A stretch of DNA of 63,694 nucleotides, filler included, from Reticulomyxa filosa (Eukaryota; Protista; Foraminifera), in the NCBI GenBank assembly GCA_000512085.1. It is 18 parts of 18 records of this genome, joined end to end, with 100 filler letters (N's around TTAATTAATTAA, not from the genome) between each part and the next. Parts side by side here need not be neighbours in the genome. Positions count along the whole stretch, not along the records: positions 9,951 to 12,543 come from ASPP01020921.1; positions 12,644 to 14,744 come from ASPP01016126.1; 16 more parts are not named here. One strand, given 5' to 3'. A program made the position numbers and the translations under genes. How positions within the stretch are numbered: the first letter of the stretch is position 1; the number at the start of each line of letters is the position of its first letter. The notes under the pieces are model-generated. The model did no database searches, was not told the origin of the DNA, and was given only the letters and a program-made list of their open reading frames with translations. This document shows, piece by piece, positions 1 to 63,694 of the stretch.

Positions 1-131
1 ACTTTCATCACACTTTTTTTTTTTTTTTAGTTTGGAAAAACGCAAATAAGTACATTCAAACTTCAATACTCTCTCTCTCTCTAATTTATTCTCAGTAATA
101 TATCCATACATTAAAAAAAAAAAAAAAAAAG

Positions 132-479
132 ATTGATTGTGCAGAGTCCACGAGGGGAAAGGCTACGCGAAACAATAACGAAATTTAGGAACGAATTGAT
201 AACGCCCAAGTTTTGGAAGGGCATTTGGGTACTGTGGTTTTTATGTAGCTTGAGCAATTGGGGCGGCACTTTGATGGGGTGGATGTTCGGACTAAAGGAT
301 TTGCAGTCGATATCGTACGGACTGTGGAAGTTTATTGCTGTCATTATGATTGCGCTTTGTATCTATGTAATGAATATTACAAGAAAAAGAAGTCTGCTTG
401 TGTTTCAACAAAGCAAAGAGAGCTCGCCAGAGCGAACGTCCAAACAAATACAAGCAGTTTATTATTGACGTATACATAT

Positions 480-511
<32 letters not shown>

Positions 512-1021
512 GTATATGTATATGTATTATGTACATGTATATACATTATTCGTGTATATTGCACAATATTTATGTTTTTTTTTTTTTTGAACATTGATAT
601 AATAAAAGATGATTGATGTGTTATTTGTGAGATTATACGTATATACAATATGTGTACATGTGTATAGGCAATCCGGCGTTTACGTAATTTAATGATGTGC
701 GAAGCTTTGCTATGCCTTGCATTGTCTGCTGGTACTTGTTTTGAAGCGGCAAATTATTATTATCAACACACCGATCGCAGTCGCCATGAAGCCGAAAATA
801 TTTATGGTGGGAGCGATCTTCCGTTCATTTTGGTTTATTTCCCAATCTGGACTTTTGTTCATATCGTCTTCTTAGTGTATACCTGGATCCCCAAATCCTC
901 ACTGAAGCATCTAAACAGATCGACCACAATCGGCTCTCCTCCCAGTCGGCCATTACCGAAAAAGGATACAATTCCCAAACATCAGTATATTCAATTGGAA
1001 AGTACGGCGATCGACAAATAA
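132..1021 (+). CDS. 3' part of a multi-pass membrane protein, GPCR-like (last TM helices plus cytoplasmic tail); intron 470-667
   Basis: Hydrophobic segments (GIWVLWFLCSL, FIAVIMIALCIYVM, ALLCLALSAGTC, FILVYFPIWTFVHIVFLVYTW) are separated by a basic loop (AIRRLRNL). The GT(470)...AG(667) intron is filled with TATG repeats. One apparent frameshift lies near 410-420. Confidence 0.5.
471..545. repeat. (TA/TATG/TATATG)n microsatellite inside intron
   Basis: Directly visible; similar tracts occur in introns at 2375-2399, 12650-12730, 21240-21340, 36845-36890 and 49840-49895. Confidence 0.85.
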
Positions 1022-1954
1022 AACCTTTTGCACTGCAAAAGGGGGGGAGAAAGGGGGAGGGGGGCGTGCGAATCTCTCTGAGAAACAAACAAACAAATTT
1101 GTTTATTTAATGTTTTTTATTAGTTTCCCGACCAATCGTAACACAACAATAATACTTCACAGCGAAATTTTTGTTGTGTTTTTTAAATAATAATAATAAT
1201 AATAATAAAATTAGGAGTATCAATAATATTCATCGTTGTTGTTTTCTGTTGTTTGTTGGTTGCGCTCGATTATTGGTGTGACTTCTACTTTTTTCCCATG
1301 TATTGAATTCGTTTTTTTTTTTTAATTATTGTACACAATTTGTGTAAAGAAACTTATTTGTGCTAAAGTGGACTTAAGGAACGCAGTGACCACATTACTC
1401 ACATTTTAATTAGAGACTTACCCAAAGTTCAATTTATTTCTCTTTTTCATTGTATTTATCTGTTTTACATAATAAAACTTTCCAAGTTAACATTTGCAGT
1501 GTTCATTAAAAACAAAACAAGATAGTTCATCGACAACAAAAAGACTATTTAAATTGTTCTTTCTTTCGTTTTCCTTTTTCCACCTCTCAAAATTTTTCAA
1601 CTGCTATTTTTTACTGATAACTACACGAAGACAAAGTGTTGCTACCTTGGTCGCTTGTTTGCCGCAATAATTAGTATATATCACTAAGTTAGGCTTGTCA
1701 GTTTTTGGCGTGCAAAAACAAAACCTCGTAAAAACGCAATAACACATATTACTAAATGAACAATCGTACTTTTGAAGGCACGTTCATCATAAAAGTTAAG
1801 TGGATAATATTTGAAGTATCGGACTGAAAAGGTGCTGTTTACGTTAAAAAAAAAAAGTTTTGATTGAAATCCTGCCATTTAGCTTGTAATATATATATCT
1901 TTTGGTTTCTGAACCCATCATCGTGGACATTACTTCCAAAAGTATAGTTTTACC

Positions 1955-2938
1955 ATGTCCACGCGGAACTATGAAACTGTGGAGTTGTTTAATCGTAAAG
2001 TGTTCCATTATCACGGAGACATTACGAAGCTACGCGTGGGCTGTATAGTGAACGCAGCAAATGATGCTTTGTTGTCAGGCGGTGGGGTTTGTGGTGCCAT
2101 ATTCGACGCCTCTGGTGCGACACGTGCATTAAAAGCGGAGTGTGAGCACATATTGGAAACAGAATGTGCTGACACGGATGAGCGTGTACCAACAGGTCAA
2201 TGTGTATTGACAAATAGTTACGATTTGCCGTGCAAATTTCTGCTACATGCAGTTGGACCAGCGGAAGATGACGAAGATAGTCTCAGCGAGTGTTATTCAA
2301 GAATAATGGGGATTTGTTTTCAAGTGTATATTTATTATACTTTTATTCAAAGTCACATTAAAAAAAAACATTTATATATGTGTGTGTGTGTGTGTGTGTA
2401 ATCGAAATTGCTTGTGTGTTAGAATGAATTACGAAGCGTGGCAATCCCTTGTATATCGACAGGCGTTTTTGGATTTGATAATGAAAAAGGTTGCGAATGT
2501 GCGCTAAGATCGGTTCGTGAATGGTTTGAAAAAGCTTCAAAATTAGTCCCAGCGCACAGAAAAAGCAAAAAGCACGTAAAAAGGGCCCAACAATGGTTAA
2601 ATAACTCAAAATGGAAAGATAAGTGCAAAAACCCAGATACAAAAAAAATTGCGACATTTGATTATGGAATCACTAGAAATGATAAACAAGAGTCTGAACG
2701 TAGTTTCTTGGATGAAATTGACCAGGTCATTTTTGTCACATTTTTGGAAAAGGATAAATTATATTATCAACAACATATCAATACTTATTTTCCTGGATAT
2801 AAAGAGTTTAGGGAATTACAAGTAGTTTTAAGTCAAAAAGAAAAACAAAAAAATGCTGGCGACGAAAAAGATAAGAAAAATGAAAGTAAAAATAACAATG
2901 CAAATACAAACCATAACGAGAAAAAAGTACAACAATAG
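1955..2938 (+). CDS. Macro domain protein (MacroD/YmdB-like ADP-ribose-binding/hydrolase); intron 2324-2422
   Basis: Motifs HGDITK, IVNAAN..L.GGGVCGAI, TG....T.SYDLPCK..LHAVGP, SVAIPCISTGVFGF and VIFVTF. The GT..AG intron joins ICFQ|NELRSVAIP in frame. Confidence 0.92.
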
Positions 2939-3253
2939 ACTCAAATAATATTTTATAAAACTTTTCTTTTTATGCCAAGTGGTTTCTTTGCTATTGTTTT
3001 TGGTTCTACTTTTTTTTTGTTATGATTGCTAATGTCAAATAATAAAAGTTCGTCAATTTCATTTTATTGCCCCTTTTTTTTAAAAATAACTAAAAGTGAC
3101 AATTATCAACAATTTGAAAAAATTGTTCATTTGAATGTTTTCGTATCACTTTTTCATTCTGCACCAGTAAAATCATTACATTTTTAATTTTTTTTATATA
3201 AAATATAAAATGCTCACAATTTTCGTGTATTTTATTTAAAAAAAGAAAAAAAA

Positions 3254-3431
3254 CGGTGTGAAGTTAAATCATGCCAACCACAGGGCTGGATCGACATGAG
3301 CAACCGGGCACTCAAGCTACACTCTGAAGCTGTGTTGATATTAGCCACCATGCCCCTCATGCCAACATCGACGACATGACTAGTATAGTTGACTTTGCAT
3401 GCAGTACCGAACGTCGATATTTCCATAACTT
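3254..3431 (-). ncRNA. Candidate structured non-coding RNA of unknown family
   Basis: GC-richer island in AT-rich intergenic DNA. Several nested stems pair with G-U wobbles on the minus strand, and a T-run follows the 3' end. No family motif recognised. Confidence 0.35.
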
Positions 3432-5003
3432 GTACTATAAATCATTTTTTTGTGTATCAAACTTTTGTTAATAAATTTCAACAAAAACTATATTTCCAAT
3501 TTGTTCCAGAACTAATTGAATGTCAGCAACTGTTTTTTTTATTACTGAAATATGCGAAGTTGATTTTAGAATATTTCATTAGGAAAATATTAAAATTGAA
3601 TTAAAAAAAGAAAATTAATTGATCAAATAACAATACATTTTAAAAAAGTTCGTTAGCTAAGTGTGGCTCCCCAGAAACTATATTTCTAACAATTTTAAAC
3701 ATAGTGACGCATTATTATTTCATCTGAACTTTAATTTTCCATTCAATTGAATATATTTGAAATATTATCCTTTGTCTTGCTTGATATTTCGTGGGATCAA
3801 CGAAGATATTGAGTTGGGAATTTTTTGTGAAACATCATCAATAACTATGTTGTGACATGCCAGTGATCAAACAAACACAACATGTGCAACGCTATACCAA
3901 AATTGTAAAACTTTCAATGCTGGAGCAAATATTTTTTGAAATAGCACATGACATTCATCCTATAAAAATTTAGATTATATGAGGTGAGTTTGATGGCATA
4001 TTCAAGCATTAATACTCGATCAGAAAATGCAACCGCAAAACATAGTCTTATTTATTTTGATTTTTAATCTACAATAAATAATTTTGGTGTGACATCTTTT
4101 TTTCCGATGACGATATGCAAGAATTGAATATGATAATGATTATTGTGGACAAGATAAGATGATTTGAATGGCAGTTTATAGCATTAATAAAAGCTTTCAT
4201 TTTGGGAATGTAAATATTAATATACTTAAATGTAAACAGTTTTTTTATATTTTATTCATTTTATTAGCATTAGTTATTTTAATTATTTTTTACTTGCCGT
4301 TTGTGTTTTATTTTGTGTCTTTGCTTAAGAATTTGATTACAAGTTGCTTTGTTGAAAGAGTTAATTTTTTTAATTAAAAAACATCAAAGTTTCTGATATT
4401 TAACTTTAAAATTTTAATTAAATAAATAAACAAAAAAATGTAAGTAAAATAAAACAATAACGTAAAATGTAACTTTTACAATGCAGAAATGATTTTATCC
4501 ATCAAAAAAGACATTTTATAACAGTTGAAAAAATTAGTGACTCGATAAAGAAAGAATTTGAAGATGTTACCAAAACACAAGTAAAAAAAAATACATTGAC
4601 GCAGTTACACTCATTGGAAAAAACAGATTGAATACTAACAAAAATTATAAATTAAAAGATAATACATATGAAGCAAGGAGCTTTGTCGAAGAATATGCAA
4701 GATTGAGAGATGAAAATGAAAAATATACTTCAATTCAATTCTAATTAGTAATATTCAGTACAATTTTTTTCAAAAAGAATGTTTTTATTTATAGATTTGT
4801 GTTCTTTAGCCTTTTTGAAAATGAAGAAATGAAAAATATAAAGAAAAAATGTTTATATAATAATACTGTAAAAAATTGTTTGTAATTGATATCTCAGAAA
4901 TGTGATAAATTTGACTGTGTTGTGATTTGTTGATATTGATTGTATATAATAATTGTAAATATGTAACCACGTGCTCACTTTTCTTTTTTAGTGTAAAAAA
5001 AAA

Positions 5004-5103
5004 NNNNNNNNNNNNNNNNNNNNNNNNNNNNNNNNNNNNNNNNNNNNTTAATTAATTAANNNNNNNNNNNNNNNNNNNNNNNNNNNNNNNNNNNNNNNNN
5101 NNN
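5004..5103. other. Artificial contig linker (44 N + TTAATTAATTAA + 44 N); identical linkers at 7184-7283, 9851-9950, 12544-12643, 14745-14844, 21987-22086, 32763-32862, 34001-34100, 36408-36507, 37607-37706, 41501-41600, 44412-44511, 47360-47459, 49363-49462, 51359-51458, 59023-59122, 61149-61248
   Basis: Identical 100-nt structure occurs 17 times. The 12-mer places TAA stops in all six frames, a standard concatenation spacer. Flanks often end in homopolymer or microsatellite runs. Confidence 0.98.
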
Positions 5104-5127
5104 TTTTTTTAAAAAAAAAAAAAAATT

Positions 5128-5664
5128 TTAAACTATGTCAAGACTTCCATTGAGAGAAACAAACTCTTTGAAAATCAATGGGTAAGAGTCCAATAGGTTG
5201 GAAAACTCTCTCAACAAATGCAGGTTCACTTGTCGCAATAACATCGCTGTTGCCAGATTGGTTGCGATAAGTGCGTTGTGAAGGGGTGCCAGTGATAACG
5301 CATACTGCATTGTCGCGTCACCCAAATAACACAAAAAAAATCCTTTCACGGATAATGTCCCCTCGGCCAATACTTGCTTTAACAATGCTACTATGCCATC
5401 GCTCCCTTGCAACGACGAGTTGAATTCCACGCCGTTGTTTTCGGTCAGCGAACTCATCCAAAAATTGTTCATGTTCCAGTCGTCTGATTCCACCCATAAT
5501 AATGGCCTCTGATTTTGAGATGCAAAGAGGCCGTTGATCGATTCCAGCAAAAATATCTCACTGTCACTCAGCTCGTCCGTGTGGAAAGAATACAGAATTG
5601 TTCCATTTCCAAGCGCATACCCTCCTCTAAGCAACGATAATACGACAACCCACAATAACAGCAT
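5128..5664 (-). CDS. 5' part of a secreted protein with a GxGYxYP-family-like N-terminal domain (putative glycoside hydrolase family)
   Basis: Signal peptide MLLLWVVVLSLLRGGYA. The pattern LSDSE.FLLESINGL...RPLLW...FWMSSL...ALL...KGFFL...ALSLA...ALIAT...L...NL.LL resembles GxGYxYP_N. Truncated by the contig end. Confidence 0.55.
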   Translation of the reverse strand: MLLLWVVVLSLLRGGYALGNGTILYSFHTDELSDSEIFLLESINGLFASQNQRPLLWVESDDWNMNNFWMSSLTENNGVEFNSSLQGSDGIVALLKQVLAEGTLSVKGFFLCYLGDATMQYALSLAPLHNALIATNLATAMLLRQVNLHLLREFSNLLDSYPLIFKEFVSLNGSLDIV

Positions 5665-6377
5665 TTTGGTGGTTCAAAATAAACTCACTATTATCCGGAC
5701 TTTTTCGGAGTTCTATTTCAAACCGAAAAAACGTATATTAACACAAGCTATCTTTGATTTGATTTTTTGTCAACAAGAGCCGCGTGATCAAAAATAGCAA
5801 TCGAGCAGACAGAACAAAATATAAATACAAATATAAATGAATTAAATTGTTCGTTATGGTCAATATAAAATTACAAGTATTCGACACCCTGTATAACATA
5901 GGTGCCTTATATAGGCAATTAATTTAACATGAAGAAACAATATTTAATCAAAAATATTTTTTTCAGAATTTTTCAGTGTTAAATTCAATGCTTATGTATT
6001 GAAAAGATATTATTACTCTAAATTCTCATTGATTTGTCATATTTTCATCATTTGTTTTTCTCTTTTTTTTGCTAAATGCCAAACGAATGATTATTTTTTA
6101 AATATGAAAAGTATAAATACAATTTTTAAGTAAAATGAATTACTGTTTGGTTAAGTTAATTATTTTTTTTTATATATTTTGCGAATTTGATCAAATACCA
6201 GCATTGTGTAAAAGTTCAATAATTTAAAATGAGATAATTAATAGCCACTTGGGTAAGTTGAAATAAAATTTTCATTTTTCAAAGTAACAGTTTCGGAATT
6301 GTTTGGCATCACCGAGCTAAAAAATTTGGTTTGAGAGAAAGAGGGGGATAGGGGGGTAGATAAAAATAAATTGCACA

Positions 6378-7149
6378 ATGTCATTTGGAACTCAAGTACA
6401 AAAGCATTGGCGATTGGGAAAAGAACTCCGACATACAGTAATTAAAAAAAAAAATGATGCGTTTCTTGGCTCTTGAATTGGCATGAATAAAATTACTAAA
6501 GGTTGTTGGCTACTGTTTGCACAAAACCACTCTAACACAAGGTTCGGTTGGTGGACGTAGGTCCAACAGAATGGTACTTGCATAAAAGAAAAGTACCTTC
6601 CACAGGAAACGTGGGGAGCAATTATTTGAGAAATTTGTGTGTTGACTTCGAAGCCAAAAAATTGGGAAAAGCCAAAGAAGTGGCAAGAATAGAAGAGAGT
6701 ATACTACGTAATGCGCACATGACAAACATCCAACACGGGAGTGATTGTTTGCGAACATTCACAGAATATGTAACCTCCCCTTACGTAATGAACCATTGCG
6801 AAAAAGGGGTCCAATCGAAGGAGCGAGCGATATCAGACGTGATTGGTTTCAGTGTGGAAGAGTGTATGTCGTGTGTAAACGAAAGTTCTGGCGCAGTCAT
6901 TAAACAGTTGCTGGGAGCGAGCAGACCTATCGAAGTCATTGGCACCGTAGGCAATTTGTTTATCAATGAAAATACGTATACGACCACCAGCGAAACCAAA
7001 AATTTCCCCCTGTCGCAAATGACCGAATGTTATCACGAGATTTTTTCCACCATCTCCCCCATGGTCGATTACTTATGGATTCAAAACATTGGCAATTTGG
7101 ACCAGTTTAAAATTGCTTATGAAGTTGCCAACGAATACAATGGTTCAAA

Positions 7150-7182
<33 letters not shown>

Positions 7183-7183
7183 A
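6378..7183 (+). CDS. Divergent homocysteine S-methyltransferase-like (Hcy-binding TIM barrel) protein, 5' part
   Basis: Order and spacing of VRLVDVG, LRNAH....HGSDCLRTFT, EVIGTVG and VDYLWIQNI..L parallel LLDGG, H..Y..AGADI..TNT, VAGSIGP and VD.L..ET of PF02574. Probable first intron ~6438-6501. Truncated at the contig end. Confidence 0.6.
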
Positions 7184-7414
7184 NNNNNNNNNNNNNNNNN
7201 NNNNNNNNNNNNNNNNNNNNNNNNNNNTTAATTAATTAANNNNNNNNNNNNNNNNNNNNNNNNNNNNNNNNNNNNNNNNNNNNAATAATAACAAAAATGA
7301 TGACAATAAGAAGAGTTTTTACAGGTTTGTTGTTTTGATCAAAACTTTTTTTTTTTTTTTACTAAAATGTGAAAAGATTTTTTTGGTATATTTTTGTGTG
7401 CTTGATAAAACAGA

Positions 7415-7512
7415 ACAAAGGGGAAAGAAGAAGAAGAAGAGAAGAAAGAGGAAGAAAAAGAAAAGAAGGAGAAGGAAAAGGAGGAGGAGGAGGAAGAGAA
7501 AAAAAGTGAGGA
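7415..7512 (+). repeat. Purine-only (GAA/GAG/A-run) low-complexity tract upstream of the USP exon
   Basis: About 95 nt made almost exclusively of A/G; likely intronic. Confidence 0.7.
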
Positions 7513-7545
7513 AAATGCAAGGAGTAAGACAAATACAATAAATCA

Positions 7546-9850
7546 GAAAGATACTACGCGGGCCTGGTGAACGCAGGGGCCACGTGTTATATGAACTCGA
7601 TACTCCAAACCTTGTTTCATATTCCTTTTCTACGAAAGTCGATATTCGAAATTGCAATGGAAATCACCGACTGCATGTTGAAGCACAAGGACATTTGCTA
7701 CGAGTTCCAATCGTTGTTTATGAAGATGGAAGAGATGGGGAACAATCCTACCGAGTACTGCTCAGCAGTGACGACGGCGGATTTGATGGAATCGTTTGGC
7801 TGGGACAACTTGGACGCGTTTGACCAGCACGACGTCCAAGAGTTTTTGCGAATACTATTGGAAGCATTGGAACACAAACTGAAAGGAACAAACTGTGAGA
7901 CACTGATTCAAGACCTGTTTCAAGGAGAATGGGAGACAGTCATTGAATGTAAAGATGTGAAGCACTGCAGTGCTCGTCAAGAATTTTTTCACGATATATC
8001 ATTGAATGTAACCCCATCATCGTCATCATCATCATCATCGTCGCCAAAGCAAAGATCATACAATAACAATGACAGTCATCACTACAGCACTTGTTTGCCA
8101 ATTTGTACTACTTGCCCGAAACGAACGAAAGCTTTTCGATTGAAGAGAGCTTCGAGCAGTTTATTCAACGCGAAGAAATGACAGGCGAAAACAAGTACTA
8201 CGCGAACGACACTCTGGGCAAGCAGGATGCACACAAGTATATTCGCTTCTTGAAGTTGCCCACTGTGTTGGTTGTGCATCTAAAGCGATTTGCATTCAAC
8301 GCCTCGAGCGTAAGACCGACTAAGATCACCAGTTCATTCAAGTTCAAACAGAAGTTGAACTTGAATCGCTTTGTGTACGACCCTCATTCCCAATCATCAT
8401 CTGTTAATAACAATAAAAATGACAATGATAATGATGCTACTATCATCAATATCAAGAATGAAGATTTGAGTATGGATGACAAGGATAACATAAAAGATAC
8501 CAATAGCTGGCAAGGCTATTCCCACGTGGATATCGAGACTGGACCCTATCGCTATCGCTTGTACAGCGTGTTGGTACACAATGGAAGCACGAATCGGGGC
8601 CATTACTACGCCATTCTGTCACCCCAATGCGACAATATGTATTACCGATTCAACGATGAGGACGTGTCGTTGATGAAACACGAATGGCTGCAGTCATGCT
8701 ACAGAGGCCTTTGCAGCGCCTATCTGCTAGTGTACATCCGCGAAGACAAGATTCCTGAGCTCTTTTCCAACGTCAATCTGAACAATGATATCCCTTTGCC
8801 CGCCAAGCAGAACCGAAATAATGTCGAAAGTCGAGTGCTAGAGGAAACAGAAAGAATGAACGAGGAAAAGCGTAAGCTGCAACTGTTTCATATCCACGGA
8901 CACGGTCTCATGGATTTCCTCGAACGCAACACGCCGGAGATACACAAATGGATGACCGGACTGCCCGTGCTGCAATGGTCCAAACACGTCAAAATCGCCC
9001 CCACGTTGGAAGCCTTTTCTAATGCCATCCAAGACTGGAGTCGAGAGTACGACATCCCCGTCCAACGCATGCTGCTTTACCACTTTAGTGATAAGAATCT
9101 TGTCACCGAAGTTTGGCCTGAATCGCACGACTTTCGCACTCTATTGTGCTTGTTGGTGCTGGACACAGCCAAAGTTCCACACATCTTTGGTGATCCTTCT
9201 TTTCAAAATCTCAGCATTTCAAGTCTAAAGAGCGAGAACGATGCACACGCAAATGTAGTCTCGACATGCGAACATGCGCCTGTGTTTGAACAGGGCTCTC
9301 GCGTGGAAGCCAGTCGAAAACAACGTCAGCAGGGATGCGTGCTGCTGTGTGTCAAGTACTTTGATATTTGGTCGCAAAAATTGGAAATTATTGGATTTGT
9401 TTTGATAGATAAAGAGGCCACTCTCGGACACTGGGCCGAGCAGTATCTCATGAACTATCTTTTCTTCAATCAGGACAGCACTAAGACAGTCGACTTTGAG
9501 CCTATTCACAAACATCTTAAACCATGGGCCTGCGAAAAAATACACGAGTTGCGGACCATTCTCAATCATCCCAAAAGCCACAAGCGAGTACATCTGCAAA
9601 AGTTTGTGAATCAGAACTTGTATATTTACAGAGAATATATTGGCATTCGTAACACCACCATTTTAAGTAAATCCGGTCTAAAACCCAAAGTCGCTTATCT
9701 TACCTCTTCTCCGTCTACAAATTCATACGATTCTCTTTACGCCAAAACTATCTCACAACTCGGACTCTTGAATGGTAATGTCCTCGTCTTTCAACTACGA
9801 CCAGGCGCATTCGATTCCAGCCAAGACGAGAAAGCGCAGGTTCTCTATTA
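7546..9850 (+). CDS. Ubiquitin carboxyl-terminal hydrolase, peptidase C19, USP7/UBP12-like (internal fragment)
   Basis: Cys box GLVNAGATCYMNSILQTLF, SFGW....F.QHDVQEFLRILL, LPTVLVVHLKRF, His box LYSVLVHNG....GHYYA...YRFNDE.V and SAYLLVYIRE, plus a downstream KYFD UBL-like segment. Frameshift or short intron near 8010-8090. Confidence 0.93.
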
Positions 9851-9991
9851 NNNNNNNNNNNNNNNNNNNNNNNNNNNNNNNNNNNNNNNNNNNNTTAATT
9901 AATTAANNNNNNNNNNNNNNNNNNNNNNNNNNNNNNNNNNNNNNNNNNNNTACGTAAAAAAAAAAAAAAAAAAAGTTGTTTTGATACTGCG

Positions 9992-12518
9992 ATGGACAAA
10001 CTTATGATGATATCACCAATGATCTACACGTTTTATTGTAGTCCTTACAACAAAAACACCACGTTGAAAGCACTGGTCCAAGTGTCAGTGGATCATGATG
10101 GTTGCCGAGTAAAGTTCCACAAGCAGTTCAGTGACAAACATAAATCGACGACTTTCTTATGGGATCCATTGTTGGAGTATCAGAGACAGCAGAGTATGAA
10201 CGCAGATGCACTTGAATTACAGCTATTGTGGTATTGGAAGACGCAGCTGCAAGAGTGGCTCCAACTTGTCCCGGAATGGAGTGCACAAGAAAAGCTGTTG
10301 AACATCCCTCCCTCCATCTTTGGCAGATTGAAATCCAAGCTCAATCACCTCTTTGCCTCCGCGACTGATAGCATTAAAAAAAATTTTCGTCTCTGGGGTT
10401 CACAACCTTGGTCTCAAGCCAAGGCATTTCATGACAGGAACTGTGGCCACTGACAACTTAAAAACGGATAGTCAGAATCTCACAATTACAGAACTGGCCA
10501 TGTCCAAGCGCAATTCGGAGATATTAACACAAAGGGAGATATTCATCAAAGTGGTTCACTCCATCTCAGCTCAGGTGAAGTCAATGTGCAAGGATCCCAC
10601 CATTTAGATAGGTGTGCTTGTGTACGTACATGTATACGTGCATGTGTGTAGTGTCAAGTTTTAATTATTAAATATAAGTGTATATACATTTATATAATCA
10701 CAGAAAAGCGAGTTTGGATCTTGCGCAAACAAAGTACTTGATTGGCAAAGATTTGAATATTAAAAGCAGTGCAGAGGCAATATTTAGAGAAGGATCCACA
10801 GCAAAAAATTGGAAACAATCTGCTAGTTGCCAATAATGCATCCATCAAAATTTTTAAAAGTTCCTTCGATGTCAACAACGACACTGACGTGTTTGGCTCA
10901 TTGTTTTTATTTGGAAGTCGCATGAAAGCAAATAACTTGAATATTCATAAGTTTTGAAAAAAGAAAACTTTTGGAGCCACTCTTTTATATACATATATAG
11001 TCTAAACACGTACACAGCACTTTTTTTTTTTTTTTTGAAGTGGTGGCAAAGGCAAGTTAGCGAACTCAAATTTGGAGCTAGGAAATAATGCAGAAGTGAA
11101 AGGAGAGTTAAATACAAAAGATTCGAGTGTAAATGTAAAAAACAATATGACAATTTCGGGAAGAATGATGGCGGAAAATTTGGTAATGAGCGTGAAGAAC
11201 TCCTTTACTATCTTGTCCAGTGGAGTGTTGGACGCAAGTGGTAACACCACGATTGAAAGCAGAAAAGTGAGCCACAATGGAGCCATTCATGTACGTAAAG
11301 ACGCGACGCTACAAATGAAAGCAAAGGCGTCGTTTTTTTCGAGTTACCACAGTATAATGAAAGGGAGGGAAGGAAAGATCAGTATTGAAGGCTCCACTGT
11401 CGATGTGAACAGCTATGGAAATGTAAGGGATTTGCACCTGAAAGGAGACAATATCGTAGGAGTGGATGATTTTTTATACGGTAGTGACAAAAAACAGAGG
11501 CTCAAGGTGTCCAATAACATTGCTTTGGAAAAAAATGTTGGATCATTCGATATCACTCAAGCTCTCAGTCGTGACTGCGGAATTAGCTTAATTGCGCCAA
11601 TGATTAATGTCTCCAACAATATATACAGGTTCATTTTTAATATATATATATATATATGTACATATATAATTATTTATTTATTAAAAAATGCAAGTTTTAT
11701 TTGTTTGTTCGTTTGCCTTGAAGTGCAAAAAATGTAATGCTGAAATCAACGAGCGAAGTTATTAAAATTATCAACTCCAAAGTCGATGGACAGAACACAA
11801 TTTTGGACTCTGCAAAAGCGATCGAAGCTGCTGGCTCCGAAGTTTATGGAAGGGAAAATTTGATGATGAAGGCAGTCGGTGATATCGTGAACAAATGCAC
11901 TGAAGCAAACGTTGGTAACAAAAAAAAATGGAAGAAGGGGAAATTTAGTGCTGGAAAAAGCATGACAATAGAAAGTAAGGAAGGCTCCATTGTTAACGAT
12001 GCCTCTGATTTGAAATGTGAAAACGGAGACATACGAATCAAAAGCAAACTTGGAGTGCAATTTTTGGCACGTACGCATACATACATGTCGGAAAAAAGTG
12101 AAGACAAAACAATATTGCGGTCCACGACTACCACAAAGACGAAAACCTCGTTTGCTGCATGCGACGTGACTGCCGGAGGCAATATACTAATCAAAACGGA
12201 GGGAGATTTCAAATCTGTTGGAACTGAGTTTAAAGCAGGGAATGAATTTCTTGCAGATGTGAAAGGAGAAGCCTCTCTTGCCGGACTTGTTTTATCCGAG
12301 TCCGAAGAGAAGACGGAAAGCTGGTATTTTGGGCTGTTCAAAGAACGATCCCGTGTCGATAAGCAAAACTATAGAGCCAGTGTTGTGCGGGCCAAAACGA
12401 ACAGTATCATCCGATCCAAATCGTTAAAAACGACTGGAGTAAAGTTTGAAAATGGAGGAAACTTGGACATAACCGCTGAAAATGCAATTTTTGAAAGACA
12501 AATACTGAATAATGCTAG
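9992..12518 (+). CDS. Large protein with filamentous haemagglutinin/CdiA-like beta-helical repeats (internal fragment); introns 10612-10703, 10951-11040, 11629-11723 and one starting at 12519
   Basis: The spliced product has repeats such as GDIHQSGSLHLSSGEVNVQG, LDASGNTTIES, GSEVYGRENLMMKAVGDIVN, FSAGKSMTIESKEGSIVNDASDL and DVTAGGNILIKTEGDFKSVGTEFKAG, plus S/E/K-rich 'SESEEKTESWYFGLFKERS' spacers typical of FHA-2 repeats. Three GT-AG introns restore the frame, and single-base slips occur in A-runs (~10380, ~10492, ~10806). Confidence 0.75.
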
Positions 12519-12793
12519 GTTTGAAACGAAACCTTTTTTTTTTNNNNNNNNNNNNNNNNNNNNNNNNNNNNNNNNNNNNNNNNNNNNTTAATTAATTAAN
12601 NNNNNNNNNNNNNNNNNNNNNNNNNNNNNNNNNNNNNNNNNNNTAGTATGATATATACATATATATGTATATATATATATATATATATATACGTATACGT
12701 ATATATATGTATACCTATACATGTGTATGTAATGTGTATTGAATAAAAAAAAAAAACAAAACCAATGATAAACAGCAAAGAATATGTAAATAG

Positions 12794-13301
12794 GAAGCCG
12801 TAAAACAAATAGTGAATAAATTTCTTGAGCATAGGAGTGCCGAAATGTGCGTGGATTGTTGTGAAGACCAACTGGACCTTACACCAAGAGAAAATGGCAA
12901 AGACCAAATTGCCGGTCAAAAAAAGATTGAAACGCAATCCTTCATTGACCCAACAAGACCAGTTGAACACACATCCATGTTCATTACTTATCTTGGGCTT
13001 GTTGTTATGCTTCACGATCGAACTCGACACGACTCCACTATCATATCTGTTATCGAAATTAGCAAAAAAATAAAACGTGCCATGTGTCCAAACAACCACA
13101 GTCGGTAACGCATTTGCACTACCGCTGTCCCCCCTTTCGTCTCTTGCTGCTGTTGCTGTTGTTGCTGCTGTTGGTATTGCAATTGAGACTGTGCTTGATG
13201 CTGCGATGTCATTTGCGACTGCTTCAAAGTCCCCAACTGAGCGCGGTATATCCGTCTTTGTTGACGGTTTATTGACAAGTAATACACACAGGTTACAATA
13301 A
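12794..13301 (+). CDS. Hypothetical protein, 3' fragment with a C-terminal hydrophobic segment
   Basis: Coding-like composition after an AG acceptor. Frames 12812-13108 and 13077-13301 join at an A-run; hydrophobic SLAAVAVVAAVGIAI. Confidence 0.35.
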
Positions 13302-13942
13302 AATGATATAACATTACACAACCCAAGGTTAAGGATAAAGTCCATAACACAAAGGCTGTTGATCTGCCCACAATATAACATGGCCCCATATATGCTATTG
13401 ATAATTCTTTTTTTCCCCATGAGGTGGAAAAACTCAGCTTTAAACCATTTCCAAATGTTTTTCAAAAAGTAGAGCCAATCACATTGATTTGTATATTCCT
13501 TTACAAAATTTCTTTTTTCTGATTATCCTTTGTCATGGTGATGACAAATTTTTGTAGGTATCTCAAAATGTTGCGTGTAAATTGATTACATTTGTCATTT
13601 AGCTGTCTAATTATTTTTTTTTTTGTTATTCCAGTATCGAGTATACTTGTTTTAAAAATAATTGTACAACTTTAAAGTGATATATCTGCCAATGATAATC
13701 ACATCCACGAATCTTAATCAAAATCGGACGTAGTCTGTTGCGTTATATGTAACGGAGTTAATTTTTTTAATTTCTTGAATCTTTGTTAGCTGTCTTCAAC
13801 ACAAACAGTGCTATCGTAAATATACTTTTTTTTGTGTTAATAAACAAATAAACCTTTGTTGTACGCTGAAACAACGAGTCGAAAAATACAAGTTAAAAAT
13901 AACTCTCACTTCAACTTATATACATTATTAGTAATATTAACA

Positions 13943-14690
13943 ATGACGACTTACGGTGACGAATTGCAAGTTTTGATAGCTGCCAATGGGATGCCAGACC
14001 AAGATGCTGCAGATCATTACTTAAACATTGCTCAAATGTGGTATAATTCTCAACTCACTCACAGTTCGGTAATTCCACCACTCATCCCGCACACATACAC
14101 TGACAAAAAAAGCTTGTTGTTTTTTTGGCTAAAAAAAAATTGAAAACAAACAAAATCCAATTGAAAAACGACAACGTTTGAAACCTCTCTTCCTTTCCTT
14201 GCGAAAGAAATGTTGGCATTTAACAAACATATTCCCCGCATTGTGAAGTTTACAGAAGAAAAAGATGAGATATTACAATTGAATGCCCTGCGGATATTGG
14301 CGTTCGTATCATCCAATCAGAAACTGCATAAAATATTGTTTCAGCACAATATATTGAATTTGGCTGTTGTTTTTCTGAAAAAATCACAAGTTTTCCATTG
14401 TTTGTTTTGATGCGGTTCTGTGCTATGCATATACATATATGTATATACATGTATTTTTTTTTTTTAATAATGAGCCAAGGGGGGGGGGGAAGCAAAAGTC
14501 TTCTGCGCAAAATCGCGCATGTATTGCGAAAAAAAAAAGCTTCCACAGCCCTCTTCTTTTTTTTTCTCACACTATGTGCGATTTAACATTGTTCTTTTGT
14601 GAAGGACGCACAAATTTGGGAAGCAGGGTTGGTCGTGTTGAACCAAGTGTGTTTTCGATCGAAAGAAGATTTTAAAGAAAAAAAAGGTAA
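13943..14690 (+). CDS. ARM/HEAT-like helical repeat protein, 5' part (multi-exon)
   Basis: MTTYGDEL start. Segments HIPRIVKF...LQLNALRILAFVSS...ILFQHNILNLAVVFL and IWEAGLVVLNQV resemble armadillo repeats. Confidence 0.5.
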
Positions 14691-14698
14691 CAAATATT

Positions 14699-14736
<38 letters not shown>

Positions 14737-14844
14737 TTATTTTTNNNNNNNNNNNNNNNNNNNNNNNNNNNNNNNNNNNNNNNNNNNNTTAATTAATTAA
14801 NNNNNNNNNNNNNNNNNNNNNNNNNNNNNNNNNNNNNNNNNNNN

Positions 14845-14883
<39 letters not shown>

Positions 14884-14884
14884 G

Positions 14885-16288
14885 GTTTTATATTCGTGAC
14901 GAAATGAGACTATTTACGCTGTTGTATGCAATTGACGGAATACTTAGTTATCTAATAACGTTTTTGGTGACAGATTTTTACTGGTCTGAATACCTATTTG
15001 CGTGTGAAGAAACAATAATGTTTTCACTGGTGTGCTTGGTGAACATTTGGTATCCGATATATCAAATCCAACATGATCAAACTCATGACCTAGTCATGGT
15101 GGCAAGTGAGACTGACTTCAAACAAACACTGATTTCACCAAAAGGGTTTGAAACATTTATGGCTCATTTATGTGATGAGTTACGCCATTACAAGAGAAGT
15201 GTATATTGAAGAAAGGGAGGCAAGGGGGGGGGGGACAAAAAAAGGGGAAGCAAAAAAAAAAAACAAACGCGGAACGCATTCTTAAAAGCACGTATATATG
15301 CGTTAGGTTCAGCATGGAAAATTTGCTGGCTGGAATTGAGTTTACACAATTCAAACAGTTTTTGCTGCAAAATGAAACGTTTGCAGTCGCATTGATGGCG
15401 GAAATATTAACGCGCTATGAGAAAAGAGATATTGAAGCCCGCCAGATAGAGATACCGGACAATGAAGACAGTGAGAAAGATAAAGACAAAGATAAAGACA
15501 AAGACAAAGTCCATCTCAACCCTTTAATGTATTTGGGGCGTAGTGATCGATTTCTAGGAAAAAAATCAAGCTTGAGTGTGGTTATTCAGCCCGAAGATGA
15601 CAAAAATATTCGATACCATGTTTACCAACGGCTGGCACAATCTATTTATCGGCATCATGGGAATGGACTTGCTGCATTGGAGTCTATTTCTGGTCTTTTT
15701 TTTTTTTTAACGATCATTCTTTTCTTTTTTTCTTAAAAAAAAAAAAGATGTGTAAACAACGACAATATAATAGTAATAATAATGAATATAGAATATACCT
15801 TAGTAATGGTCCCTCTGCCAAAGGAAGGAACATCTATACCCAAGTCATATCTAGTCTATGGAGAAAATGCATTGATCACTCAACGAAGCCATCTTTCTGG
15901 CTTCCTAGTGAAGCAATCCACTTTAGGAGATAGTCCCAGCAGAGAAGCAGACGACTTGGTGGACGAAAGTCTATCTCATCCGGAGGAAAAAAATCAAGAG
16001 AGTATTGCCGACTATGTGAAAATTATTCGCGATTTGTATCATCGATATGTAGACAGTCATAGCTCCTTACAGATCAATATTGCTTATCAAACCCGAAATG
16101 ATATTCATCGTCATGTCAGTCATCTCATCCAACTTGTTGCTGACAAAGGACAGCTTCAATCCTATCAGTCTTTGTTTGAAGTTTTTGATCCAGCTATCAA
16201 AGAAATCATGATGTTGATGAGAGATTCCCAAAGTCGCTTTTTTTTGTCGCCTGGCTTTAGAGCATATGCCCGCTCTCTGTCACACTAA
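14885..16288 (+). CDS. Transmembrane RGS protein (7TM-RGS-like), 3' part; introns 15179-15306 and 15693-15803
   Basis: Two TM helices after FYIRDEM. RGS motifs GFE.FM.HL..EFSMENLL..IE, LY.RYV...S.LQINIAY and VFD.A..EI..LMRDS.SRF. Splicing gives LCDE|FSMENLL. Confidence 0.88.
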
Positions 16289-16898
16289 AATTGATTTTTC
16301 CTATCTTCAGTGTTTCTTTTTAAAACTATTCATTCCCTTCGTTTTTTCTTTTTGTATTTGATTGCAACGTATTTTTTGTGTCTTTCTCGTTTTTTATTTT
16401 TTGTTTGTTTTTACTGTTTTCTTCCGCATGCATGTACATTGCCTTCTTTTGACAATTTTTCGATATGCAAACTCGAACAACACTTGTAGCGCATTATATT
16501 AGTATTTGAGAAAAACAAAAAACTTGGACATTAGTGTATACGAAACGAATGCTTGATTGACTAGCAACAATTCAATGTCTCTTTCATAAGATTGTAAGGA
16601 GTGTATCCTTTTGTAGTGTATTGCTCAATCCGATTCAAAAAAATTTTCTTCTTAATTATAAGTATCTCTCATTCAACAAGAACTGTAAAATGATTCTCAC
16701 TGGAATGAGGAACAAAAAAGAATCAAGTCACTCCGCGTGTCCAGATAAAGTTAGTAGCTAGATAAAACCACGCGAAAAGGGTTATAATATGAAGAAAAAA
16801 AGATTACAAAGTAAAAACACAACCAACACAAGAAAGAATATGGTCGTGTTCAACATTCGAACATTAATGAACAAAAAAACCACAGAACAATTTTTTAC

Positions 16899-17559
16899 TT
16901 ATTCTTCTCCTTGTGTCGAACTTTCTTCAATAGGCATTCCAAGAAGTGGATTAACTAACGTTATACTTAAATGTATTTTTCCTGACTCCAGGTCATTTTC
17001 ATCCGTCAGTTGGATAACATGATGTTCTTCGACGTTCCACTCCAACGGCAAGAAGTATTTGGCATCTTCATTTCCTTGTTGGTGATCGTTGGTCTCAGCT
17101 TTATCAGTATTCTTTGGGTTTTGAGGATGTTTACCGTAATAAATACGGCATCCACCACTTATGTCATCTGGCTTCAATATGTCTCTGTCATCTAGTTGCA
17201 GTTCCAAAATCTGTGTACTGTTCAAACTTCCTGTTAGTCAACATTTGTGTGTTGTCAATCAATCCTATTAGTTTTTGTTGAAACTGGCTTAAAAAATTAA
17301 TGGTGTTCCCATAAAAAAAAAAACTATACTACAAACCAAATGGGAATTCAAACACTTCATCCCAAGTGCAATGTCCCCCTTTTGTTGTGATAACATCAGA
17401 TCTTTTAGTTTCGAAACGACTTCGGTTTATGTCCCCATAATGAAACACTACATATGCGTCCGATTCACCGTTGTCATCTTCGGCTGGTAAGTCCTCACCC
17501 CTTTTCAAAAAAATTCGCAACACTGGGCGTTGATCTTGAGTACAACATGCGCCGCCCAT
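16899..17559 (-). CDS. Small C2-domain protein with N-terminal acylation motif; intron ~17235-17333
   Basis: MGGACC start. C2 motifs LRIFLKRGEDLPAEDDNGESDAYVV, WDEVFEF and LQLDDRDILKPDD, with the Ca-binding Asp residues retained. Confidence 0.85.
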
Positions 17560-17922
17560 TATTCTCTGTTGGAATGGATTTGTCGAAACACAAGAAAGAA
17601 TTAAATAATTAAACAAAACTTGGCTAACAAAAAAAATTGGGAGGGGACACTTGTTTTGGTTCTACGCAAGTGAAGAACAAAAAGTTGATGCAATTTTGAC
17701 GCGTTAGGGATAACATAACTTCAGGAAGAAAGTATAACAAAGGGCATATATTCACTTTCTTCTCAAAAGAAGACTATCACTTCATTAGCAGCAACTGAAA
17801 GTTGTAATTAAGAGGATCGGACAGGTAAACATGAAAATCTTCCAAACTGAGCAAAAGCAAAACGAGTTAAAAAAGGACAAGAATTTTAAAAAAATTATTA
17901 AGAACATTACTGCAAACCGACT

Positions 17923-18359
17923 ATGACATATTCATTTTGTTTTTCTATCCCCTATGGAGTGTTGATATCAATTGGTGGTTTGATTGGTTATGCTCGAACG
18001 GGCAGTGTGGTCTCTTTATTCATGGGTCTGTTGTTTGGAGGGATTACGATTGCCTTTGGCTACTCTGTTATAAATACTTGCACTTTATTGCATTGACAAG
18101 GCAAAATGGATGTACTAACTGTGCATTGTGTAAAAATTGTTTGACACAGGCATTAAATCGTTACTATGCACGAAAGAGTGACAAAAACCAGATCATCGGG
18201 GGTTTAGTGACGTCAGCGATATTGACGGTAGTGATGGGCACGAGATATTCCAAAAGTGGCAAATTCATGCCTGCTGGAGTGATCGCACTGTTATCGCTAA
18301 TCATGTCTATTTTTTATGTTTACAGGCTGCAGTATCCACTGCCATTGAAAAAAGACTGA
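17923..18359 (+). CDS. TMEM14 family membrane protein; intron 18067-18149
   Basis: YG.L...GGLIGYARTGS..SL..GLLFG and MGTRYSKSGKFMPAG match the TMEM14 signature. Homopolymer frameshifts in exon 1; start approximate. Confidence 0.88.
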
Positions 18360-20760
18360 TTACAGCAAATTTTTCAAAATATTGATAGATGATGAAACAC
18401 CTCTTTGTGACCAATAAAATGTTGAAATTCTTGTAATCAGGCAAAAAATAATTGATTTGTTTTGAACACAAAAATTTCTAAACTTGTATGTTTTTATTTT
18501 CCCTTCATAGCCTAAGGGTTAATAAATATTTTCTTCCCTTTTTCTTAATTTTCTGGACGTTTCACTTCAAAATGAAATTTCAGGGATTGAAGCTGTTGCT
18601 AACAAGAAATTTTTTTTGAATGGATAACCAAAAGGCAAGGTCAATCAATCAAAGTCATTTTTTGGTCAAAAAATGTTGCGTTCCTTTCGAGAACTAAGTT
18701 GTATTTCATATTCTTACAAAACTCGTACTTGTATGGTTTGGATGATTATTGTAATTAGTAAGAAATGCTCTGTATCATTGTTTGTAAAAGTGGCGCGAGC
18801 ATGGTACAGTTGCAGCCAGATTTATCTTTTTATTTTCCTTGAACTGAAGGAAGTTCGAGACAAGTAGGAAGATTTTTAAAAATCACTTTCTTTCAATGAT
18901 TAAATTATTTATTTTTCTTTTGAGTGAATGCGAAAGTGGTCGTTTGTGTTTAGTTTCCAATTTCTTTTCTCAGAGGAATTCGAAAACAAATTAGTTAACA
19001 AATAATTCTTTTTTCATCAACAAAAAGGGTTAAAAATGATACATACTGTTAAACAAACAAAAGGGATTTACTGGGAAAAAAAATAAGTATTTTCAGTAAC
19101 GAAGAATATCATTCGTAAAAAAAAACTGTTTAAAATTTTTCTTTTTGAACTTGAAATATGAAATTTTTAAATAAGAAGACATATATAAACTGCTAATTTT
19201 TATGTTTTGAACGTCAAGAGTTAGTTTTGACCCTTTCATTAACATATATGTAGATATACAATACATAAACTTTGCTAAATGATAATAAAAAAAATGTACT
19301 TGTAATGAAAGCACTTCTACTAAACTCAAAATTGAAACTTGAAAAACCTGAAGTGACAGCAGAAGTAACATGCTGGTCGAAACATCACGCAGTTATACAG
19401 AACAATTATAAAAAGATTTGGAAGAATGTGAATAAGAAGAACAGCTTGGCCAAACAAGAAAAAAAAATGATGACAATACATAGTCCAGATAATGTTAATT
19501 TGGAAAAATATATAAAATTTTTGTGAAGTGTATACATGATAGTTGTAGAATATAATACTCAATTGTGACAATATGGAGTTGTCACCAAACATGTGGAAAC
19601 AATGAAACAAATAAATTGTTTTGTTTATGTTAATTTTTTTATTATTAAAAGTACTTTTGAGCTCTTTCAAGCATAGATTCGAACAATGTGTGGCGCTTTC
19701 GAGTCAAATTCCACTTTATTTTCAGGTATTGTTCATAATTTTTGAAAGTACAATAATATACATTTGTAGATAAACTCGAAATTTTTAAACATAATATTTG
19801 TTTGTTATTTTTTCTTTGAATTACTTTTATTCAAAGTTTTTATCTCTTTAGATTTTGTGGCTGTGTAATGTAGGGCAAGGCACTAACAGTGTAAAGTGAA
19901 GTTCCTGCTTAACTCAGGAAACTCTTTTTTACAACAACTTACTAACTTCATATTATCATTCTCTTTTAGAAAAAAAAGCAAACTGAATGTGAAAAAGATA
20001 ATCTTTGATTTTATATACTTTAACCAAATTTAAAAACAACCTTTCTCTGTAAATCATGAATCCTTTCGTTTGTTACTCCAAAGTGGGTCAATAAAAAAGA
20101 TATTTTAAGTTCATCAGCTACAACAATTCAAATTAAACTTTTTTGTTTGATTACACACTATTTCTCATATCTATGAATTAGTAAGAATTATAATATTATT
20201 TAGTTATCAGAGAAGAAAAAACAATAAATGGCAGGTATGATTTTCAATCAAAATGTAACATAATGGATGCTCATCAAAAATAAGGAAGAGTGACATTTTG
20301 TTGGCAATATCGAATATTTGCAATATCAACTTTAAATATTAAACAAGGTTTTGCATTCCGTTAATCAGTCACAGTCAATCCTCATTGAATTTTTGTTATC
20401 CTTGTTTTGCAAAATGATCAACGTGTTGACATTTGATGTTAAGATATATGTTAATATATTTTGTTTCTCTCTCTTTTTATTATCGATCATATGAAAAAAG
20501 TAATGTATGATTAGACTTGTTTGATTGTGAGAAACAGTAAACACTGATTTTTTTTCGAAAGGAATAAATCATGCTAGAATCACAGATAGTGTGACTACGC
20601 ATGCACAACAAGCAAAGTGCCAAGATGTGAGGAACGAGCATGAAGAGGGGGATTAGAGCCACTTCATACTTATCCATAGAACTTAAGAGCAATAATGGAT
20701 TGTGAAAATGAAAACATGAAACAATAATAATAAAAACAAATGCAAAACAACGATAAAAAT

Positions 20761-21956
20761 TCAAGGTAGTGGGATTGAAGGAACAGGAAACAATGACCTT
20801 CGATCACTTCGCATGGATTCATGGACACGTCCATCTTTACTTGACAACACAGTGGCATGATCAAATCGACACAAAAGATCCCAGACAATTCTGGATAGTT
20901 CAAAGTTGAGATTGCTTTCCAAGTGCAGCCCATCAAATCTCCAGCTCGAGTCATACATCCGATGGATACTAATTTCGGCCACTGGAATGAAGATCCATCC
21001 GAGAGGCTCGAAGATGTCCTTCAAAATGTTATTGAAAATGACACTCCGAGGGCCTGTGTCATGATACTCGCGTTCACTGATGATATAAGGGCTCTCAAAT
21101 ATTATGCGAACGGGCCATTGTGTTTGCGTTTGAGTGTACAGCTCATTAAATATTGAGTTAAAAGATTGAGCGATTTCGATCATTTCTAAGTTGTGTTTAT
21201 ATATAAGTATATATTGCCAAAAAAAAAACAAAATGCACGTACATATACACAACAATGTATGCGTATATATGTATATATATATATGTGTATATACAATATA
21301 TTTGTACATACGCATATTTTCTAACATGTATGCATATACATTCAAAAACAAAACAACAACAACAACAAAAAAAAAAAAAAGCAAAGCAAAGCAAAACAAA
21401 CTTGACCTTGACGAAAGCGTTGGACGGAGTGATGCCACATGCGATGAATGATACGAAAGTTTTGGATGATGACATCGGGTTTGTGTTTAAGAAGTAAGCG
21501 TTTAAACTCGCCAGTGGTGTACCAGCTGTCGCTGACCAAAAGGAAGGAGGAGTTTGCGTTTCGATTGAACTGCAGCAGTTTGTCTTCATTGAATTGTCCA
21601 GTGAGCACTTTTTCGAAAGCGCGAGAAAAGCCGTCAATGACCGAGTCGCCACTGAACAGAATCTTGCGCATTTTTTTTTGAGCCATGCACTGTTGAATTT
21701 GCAGCGGTGTTTTGACATCCCATTTGCATTGGTAGGGCAAATACGTCATAGCAGGCCAGCCATGTCTGCCTTTCCAAACGAAGCATATCGGGTGATCATT
21801 CTCAAGCAACGCGTTTTCATTGGGAGAAGTGGGACATTGCAAGTCGGGATACAAGTATTGGATTGACACCCAACGTCCTTTTTCCCATAACCTTTTGCAC
21901 AAGGGCAAGGAGGCGAGGGGCGTTGCAGATGATTGTTTTGGTTCTTTTTGTTGCAT
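20761..21956 (-). CDS. SGNH-fold PC-esterase/TBL/NXPE-like acyltransferase or esterase, 3' part; intron ~21210-21403
   Basis: Y.PYQC.W...CM..K.ILFSGDS (GDS block), PDVII.N and terminal DGLH (DxxH) motifs. Confidence 0.75.
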
Positions 21957-22149
21957 GCTTGTTATTTGTTGTTGTTGTTGTTGTTGNNNNNNNNNNNNNN
22001 NNNNNNNNNNNNNNNNNNNNNNNNNNNNNNTTAATTAATTAANNNNNNNNNNNNNNNNNNNNNNNNNNNNNNNNNNNNNNNNNNNNCTTCCACTTCACAC
22101 TACCCGAAGGCGGGATTACTTTCATTTGTCGACTGCACTCAATTCAACA

Positions 22150-22870
22150 TAAAAAAAAACAGGTACATTTGTTAAGTGTGTATATATGTATACGTTTTTT
22201 TGAACAAAAACAAAACAGTGGATTTTGTGGCACTATTTTCAAATGTTTGGGATGCCATTCATTATTTACAAATCGCAATCGAAACTTTCACTGTATCCCC
22301 TTCTCTTGGATGAATCTCATTTCTTGATTCTTTCCCTACTTTCCATAACACCACCTATTGTCGCATTTGTTAAACAGTAATCAGTATGTTACCCTTTAAA
22401 CTAACGTATAAAAAACGACTCCAAAATTATTCAAGCATATAAATAATTGAACCATTTTGTTTCATGTTACATACTTTTTCACGCTTTTCACTTGGATAAG
22501 TGGAAAAAGGAACAACTTCTACTGTCGATTCCTTGCTTGATACACACACTTTTCCAGAATATAATTTTGGTAATTTCATTTCTTTTACTGTCACTGTATT
22601 ATTTTTATCTATTGCATATGTGCATTCCATTTCGTCACCTGTTTTGCAGTCCAATTCTTCCCATTTCTCATCATTTTGATCAAGTTCGATCTTTATACCA
22701 CACTATTTTAGATCATTTTTATTTTTTTATTTGAAAAAGTATTGTTTTGGTTGAGTTTTCGTTTGCTACCTTCAACAGTGCCTGCACAGTGGAAGATTCG
22801 ATCGAAATCACAACATTTCTTTGTTTTCTGAAGTTTCATTCTCATTTTTTTCGTCCTCCATTTTTCGTTT
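22150..22870 (-). CDS. Hypothetical multi-exon protein, 5' fragments
   Basis: Coding-like ORF 22427-22654 and flanking coding-like segments; no family recognised. Confidence 0.3.
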
Positions 22871-23250
22871 GGCTCTATTGATAGTTTTTCTTTGTCTGAG
22901 AGTTAACTCAACACAACTTTACTTCTTTATTTGATGATATCTTTAAAACTTATATGATCTATGGAACGTAAAAAATGAATAGCTTATTGAAACTGCCTAT
23001 ATTTTCTCACAGCAAGACAAAGATTTTAAATTTTTTAATTTCCAGGATTCTAAGATTGCGTAAGTTAAAAAACAGTTTTATTTTCTGAAAAATGCCTTAA
23101 CAATACTTCAAAAAATTTCACTGTCTAGCACAGTGAAAAGAAAGTTCGTTAACGGCTAGAAAGTTTAAAAGTGTTTAGTTTTAAATCTATTGGGGTGACC
23201 TGTTATCATTTTAATTCTTCAGCTTCATAGAACCAGATTTTTCATCAAGT

Positions 23251-24620
23251 ATGAGTCTTGAACGTGCTTTGGGAATCATTGACAGTTTATTGGAGGTTCT
23301 TGACGAGGCTGACAAACGCCAGTCCCACACAAAGGAATCATGCACAAAAGCGGAATGCAAAAAAGAAACAACTACAGCCGCCCCTGCAAAGCCATTTGAA
23401 TATTTCACGAGCTTGGATGACATTGAAGAGTCCCAGTTGGTTCAAATTACCTCTGATTTTGCACTTTTGCAAGAAAAGTGGAAAGTAGCAGGCTTGGCTG
23501 AAAACGGTTTGAAATCCGAATCTCTCTTCATTCACTTTCAAACATCTCCAACAAACAAAAAAAAACACGCCAGCAAAAGGGAAAGGAGAGAAAAAAAAGG
23601 GACGAGAAACAAGAAAAGAAATGGAGGAGAAGAAAAATAAGAGAGGAAAAGGGGGGGGATGTTTAAGAAAAAAAAAAAGAAAATTCAAAAGAAAAAAAAA
23701 AAGAAGTTGTCAAAAAAAACAACTCTTATTTTTGCGAAACAGCGAACGTAAACCATTAATAAATTAAATTGATTTTTTTTTTGGCATTATTTTTCTTGTA
23801 TTGTAAATTCGATCTTTTTTTTTCTCCTCCCCTTTCGTATGAGATTAACATTGTTATTTTTTTCCTTTGTTGTTGGACAAAACAGACGAATTGAAGGAGT
23901 TTTGTGACCAAATCGGAAAAGTTGTTGAAATTGAATCTTCTGATGACACTTTGCAAATTCAATGGGAAAACTACGACACATGCTGGGTGCCTGCATTTGC
24001 TTGTGGAGTTGCGTTTGAATTAATAATTTTGTTTGTGTGACATATAATTTGTAATTTTATAAGAAATGTAATTTTTTTTGGAAATAAATTATTAATAAAT
24101 TATTTTAAAAAATGTGAAAAATGATAATAAAAAAAAGCGTGCACCAAGCGGCGCCAAACTCACCATTCCAGGAACCAATAATTCATGGTTGAATGAAGGC
24201 AAGGCAGTTGGTGCAGAATATGACGAGGAACAAAAACAAACAAACGAAGATGAAGACGAACGCTATCTTGCAAATTCAGAAGACACTGCAGTGATTATTG
24301 GAAACACAGTACGAGTCACTAAGGACTTGGCTTTGTTAGAGGAACGATGGAAATCGTCCGACTTGGGTCCTCATGATAAGATATCTGCGTTTTTGGGAGC
24401 AGTTGGAGCTATCCAAGAAATCAACGAAGACAACGATAGTGTGCGATTGCAATGGAAAAATGAAAAATCCAATTGGATCCCTGTTCAAGCTTGCTTGGTA
24501 TGTTGGTTGCTTCACACTTCACTTACCTTGCATTAAAAAAAAAAAGTATGTGTATATACATATATGCAATCGTGTTTCACTTTTGAATAGGATGCAAAAA
24601 ATGCCGAACCTACTTCAATT
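23251..24620 (+). CDS. Protein with two tandem Mind bomb REP/SH3_15-like domains (exons ~23251-23506, 23886-24000, 24137-24497, 24591-24620)
   Basis: Internal duplication: VQITSDFALLQEKW...LKEFCDQIGKVVEIESSDDTLQIQW....WVPAFAC versus VRVTKDLALLEERW...ISAFLGAVGAIQEINEDNDSVRLQW....WIPVQACL. The pattern resembles the Mib REP (V.V..D...L......M....G..G.V..I......V.V.F....W......L). Confidence 0.6.
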
Positions 24621-25089
24621 TGATGTTCGGATAAGAAGTCTTGAAGAAGGGTGTTGGTATTATTTATGGGACCACAAAACATGGTGAGACCCTGGAGTTT
24701 TTTTTTTGAATAAAGAGGGCGAACTTATAGGAGTACACATATTAACCCTTTGCATTATTTTGTCGGGCTCACTTCTGAAATTTCTTTTGAACACTTTTAC
24801 AATTATGTTTCCCTAAGAACATCTTCTAGTTTTCTAGGACCTTGTAATGTCCTACAAAATTAAAAACTGAGGGATGCAAGCTCAGGCGTGTGTCATTGTA
24901 ACTTCGGTCAATTGATAAAACTGAAAAACTAGGCGTATCACAATTTTTTATTGACGAAAATTTGGCGACTACAAGCAAAGAGAAGACATCTTTTACAAAG
25001 ATAAAACGAAATTAATGCTCAAAGAGAACACACAATCTAATACACATCGTTTTTAAAATAAAAGTACTAAAATAAAAAAAGGAACGATA

Positions 25090-26101
25090 ATGAGTCACCG
25101 TGGGATTAATCTCTCATTTAATCAACATGTGCCCAAATTTTTGCAAGGCCAGTCTCTATTGGCCAATCCATCCAACCAAAAGTTTGACATTTTTTTAAAT
25201 CCATTTCAAAGTTTTTTAGGTGTACCTTCTGTCCCTTTGTGCCGCGCATAGACAAAGATCAGAAAGTTCGGACAAAGATGAAACAGAGAAGGAGATGGTC
25301 TATGTAAAGCCAGTCATAGTGAATCTGGATGAATACACATCCGAAAAGAGTAACTTGACGGCGCTACAAAAAGAGCAATTGGAAGGCATTGTATCGAAAG
25401 GTGGGAATGTTGAAGAACGCAAGCCGATAGATTTCGACAACGCGAGTGAAGAGGAGATTCGCGAGTATTTTGCGAAAAAGAAAAACGTCCCAGAAACAAT
25501 AAAAGAAGTTAAACAAAATGGCGTAAACAAACAAAAAAACGAAGAAGAAGAGGAAGTAGAGGCAGAGGCAGAAGCAGAAGCAGAAGCAGAGACCAGCGAC
25601 TCGAAGCCCAAAAAAAAATCGGGTATTCGCTTTGTTCGATCGAATCGTAATATTTCAACCTTAACAAAAGAGACCAATTTGAAAAACAAACCAAACAATT
25701 GAATGAAAGCACTACTGTGGGTTCAGTGGTGGAAACTCCTGCCAACGACGGCACTGGAAATACCAATAACCAGTCCTCAACGGACAAACCCATAGACTCA
25801 TCGAAGCGTAAACTTTTCACGATTTTTGGAAACGGAAATCAAACGGCTAAAAGAAACGGCCAATACTAATGACACTGACAATAAAACCAATGACAGTACT
25901 GCTGTTGATCTGCAGTGTCAAAAGGACTCCTCTTTTTCTGATCCAAATAGATTTTATCCACCCTCCAAAGCAACCAAACTTAAATTCAAAAAACAGAAAA
26001 AACTTGCTCACGATGATGATACCAACGCATTTGATACACTTTTTGGCCAAGAAGAGTCACTTCCCAATACCGAGAAGGAACCTGTTGCTGAACACAAATA
26101 A
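25090..26101 (+). CDS. Charged low-complexity protein, DUF4604/KIAA1143-like
   Basis: N-terminal LSFNQHVPKFL, central KPVIVNL, basic GIRFVR and C-terminal KKLAHDDD resemble the DUF4604 layout; apparent frameshifts at A/T-runs. Confidence 0.45.
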
Positions 26102-27796
26102 TACAACTTAGAATTCACGCCGCTTTTGAACAAAACAATCACATAAAAAAGAACTGGTCTTAATTTTTAATTTAAAAAAATTTAAATATTTTCAACTTCT
26201 TGAAAGTTGAAGATGCTCACACAATGTTTCAGCTTTTTTGTTTGATTTGTTTGTGTTCAATACAACTGTTTGAATTTCGAAAATGTATTTCAGTTAGTTA
26301 TACTCTGAAATAATCTTCAACTATTTTTGTCAAAAAATACTTCACAAAAATAGCCAAAGCTTTGACGTACATTTGCTTTTGTATGATAAAAAAAACTAGA
26401 CTAATACTTACGTTGTATCTCAAATATGAAGAGCTTATTGAGAAAATAAAAGAAATAATCTAGTATTAGATTTGTTAATACTAATAGAATGAGTCAACGA
26501 CACCAGAATCTGCGTAGTGTTACAAGAAGTAGAAAATGCGAATGTAAAAACAAATACATTCAGCGTAACGAAGAATCCAAGAAAACCATATATTTGTTGA
26601 AAGAAAGTTTTCCAATAATTGTATTTTTCTTTTGTGTCAGATCACAAGATCAAAGTTGATACAAACATACTAAATACAATATAATGTATTAATATAACAA
26701 TTGTCAACTATTTGATAAGTTATAACATATTGTGTAGTCTTTCAAGATTACAAAAGATAATAAGTTGTTATTTATTCGAATAAATCAAAGCATCAAGAAA
26801 TGAAACTATTAAGTAAATAAATGAAAAATTAGTCAATGTAATTATTTCATGTTATATATATTATCCAGGTTAAAACAAAGAAGTTATTGTAAAAGGAATT
26901 TATCAATTATAAGATATTTAATATACTATATCAAAATTAAATGATTTAGTACATTAAATCAGATTGATTTTTTGTTTAACAAAAGCATTTTCTGTAAATT
27001 ATATTTAGTACAATACAATTGAACAAGAAGAAATTATTGCGAATTTATGTCATAAATGCTCAAATGATTAATTATGGCGTTCAAGATAAAGCGAAATCGA
27101 TTGTGCAATTAACAAAAAATCAGAAAATACATTTAACAAATCGTGATATCAATGCATACTTAAACGTAAATGCAAAGAGAAAAATAAATTAAATTAATAA
27201 TAGAATAATGACATAACAAAGCAAAAATAAATATACGACATAAACGTAATAATTGAACTAATTCTTTGTGAAAAAGTTTCTAGTTTATATTGAAACTTAT
27301 CTTAAATTTAGTATTGTGTTGAATATATAATCAAGAATTGTTAATGTATACATAGTAACAAGTACTGAAACATGAGAACGGTACATTGTGAATATATTTT
27401 CTGTTTGAAAGACCAATATGTAAAAAAGAATGAAAATATTAAATATCTATAATTTATTACATTAGAAAATAATATTTTGATGCAGCTTAATATTTGTCAT
27501 TGTTTTTTAAAAACTCCAAAAATAATTAAGATTGACAATTATATTAAACAGTTGTAGAAAAAGTGCATATGATAGAATTTTTTTTTACCACTGAATAAGC
27601 CAATTACATATATTTTATTAATAAAGAGAAAAGTTGTAATGTATGAATAAAGCGCTTTTAAATTCGGAAAAAAATATACTTAAATGATTTTAAAACGAAA
27701 GAGAAGAACAGACTTGGGTGCTTAAGAATGAAGGGCAGGGGGTAGCTTTAAGTATATGTTTAAAGATTCTTGAACGTATTGTAGTTAAAAGTAACA

Positions 27797-29268
27797 ATGG
27801 GTGGTTGTATGAGTGATTCCCAAGATACAACAGACCGTAACGTCGAAAGAGAAATAGAAAAAGATAAAAAGCAAGACACGCGAGCGCATAAACTGTTGTT
27901 ACTCGGAGCAGGAGGAAGTGGCAAATCGACATTTTTCAAGCAATTGAAGGCGATCCATGGAGAAGGACACAATGACCGAGAAAAAGAAGGGTTTAAAAGA
28001 CAAATCCATGGCCAAGTAGTTGAGAGTATCCAATTATTAATACGACAATGCAAGACAGTGACAAAAGACCCATTGCCCGGAATAAAAGATGAAGATGACG
28101 AACCATTTGGGAACGACGACTTGGACGATGCTCGGTTATCAAACAGTTTAAAAGTGGAAATGACGGAAACGGAAATTGCGCAGTTTAAAATCGCAAAAGA
28201 GTTTGATCAGAGTTGCCAATATCTATTGGAAATCCATGGCAGTCGTTCCGCGCTCACAGAACAACTCGTCACTCATGTGAAAAGTTTATGGAATGAGTGT
28301 CCTGCTATCCAAGCCATGTTCGAACATCGCAACAAAATTGGCATACCCGATAGCAGTGCTTTTTTCTTTAATGATATCGAACGAATTGGTCGAAGCGACT
28401 ACACCCCAGACCACAAAGATATCGTCTTGGCCAGATACCGAACCACCGGAATGACCGAAAAAGAATTTCATATCAAAGATGCTGTCTTCAAGGTGCTTGA
28501 CGTTGGAGGACAACGCAATGAACGCAAAAAATGGATTCATTTTTTCGATGGTTTTACTATTTATTTATTTATTTATTTTTGCAAACAATTTTAGAAATTT
28601 TTTTTTCCTTAAAAAAAAGACTACGTATATATACAAATATTTAATTCTCCCTTTTTTTAAAAAAAAGTATACGCACATACGATACACTTTTTTTTTTTTG
28701 CGATTTTTGTTACTGATTGTCCATTGTAGGCGTGACGGCGGTATTGTTTGTGGTGTCTTTAACGTGCTATGACGAGGTTCCATTTGAAGATGTGACGGAT
28801 TTGGCAGCGGATGTGACGCTGATGAATAGCATGTTGGAATCGATAAAGGTGTTTGAAGATACGTTGGACTTTGAATGCTTTCAAAAAACAGGGTTCATTC
28901 TATTCTTCAACAAAGCCGATTTAATGCAAGAAAAAATCAAACGCGTTCCAATCACTAATGCCTTTCCTAATTACAAAGGACCACAAGAATTCAAGCCGTC
29001 GGTTGATTATATTTCTAAGTATTTCCTCAGTTTGAACCGCGTCCCTGAAAGAGAGATGTTGTTACGTTTTTTTTTTGAATATGTATTATTTGTTAATTAT
29101 TGGTAGGGATTTTTCAATATGCAAAAAAAAATTAACCACTTTCGTTTGATTGATTACAGTTCGCATGTTACCACGGCAACAAGTACGAGAAATGTTGAGA
29201 AAGTGTTCAATGATGTACAGCAGTCAGTTATAAATTGGAGCTTGAGAAATGCTGGGCTAGTTGAATGA
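27797..29268 (+). CDS. Heterotrimeric G protein alpha subunit; introns 28551-28729 and 29061-29159
   Basis: MGGC acylation start, KLLLLGAGGSGKST, DIVLARYRTTG, DVGGQRNERKKWIH.F, ILFFNKADL and HVTTATST.NV.KVF, ending ...LRNAGLVE*. Confidence 0.97.
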
Positions 29269-30116
29269 TATAAAAATTGGGTCAATTTAAAAAAAAAGAT
29301 TGAATGGGAATGGCAAAGATGGAGCACTTAACAACTCTTTTTTTTTCTTTAGATTTTGATATCATTGTTGTATTTGAGGGGCAGATGCTATTTTTGTAAT
29401 AGCAGTGGGATACAGGCCATAGGGGGATTATCTCATAAATTTTTTTGTTGGTAATAATAAAATTCTTTACCGTGCTGCAATATAGCGTTGTTTTTCCTTT
29501 TTTCCGTGGTTAATTTAGTGTGAGTGTGGGAGAAACAGAGGTAATGTGGAAACCAAAGGCAAATTGGTTACTTCTCGCAGTGGTTTAAATAACAGGCTCT
29601 CCTTTTCACCTAATATCAATTGAATGTCTCGCAAGTTTGATTTTTTTGTCTATTGACATTACTTTTTTCTTCTTTTTTTGGATGAAGGGGAGCAGTAGAA
29701 ATTATTACGAGGTTTTTTCTATTTTGATGAAAAAGGCTAGTTCTACCGAGGGGGAAAAAAAATTTTAATTTTTAATTTTGTAATCTCGAGTTAAGAGTGA
29801 GGTTTCTAATGCAAAATTTTAATATTTTATTTTTTTTACATTATATATAATTATTGCACTAACGTTTTCTCTCAAATTTTTAAAAAGACAAAAATGCCAA
29901 AAAAAAATTGGTAGTTTATAAAATCCTTAGTTACGTAAAGATGTGTATACGTTTCTAGCAAATAAAGGCAGCGACAAGCAATTTCTAGATACAAAAAAGA
30001 AACTGGTTGACATAATAGTTCTTACACAATTGATGTTCTTCACAAAACAAACTGCAAGACATTCAGCACAACAAAAAATTGATTTTATATTGTTGACGAT
30101 ACCACTTGAAAGGTTT

Positions 30117-30338
30117 CTACTTTCCATGTCGCTTTTTTCCACTTTTTTCGGTCGTACTGGTACACGGTGAATCCTTTGTTGTCGCTCCACAACAGTCCCA
30201 ACACCAACCCCCTCGATTACAGCGTCGGCCACCCGTTACACACCAACAGTCGTCGTCGTGGTATTCCCATGAACCAGTATGCTTTTTTGACTCTTCTTCT
30301 TCAGTTGTTTCCTTCTTCTTATGTTTTGATTTAGGCAT
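30117..30338 (-). CDS. Small Cys/His/Trp-rich putative zinc-binding protein
   Basis: HTGSW..H...C.C......C..GGWCWDCCG.....SPC flanked by charged tails; GC-rich coding-like island. Confidence 0.5.
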   Translation of the reverse strand: MPKSKHKKKETTEEEESKKHTGSWEYHDDDCWCVTGGRRCNRGGWCWDCCGATTKDSPCTSTTEKSGKKRHGK

Positions 30339-31739
30339 TAATATAATGTCGTGGATACTAACTTATTAGAAAAAACTACACCGTAGCACCGTTTTTTTAA
30401 AGACAACTCGGGATCAACTGACGCAACGTTATTGTGCGAACTTAAATGATGTTTTGGTTAAGATTGTCATTGTACATGATAATCAAATAGTACGGTTTAT
30501 TTTTGTTAAAAAAAATTAAATCACAAGCAAATTGTAATTGATTCTATACTATGTATGGCATTTGACGATAAAAGTAGGATATCACAAAATAATAGAAAAT
30601 CTTTCACCAAAAGTGGTAATATTTCCAAAGACAAAAAATAAATACAAAACAAGTTATGTGAAGCACGAGTCAAGTCAATGCAAAAAAAATTGAAGCAATA
30701 ATTCAAGTGGAAGGAAAAAACACAAAATAGAAAATAAAAATTAAAAAAATATTCACATAAAATAATGTCAAAGCAAATATTTTCTTGTCATATGCAAGCT
30801 GTCCAAGTCTCCCTCACAAACCCGAAAAAGAGCACAATGTTTGTGTGTATTTGTTTTAACCACAACACGAAACACTCCCAAGCGATGAAAACAGATCACT
30901 TTTTTCAAGCAGAAGTGCAGTTTCTGCATGGAGAAAAGTGGAAGAAATGTTAAATAATGAATGTTTGCAAAAACTTAATTCAAGCACTGTCAGATCATTT
31001 CAAATGGAAAATGTAAGAGAAATCTATTTTAGCAAATAATTTTTGGATAGAAAAGACAGCGACATCATATAAAAGGCAACGTAATAACATAAATTACGAC
31101 ATTTGATATCCGAATACCTTCTTCAAAAAAAAAGAAATGGTCAGATGACGTTGAAAGAATTTTAGTCAATTTGAAGAGGAAAAAAAACAGATATGATTGT
31201 AACTTGTTTAAACTGATTCACTAATGAATACTTAACAAAGAACTCTTTGAGCTTTGCTCGAACAGGCTTCACATGAAAGATAAAAAAAAATAAAAAAATG
31301 GAATTGACCCCTTTTTTAACAGTTTTTGGAAACATAATTTTTCTTTTCGTTTTCAATTTGATTATTCAAAAGATGTTGAATCATTTATGCGTAAAACTCA
31401 GAATTAATCTTAACTTGTGTTTTGTAACATAAAGTCAGAATAAAAATTTTATGTAAACAACCGCTTCAATTATATTGGATGGATGGTATTTATGTCCCTT
31501 TTTGGAGATGTTGTTATTTACTAATTGTACGTATTTTTTTTAATAATAAAATTTGAAATAATTTTTGTTGTCACTGAAATAGCAATAAGTATATACATAT
31601 GTAGTTAGAGCTTATTATTGATAATTATATTAATCTTTCGCAATTTTATGAAAAATATTTGACATTCAGTGATCATGTGGTGTGAATTGGATGTCATTTC
31701 TAAAAAAGAAATGATTAAGGCAATCAATAACTCAAAAAC

Positions 31740-32350
31740 TATCATTGATAAAAATGAAAATTTCTACAGGCGTTGGAATCATTAAAATATATTGTATAGG
31801 TGTCTTATCAGATGCAAGTAACATCTTCAATTGTTCGATTAAATAGATACATCATCTAGACTTTGCTGCAATAATTGCAGTTGATCATTCATTTCATCAA
31901 CATTAATTGTAAATATTGATGTCCAAATTGTTACATCATCTGTAAACATCTCACATTGAACAGGCTGATGGAAAACTGTTGATAAATCATTAATGTAAAT
32001 AGAAACAGTATTGTGGATAAAGCAGATCCTTGATTAATTATAGTATTGAATTCCATCCAATATGAGTGAGTTCCATTCAATAAAATTCTTGCAAGTCAAT
32101 ATGATAAAAAGCTATCAATCTAACAATATAATTTCTAATCTAATTTAAATTCATTTCTCATTTTATATATCAATAAATTTCTACAAATACTATCATATGC
32201 TGCAGAGATATTTAACACAAAGCATAAGTCACTAAATCCAATCGAATGACTTGCGGATCTTTCAATCAATCTAAATAACAACAAATCAGTGTTATGCAAC
32301 AATTGGAATTCTGATTGTGTTTGGTGCAATAATTGTTGTCATTCAACAAT
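31740..32350 (-). mobile_element. Degenerate non-LTR (LINE-like) retrotransposon reverse transcriptase fragment
   Basis: VLNISAAYDSICRNLLIYKM (LD...AFDSV motif), IDSFLS, QGSALSTILFL/YINDL and MFTDDV (FADD), with in-frame stops and a frameshift. Confidence 0.88.
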
Positions 32351-33083
32351 AACATTTAATATTAATGATAAATTGCATAAATATTAATTTTTTACAATAA
32401 TATTCTTTTTTAAAAAATTGATTTTGAAAGGACTGTGCTTGGAAGAGTCAAGATACTTCGACATATCTTAAGTTTTGAAAATTTATTGAAGTATTCCAAA
32501 ATCGTTTCGTATAAGAAAGTTCCACAAAACTTTTCGATCAAGAAAGAAATTTTTTATAGTGATATAAAGTTTTTTATAGTTAGATTTGTAATATTGTGAC
32601 TTCTGCCCTTTTTTTACTGTTTTTGGAACGTATTTTGCTACAATTCATTTGGGCTGTCATCATCGGTTTAGCATTTAGTGACTGTGAGGTGGATGTGTTT
32701 GTTTAAACTTACTGCGTATCCTGTCCTAAGTTCTTTAAGAGTGCCAAGGTGTAAACTCCTGGNNNNNNNNNNNNNNNNNNNNNNNNNNNNNNNNNNNNNN
32801 NNNNNNTTAATTAATTAANNNNNNNNNNNNNNNNNNNNNNNNNNNNNNNNNNNNNNNNNNNNAGGACGAGAAAAAAAAGCCAGTAACAGAGTGAAAAAAA
32901 AAAAATACAAAAAGAAATGAATGGAATTGGACTTAAATAATAAAAAAAACTGTAACAAAGAATTTCAAGTAGCTTTTATCGAATATATACCTCACGGTCA
33001 ACGTTTTAGCAGAATTTTTTTTTTTTTTGGTGGCAACCTGAAATGAATTTCAAACACCCCACAAGAAAGAACAGCACAAAAAG

Positions 33084-34000
33084 ATGTTGTTAAATGCATC
33101 TAAAGCGGGTTTTGATTCCGAGCCTTTGCTTGTGACGACGATGGTGACGAGTTTTGTATGTAGCGCCTACTGCCTGTGTTTGTTGTTTGTGGTTTGGCGT
33201 TACTTATGGGCGAAACGATCGCCACGAGTTCCGAGTGAGTCAATAATAGAGAGACCGACAACAATAGAGCTTGAGAGTGCGACAGCATCGGACGTGAGAA
33301 AAGAGAGAGACGAGACGGGTCCAATTGATAGTAGAATTAAGTGGATTGTAACATTGTATGTGCTAAGTAATTATTTGATATGCATTGGCAGTACGTGTGA
33401 ACGTATATTTTACGCAGTGACTCTCTTGCCCGGCAAAGGATGTCAAGGCACGTTATACGTATCCTATTTTCGAGTGTTTACAGACGGGCTTTTCTTTTTG
33501 TTTTATTTGGTTCGCACAACCATTCCGCTTGAAAACAGCGCGTATCGGATACCAAAGAGCCAACAGTATTTCCTTGGCATCGCGCCAATGGCTACTTACG
33601 GCAGTATATTTGTCGCATTCAATTTACGCTTGCAAGTGTATGGATGCCATTTTGCTGACCTTACATCCACCATTTTGATTATCTTGCTGTGCATTTGTCA
33701 TTTGTTTTGGAATGTTGTTTTATTGTATTTCCTGGCTTATCATATCCAACAAGTTTTGTGTCATTAAAAATACGTATACTTAACAAAAATTTAATTTTTT
33801 TTTTTTTTTTATTTTTTTTAGGAATTAAATTAAATTAAATTAAATTGAAAATGAAAACAGTTGAGAAAAAACGAATTGTTTCCTAACAAAGAAGATCAAG
33901 AAGCATTGAAAAAATACTTGGAAAAGTTGCTGCGACTGTCAATCACAGGTGGAATAACCACTTTTGCAATGTATGCTCTCGCTATAGCTATTCCTGTGAC
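33084..34000 (+). CDS. GPCR-like multi-pass membrane protein, 5' part; intron ~33753-33860
   Basis: Six hydrophobic helices in 7TM-like spacing, a Cys at the start of TM3 (KGCQG) and F..FYLVR at its end. Truncated by the contig end. Confidence 0.6.
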
Positions 34001-34100
34001 NNNNNNNNNNNNNNNNNNNNNNNNNNNNNNNNNNNNNNNNNNNNTTAATTAATTAANNNNNNNNNNNNNNNNNNNNNNNNNNNNNNNNNNNNNNNNNNNN

Positions 34101-34482
34101 AGGCTCAAAAAGCATTGGAGAACTATGGACGTGAAGTGGCACTTTGTCGCCAGTATTTTAATGTGATTCAAGAGATGAAAGGCACCATCCGTGTATATTG
34201 CCGTGTTCGGCCACTTTTGCAAAATGATAGCTCGAGTGAAATGAGTGTTGAATTTGTTGATGAATGCACCTTGCGTGCATACAATCCGGAAGAGGTGCAA
34301 ATGAATAATATCAACAATGTGATGTCAACCTTTGCAGTCGCAAGCACGTTGTGGCAAAAACCGAAATAAAACGCTTGAATTTGACAAAGACTATCAACCC
34401 AATGCAACGCAAGAGCAAGTGTTTGAAGACACAAAGCAATTGGTCACATCCGTCTTGGATGGATACAACGTCTGCATATTTG
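34101..34482 (+). CDS. Kinesin-14 neck and N-terminal motor-domain fragment; intron 34295-34337
   Basis: YFN.IQEMKGTIRVYCRVRPLL, EFDK.Y..NATQEQVFED...LVTSVLDGYNVCIF. No P-loop exon is seen downstream. Confidence 0.88.
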
Positions 34483-35655
34483 TTAAGTCAACATTATTAA
34501 TGTTATCAAATTTGTCTTGTATATAATTCAGGAATTCAGAGACTTAAGTTTGATTAGAAAAAAAAATAATAATAATAACATAAATAAATTCTCTTTTAAA
34601 TTATTATGCAATGCCATTGACTTTTATGTCGTTTTCCAATATTAATAGTTTATTCCTTGATTTATATAGTGATTGTTTTAAAACAATTTTTTATCCTATC
34701 AAATACCCAGATTAGATTGCAAAACAGCACTGACATGTAATGACTTTGTTTGTAAGAAGTGTTTACACATACATTTGAACATGTTTATTGAGAATATTCA
34801 AAATTTTTCTGATAAATTGCCACAAAATTGGTTTAAGTGAGATTTCTACTTATAATCATGTGCTATTTCAACAACTTTGTTCAATTGTTGGTATTGTTAT
34901 TTTTAAACATACATTGAGATTATGTATTTTGAGTTTAATGGTATTCTTTTTGATGCGATTTTCTTTTAGTTTCTGTGTGTAGGCATAATACTTTTTTTTA
35001 TACCATTCAAAAAAGGTATTGCATGATTTTATTACAAAATAAGATTCTAAAGAACTTTTGTTAATTTTTTTTCCCCTTTGCATGCAAGCCACAAAGGTTT
35101 TTTATAAGAGAAAAAAAACGATTTCAGATTTTGTATGAGTTCCCCGAAACTATTCTTCTCTTTCTCATTTGTTAATAAATGTTTTTTTTAACAAAGGATA
35201 TTGTTCTATTTTCTAATCAAAATTATTTTAATTATTGTGTATTTTTTGAATTGCTACACATACTCCTAATGGCGCTTCGTTCTTCGTTTTAAAGAAATTT
35301 GATGGAAAAAAAAGCATTTTTAATATGTACAATTGCCAGTTTGTCCAATGTTATATTGTATTCTTTTATCAATGTGTATGATTCTTTATTTTTGTTTGGA
35401 TGATTAGATATTCTTGCACAAAAAAATATAAGTTACTAGTTTATAATCAAGTTGTTATTCAAAATAATATTGATTAAATATTTTTATCTCAAATGTCTAA
35501 AAAAAATTGGGTGGTTATAAAAATGTTTTCTCAGAATAACGGGCTTAATTCAAGAAACAAAACAGGGTTATCACGTTCAAAAAAACCTATAAAAAAAAAA
35601 CTCTAAAAAATCATAATCTTTAAGATTGATAATCAAACCTTAAAGGGGAAAAAAG

Positions 35656-36407
35656 ATGAACGCAGAAGAAAACGAAAAAAAGAAAGAACAAATGAAAATT
35701 GGAGTGGTTCCAGTTTCCTTTGCCCAGTCGTGTTTTAAGAAAGATTGGATAGTTCAATTAAATGAAGAAAAACAAATTAACCATTTAATTTGTTTAATTT
35801 GCAAACAAATTGCAAATCATCCGCTTGAAATTACTTGTCCCGAACATGAAAATATGGACGAATCAACGATCGTTGGAAAGCATTGTTTGCAGAAATTTCT
35901 CGATAATAATGGCAACACTTGTCCAATCAATTCACATAGTAGTTGTCAGTATCAGAGCGTAAAATTGTTGCAACGACAAATCAACAATTTAATTGTGATA
36001 TGTCCACGTCAATTCGAACAAGATTTGGAGGCACCAGGAAGTAGAGAAGAAGGAAAAACATTAATGAGGCCAGGATGTAATTTCAAAGGGAGTATAAAAG
36101 AAGTAAATGACCACTTAAATAACTCCTGTCCATTGAAACCGCTTGCATGTTGGTTTCAACCTTTTGGATGTGATCATTCATGTTTGAAGGGCGAGTTGGA
36201 GGAACATTTGGTTTTACAGAAGAAATGTCACTTCGATTTGGTTGTCAAGCATGTCGAATCATTACAACAAAAAATCCAACATTCTCAAGTTTGTTGTCTC
36301 TTGTTTCTTAGGTTTACAAAATAATAATAAACAAATATATATATATATATGTGTATATGTGTCATAAAAATAGGAAGAGTCGACAAAATTGCAAGTCGAA
36401 AATCAAA
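35656..36407 (+). CDS. RING-like plus TRAF-type zinc-finger protein, 5' part
   Basis: LICLICKQIA..P...CPEH...CL..FL....TCPI, VICPRQF, CNFKG....DHL...CPL...CWF..FGC.H.C....LEEHL, followed by a coiled coil. Confidence 0.85.
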
Positions 36408-36761
36408 NNNNNNNNNNNNNNNNNNNNNNNNNNNNNNNNNNNNNNNNNNNNTTAATTAATTAANNNNNNNNNNNNNNNNNNNNNNNNNNNNNNNNNNNNN
36501 NNNNNNNAAACATTGTCATACAAATATAAATACTAGATGGGCCACGCACAAGTTTAATCAGCACGTCAGTTGATTTACCTTTGCATTACAATGAGGGAGG
36601 GGAGGGGAGAGGAGAGGAAAGGGGGAGCTTTTTTTTTTTTTTTTTTTAAATTAACAAAAGAAGGGTAACTAAGGAATAAACACAATTTGAATGAAACATC
36701 TCCTCACCGAAATAATACATAATAACTCTCAATTTTGGATATTCGAATACTTGTTTACATA

Positions 36762-37560
36762 TAGCTGGGTTTCATTATCGAAGCTGTTCTGGAAGGTCAG
36801 TTTGCTCTAGGATATGAACCTTATTTTTTTATTTTTTTTTTTTGTATACATACGTATATACATATGTATATATGTATATACGTATGTAATGTATTTTATA
36901 TGTTATTTCTATGCTTTAATGACATGTCTTTTATCTTATCTTTTTTTTTTTGATTGGAAATTTGATATTCAAACATATAACTGTGACTGGCCGAAAGCGA
37001 TCCCGCAAGCATTGTTGCAAACGATATTGGTGTCGTTGTACAATGAAACGAACGCCATATGGATTGTGTCCATTGCAATATCGACCATTACTGTGTTGAG
37101 CAAGGCTTTGGTTGTCGTTTGGGCGCCGCAAATGCACACCTTCATTTGGAACTGGCTTTCTATTGTCGCTGGTTCGAATCTTTTCTTGTTCTGGCTCATT
37201 TGACAACGTATGCATGAAAAATGTACATTTGTTGATTTTGTTTGTCTGCACTTTGTGCTTAGATTTTGTTGGGACACTATGTGCCTTGTCGTTGATGTTT
37301 CGGCCGCTCAAAGTTGGAGCCCATGTGTACGATCTAATGACAGTCCTTTATTGCTACAACTTATACGTTGCCGTCATTCCAACGACACTTTGTATCACTG
37401 TCAGCCTGCTCCTCATTTCCATTTTGCGCAACACCCCTGGCGTTGTTCAAGGCTTTGGGCTGTCGCAATACTGTATTACTCTGCTGCGGATTTTTTTGCT
37501 CTTGCTCATGTGTCTCTTTTTTTTTGCTGGCACAACCATAAGCATTGGAATCATGTATGA
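36762..37560 (+). CDS. XK-related-like multi-pass membrane protein fragment (multi-exon)
   Basis: Spliced IEAVLE|AIPQALLQ resembles the XK-family E..LES.PQ..LQ motif; IVSIAISTITVLSK and further TM helices follow. Confidence 0.5.
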
Positions 37561-37719
37561 GTGTCTACATTCACGCATATAACCATATACATATATATAC
37601 ATATATNNNNNNNNNNNNNNNNNNNNNNNNNNNNNNNNNNNNNNNNNNNNTTAATTAATTAANNNNNNNNNNNNNNNNNNNNNNNNNNNNNNNNNNNNNN
37701 NNNNNNATGCCATTACGAT

Positions 37720-38260
37720 TACTCCTTTGAAAAATGCAACATATAATTTGCTATACAATGATAAAAACATTCTGTATTACAAAAAAAATTTTATTATATC
37801 ATACGAATAAACAAGAACTTGTAGTAAATAAAATGATCTTGATGTTTTTGTATTTTTTTATTTCATTAGTTGAACTTATTGAATTGGAAAATGTTTTGTT
37901 GAATCTATTAGTTTTGCTTCAGTGAGCATGGGATACGCTACTCCGATACTAATTGGTATAAATGATGAATATTTGACAGCATATACGGTAGCTTTATGGT
38001 AGCCCTACTAATTTCTGATGTATAAAAAAGAAAATTGTTGCTTTGAATGATTTGTTTCATGGGCCAAATGACTGAATCATCAAATCAAAATGTACTTTTA
38101 TATTTGCAATTAAATGATTATTTAGATTATTCTTATCACACATGCGACTACTTCCAAAAGGTTTATACTAACAATTTGATGAATTCCCTATCTAAATATT
38201 GTTTTGAATTTTGTATTTTTCCTTTGAAATCACATTGGCTCATTTCAAATTTGTCAGTTT
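37720..38260 (-). pseudogene. Decayed WD40-repeat remnant
   Basis: Fragments such as GYHKATVYAVKYSS among many stops; adjacent to an intact WD40 gene. Confidence 0.35.
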
Positions 38261-38431
38261 TACTTAAAGTCTTCCATTAACGCTTTTTTAATTGTGGTAT
38301 ATTTTCCATTTTTGATTATTATTTATATGAAGAAAAAAGATCAAGTTATCCAAAACAAGAAAGTAGTTATGAATAAGTCTCGAAGAAAACTCTGCATTGC
38401 TTTAAATGAAGAAATATTGCTATTTGTTTTG

Positions 38432-39575
38432 TTATCTCCATATTTGGATTGTCTCGTCACTTGAACATGACACAATTGTGCTACCATCTGATGAAATATC
38501 TAGCGCGCTGCACTTAGTTTGGTTTTTCAAATTCTGTATTTCTTTTCCTGTTTTTACATCCCACAATCGAACTGTACAATCACTTGAACAAGATGCAATA
38601 GTTTGGCTATCTGAAAAATATTTCACATCATTAATAGCATCAGAATGTCCTTTTAATTTTTTCAGTTCTTTTCCGGATTCTACATCCCATATTCGAATTG
38701 TTGCGTCGTCTGAACAGGATAAAATAAATTTACCATCGTGAGAAAACTGTGCTTTCATTACAATATTTGTATGTCCTTCAAAAATTTTTAACATTTTACC
38801 TGATTTTGCATCCCATTGTAATATTGTATAGTCGTCAGATGCTGATACTATCATTTGACCATCCGCTGAAAATTGTACATTTCTTATTCCATCTGAATGC
38901 CATTTCAATACTTTAATCTCTTTTTTTAGCTTTAAATCCCACACTCGTACTGTTTGATCATATGAACCTGATACAATATTGTTTCCATCTGGAGAAAAGT
39001 TTACACACCACACTGGATAAAGATGGCCGCGCAAAATCATCAATTCCTTTCCTGTTTTTACATCCCATAATCGAATTGTCTTGTCACTCGAACCCGAAGC
39101 AATAATATCTCCATATGGTGAAAATTCAGCAACCAAGACCCAATTTGAATGTCCTTTGAATATTTGTATTTGCACTCCTGATGCAATATCCCATAACCGA
39201 ATTGTGCCGTCATGTGATGCTGAAAGGACTTTGCGGCCATCTGGTGAAACTCTTACTTTCCTTATTTCACTTTGATGCCCTCTCAAAACTTTCAATAATT
39301 GAAAATGTTTCGCCTAGTTTTAAATATTGAGTATTTATTAAAATGAATACTATCGTGATTCAAAAAGCTTAACATATTTAGTGACAATTTTATCAAGGTC
39401 ATGGATCCATCCTTGCTTTACATTTACAATGCGAAGCCAATTTTGCAGTATCGTTTCCACATGTTCCTTTAACTGTTTGTTTTTTGTCAGTCCGTCCAAA
39501 AAGGACTTCTATAATTGATAGACATCTTACCAATTGCGGTGCCGTATTCTTTTTTTCGTTGGCAGTGGTAGTCAT
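38432..39575 (-). CDS. WD40-repeat (7-bladed) protein with N-terminal helical box; exons ~39531-39575, 39374-39472, 38432-39313
   Basis: Seven near-canonical GH....V.FSPDG..I.S.S.D.TIRLWD repeats; upstream exons are joined by GT-AG introns in phase 0. Confidence 0.93.
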
Positions 39576-39894
39576 TTATTTGCCGTAGTTGTATCAAAAG
39601 GCAATATAATTAATCTTGAATGAATCAAAACAGATTTTGAACTTTGTGAGATTCCTTGATCTGCTTTGCATAGTTTGTTTAACTTAGAAGAAAAAAGAAG
39701 AATTTTCGTTGAGAACGTGATCCTGAACATTGGAATTTCTACATCAACTCTAGACACAAACGTATTAAAAATTGAAGGTTGTTTTATGTAAACATTGACA
39801 CCAAAGAATGTTTGTGTTTAAAATCATAAACTAAGTTTTTTTGCAGTTGCTTCAGAAAATAATCTAATAAAAACTTTATGTTGATGTTAGATCA

Positions 39895-40379
39895 ATATGG
39901 ACACACAAGAAAGACCACTAGTGTAAAATTTTCTCCAATAGACAAACAATTGTATCAGGTTCGGATGACAGAACAATTAAAATTTGGGATATTCAATCAG
40001 AAAGGGACATGAAGATATTTAATATTCACGGCAATGTAACTGTAGTACAATTTTCTCCAGGTGGCCGACTTATTGCGTTTTCTTCTATTGATTGAAAATT
40101 CGAGTACGGGACTTGGAGTCAGGAAAAGAAATGAAAAAATTAAAATGTCACTCAGATTCGGTAAGAGAGATTACTTTTTTTCCAGATGGCCAACGTATTG
40201 TGTTGTGTTCGGACAGGACAACCCGATTGTGGGATCTGAATTTTGGGGCGGAGACTCAAAAAATTAAAGTGCGTTCCGACAGTGTAACACGAGTAGGTTT
40301 GTTAGCTGAGGGCAGCGCAATTGTGTCATGTTTTGACGATGAAATATTTATGCTATGGGAATTGCTGCAACGACTTTAG
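39895..40379 (+). pseudogene. Degenerate WD40-repeat copy
   Basis: GHTRKTTSVKFSP, IVSGSDDRTIKIWD, VQFSPGG and ITFFPDGQRIV..SDRTTRLWD, with frameshifts and eroded repeats. Confidence 0.7.
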
Positions 40380-41600
40380 AAGTTTTTATTTTGTAATACT
40401 AATTTTTTTAGTGTAACTTGAGCCAAGATTATTTTTTCATGTATTCGATCTTGGGACAATATCTATAAGTATCTTATGCATCGTAGTAACTTTCAGTAAT
40501 TCCAGAAAAAAAAAAGATAAGTACGAACACGATCTTGCACAACAAAAGTTGGAGAATTAAAATCAAAATGTAAACTGTCATAGTTTCTGTAATTTCACCA
40601 AACAAAAATAGTCCAAATATCAAATGGAACAACACAACTAAAAAAAAAGACAAGCAAGAATAGACCCAGAAAGACACAAAAAGACCTGGAAAAAGTAAAA
40701 AAAACAAAGTAAAGCAAAATAAAATGGTAGGAAGAAACCTTGTTTTAACACCTTTTTCTTCCCCTTTTTTTTGTCCCTTTGTAACGCCAAATTGAAAATT
40801 AAAAAAAGTTACAACAGCAAAAACAAAAGCATACATAATCCATACAAATTTTATCACACAAAAAAATACGCAAGCAAAGAACAAGACAAATCAAAACAAT
40901 GAAACAAACAACAAAAAAAGAGACTATCAAAGGGAGCTGTTTTTTTCTTTTCTCACAGAACAAGAAAGGAGGGGAAGAAAGGGAAATAGAGAGGGGGGGG
41001 GGAAAAAAAAACTACACTAAACGAAACTGTTGTGAATATGACAGAAGAACTATTTTGTGCAAAGATATTGGAAGAAGAGGGTGCAGAATAAAATAGAGGG
41101 AGAAAAGGGTTACAAAATCAATACATTTGTTAATTGTATTGGTTTGCCTCTTCTCTTCTGTCTGACCGAAATGATTGCAAAATTGTCATTTACACAATAT
41201 ACCTTTTCAATAGAAGTAAAAATGTTTTTTATTTAATTTTTGTTGATATCAAGTTCAGTAGTGATTTCAAGTTTTTGTTTGGTCTATTCAATTGAACGTT
41301 GAGTGTGTTTGAAACAGTTGGAATTGCAAAGAAAAATGTATTAAACATGAGACGATGGGGTTGGATTGATTGCACGTGTAGATTGTTTTTGTTTGTTTAT
41401 TTTTTTTATTTGATTTGATTTGATTTACTTAATTTATGTTTGTTTGTTTGTTTGTTTGTGTGTTTTTTTTTTCTTCCCTTCTCTTTTCGTTTCCTCTCTT
41501 NNNNNNNNNNNNNNNNNNNNNNNNNNNNNNNNNNNNNNNNNNNNTTAATTAATTAANNNNNNNNNNNNNNNNNNNNNNNNNNNNNNNNNNNNNNNNNNNN

Positions 41601-41637
<37 letters not shown>

Positions 41638-42526
41638 TTAATTTATCGATTTTTATTCGCTTATGTTTTAGCTTTATTCCTTTGTTTCTTTTGTTTGGTG
41701 GGCATGTGTATGCGTATATTACTGTCCTATTTTTGTTTTTTTTTTGTTGTCTTGTTTCTTGCTTGGTTTGTTTATTTGTCCATTTGTTTTTTTTGAAACG
41801 TTTGTGGCGTGAGTGCCTCAACCGAAAACAAAGATGAATCTCTTTGCTAATTGATGTTGTTTAGTTGCACACAAATCCTTAGTGGTTTCTTTTGCTATTT
41901 TATTTTCTTGTTTTGTATGCTCTTCTTTTTTTTGTTTTGTTTTATTTTGTTGTTTTTATCTATTACTTGGAAAAGGGATGTGTGAGGAGCACAAAAGAAA
42001 CCATTTTTTTGTCATTTTTATTTTTATCATTATGTATGTGTTTTGTTATGACTATATGTTGCTTCAAAAAAAAAAACCCATTGCTTATTAATTTTTTTAA
42101 TGTTTTGGGTGGGTGTGTCTTTTGAAAATGTAGAAGAGTCAGGAAAAATGGTTTGGTAATGGTTTTTAATGTAGGTGTGCTGTCAGCAACATCTGGCAAT
42201 GTTTTCATTTTTCTCTCTTTTTTTCTTACTCCCTCCGGTTTAATGTGATTTTTTTGGGGGGCTGTGTAGAAAAGCCTCAAACATGTAACACAGAAAAAAA
42301 TGCCTCGCAATTACTGTGTTGTTTCTTACTCGCGCAATTGTACAATCGTTTGGAATTTCTAAGTTTTTATTTTGTATTATTAACAAAAAATATTACTTTA
42401 TCAAAAGTATTTTCATTACCATGGGGTAATTTCGAAAATTACTGAACGGGGGGGATCTGTAACAGAAAAATTAAATTTTAAACCAAAGAGATAAAGTTGG
42501 TCTGACATTTGCTCATATTATTTGAA

Positions 42527-42916
42527 ATGGCATTTCGAACTGCACTATGTTTTTTTCGTCGCACCATGAGTACTAGACCAGTTGCGCCAAATGAACCTAT
42601 TGGAAGCGTTCAAAAAGAAATGGAACTAAAATTGCAGAAACATTTTAGTCCGGTTCGCTTGGAAATAATCAATGAATCAAAATTTCATAGTATGTCACGT
42701 AAGCCAAATGCAGAGACACACTTTAAAGTCGTAATAGTGTCAGATATCTTCACGAACATGCGATCTCTTCAGAGACATCAAATAGTGTACAAAGTATTGA
42801 ACGAAGAATTACAAGAAAAAGGGGTCCATGCACTGTCATTAACAACAAAATCGCCGATAGAGTGGTCCAACTCTCCCACTTCAAATGAATCTCCACCGTG
42901 TTTAGGCAAGCACTAA
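42527..42916 (+). CDS. BolA-like protein with probable mitochondrial presequence (BOLA1-type)
   Basis: FSPVRLEIINES.FH......ETHFKVVIVSD.F...RSLQRHQIVY..L.EEL...VHALSL.TKSP.EW.......PPCLG; Arg-rich N-terminus MAFRTALCFFRR. Confidence 0.95.
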   Translation: MAFRTALCFFRRTMSTRPVAPNEPIGSVQKEMELKLQKHFSPVRLEIINESKFHSMSRKPNAETHFKVVIVSDIFTNMRSLQRHQIVYKVLNEELQEKGVHALSLTTKSPIEWSNSPTSNESPPCLGKH

Positions 42917-43412
42917 TATGACCACACAAACCACAAGTTAGCTCACTTCTGATTGCGAAATGAACGGCCAGACTTTTTGGTTTATTTCATCTAAACACAT
43001 CAGCTTTGTATGTTATGGATCAATACTTTGGATCTTTTCAATTTTGCGCCCGAAAAAGCACTTACAATATGTGATGAGATCTTTTTGTGAGTTGTTGTTA
43101 GTAACTCGCCACAGCCTGCAAATCCTTCCCCTCTCGAGAGTATAGTAAGATTTTTTCTTTTTTAATGAGCAGATGGAAGGAGATATTTTTACTTTCTAAC
43201 AGATCCCCTTTCAGCTGAGAGAAAAACATAAAATAAAAAGCTCAAGTTCAGATTATCAAGATGTTTTGAAGGTTGACGTATTGATAAATTAATAAAAAGG
43301 GTGAATGTGTTTATAAACCACAAACTCAAACACTTTGCAGCTTTGAATTCTTGTTCGGTTAAATAAATAAATAAATTAACACACAAACAAATTGAAAAAA
43401 AATGAAAAAATT

Positions 43413-44300
43413 TCAAGAATTACAAAAATAACGAGAGTGTTTCTCGTTGGCGCACACCAAAGGTTCCAAAATTTCCCAAGTGTTGGACCCAGTGACAGAG
43501 CCAACATCACCAACAAATAACCATACACTCAAACTTGTCAAATTAAAAATCCGTCCAACGCTTGCATCGATTCGCTTTGTAGTAGCTGCATAAATGAGGC
43601 CATTAGCAAAAAAAATGGCAAATCCACCTAACCACATTAAGATGGGTATTTTGACAACACACAAAATGCCACCGGCAAAGGAACTAAGCAAAAACCACAA
43701 TGGGTTGTTTTGTAAGTCCCACCAATAAACAACTTTGCGTCCACCAGTATCACCAATGAATGTGCATAAACTGTAAACGACCATAAAGTTATCAAAGGAC
43801 ATATGTGCGGCATCAATCTTCAAATGTCCAAGCAATGGCACAGTATCATCACTCAAAACAAATTGGTTCATTGCACTAAAGGCGGACACAAAGAACATAT
43901 CAACACACAAAGCGATAGAATTTTGCGTAATCAAGGGAAACCACTCTCTCCATTTTTTTAAATGATCGATAAATGAGCGCGGTGTTTGTTGATTATATGC
44001 ACCCGGAACGGGTATAAATGTTAACCATATCCATACGCTCAACACACAAAAACACCCCGTGAAAATGTACAAGCATGACACACTTACATTGAATGCGCCC
44101 ATTATTGCATAACCGACCACGGATATCATTGTAAATCCAAACGGCATGCCGACTATTGATGTCCCACCCAAGAATAAAAAAAAACAGCTTCGCCTCTTAA
44201 TTCAGTCGGACATGCCAAAAGCGAAAAAGCGAGAAACAAACAAACAAAAAACAAACTGATGGCCCACACTTTCGTGTCTCGACCTAATGGTGTGATAGTG
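43413..44300 (-). CDS. CLN3/battenin-like (MFS-fold) membrane protein, 3' part
   Basis: Multiple TM helices; F.GD..GR and FFANGLIY....RID.....NL..LS.WLF.GD.GSV.GSN resemble protist CLN3-like proteins. Apparent frameshift near 44175. Confidence 0.55.
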
Positions 44301-46618
44301 GATAAGATATTTGCCTCAAACTGTTGTTTTTTGTTTTTTTTTTGGTTTGTGTACTTGTCATTTCCAATTGAACTTGCCACAAACTTTTGTTCATTAAAAT
44401 TTTTTTTTATGNNNNNNNNNNNNNNNNNNNNNNNNNNNNNNNNNNNNNNNNNNNNTTAATTAATTAANNNNNNNNNNNNNNNNNNNNNNNNNNNNNNNNN
44501 NNNNNNNNNNNGTCTTTCAATATGTTGTTTAAAATTACAATAACATTATCTAATTGACATAAAGTGCATTTAAATAAACACCCTGTACCGACAATGAGCA
44601 CATGCATAACACATAAAAAAATTTTTTGTCCAGAAGTAATAATTTATTTGATGAGTTTGCATTAATAATTTAAAAGTAATATTTGAAATATAAAATTTGA
44701 ATGTTTTGACTAATTTTTTACATTCCTAGGCATTGTGATAATAGATTAATATTTGCAAAAAAAGTTAAACTACTTAAAAATTCAGCAACATTATCAATAT
44801 TGATCTTTTTGTTCTATTTTGATAAAGAAGTAAATCTATCAGCAAGAGCATTCTTTCCAAGTCGTTTATTACTTTATTTTGCCAAAGAATACTGTTAGCT
44901 TCATCAAATTTTCAGAAAAAATTTTGCAATGATTTCTAATAAACAAAGGAGATGAAGATCAAGCATATTCCACAAGGTTTATTATTTCTTTCTTAATATT
45001 AAATTTTTATTTTGATATTTAAATTATCAAACTAATCTTCACATTTCTGACGGGATGTTGTCTTTGTAATTAAATTGCAAATAATGCAGCGGAATTGCGG
45101 TGGAATTACAGTGTAATAAACATGAAAATGCAGAACAAGTTTATTGGGTAGGAAAAGAATGTGTAAAAATGCATTTGAAGAAAAACAAGGGCAAATAAGC
45201 CTCTTTTATATGATGCTTTCTGGTACTTGACAAAATGGTCATTTTGTGTAAATAATTTTCGCCGCTAAAATAATTGACATATTACTGTGAACTGAAATAT
45301 CTTAAACTCACCTGAATTTTTTTAAGTTGAAAAAGGTTAAAAAAAATTATTATCAATTTGATATAAAGGGGAGAATCAGATCTTTTTATCTATCACTGAT
45401 AAAACCAAAGTGTATTTGTTGCACTTTCGGAATGAAAAATTTGGCTGACACAAAGTGTCTTGTGATAGAGGTATGTAACACAAATAGTTGTTTTTTTTTA
45501 TGAAAAAAGTCGCCCCAGACTGATCGATGTAATTTATTATTTGTTCAAAATTATTTATAATGTGATAAACACAGACTAATTATTAAGTCAAAAATGTTAT
45601 TTTAAGACGAAGGAACTAAAAATAGGATTTCTGAAAAAGAAGTGACAATTATAATTACAATTCAAAAAACACTATAGAATGGAATTGTATTCACTTTACT
45701 CTATGATATTTTTTAAATTAAATAAATATAGAAGATTTTCCAAAAATATTTATTGCCGTGGTGAAAATACTCCACAACGAGAGGGATAAATTTAAACAAA
45801 AATATGTGATTATGTGATTAACCATTTGATCAACTGCACACAAAAACATCAAATTGAGGGTTCAAATGATTTATTTGAGACTTTCGTTGTTTTTTTATTT
45901 AAGTTTCAAATATTTTTGCAAAATTCAAAAATACTAATATTTTTTTGTTTGATTTGCTATAAAAAATAGAATTAATAATATCTGTAATGCGCTTACATGT
46001 CCATCTGATTGCAATCAAAAATCTGCGTATTCTTGCTTAAAAACATTTATAGAAATTAACATTGTTGTATCTTCTTGTTTTCTTTATTTTTTCAATATCA
46101 AATGCATTTCTTAAAATATTTAAATAAAATTACATACACAACTTTTCCTTTGAATTGAATTTACAAAGTTGATAATAAAAGACAGATGTCTATTTTTAAT
46201 TAAATATAAAAAAATGAATTGAAATTGCTAACATTAAAGGAATAATTATGAATAAACGTTTATTTCTTATAATTATTCTGGAAAGCATTTCTGGTTATAC
46301 AGATTTCAAAAATAACTAACCTTCTATTCTTTAATTTCAATTTTTGCATTATAAAATTGTTGTGTGCAAAAATATTTTACAAAATGCAACATTTATCTTT
46401 CATTTCAAAATGTTTCTAATGTACACATTAGTTCAGTTTTTCCTTTTTTAAAACAAAAGTTAAAACCTTTTTTTTCATCTTTCATCATCAAAAAACATAT
46501 CAAGGAAAAAACTAAAAGCCCAAGAATGGACTTAACTTTAACAGTGAAGTCAAGTCTAAATTGTCTTTATGTTTTTATTAGTTCTTTTATTAAGCATTAT
46601 TACATTTAATTGAAATAG

Positions 46619-47359
46619 TCAAAAGAAAAAGAAGAGATTCAAATAATTATTAATCATTGGATTCGAACATTAAACATTAAATTAGGGTGGATTAAAAATT
46701 TTGATAAACTCGTTGTTAATTATGTTAGTTCATTTGTTCTTTCTTTTTTTAAATAATAACCAAAATATTCAAATGTTTATTTAACATAGGCATCTACTAT
46801 CTTCATGTTTGACAAATTTCGTTCATCATCCAAATTAATTAATACATTCACTGGACATACAAAAGCTGTGTGGAGTATTGATTATTCAACATTTAATGAT
46901 TGTCAATTCATTTGTTCTGGGTCAAATGATTACACAGTTCGTGTATGGGATGTTGATAACAACAAACAACTTCAATCATTCAATGGACATTCATCATTTG
47001 TGTGTTGTGTGAAATTTTCATCATATCATTATCACAATCATCGTCAAAAAGTCATTTGTTCTTCATCATATAACGAAACAATTCGTTTTTGAGATTTCAA
47101 AAATAATAAGCAATTACAAATACGCAATGGATACACTCGTGCTGTTAATGGAATTTAATTTCACCATTTAATGGTGGTAGATATTTGTGTTCTGGATCTG
47201 CTGACCATAAAATTCGTTTATGGGATGTTGAAACATCAAAATCATTACATGTTTTCAATGGACATGAAAATACTATTTGGTGTGTTGATATTTCACCATT
47301 GCAAAGCAATAATAAAAATAATATTGGTATGATTGGTGGAAATGGATATACAATTTGTT
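46619..47359 (+). pseudogene. WD40-repeat gene with premature stops (expanded lineage family)
   Basis: Helical-box exon 46619-46723, then FTGHTKAVWSIDYS, ICSGSND.TVRVWD and FNGH; TGA replaces Trp at 47090-47092 and there is a further TAA near 47156. Confidence 0.8.
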
Positions 47360-48529
47360 NNNNNNNNNNNNNNNNNNNNNNNNNNNNNNNNNNNNNNNNN
47401 NNNTTAATTAATTAANNNNNNNNNNNNNNNNNNNNNNNNNNNNNNNNNNNNNNNNNNNNTTTTAGAAAAAACTCTCTTGGACATTACAACTGTGGCTTTG
47501 ACTATTCTCTTCAAGCAACCTAACAAAGCAAGATTTTACAGCATGGAACTCGCTCTTGAGAGTTCCTTCACCAATGCTCTCCTCTGCAAAGTGTAACAGT
47601 TACCGAGAAAGAAAGAACGCTACATAATAAATACTCTTTCATGACGACCGTCAGTTATAACTAGCAGAAAAAACTTGGGAAAAAAAAGTGACCAGGAATA
47701 TATTAAATATTTAGTATGGACTCTGTTCTACCGTACAAGCACTTCGAACAATTGATCAACAACACTTATATCGTAGCAGTATGAATAAAAAGATATTCTT
47801 TCCATTTCATTTGGTATAGGCTGCAACACAATTTTTTGTCTAGTGGACACATTGCGAATTTCAATAAAATTTTCACTTACACTTTTTTGCACGATAATTT
47901 GAAACATGTTAAATTTTTCACTGAGATAAAAGTTGTCATTTTTGTTCCATGCACTTCCTTTCCAATCATGAAATTGATTGGTTGTGTTCCACGTTGGAAA
48001 TTTACTGTTTCCCAATTGGAAATGGAGTGTGTTCTTGACCCAATCTGGTGAAAACTCGACAAACAAAAACAAGTCGTTGTAATCAACAGACAAAGTGATC
48101 GTATATCTGAAATGTCGCCAAATTTTGAGCAGAGACAGCATTAAGTTCCCTTGTGCTGGATCACATAAATGCATCAAGTTACAGCGTGTGGCCCACTTTT
48201 ATCGTGCACAAAAGATGTCCCTTGCTTTAGGATGGACATACATTGGTAAGGATCGTCCAACACAACAAATTCGAATCGGTACGGATATATTGTGTCCCCA
48301 AAGTGGACACATAGCCGCACCAAGTCGGTAGGAAAAAAAGCGTAGCCCGCTGATCTTGCTAAGTGTTCAACAACTACCTCCCATGCTCTCGGGTGATGGG
48401 AAAGAATACATATTCGCAAATGTGCAGTGAATAAATACGGATTGCATCGAATTCACTTGAGTGAAATGCCAAATCCGAACGTGGTTTTTTTTTTTTGTGA
48501 ACAATCAATGGAGATAAGACGACAAATTC

Positions 48530-49040
48530 ATTAACACATTTGCAAACAAATCTCCGTAGATTTGACATATTTACAACCAATGCTTACTCTGTAACAAAGG
48601 TATGATGGTAAGGACGTTTTTGGCGTACTACAGAAACAACATCAACCAAGTGTATGAGCAAATTATTCCAAAGTCTTATGTCATTAGTTTTGATTGCGAA
48701 AACCATAAATTTATATTTAACGATCCGAACTTTATCAAAGACATTCTTTCAACCAAAGTCGATCAATGTATGCGTACATTGAAAAAAAGTAATGACCCAA
48801 AATAATCACTCTCTCATTATCAAATAAACAACTAAATAAAAACAAACAAAAAAAAAGATAATGGATGGGTTTGTAAGTCTTCTGATGGTTCTCAAGGGAA
48901 GAACGTATACTTATATTTAGTAAACAACTTGGACGAGCTGCAAGAATTTTTGTTGGAACGGATCAACCCTTATGTGTGGTTGGATTATCCCGCACAAAGA
49001 GAAATGGAAATGACACTAGTTATTTTCAAATATATCAAGT
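48530..49040 (+). CDS. Tubulin-tyrosine-ligase-like (ATP-grasp) protein fragment
   Basis: IIPKSYVI, WVCKSSDGSQGKNVYL..NNL.EL and VIFKYI parallel the TTL P.T., WI.KP...SQG.GI.L and VVQ.YI motifs. Upstream 47460-48500 is probably more exons, unresolved. Confidence 0.55.
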
Positions 49041-49462
49041 TTGGTTTTTGGCTTTTACACTTTGTATCCTAAAAAAAAAAGTAATGATTCATTCCAAAAA
49101 AACAATTTTAATTTTCAATTATCTGTAGTTAATCCATTTTTGGAATTATAATTGTAGAAATACAATACAAAAATTTTATCAATTATTTTTTAAAATTATT
49201 TTGTCAAAATATTTCAAAAAATTGCAAATTTTAATCATTTTTTGTAAACATTTATGGTTGTGCATCTATGTCTTAATGAAGAAAAAAGGTCTTTTTTTTT
49301 TGTCGTCTCTGTCTCGTACCAACTCGTAATTAGGGTGATTGCACCCATTTTCACTTGTATGTNNNNNNNNNNNNNNNNNNNNNNNNNNNNNNNNNNNNNN
49401 NNNNNNTTAATTAATTAANNNNNNNNNNNNNNNNNNNNNNNNNNNNNNNNNNNNNNNNNNNN

Positions 49463-51358
49463 AAAGAATACCATTTCTGGACATTGCGAGAAGGGGCAGC
49501 TTCCGAAAGGATTTGGAGAGATTGCTCGATTTTTGTCCGTAGGGAAGCGAGGAGGAGGCGGAGACGGGCTGCACTTTGGGCGACGACGTGTTGCCACCGG
49601 TATTGCGTCCCAACAAAGAGTTGGGCTTCACTCCGCTCGATTGTCGCGTGGAGGACTCGTTCGAGCGCTTTTCCATTCGCGCGTCCTTATCTCGATCTTT
49701 GTCCTTTGATCCAATTTTCGGAGTGCCCATTTTGGTATTGGACTCTGTTTCTTTTTCGTCCAATGTGTTTTGGGACTTGCCTTCATCCAATATGCGACGC
49801 AGCTATTTGTTTGAATTGCAATTGATGCAACGTGTACACATATGTATACGTATATGTATGTATATGTATGTATATGTGTGTGTGTGTGTGTATTTGTGTT
49901 TTTGTTTTTGTTTTTTTTTTTGGAGAGTAAACTTTTGGAGGAAGAACAATGCCCAGATTTTGAAATCGCAAAGCACTAGTGAACAAGAGCGCACGAGGTA
50001 CTTGCAACCCCAAAAGATGCAAGTAATATGGGGAGATGAAGCATGCTCCAGGTTTGGACAAGACGGATGTGGCATTTGCGTTGGCAAAGTCCAAGAGTTT
50101 GTTGACGGTGACGGGTATGTCAACGGCGGCTTGATTGACGACCCAGTCGGGGATGGAGCCTCCCAGACTCATTTGGGCGTAGTACACGACATGACACTTG
50201 GCCGAGTCGGCGGGATGTGGAAAGACATGCCAGACGGCGTTGGAGATCCAGCCACGAACGCGAGTGCTGCGAGGAGGTTCCTGCGGATGGTTGACGCTGC
50301 AGCTGCCGATGACAAACTGGCCGTCGGGAAATGTGTAGATGTATACGCACGTGACCATATCGCGGTATGTGATGATCATGGGCATTTTCACGGATATGTA
50401 TACCACATTGCAATAAGGGGATAGCTTTTCCAAAACGCGGATTTCGTCCAGTTTGCTGTCCCAACTCTTGCGATAGCTAGGGTTCATCAGCAGTCCGGCG
50501 ATCACTGGACTGGGATAGTCGGCCGTCGTCTCGCCCTTCAAAATGTCCATGCCACCAGACTTGGGCTTTTCGTTCGGGTCCGAGTTCGAGTAGATGCGCA
50601 AATCCGACTTCATCGACCGCTCTTGCCACTGCGATCCGTTCTTCCATCCACGCCATTTATGAAATAGATCTATTGCTTCTTGCACCTCTTTCGCATATTT
50701 ATGATTGTCCGGAATTTTCACAAAGTCTTTTACATAATCTTTTTTACGATTGTTATCTTTGTCAATCTCGATATTGTCGTCATCGTCGTCGTCGTCGTCG
50801 TTGTCATTGTCGAGTTGTAATCGACGCTTTATCCAACGCTTATCTTTTTCGCAACCATTGTCGATCAACAGCTGCTTGTATTCGATGCTCGCAAAGTAGT
50901 CTTCATCCAGATCGAGAGTCTGGTCGCCGTGCAGCGACTCATTGACGTCGTTCAGCTCTGATGCGCTCTGCTTGTCGACAAAGTCCAAAAACGCAGGGAT
51001 GGGCTTGTCGTACCGCTTCAGCTCGTCGCTTCGCAGTCCGCTCAAACGCACGTCCAACTTCTCCACTGTCATCGGAATGTCTTGCGACACTTGGTTTATT
51101 ATATACGCGGGCAGGCTGCCGCCCAAATCGCAATAAACCACATATATTACCTATTTATCATATAACGTATACATATATATGTATATGTTATAATAGATAA
51201 TATATGTGAAAAAAAAAAGGGAGGGGGGGGAGGACACCCCTCCCCCTTTTTTTTTTTAAACTTTAGTGTGGTTAGGTTCTCCTGGAACGGGCTTGAATGC
51301 CCAACCTCCGATGAACAAATCTGCACGTGTAAACTTGCTCGTAACCGGGTGGGCCTTC
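49463..51358 (-). CDS. Tandem START-domain (lipid-binding) protein, internal fragment
   Basis: End of one START domain (HP....TRADL..GGWAF, VYCDLGGSLPAYIIN) and a complete second one (YRKSWD, V.Y...KMP..I..RDMV, SVNHP..PP....VRG, YYAQMSLGGSIPDWVVN). Confidence 0.9.
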
Positions 51359-51479
51359 NNNNNNNNNNNNNNNNNNNNNNNNNNNNNNNNNNNNNNNNNN
51401 NNTTAATTAATTAANNNNNNNNNNNNNNNNNNNNNNNNNNNNNNNNNNNNNNNNNNNNAAAAAAAAAAAAAAAATTGCA

Positions 51480-54400
51480 TTGTTTTCTCAAGTGGCAGAC
51501 GAACGTTAACAGTTTCGATTTGTGAATCCAAGAAAATGTCGGATTGGGTTCAATTTCAAAATCCGGATCATTGTCCTCATCGGATCACAATTGGTGATCA
51601 CACTTGGAATATTGACGAAAACCGCCAAACTCCCTTGGAACGCTATCATCAAATTGTACTGCCAAAGTCGCAATGGAAAAATCGAGTGACATTGGAACTT
51701 GGCAAGACAAGTAACAACATGTTTGGATGCTTTGGCGGCTTTGGACTGGGCAGCACAGAAATGCATAGCAACCGAAATCAGCCAATAATCAAAGAACTCA
51801 AAGTATACGCTCAAGATAATTCACCATCTAAAGCAAATCCACAGGAAAAAGGAGAAGAAAGAAGCGAGCAAATTCCGGAACACAAGAGTCGAGTACTACT
51901 AACCCGACACGAATTGTTGAAATTCATCAAATGGGTGTGGGATACGGTTCCAAAGCCATTGTGGATCAGATGTCAGGAGCTAATGAAAGAGAGCTATCTT
52001 GTATTGAAGAATGGACATCCGGATTTATTTCCGAAATGGGAGGACTTACTCAGCGAGTCCCCTTCGTCGGTGTTTAATCCACTGGCCGATGATGCCATGT
52101 CGCACGTGGACTCCAAAATACCAACAGAAGAAAGGAAACAGCCGACGAATGAAACTGATACCGTTGACGATTGGGGGTCGCGATTCGAAATAGGGGATTA
52201 CTTGTCCTATTTGTTTGTAATTAGCAAAAAACTCGATTTCAACATTCGCAAACACGTTTCGAAAATACATTGTGACAAAATGATGAAAGAACTCCATCTT
52301 GAGGTCTTGGACAAAGAACATCTAACATTGGTCACAGCCAATTATTTGTATCGCTATATTTGGCCTTTGAACGAGGTTTGTTTGGCTTTACTTGACTTTA
52401 TCTTGTAAAAATTCGTGCATCGAATGTCCGATTCTCGCTTATTTCAAATACACAAACAATTGCTCTTGTCTTTTTCAATTAATGCTTGTAATACAATTTA
52501 GGTCATGCAAAGTGATGTCGATGAAGAAATGAAAAAGGTATTGCGTTCGTTGATCTTAAGCGTTGGTGAAAAAATATTCCTCAAGCGCAATGACGCCATC
52601 AATCAATCCTCGTCAAGAGAGCTCATACTGAGTTATCAAGAGTTGCTCAAGTATTGCATTGCGGTGCCAGAAATGCTTCCACTGTTGACCAAATGCTTGT
52701 TAAGTGAAAATCCAATAGTTCGATCTGAATTTGGAACTTACTTTTCCGGATATGTGGAAATGTGTACACGATCGATCTATGCCAGTTATTTAAATTTTGA
52801 AAAGCAAACAGTTTTGAAATTTATTCTTTCTTTCTTTTTTTTTTCTTTAAATGCGTATTGCATTTATTTGATGATCAAAAAGCCCCCCAATATCACATCC
52901 ATTTGTGATCCTGAGTCACAACGCCAAAACCTGAACCAAGAAGCGAGACAAGCATTTATTAGTTCTGCATGTGATCCAAGTCGTAATTTGAGTAGCAACA
53001 GTTTTGTGAAATTGTTCACTTTTCAGAGCCCCTTTTTTTTCTCTCCCCCTCTTCCTCCTCTCCTTGAAGAGTTGCAATTTTTTAAATGTACTACACACAA
53101 ACGGAAAAACAAATGGACGTGTGCCCTGAAAAGATGCCAAACTCGAAGAAGCAAGAGCACCAACATCTCTTGCGAACATAACCCACCCGCAGATGCAAAG
53201 ATTGCCTCCACGTCAAAAACCAAGACTTGTGGCAATTTCTCAATTTTTGAGTGGTCTTTCGAATACTTCCGACCGATTAATGTCCCTCACGGATGGGCTG
53301 AGAAATGCTGATGCCATGGTCGGGAATTATCAACCCTTACTGTCACCTCCAAACGCTTTCAACCGCATTTTGGAACCACCAACTCCACCGATTACAACCA
53401 ATAGTGGACCAGCCATTTGCGTCATTGACTTGGGTATGCCAAATTCTGTCAGCAGCTCTGGAGGAGATGCAAGAGCGGAAAACATATCACCACATTCAAT
53501 TGGACTTGTTGCACCTTCGATGAATGCTCCAAACCCGAACGTATTGCAGTCGGTGCCTTCCGGAACAGCGGAAGCCTTCCATTGGGAACATTCTGTTTCT
53601 CCAGAAGAAGTTAACGTAAACAATGGAGGAAAATTCCTTGCGTCGTTTTATGAACAAAAATTTTGTGCTAATTGTGGCGAAGTTAAGGATCGAATGACAA
53701 CACTGTTGAAGAAGAGGAATATCATAGCCTATTTTTTTGTTGCTTATTTTACATTGTCGTTTGTGTGTGTTGTTTTTTGATAATTGGCTGCTACGCACGG
53801 ATTAAACACTTTGCGAAATTTGATCCAGAGATTGCAAAACTCATTTTTCGTGTGTAAGCGAGATGACTGTCCAAATCGATTTTTCTGCTCACAGGTGTGC
53901 ATTCATTTTGCTTATTAATGTACTTATTTGAAAATAGAGAGGCAAACATTACATATATGTTTCGTACAGTGTCAAGGCGAATTTGATGGCCGCCAGTGTG
54001 CACCAGGTTTCGGATTTGATCATCAATTATTGAATGCAGTCATTAATCTAGAAAGGCCACTTTCTTCCAAGTCCGGGCAACTGAGACTTCCCCCACAAGC
54101 AGCAACAAAAGAGGTAAGAAAGTTGAATCTGTTAATTATCAATTACGTATGTAATATATGCACATATGTGTTTGTATATATACAAAAAAAACAACGTGCA
54201 CAAAATAATAAAAAGTCAATTTGCCCAGTGACATTGTCAGCTGGCACGGTCACTCCTTCCATTGCAACGTTTGATTTGTCGATGAGTTGGAACGAATTGT
54301 GCAATATCATGAGCATTATTTCAGAAACTGTAATCGTGGATCGCATTTTCATGCATGACGGGATTTCCAACTTCCACGATCTGACGTCATTTTCTCTTTT

Positions 54401-57400
54401 TTTGGTTGATTTACTCCACTATGTGAACTGCATTGTTTCCAACAGTAGTTTCGAAAATGTGCCTGCACAACAAACCAAAGATGTGATTATGAAAGATGCC
54501 ACAAAGGAATGTTCGGAGGCACCAAAACAGGAACTGTCTCCGCTAGCAATGTTACGAAAATATCAAAAAGAAATTGTGACAAGTCTCGCATCGAACTTTA
54601 TGTCTTACCTTCGCTTTCTCGAAGTCTCGGTCAACTCAAGCAATCAAGCCCACCCGGCAACCGAAATGAAGCAAGTTGGAATTCTACTATTGCTTTTGGA
54701 CATTTTGCTAATTCTAATTTTCAGACAGGTTTGTTTATTTTTATCTGTTGTTTGTATTGTCTTTCGGTATGACCAGAATACACCAAACGGGGGGGGGGAA
54801 AAAAAAAGAGAGAATTTTTGCGGAGACGAAAACAAAAGCAAGAAAAATCACCATCAAGACAAAAAAAGAAAGAAAAGGGCAAGTCAAAAGAAGCACACGA
54901 ACCACAAAAAGAAGCGAACAAACGTAATGAATTGGAGCCAAGCAAAATCCAAGAAATGTCATTGGACGGCGATCAAACTGTCGTTTACATCCCGTTGATT
55001 TCAAGCATGAAAAAGTCGTCCTCTGGTACGTTGGAAAGCAGTGCCACGAACAAGAAGATATCATTCCAACTGGGAGCACATGACTTTGAGGATATAATAA
55101 ACAGTTTATCGACGAATGAGAACGCCAGCTCTGCTACAGCAACAACAGCAGCAGCAACGGCAGCAACAGAAACAGCGAAAAGTGAAGCCACGGCAAACGC
55201 GTCGACATTGCCGAAAAAGAAGACCGAGCCAAAGAAACATCAAATAATTGAACTTGAGGAAGAGCTAATAGATTACGACCACGAGGATGAGGAAGGAGAA
55301 GATGAGGACGATGTGGACGAATTGGCGGAAGACGAAGAGATAGAGGATGAAGAAGACGAAGAAACAGGAATTGAGTTGTTTGTGGAAGAACCAAGAGAAA
55401 TGCAGTCCAACAATTTGGTTGAAGACAGCTTTTTCGATGAATTGGATCGAATGATCAAAGACGATGCGCCACAAGAGGACACCCAAAAAAAGTCAGACGA
55501 GCCAATTGCAAAGCAAGAGCGCAGTGAGTATATACTCCCTACCCCGGTGCTGCAATCGAAGGACGAGCCGGACGCGCGTGCAAAGACGCCACCCACCATG
55601 GCAATGAACGAAGAGGTTTCGTTTGAAATTGAGAAAAGAAGACAAGTTTCAATGGAAGAGTTGAAGCCTTTGCAAACGCGATCACGCTCCAGGTCGAATT
55701 CACGTAGTCGAAATCGTACACGCGATCACACCCGGTCGCAGTCACGATCACGATCGCGATCCCAGTCGCGCTCACGATCACGCTCACGTTCGCGCTCGAG
55801 ATCCAGAGAACGAAGACGTCCTCGGTCTGTCACTCCACGCTCCGTTTCACAAAGCAAGTCCAAGTCTCGAAGTCGCTCTCGCTCCAAATCCAGTGTGCAC
55901 GCAACCAGTGCAATGACTATCAAGCGAGACGAGTTTGTATACTTTTTTGTTTGTATGCATGTGTATAAATATATATGTATATGTGTATGTATGCGTTGAA
56001 AAGCTCACTCGGAGGTTTCATAGACCTTCTAACGCCGACAGAACATGTATCCACTACGATCGACGCCGAGGCGAGAGATCAACAGACTAAAGAGATGTTG
56101 ACCAACGAACACAAAGATAACGACAACAAGCCAATTCGATTTGACAGAATCAGTCTCAGTTTGGGTGGCAGACCGAAATCAACAGGCAAGAAAATGGACA
56201 GCGCGGTATCCAATGATAACAGAGAGGCTGATGCCGGTAAAGGCTTGCTCGAAGATCTGAGAGAAGACAACGAAAAAGATCGTCGATTGAAGCGAAGAGT
56301 CGGTGGAAATTTAGATATCGAATCCTTTGCCATGCAAGAGATTCCTATTCCTGAAGTGATCGAATACTCAGATTTGGACGCGTTGAAGGCGCAGATTAAC
56401 AAAATTGTGCCAAACGCAATGGATGACGAACAGATTGGAGCACTGCAGGCTGCTCTAGTTTGCGCTGCGAATGAAGAAGAAAGACGCAATTTGTTGCGAA
56501 GCAATCTGTCCACAGTCATCGACGTCCGACAATTGGCCAAATTGGGTCAAGAAAGAGTGCGCAAGTTGCTGCTAATCAAACAACAAAAGGACGCGCTCGT
56601 GGCTGAGTCCAAAAAACTAGCTGCTTCCTCTCAACAGGCGTTTGCATCGAAAGACCAAGCGTTGGGTGGTGATGAACCCGTCCCACCCAATCGTTTGTGT
56701 GATATGGACTTTGATGAACGTGTCGCAGCCCAATTGCAAGGCGCTACGAATGGTTTGGGAAATAACGAAGACGAGTACAGTGATATCAATGGCGACGAAT
56801 CAAGTCCAAATGAGTTTGAAGAAGAAGACGATGACGACGAGGACGATTACGATGATGGCAACGATGAAAATGACGGAGATGAACACGACGAAGACAAGGC
56901 GCAGTCGAATGTTCCTCAATCCCAATCCCAAGGCGGTAGTAATGCTCGAGAAGAGATAGGATCAAAAGATGCTCCTACAAGTGACAACATCCCTGAGACG
57001 ACAAGTGGAGCCAGTAAAAATATTGCGGATTGCATGCCAAAGAAAAAGCAAATGAAAATGAGAAAGCGAACGAAAGCAAACACAAATTCATTGATTAAGG
57101 ATATTCTCAACGCCTTGGAAGTGTGTTGCACAGAAGACGAAGCCAAGGCAAATGATGTTGAAATGGCGGACAAAACCGACGATGTGGCTGCCATTACCAA
57201 AAAAAGTGAATTCCAATTTGCTAATCGCTTATTGCAATTGTTACGCAAGATTTACAATAACATGCAAGAAAAGGGTCGAAAAGGTGACACTTGCGAAACG
57301 ACATCTGCCAATTTCACCGAAGTGAAAAATGATAATGTGGAATCTTCTGGTGACCACAACGGACTGTCCAACGAGTCGGGTCTGCGATTCCAATCGTGTC

Positions 57401-58963
57401 TTGAGCAGCCATTCGTGTTGAAAGATACGCTGATGACCTTTGGCGAAAGTATGATGGACAACAACAAGGCCGTCGTAACACCATTCCCCAATGTGAATAA
57501 TGTCGCAAATGGTAGTGTCAACAAGTTGCATATAAATCGTAAGCAGTGGATCGAACACACCAAATTGACAAAACAGGACGTGGTCGAATGGGAAAAACGA
57601 TGATGAAATTGGGCATTTATTTCTTGTATCAATTGATATCCCACGAGCCGAGATTGTTGGAAATGCCAATCAAAGCCGATGGCAAATACAAAAACGAGCC
57701 CGTTGCTTCTCGCGAAGAGTGGTGCGAATTCTTGTGCAATATTATCTGCTTTCGAAGGATGTTTATCGGTCCTGATTGTTACAAGGACTACCTTAAAAAG
57801 CTGCTCACGATTGTGTGTCAAAACAATCGCGCTTGTCGATTGACCATTTACAATCGCTTCGTATTTGGACAAACCGTAAAGAACCTGCAACAGTTATATT
57901 TGAAGTATCGACAAGTCCAATTTGATATCGGTGATCCTTTTGGAGTTCACAAGGAATCCATGAGATTAACGTTTATGGAAATGAATCAAGATGATATCAA
58001 AGATGACGACAACAAAAAAAGTTACACTCTTTGTTTTTGTCTATTTATTTATTTATTTTTCTCTTTCAATGAAATGAATAATCATCCAATCCTGCTCAAA
58101 ACAATTAAAAAAGACGTCCTTTCCATTGGAAGAAAAAATGAAAATGACGAAGGCAAAAAAAAGTCTCGAAAGCGCAAAGCTCCAATGGACAATTTCGCCA
58201 ACGATGAGATGGCGTATCAGCCACCTTCCAAACGAAGACGCTGGATGCCATCAAATAACCCCGAGCTATCGGCCGACTATCCCAATGTGATAACTCGAAG
58301 CAAACAGTGGAAAACAGACCACAAGAGCGTTGGAGAGATTTCATACATTGATCAATGCAAAATGAAAGACTGCACCATTGACGTTTGCAATTTGATTCGA
58401 CGAGGCAAAGAAGAGGCATTGCTATTAAAAGACAATTTGAAAACAACCCGAGAAGAGTATTGGGTCCATTTCTTAGTAAGAAATCCAAGTCATTATTTGT
58501 TGTTTTACGAATTGGCTTTTGATGTCCCTGCTATCGCGGATAACGTGTTGGACTTGTTATCTCGAGGAACCGTTTTATTTGGCAATAGCGATATCTTCAT
58601 TGAAGAACGCCATGGATCCACAACCAGGCCTGTCGCGACCACACAAAATACATTACCAATCCCAGAGCCACATCAACATCTTCATTATGCTCATGGCCTC
58701 AGAGGCGCGCCCCCTGTCGCTGTTTCTGGTCATACCAATGTGCCATTCTCAATGTCCGGAACTGGGACTCTGCTTCCGCCTGGAAATCCGCCTCGGCTAT
58801 TGCGACAAGATGCTGTAACTGGAACAACCCCTACTTCTGCCACTTCTGTCTTGCATCCATCCGGATACAATGGAATTGGAGGATTGACAAACACCGCACG
58901 AATCAATCAAAGGCCACCAAAGAACATTCCATCAGGAGTCAATATCAACAGAAAATCTACAGG
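51480..58963 (+). CDS. UBR4/BIG (p600)-like giant protein, internal multi-exon fragment
   Basis: DOC-like segment (CPHRITI...R....LP......VTLELG....PIIKELKVYA). HEAT-like segments EEWCEFLC...LKKLL.IVC and ISY.DQ.K......V......YWVHF.......L.YELAF......VLDLLS resemble UBR4. Long acidic and RS low-complexity inserts. Confidence 0.65.
55676..55890 (+). repeat. Arg-Ser dipeptide repeat (RS domain) coding tract
   Basis: RSRSRSNSRSRNRTRDHTRSQSRSRSRSQSRSRSRSRSRSRSRERRRPRS...KSRSRSRSKS in ORF 54818-55999. Confidence 0.85.
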
Positions 58964-60536
58964 TAAGTAGGAGATGGGAAGGGAACACAAGGAAAAATAA
59001 TTTCTTTTTTTTTTTTTTTTTTNNNNNNNNNNNNNNNNNNNNNNNNNNNNNNNNNNNNNNNNNNNNTTAATTAATTAANNNNNNNNNNNNNNNNNNNNNN
59101 NNNNNNNNNNNNNNNNNNNNNNCATATTAATCATAATGGATCGTGTAAAGAAAAAGATTTTACATATATGCCATTTGAATTTTACATGAACAACACTTCT
59201 TTTAAAATTTGTAAAAATAAATTATTATGATTTCTAATTTTATAACCTCTTTTGCATGACAGAATATTTGACGAACAAAAATGTGTGAAATAATTCTCCA
59301 ATAAACAAATAAGATGACTTCAAGACTTGTGATAAATGAATATAAGTGAGTTAAGTTCTGACATAGAACTATCTTAAAAGGTGATTTGGAATATTAACAA
59401 AAGAAAAGAAAGAACTTAGTCTAATGATATATTTACAATAATCTTTTAAATTACACTTTCTTCAGTTTCGAAATGTTGACAATATCATTCAAACTATGTT
59501 TTTTTTATTTGTAATATTTTCGTCTAACTTTAATATTATGCCAACTTTCTACAAAGTCAATTTACTGTTTATTCAACCAAACTTCTAAAAGATAAGATCT
59601 AGCAATTAACAATTGTCCGATACACAATCAACAGCAAAAAAAAATATCAATTTAAAATCACAACTGTAAACATTTGTGTTTATTCATGAAAATTATTATC
59701 TTTTCAAAATTCTTTTTTTAAATGATATTTACGCAACTGGAAAATTAAAAATTGTGCTTTCTAATAAAAGTTAGAAACCTAAAAAAATCGCTACGTTTTT
59801 TTCCTTTTGAAAATTTTCAAAAAAGTTAATGAATTCGTTCTGCTATTAAGCAAAAACCGACGTATTTCATTTTGTTTTTCTGAAACTTACAACGTTTTTA
59901 TATTTTCATTACAAGGAATATTTTTTTTGCTATGGATTTTATGATTATAATTTTATTGATATTTAATACATTGGTTTGCAAAAAAAGACATCATATGATT
60001 AGTCATATTTTATAAAGATAATCGATTTTCAGATATGCAATACTAATTTTAAAAAATCCGCAAGTATTTGTGTTTTTAAATATGATATTGGTTTTTTAGT
60101 GAGATTTTTCTGAGGTGACAAATTTTTTCATATGTTTTTGTAAAATTTTGCTGGAAAAAATTACTCTTTATTTGCATTTCCAAGAACTAATTTCATGAGA
60201 AATAGCACATCTAAAAAAAATCATGGTGAATGTGGCAATCGAAATGTATAACCCCTTGGAATTATGATATTTGATATTTATTAAATAGCTTCTCAGGTTG
60301 TTTTAGCACTTCTTTAAAGGATAACCAAAGGTAGTTAAAAACAAAATAATAAAAAAACTCACCACAATAAGAAAAAAGGAAATATACACTTCAATTGTAA
60401 TTTCAGGAAAAAATATTTCAAAGCAAATAAAGTTGCCGTTGAAAATGGCAGAATTAAAAATTGGATAAGACAAGCATCTTTTAATGTTGATTGCCGGCTA
60501 TTGAAAACCAGAAAAAAAAAAAAGAGTGGAGGGTAT

Positions 60537-61109
60537 CTACCCATTAGTTGTTTGCAGAATAACAGTTTGTTTTTGCAAACGAACCCACTCGGCGAAGCTT
60601 TGAGTGAAAAGAAAACGGCTGAAGCTGTCTCCAACCAAAGCATAAACTTCTTTTCTAGCGTCGTCAAAAATGTACAACAGATCGATGAGTTTGAGTTGTT
60701 GAGACAAAGTATTGGAAACGAGGTCGATATCTTTGGTGAAATGAACGGAAGAGTCATGTGCCGCAAAGGCTTTCGCAAACCAACTCATGCGCTTTGATCC
60801 CCGCAGTCCATCGCGTAATACGTAATATCCATTTTTGTAATGCAATCGCGAAGCGATTTCCAAACGCATCTCAAAACTTATATTCACTTCAAATTGGCTG
60901 CCTATTGCTACGTACTTTTCAAACAATTTTAAACACTGTTTCCAAAGATTGTTCTCGGATTCTGCCAACAGTGCCGACTTCGGGACCGACGCATCGAATT
61001 TGATCCAGAATACATCTGACAATTGTTCTTCATAAGTTTTTCCCAATTCTTTCGAGACATTCTCTAAAAACTGTTCCGATTCAATTAGCCAAAAAATATT
61101 TTCGGTGCT

Positions 61110-61110
<1 letters not shown>
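60537..61110 (-). CDS. RGS-domain protein, last exon
   Basis: STENIFWLIESEQF, VPKS, LFEKYV..GSQFEVNISFEMR.EI and IFDDARKEVYALVGDSFSRF. Confidence 0.9.
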
Positions 61111-61148
<38 letters not shown>

Positions 61149-61399
61149 NNNNNNNNNNNNNNNNNNNNNNNNNNNNNNNNNNNNNNNNNNNNTTAATTAA
61201 TTAANNNNNNNNNNNNNNNNNNNNNNNNNNNNNNNNNNNNNNNNNNNNATAATAATAATAATTTAAAAAATATCCATTTGAATATTTTGTGATTATATCA
61301 AACATAATTAAAAAAAAAAGTCAATGACATTGCTTTGACTTTGAGAAGGATTGGATATGACAAACACATGACGTCAATGTTTGAATGTGAAACAAAGAT

Positions 61400-62626
61400 G
61401 TGAAAAATTCAACGACTCCGACAGTGCCAATACCAACGCCAACGCCGACACCAACAACAGCAACGACAATGGCAACGACCGACCAGATATTTCAAACTTT
61501 GAAGGAGTTAACTATTCAACTTATTAAATCTCAATGTGTGTTGCACAAACATGGAATCATCATTTGTGGATGCTACAACTAAAACTCTTGTTATTCTTAT
61601 CATAAAATTAAAAATGAATATAATTTTATTTGTTATTATCCAGGTTATGTTATATTATGGGGACACTGTGTAGTGAAATTAATATATAACAACAAAGACA
61701 TTAATCAAATCACTTTGTTGTGTTTTGGTGGACATTACAAACATACATTACTTATGAAATATATAAGCGTTTGGGATAATGTAAGTAAAGCAAATCATCA
61801 AAATGAATTGATCACTTTAACAGACAATAATAATAGTATAATTAATATTGAAAAAGATTATAATAATTATCATGTAATGCTTGCAGTACTTGGTGGAGTC
61901 AATAATAATTTGTTATTTATCAATTATTATCCACATTATATTAGTGTATTTAATTTAAATAAATATTAATTTATAAAAGATAATAATCTACCAACTAAAG
62001 ACAATGAAACAATATTTGATCATTGTCTTATAAAAATATCATATGAAGAAATGTTATTCTTTTATTCTAAGTCAAGTATATTAATTAAATATGATGAATA
62101 TAGTAATCAATTTTACTTCAATCATATTAAAATATATGATCAACTATCAAAATCGGGTCATTATGGGTACGTGTATGTGGATAGCATGGTATTACTATTT
62201 GGTGAATGTAGTGACATTACATCCACCAAATAGTAATAGTAATGTCACTACATCCACCAAATAGTAATAGTATTGGCATTACTATTACTATTTGGTGGAT
62301 GTAGTGACATTAGTATTGCTTCGTAAAAAATATATAAATTTGTAATTAAAAATAATGAATATTTTGATATTCAAAATAATTTATATATGCCATTGACATA
62401 TTGTGCTGCATTATTCAGTGAAGACGATAATTATATATATCATCGGAGGATTAAATGATAAAAATAAACCAGTATCAACTCATATGAAGATTGTTTTTGT
62501 TTTTGTTTTTTTTTTTATGAAATATAAATCAATCACACTAAACAGGTAAAAAGTGAAATGAAATATATTATTCAACATTGGATCAAGATTTTGCAAATAA
62601 AATTTGGATGGATAAATTCACTTTGG
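61400..62626 (+). pseudogene. Kelch-like beta-propeller gene, decayed (expanded lineage family)
   Basis: FQTLKEL....SQCVLHKH.IIICG, CYSYH..KNEY.FIC.YP...GHCVVKL, ITLLCFGG..KHTL.MKY, AVLGG..NNLLFI and VLLFG, with stops and frameshifts; C-terminal helical box exon at 62546. Confidence 0.78.
62190..62312. repeat. Four-copy ~30-nt direct/inverted repeat cluster (A, A', A', A)
   Basis: TATTACTATTTGGTG(A/G)ATGTAGTGACATTA is forward at 62190 and ~62283, with reverse-complement copies at ~62218-62244 and ~62240-62272. Confidence 0.9.
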
Positions 62627-63007
62627 TTTAGGTCTTGTTATTTCAATATTGATAACAATTTCTCTTATCAGTTTTTTCACAATATCTTCTTTGTATTTTT
62701 TCATAGCAAAAGATCTTCAAGCATTTATGTTTTAACTACTTTTTTTTAAATATTTTGCTGACAGTGGGTCCACTCGTCTTTTTTTTAACATCTAATTGTG
62801 CTAATAGAATATATGTTACATTTATCATTGGATCATTTTCTGTCGTCTAAAGTTTCGTTCAACCCCAAAGAAAGGGTCGACTCATAAAAGTGAAAATTTC
62901 TAACAACAAAATACTGTATCCCTCTTTCATCGAATTACGTGATGAACACAAACATAGTATCAAGGCTTCTTTGAGCCCATTGAATTGTAAAGTATCTAAA
63001 AAAAGAC

Positions 63008-63694
63008 CTACAACTCTTTTTGAGGCCCTTTGGTCGTAGAGCGTAGATTGGAAGCAACAAAGGACCAGTTGACAAAATTCCAAAATTTGTCAATAAACTT
63101 TGCTCTTTCATTTTTGTAGTCAAGATAATAGGCGTGTTCCCAAACATCAATTGTCAACAAGGGTACTAATTCATGTTGCAATGGATTCTCTGCGTCGTGT
63201 CCCTCAAACAGTTGTAGTTTTCCTTCTTTTTTGTTCCAAGTCAGCCACACCCTTTCAATATAAATTCCCATCCCAACAAAAAAAACATACATATACATAT
63301 ATATGGATATAACACAAGCGCACATACACAAGCCATCCAGATCCAAAATGATTAGTTGCTACAGTGGCAAAGGCTTGTTTAAATTGCTCAACTGAACCAA
63401 AGTATGTTGTTAATGACGTAACCAAATCATTGGGGATTCGGTCTCGATGTTTGGGCTCAGGAGTCAAGCATTTCCAAAAAAAGTCGTAGTTATAAATTTG
63501 ACTGGCCAAATTCAAAACACCTTTCTGTAATGGTCATGTTTGCGTTTTTTTATTTGTTACTTTGTTTTCTTTCAATTTAAGGTATTCTGCATTTTTTTTC
63601 TCAACTGATACACTAGAATGCGTTATTACTTCTGGTAATGTCAAATGATACATTTCCGGTGGTGCAATCGCATTGAATTTGGTCACATATCCTG
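63008..63694 (-). CDS. Fe/Mn superoxide dismutase, Fe-type, 3' part; introns 63252-63333 (GC-AG) and ~63526-63611
   Basis: GYVTKFN, LNLASQIYNYDFFWKCL, FGSV.QFK.AF, FGSGW|VWL, HDAENPL and PLLTIDVWEHAYYLDY.N.R..F...FW..VNW. Gln in the AQ/SQ position and absence of NQD indicate the Fe type. Confidence 0.93.

Follow-up and report, generated by a model that had tools for sequence, protein, structure and literature searches.

A short contig of the foraminiferan Reticulomyxa filosa encodes, across several introns, a repeat-rich protein that resembles the haemagglutinin-type filaments of bacteria, which raises the question of whose gene it is, where it came from, and whether it still works. The contig (ASPP01020921.1, 2,593 bp) occupies positions 9951–12543 of the window, the 63,694-nucleotide stretch of DNA analyzed here, in which short contigs are strung together with N spacers between them. 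Its NCBI annotation is a partial gene model, RFI_24394, and genes usual for a eukaryote lie on other contigs of the window (ubiquitin protease, G-alpha, WD40, RGS, and SOD). The gene is a real, intronised, bacterium-derived filament gene; it is not a member of the CdiA/TpsA group, and any function it has would be that of an FHA-2 delivery rod. Its features, in window coordinates, are as follows.

9951..9975, plus strand: likely 3′ end of an intron further upstream (A19 + AG), from the sequence and by similarity to host acceptors
9976..10375, plus strand: front region A, ~133 aa, an open frame with host-like codons
10376..10383, plus strand: frame break 1, at an A8 run that separates region A from the donor-derived part
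10383..10430, plus strand: N-terminal motif of the bacterial donor family, IFVSGVHNLGLKPRHF, from a 16-mer matrix scan
10431..10611, plus strand: first solenoid rungs, with frame break 2 inside 10472–10495
10612..10703, plus strand: intron 1, GT-AG, phase 2, 92 nt, 71% AT
10704..10950, plus strand: exon 2, solenoid rungs, with frame break 3 at the A6 run 10803–10808
10951..11040, plus strand: intron 2, GT-AG, phase 2, 90 nt, 73% AT
11041..11628, plus strand: exon 3, free of frame breaks, a solenoid carrying a short helical insert that the donor family also has
11629..11723, plus strand: intron 3, GT-AG, phase 2, 95 nt, 83% AT
11724..12518, plus strand: exon 4, free of frame breaks, the family core, positive for PF13332 and bearing long charged beta-hairpins
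12519..12543, plus strand: probable start of intron 4, poly-T to the contig end, placed where the profile match stops at the preceding residues

The three introns proposed in the initial annotation hold: all are GT-AG and in phase 2, and at 90–95 nt and 71–83% AT they are similar to four host introns measured on other contigs of the window as the comparison set (71–126 nt, 69–75% AT). Retention of any one of them introduces in-frame stops or a frame shift. Introns 2 and 3, both used in the depositors' model, join their exons in frame, and exons 3 and 4 together run for 1,383 nt without a break. A fourth intron in the depositors' model, which removes the WYFGLF hairpin, is rejected because the bacterial family profile described below matches that stretch. 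Introns 1–3 and both probable flanking introns are all in phase 2, such that the exons within 10612–12519 are symmetric.

Since the contig opens with A19-AG, resembling the end of an intron, the ATG at 9992 is an unproven gene start. At the other end, exon 4 probably stops at 12518, because an AG|GT at 12519 is followed by poly-T up to the contig end. Judged from the sequence, both gene ends are likely missing, and the contig probably starts and stops inside introns. The C-terminus had initially been placed off the contig as well, and 26 bacterial relatives extend 380–2,395 aa past the family core, a part that lies beyond the contig in R. filosa, as would any pretoxin/VENN motif, toxin tip, or immunity gene.

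Location in the host genome, as first proposed, is favored by both the introns and the codon usage. In a codon test with 12 host stretches and 8 genes of bacterial relatives as the two poles, the LLR toward the host is +0.061 per codon, and 7/7 coding pieces of the gene are positive; among the controls, 8/8 bacterial genes are negative, while 9/12 host stretches are positive and 3/12 are donor-like. According to passages of PMC10847448, a Midichloriaceae (Rickettsiales) symbiont was sequenced together with R. filosa. Contamination by such a symbiont, by another bacterium, or by a co-cultured eukaryote would be in keeping with this, with the CdiB-less haemagglutinin-like polymorphic toxins that parts of PMC11077975 describe from Rickettsiales, and with the lack of a flanking host gene on the contig. 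However, three host-style spliceosomal introns together with host-like codons exclude a bacterium, the Midichloriaceae symbiont included, as the source of the contig, nothing points to another eukaryote, and contamination is very improbable. Sections of 10.1101/2023.01.27.525846 report introns in 69% of the prokaryote-derived R. filosa genes, and intronisation is therefore an ordinary process in this species. Protein searches returned neither a paralog (the gene is single copy) nor another eukaryotic homolog.

The 3′ exon had been read as FHA-2-like, and the peptides quoted in support lie in exon 4, which PF13332 matches above cut-off (E 5.5e-9, 36.8 bits). The described richness in G, S, N, V, and I is likewise evident (42% of 614 solenoid residues). 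The anticipated match to the FHA-1 repeats of PF05594 did not materialize in any piece of the gene at E ≤ 1 or 10. PF05860, the TPS domain, also matches no piece of the gene, whose 5′ end in the host may lie off the contig, and an NCBIfam search gave nothing relevant. AlphaFold2, run on the depositors' model with its ten wrong N-terminal residues and one missing hairpin, returns an all-beta solenoid in which residues 376–404 form a long hairpin (pLDDT 79.6, pTM 0.81), in agreement with the beta-helix that had been expected. The top VIA-align match is EtpA (Z 19.6, and Z 19.5 at an rmsd of 2.1 over 211 for its secretion domain), followed by Vag8, SRRP, and HxuA; Foldseek against the PDB gives weak beta-helix rows only, with no match at E ≤ 0.001. 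On the basis of these models, the gene product is predicted to form a TpsA-like beta-helix.

The named relatives of the gene are bacterial. A phmmer search over 1.84 billion representatives gives 20 matches: the gene itself, a 108-aa fragment (P0002), and 18 family proteins, whole or partial, the longest of 3,033 aa, with 26–33% identity to the gene. The named relatives are Legionella, Legionellaceae, or unclassified gammaproteobacteria, with no Rickettsiales among them. PF13332 is present in 9/19 of the phmmer relatives, and PF05860 is positive in none of the relatives scanned (0/19, 0/5, and 0/12, some of these sequences being partial; a positive control was run). A genome scan recovered 13 loci, namely 10 from Legionellaceae, 1 from Coxiella, and 2 from a MAG labelled Marivirga; the latter two (L005 and L013) have a Legionellales-like gene order, and mis-binning is possible. 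The family is present in 29/199 Legionellales genomes scored, and 34/400 gammaproteobacterial genomes matched, 10 by the body and 24 through the lipase tip alone. Across 401 Pseudomonadota genomes, the gene itself has just two matches, L. drancourtii at 63 bits and, far lower at 23 bits, a canonical TPS/FHA/VENN protein. Insensitive word-based scans found no relatives in plasmids (tblastn, E ≤ 1), PDB sequences, JGI metagenomes, or viral contigs.

Members of the bacterial family are giants of 2,300–4,400 aa named "hemagglutinin repeat-containing proteins" (e.g., at loci of L. drancourtii, L. moravica, and L. saoudiensis; WP_444986711.1). In their operons (L001–L013, L041–L051), 1–3 small helical genes and a membrane-segment gene accompany the TPS-less FHA-2 giant, often with a TPR/membrane gene downstream; the operon is apparently undescribed. 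In three of the bacterial assemblies, the giant gene is cut short or falls into separate pieces (L006:3250-12982, L012:9143-12868, and L043:4170-12605). TpsB (PF03865) occurs in 0/5 and 1/5 carrier genomes, unlinked in the one case, and in 17/61 genomes of a class sample, while IcmL occurs in 9/10 carrier genomes vs 19/61 in the class sample; the two sets of ten carrier genomes have six genomes in common. It is this co-occurrence of IcmL that suggests Dot/Icm export of the giants.

The C-terminal 260 residues of 32 giants sort into 16 tip groups, in which OTU protease and lipase are the recognised tips. The OTU tips, carried by the giants L047:1342-14436 and L049:2979-13352, would act on eukaryotic ubiquitin. 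Downstream of another giant, L048:3-2245 harbors two orphan cassettes with a common N-terminus, differing C-termini, and small genes interleaved. The 16 tip groups, the OTU and lipase tips, and the orphan cassettes at L048 argue for a polymorphic-toxin architecture of the family. A loose pattern, applied without a control, finds an FF-type tail in 19/32 relatives and is given no weight.

The initial annotation had named a TpsA/CdiA-like gene as the source. This part finds no support in that form, given nearest relatives of Legionellales type, no detected TPS domain, TpsB in 1/10 carrier genomes, and the 23 vs 63 bits above; a bacterial origin with later intron gain, by contrast, is well in line with the bacterial relatives and with the profile evidence. 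A profile built from bacteria only (26 sequences) matches exon 4 colinearly at 130 bits, vs 36.8 for Pfam, and the family core around the F-x-A-R-x-H-T-Y and W-G-L hairpins is found in the gene at 23–30% identity. Intron 3 was likely gained after the transfer because this profile runs gap-free over its junction: the joined halves score 44.5 bits, each alone 14–16, and spacers put in at the junction lower the score.

The donor motif at 10383 is the top of 58,844 window 16-mers (19.4 vs 11.5), and its score exceeds all 94,601 interior 16-mers of the bacterial giants. The matrix was derived from bacteria only (12 Legionellaceae/Coxiella-type giants), and the likeness was first spotted by eye and scored afterwards. 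Since the motif sits at 10383, region A appears to be an unrelated addition ahead of the donor start, matching the foreign helical front region of the first description. It has no homologs among longer proteins, the Atlas, donor N-termini, or operon neighbors, and against profiles of the small helical and membrane operon genes, shuffled versions do equally well in 170 and 49 of 300 cases. The single-sequence model of region A is a low-confidence beta-hairpin with helices (pLDDT 43), and neither a signal peptide nor a TM segment is visible in it (maximum hydropathy 0.75). The stalk from motif to core measures ~385 aa, compared with 1,228–2,756 aa in 26 full-length relatives.

In a tree of 43 rows, P0002 is the partner of the gene (99/98), and their branch, within an unresolved 31-row group, is long at 1.39 + 1.1 changes per site. 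The gene is not placed inside a named clade, and, as the tree has no outgroup, the donor lineage is not fixed. P0002, the sister sequence, comes from a 574-bp contig and is 47% identical to the gene; its start, M-Y-S, matches the residues that span the intron 3 junction. It could be a second eukaryotic copy or represent the donor lineage.

The repeats had been described as spliced into one frame, which the assembly does not bear out. The spliced 5′ part shifts frame at the A8 run 10376–10383, within 10472–10495, and at the A6 run 10803–10808; the three breaks lie within ~430 nt, one of them away from any long homopolymer. Extra introns bridging them are rejected, the GT-AG pairs on offer being 49–60% AT and exon-like at breaks 1–2 and 60–67% AT at break 3. 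The N-terminal motif is kept although it lies upstream of the first in-frame Met. In the host comparison, 2/10 ORF junctions inspected shift frame without intron-like DNA: one in a ubiquitin protease (window 8008–8110, near 8073–8110; a Ser-rich insert and no typical intron), the other in a long ORF at an A-run near 57580 (57543–57600). The R. filosa assembly was presumably built from homopolymer-prone 454 reads. Three breaks per ~2.3 kb are denser than two at 10 host junctions, which counts against a working gene.

The breaks may instead be genomic, in which case transfer and intron gain are real and the gene is a recently dead pseudogene. Clustering of the breaks in so short an interval, the failure of atypical introns to rescue the frame, the single copy, and the tendency of A-runs to slip in replication too are all consistent with such a loss. 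However, exons 3–4 contain no nonsense codon, the splice sites are all intact, and two host exons show like breaks, one of them in a conserved ubiquitin protease; a dead gene is unlikely, though it deserves serious weight. Function until recently is favored because the glycine pattern is kept, exons 3–4 are open, and the splice sites are intact. The retention of the N-terminal motif and core pattern over a long branch likewise speaks for selection that lasted at least to the recent past.

The preferred reading, whose likelihood falls slightly short of even, is a domesticated toxin-delivery filament from a Legionellales-type bacterium. R. filosa likely acquired the gene from such a bacterium with giant variable-tip proteins, after which introns would have been gained, a new front domain fused, and about three quarters of the stalk lost. 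Provided that the frame breaks stem from the assembly, the gene would encode a shortened beta-helical rod that, by analogy with the FHA-2 region of CdiA, is predicted to push a hairpin sheet of FHA-2 type into the membrane of its target and bring in a cargo at its C-terminus. Bacteria, whether prey or invaders, may be the targets, either inside food vacuoles or at the reticulopodia. Several points count against a delivery filament: the visible part has no signal peptide, the contig lacks the cargo and the larger part of the FHA-2 region (~380–2,400 aa in relatives), no paralogs turned up, whereas polymorphic systems usually vary, Foldseek gives no match at E ≤ 0.001, and 3/12 host genes are also donor-like in the codon test. 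A bolder version holds that the whole delivery rod, and not the tip alone, of an undescribed TpsB-independent Dot/Icm polymorphic toxin system was domesticated, given a front domain of the host's own, and turned into a weapon that acts on bacteria by contact, and that the symmetric phase-2 exons could vary rod length by skipping; it is speculative, and the odds are clearly against it.

A functional gene could also have been reused as a non-toxic adhesin or structural rod, its tip lost or swapped for a host anchor. The top fold matches are adhesins (EtpA, Vag8, and SRRP), the stalk is shortened and the front domain replaced, and rhizarian genes of prokaryotic origin are enriched among extracellular proteins according to portions of 10.1101/2023.01.27.525846. 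The best-conserved part, however, is the hairpin-bearing delivery core, and the donor family is built as carriers of variable tips; reuse as an adhesin is rather improbable.

Eukaryotes borrow bacterial toxin domains. PMC3482391 catalogues such eukaryotic domains, and Reticulomyxa is not mentioned in the passages of it that were covered. Searches of the literature on Reticulomyxa, Legionellales, foraminifera, haemagglutinins, and polymorphic toxins, with few subscription journals covered, found no description of the gene or its bacterial family, nor any case in which a eukaryote took over a delivery filament of FHA-2 type and gave it introns and a new front end; the gene may already be listed in the supplements of 10.1101/2023.01.27.525846. 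If expressed, the gene offers a natural test of FHA-2 folding and membrane entry where neither a TPS domain nor an Omp85 partner is present. In Legionellales, the variable-tip system without TpsB, whose tips include a deubiquitinase and a lipase, is widespread and seemingly undescribed, and the R. filosa gene points to former contact of foraminifera with Legionella-type bacteria.

Among known systems, CdiA/TpsA proteins resemble the gene product in a predicted right-handed beta-helix with an FHA-2 (PF13332) region behind it, and its bacterial relatives in orphan cassettes and tips that vary at the C-terminus. For CdiA, parts of PMC9086364 and PMC13625785 describe FHA-2 as a region that is predicted to form a sheet entering the target outer membrane and that precedes the toxin. 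In contrast, no TPS domain, PF05594, or signal peptide is detected in the visible part of the R. filosa gene, a eukaryotic host cannot have a TpsB partner, and the gene has spliceosomal introns, a short stalk, and a foreign front domain; a canonical CdiA-type protein also scores far below the Legionella relative. The Legionellales-type giants are closer, with the family core, the helical insert, the N-terminal motif, and the absence of a TPS domain in common. They differ in that the R. filosa gene is eukaryotic and intronised, with a shorter stalk and an extra front region, and in that its contig, whose flanks are missing, carries no small helical or membrane partner genes. The Rickettsiales toxins, as portrayed in passages of PMC11077975, are comparable in having an FHA-like body, exchangeable warheads, and protist-associated carriers without CdiB. 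Finally, the gene joins the intronised prokaryote-derived R. filosa genes treated in sections of 10.1101/2023.01.27.525846, from which it differs in that the cargo here is a conflict-system filament.
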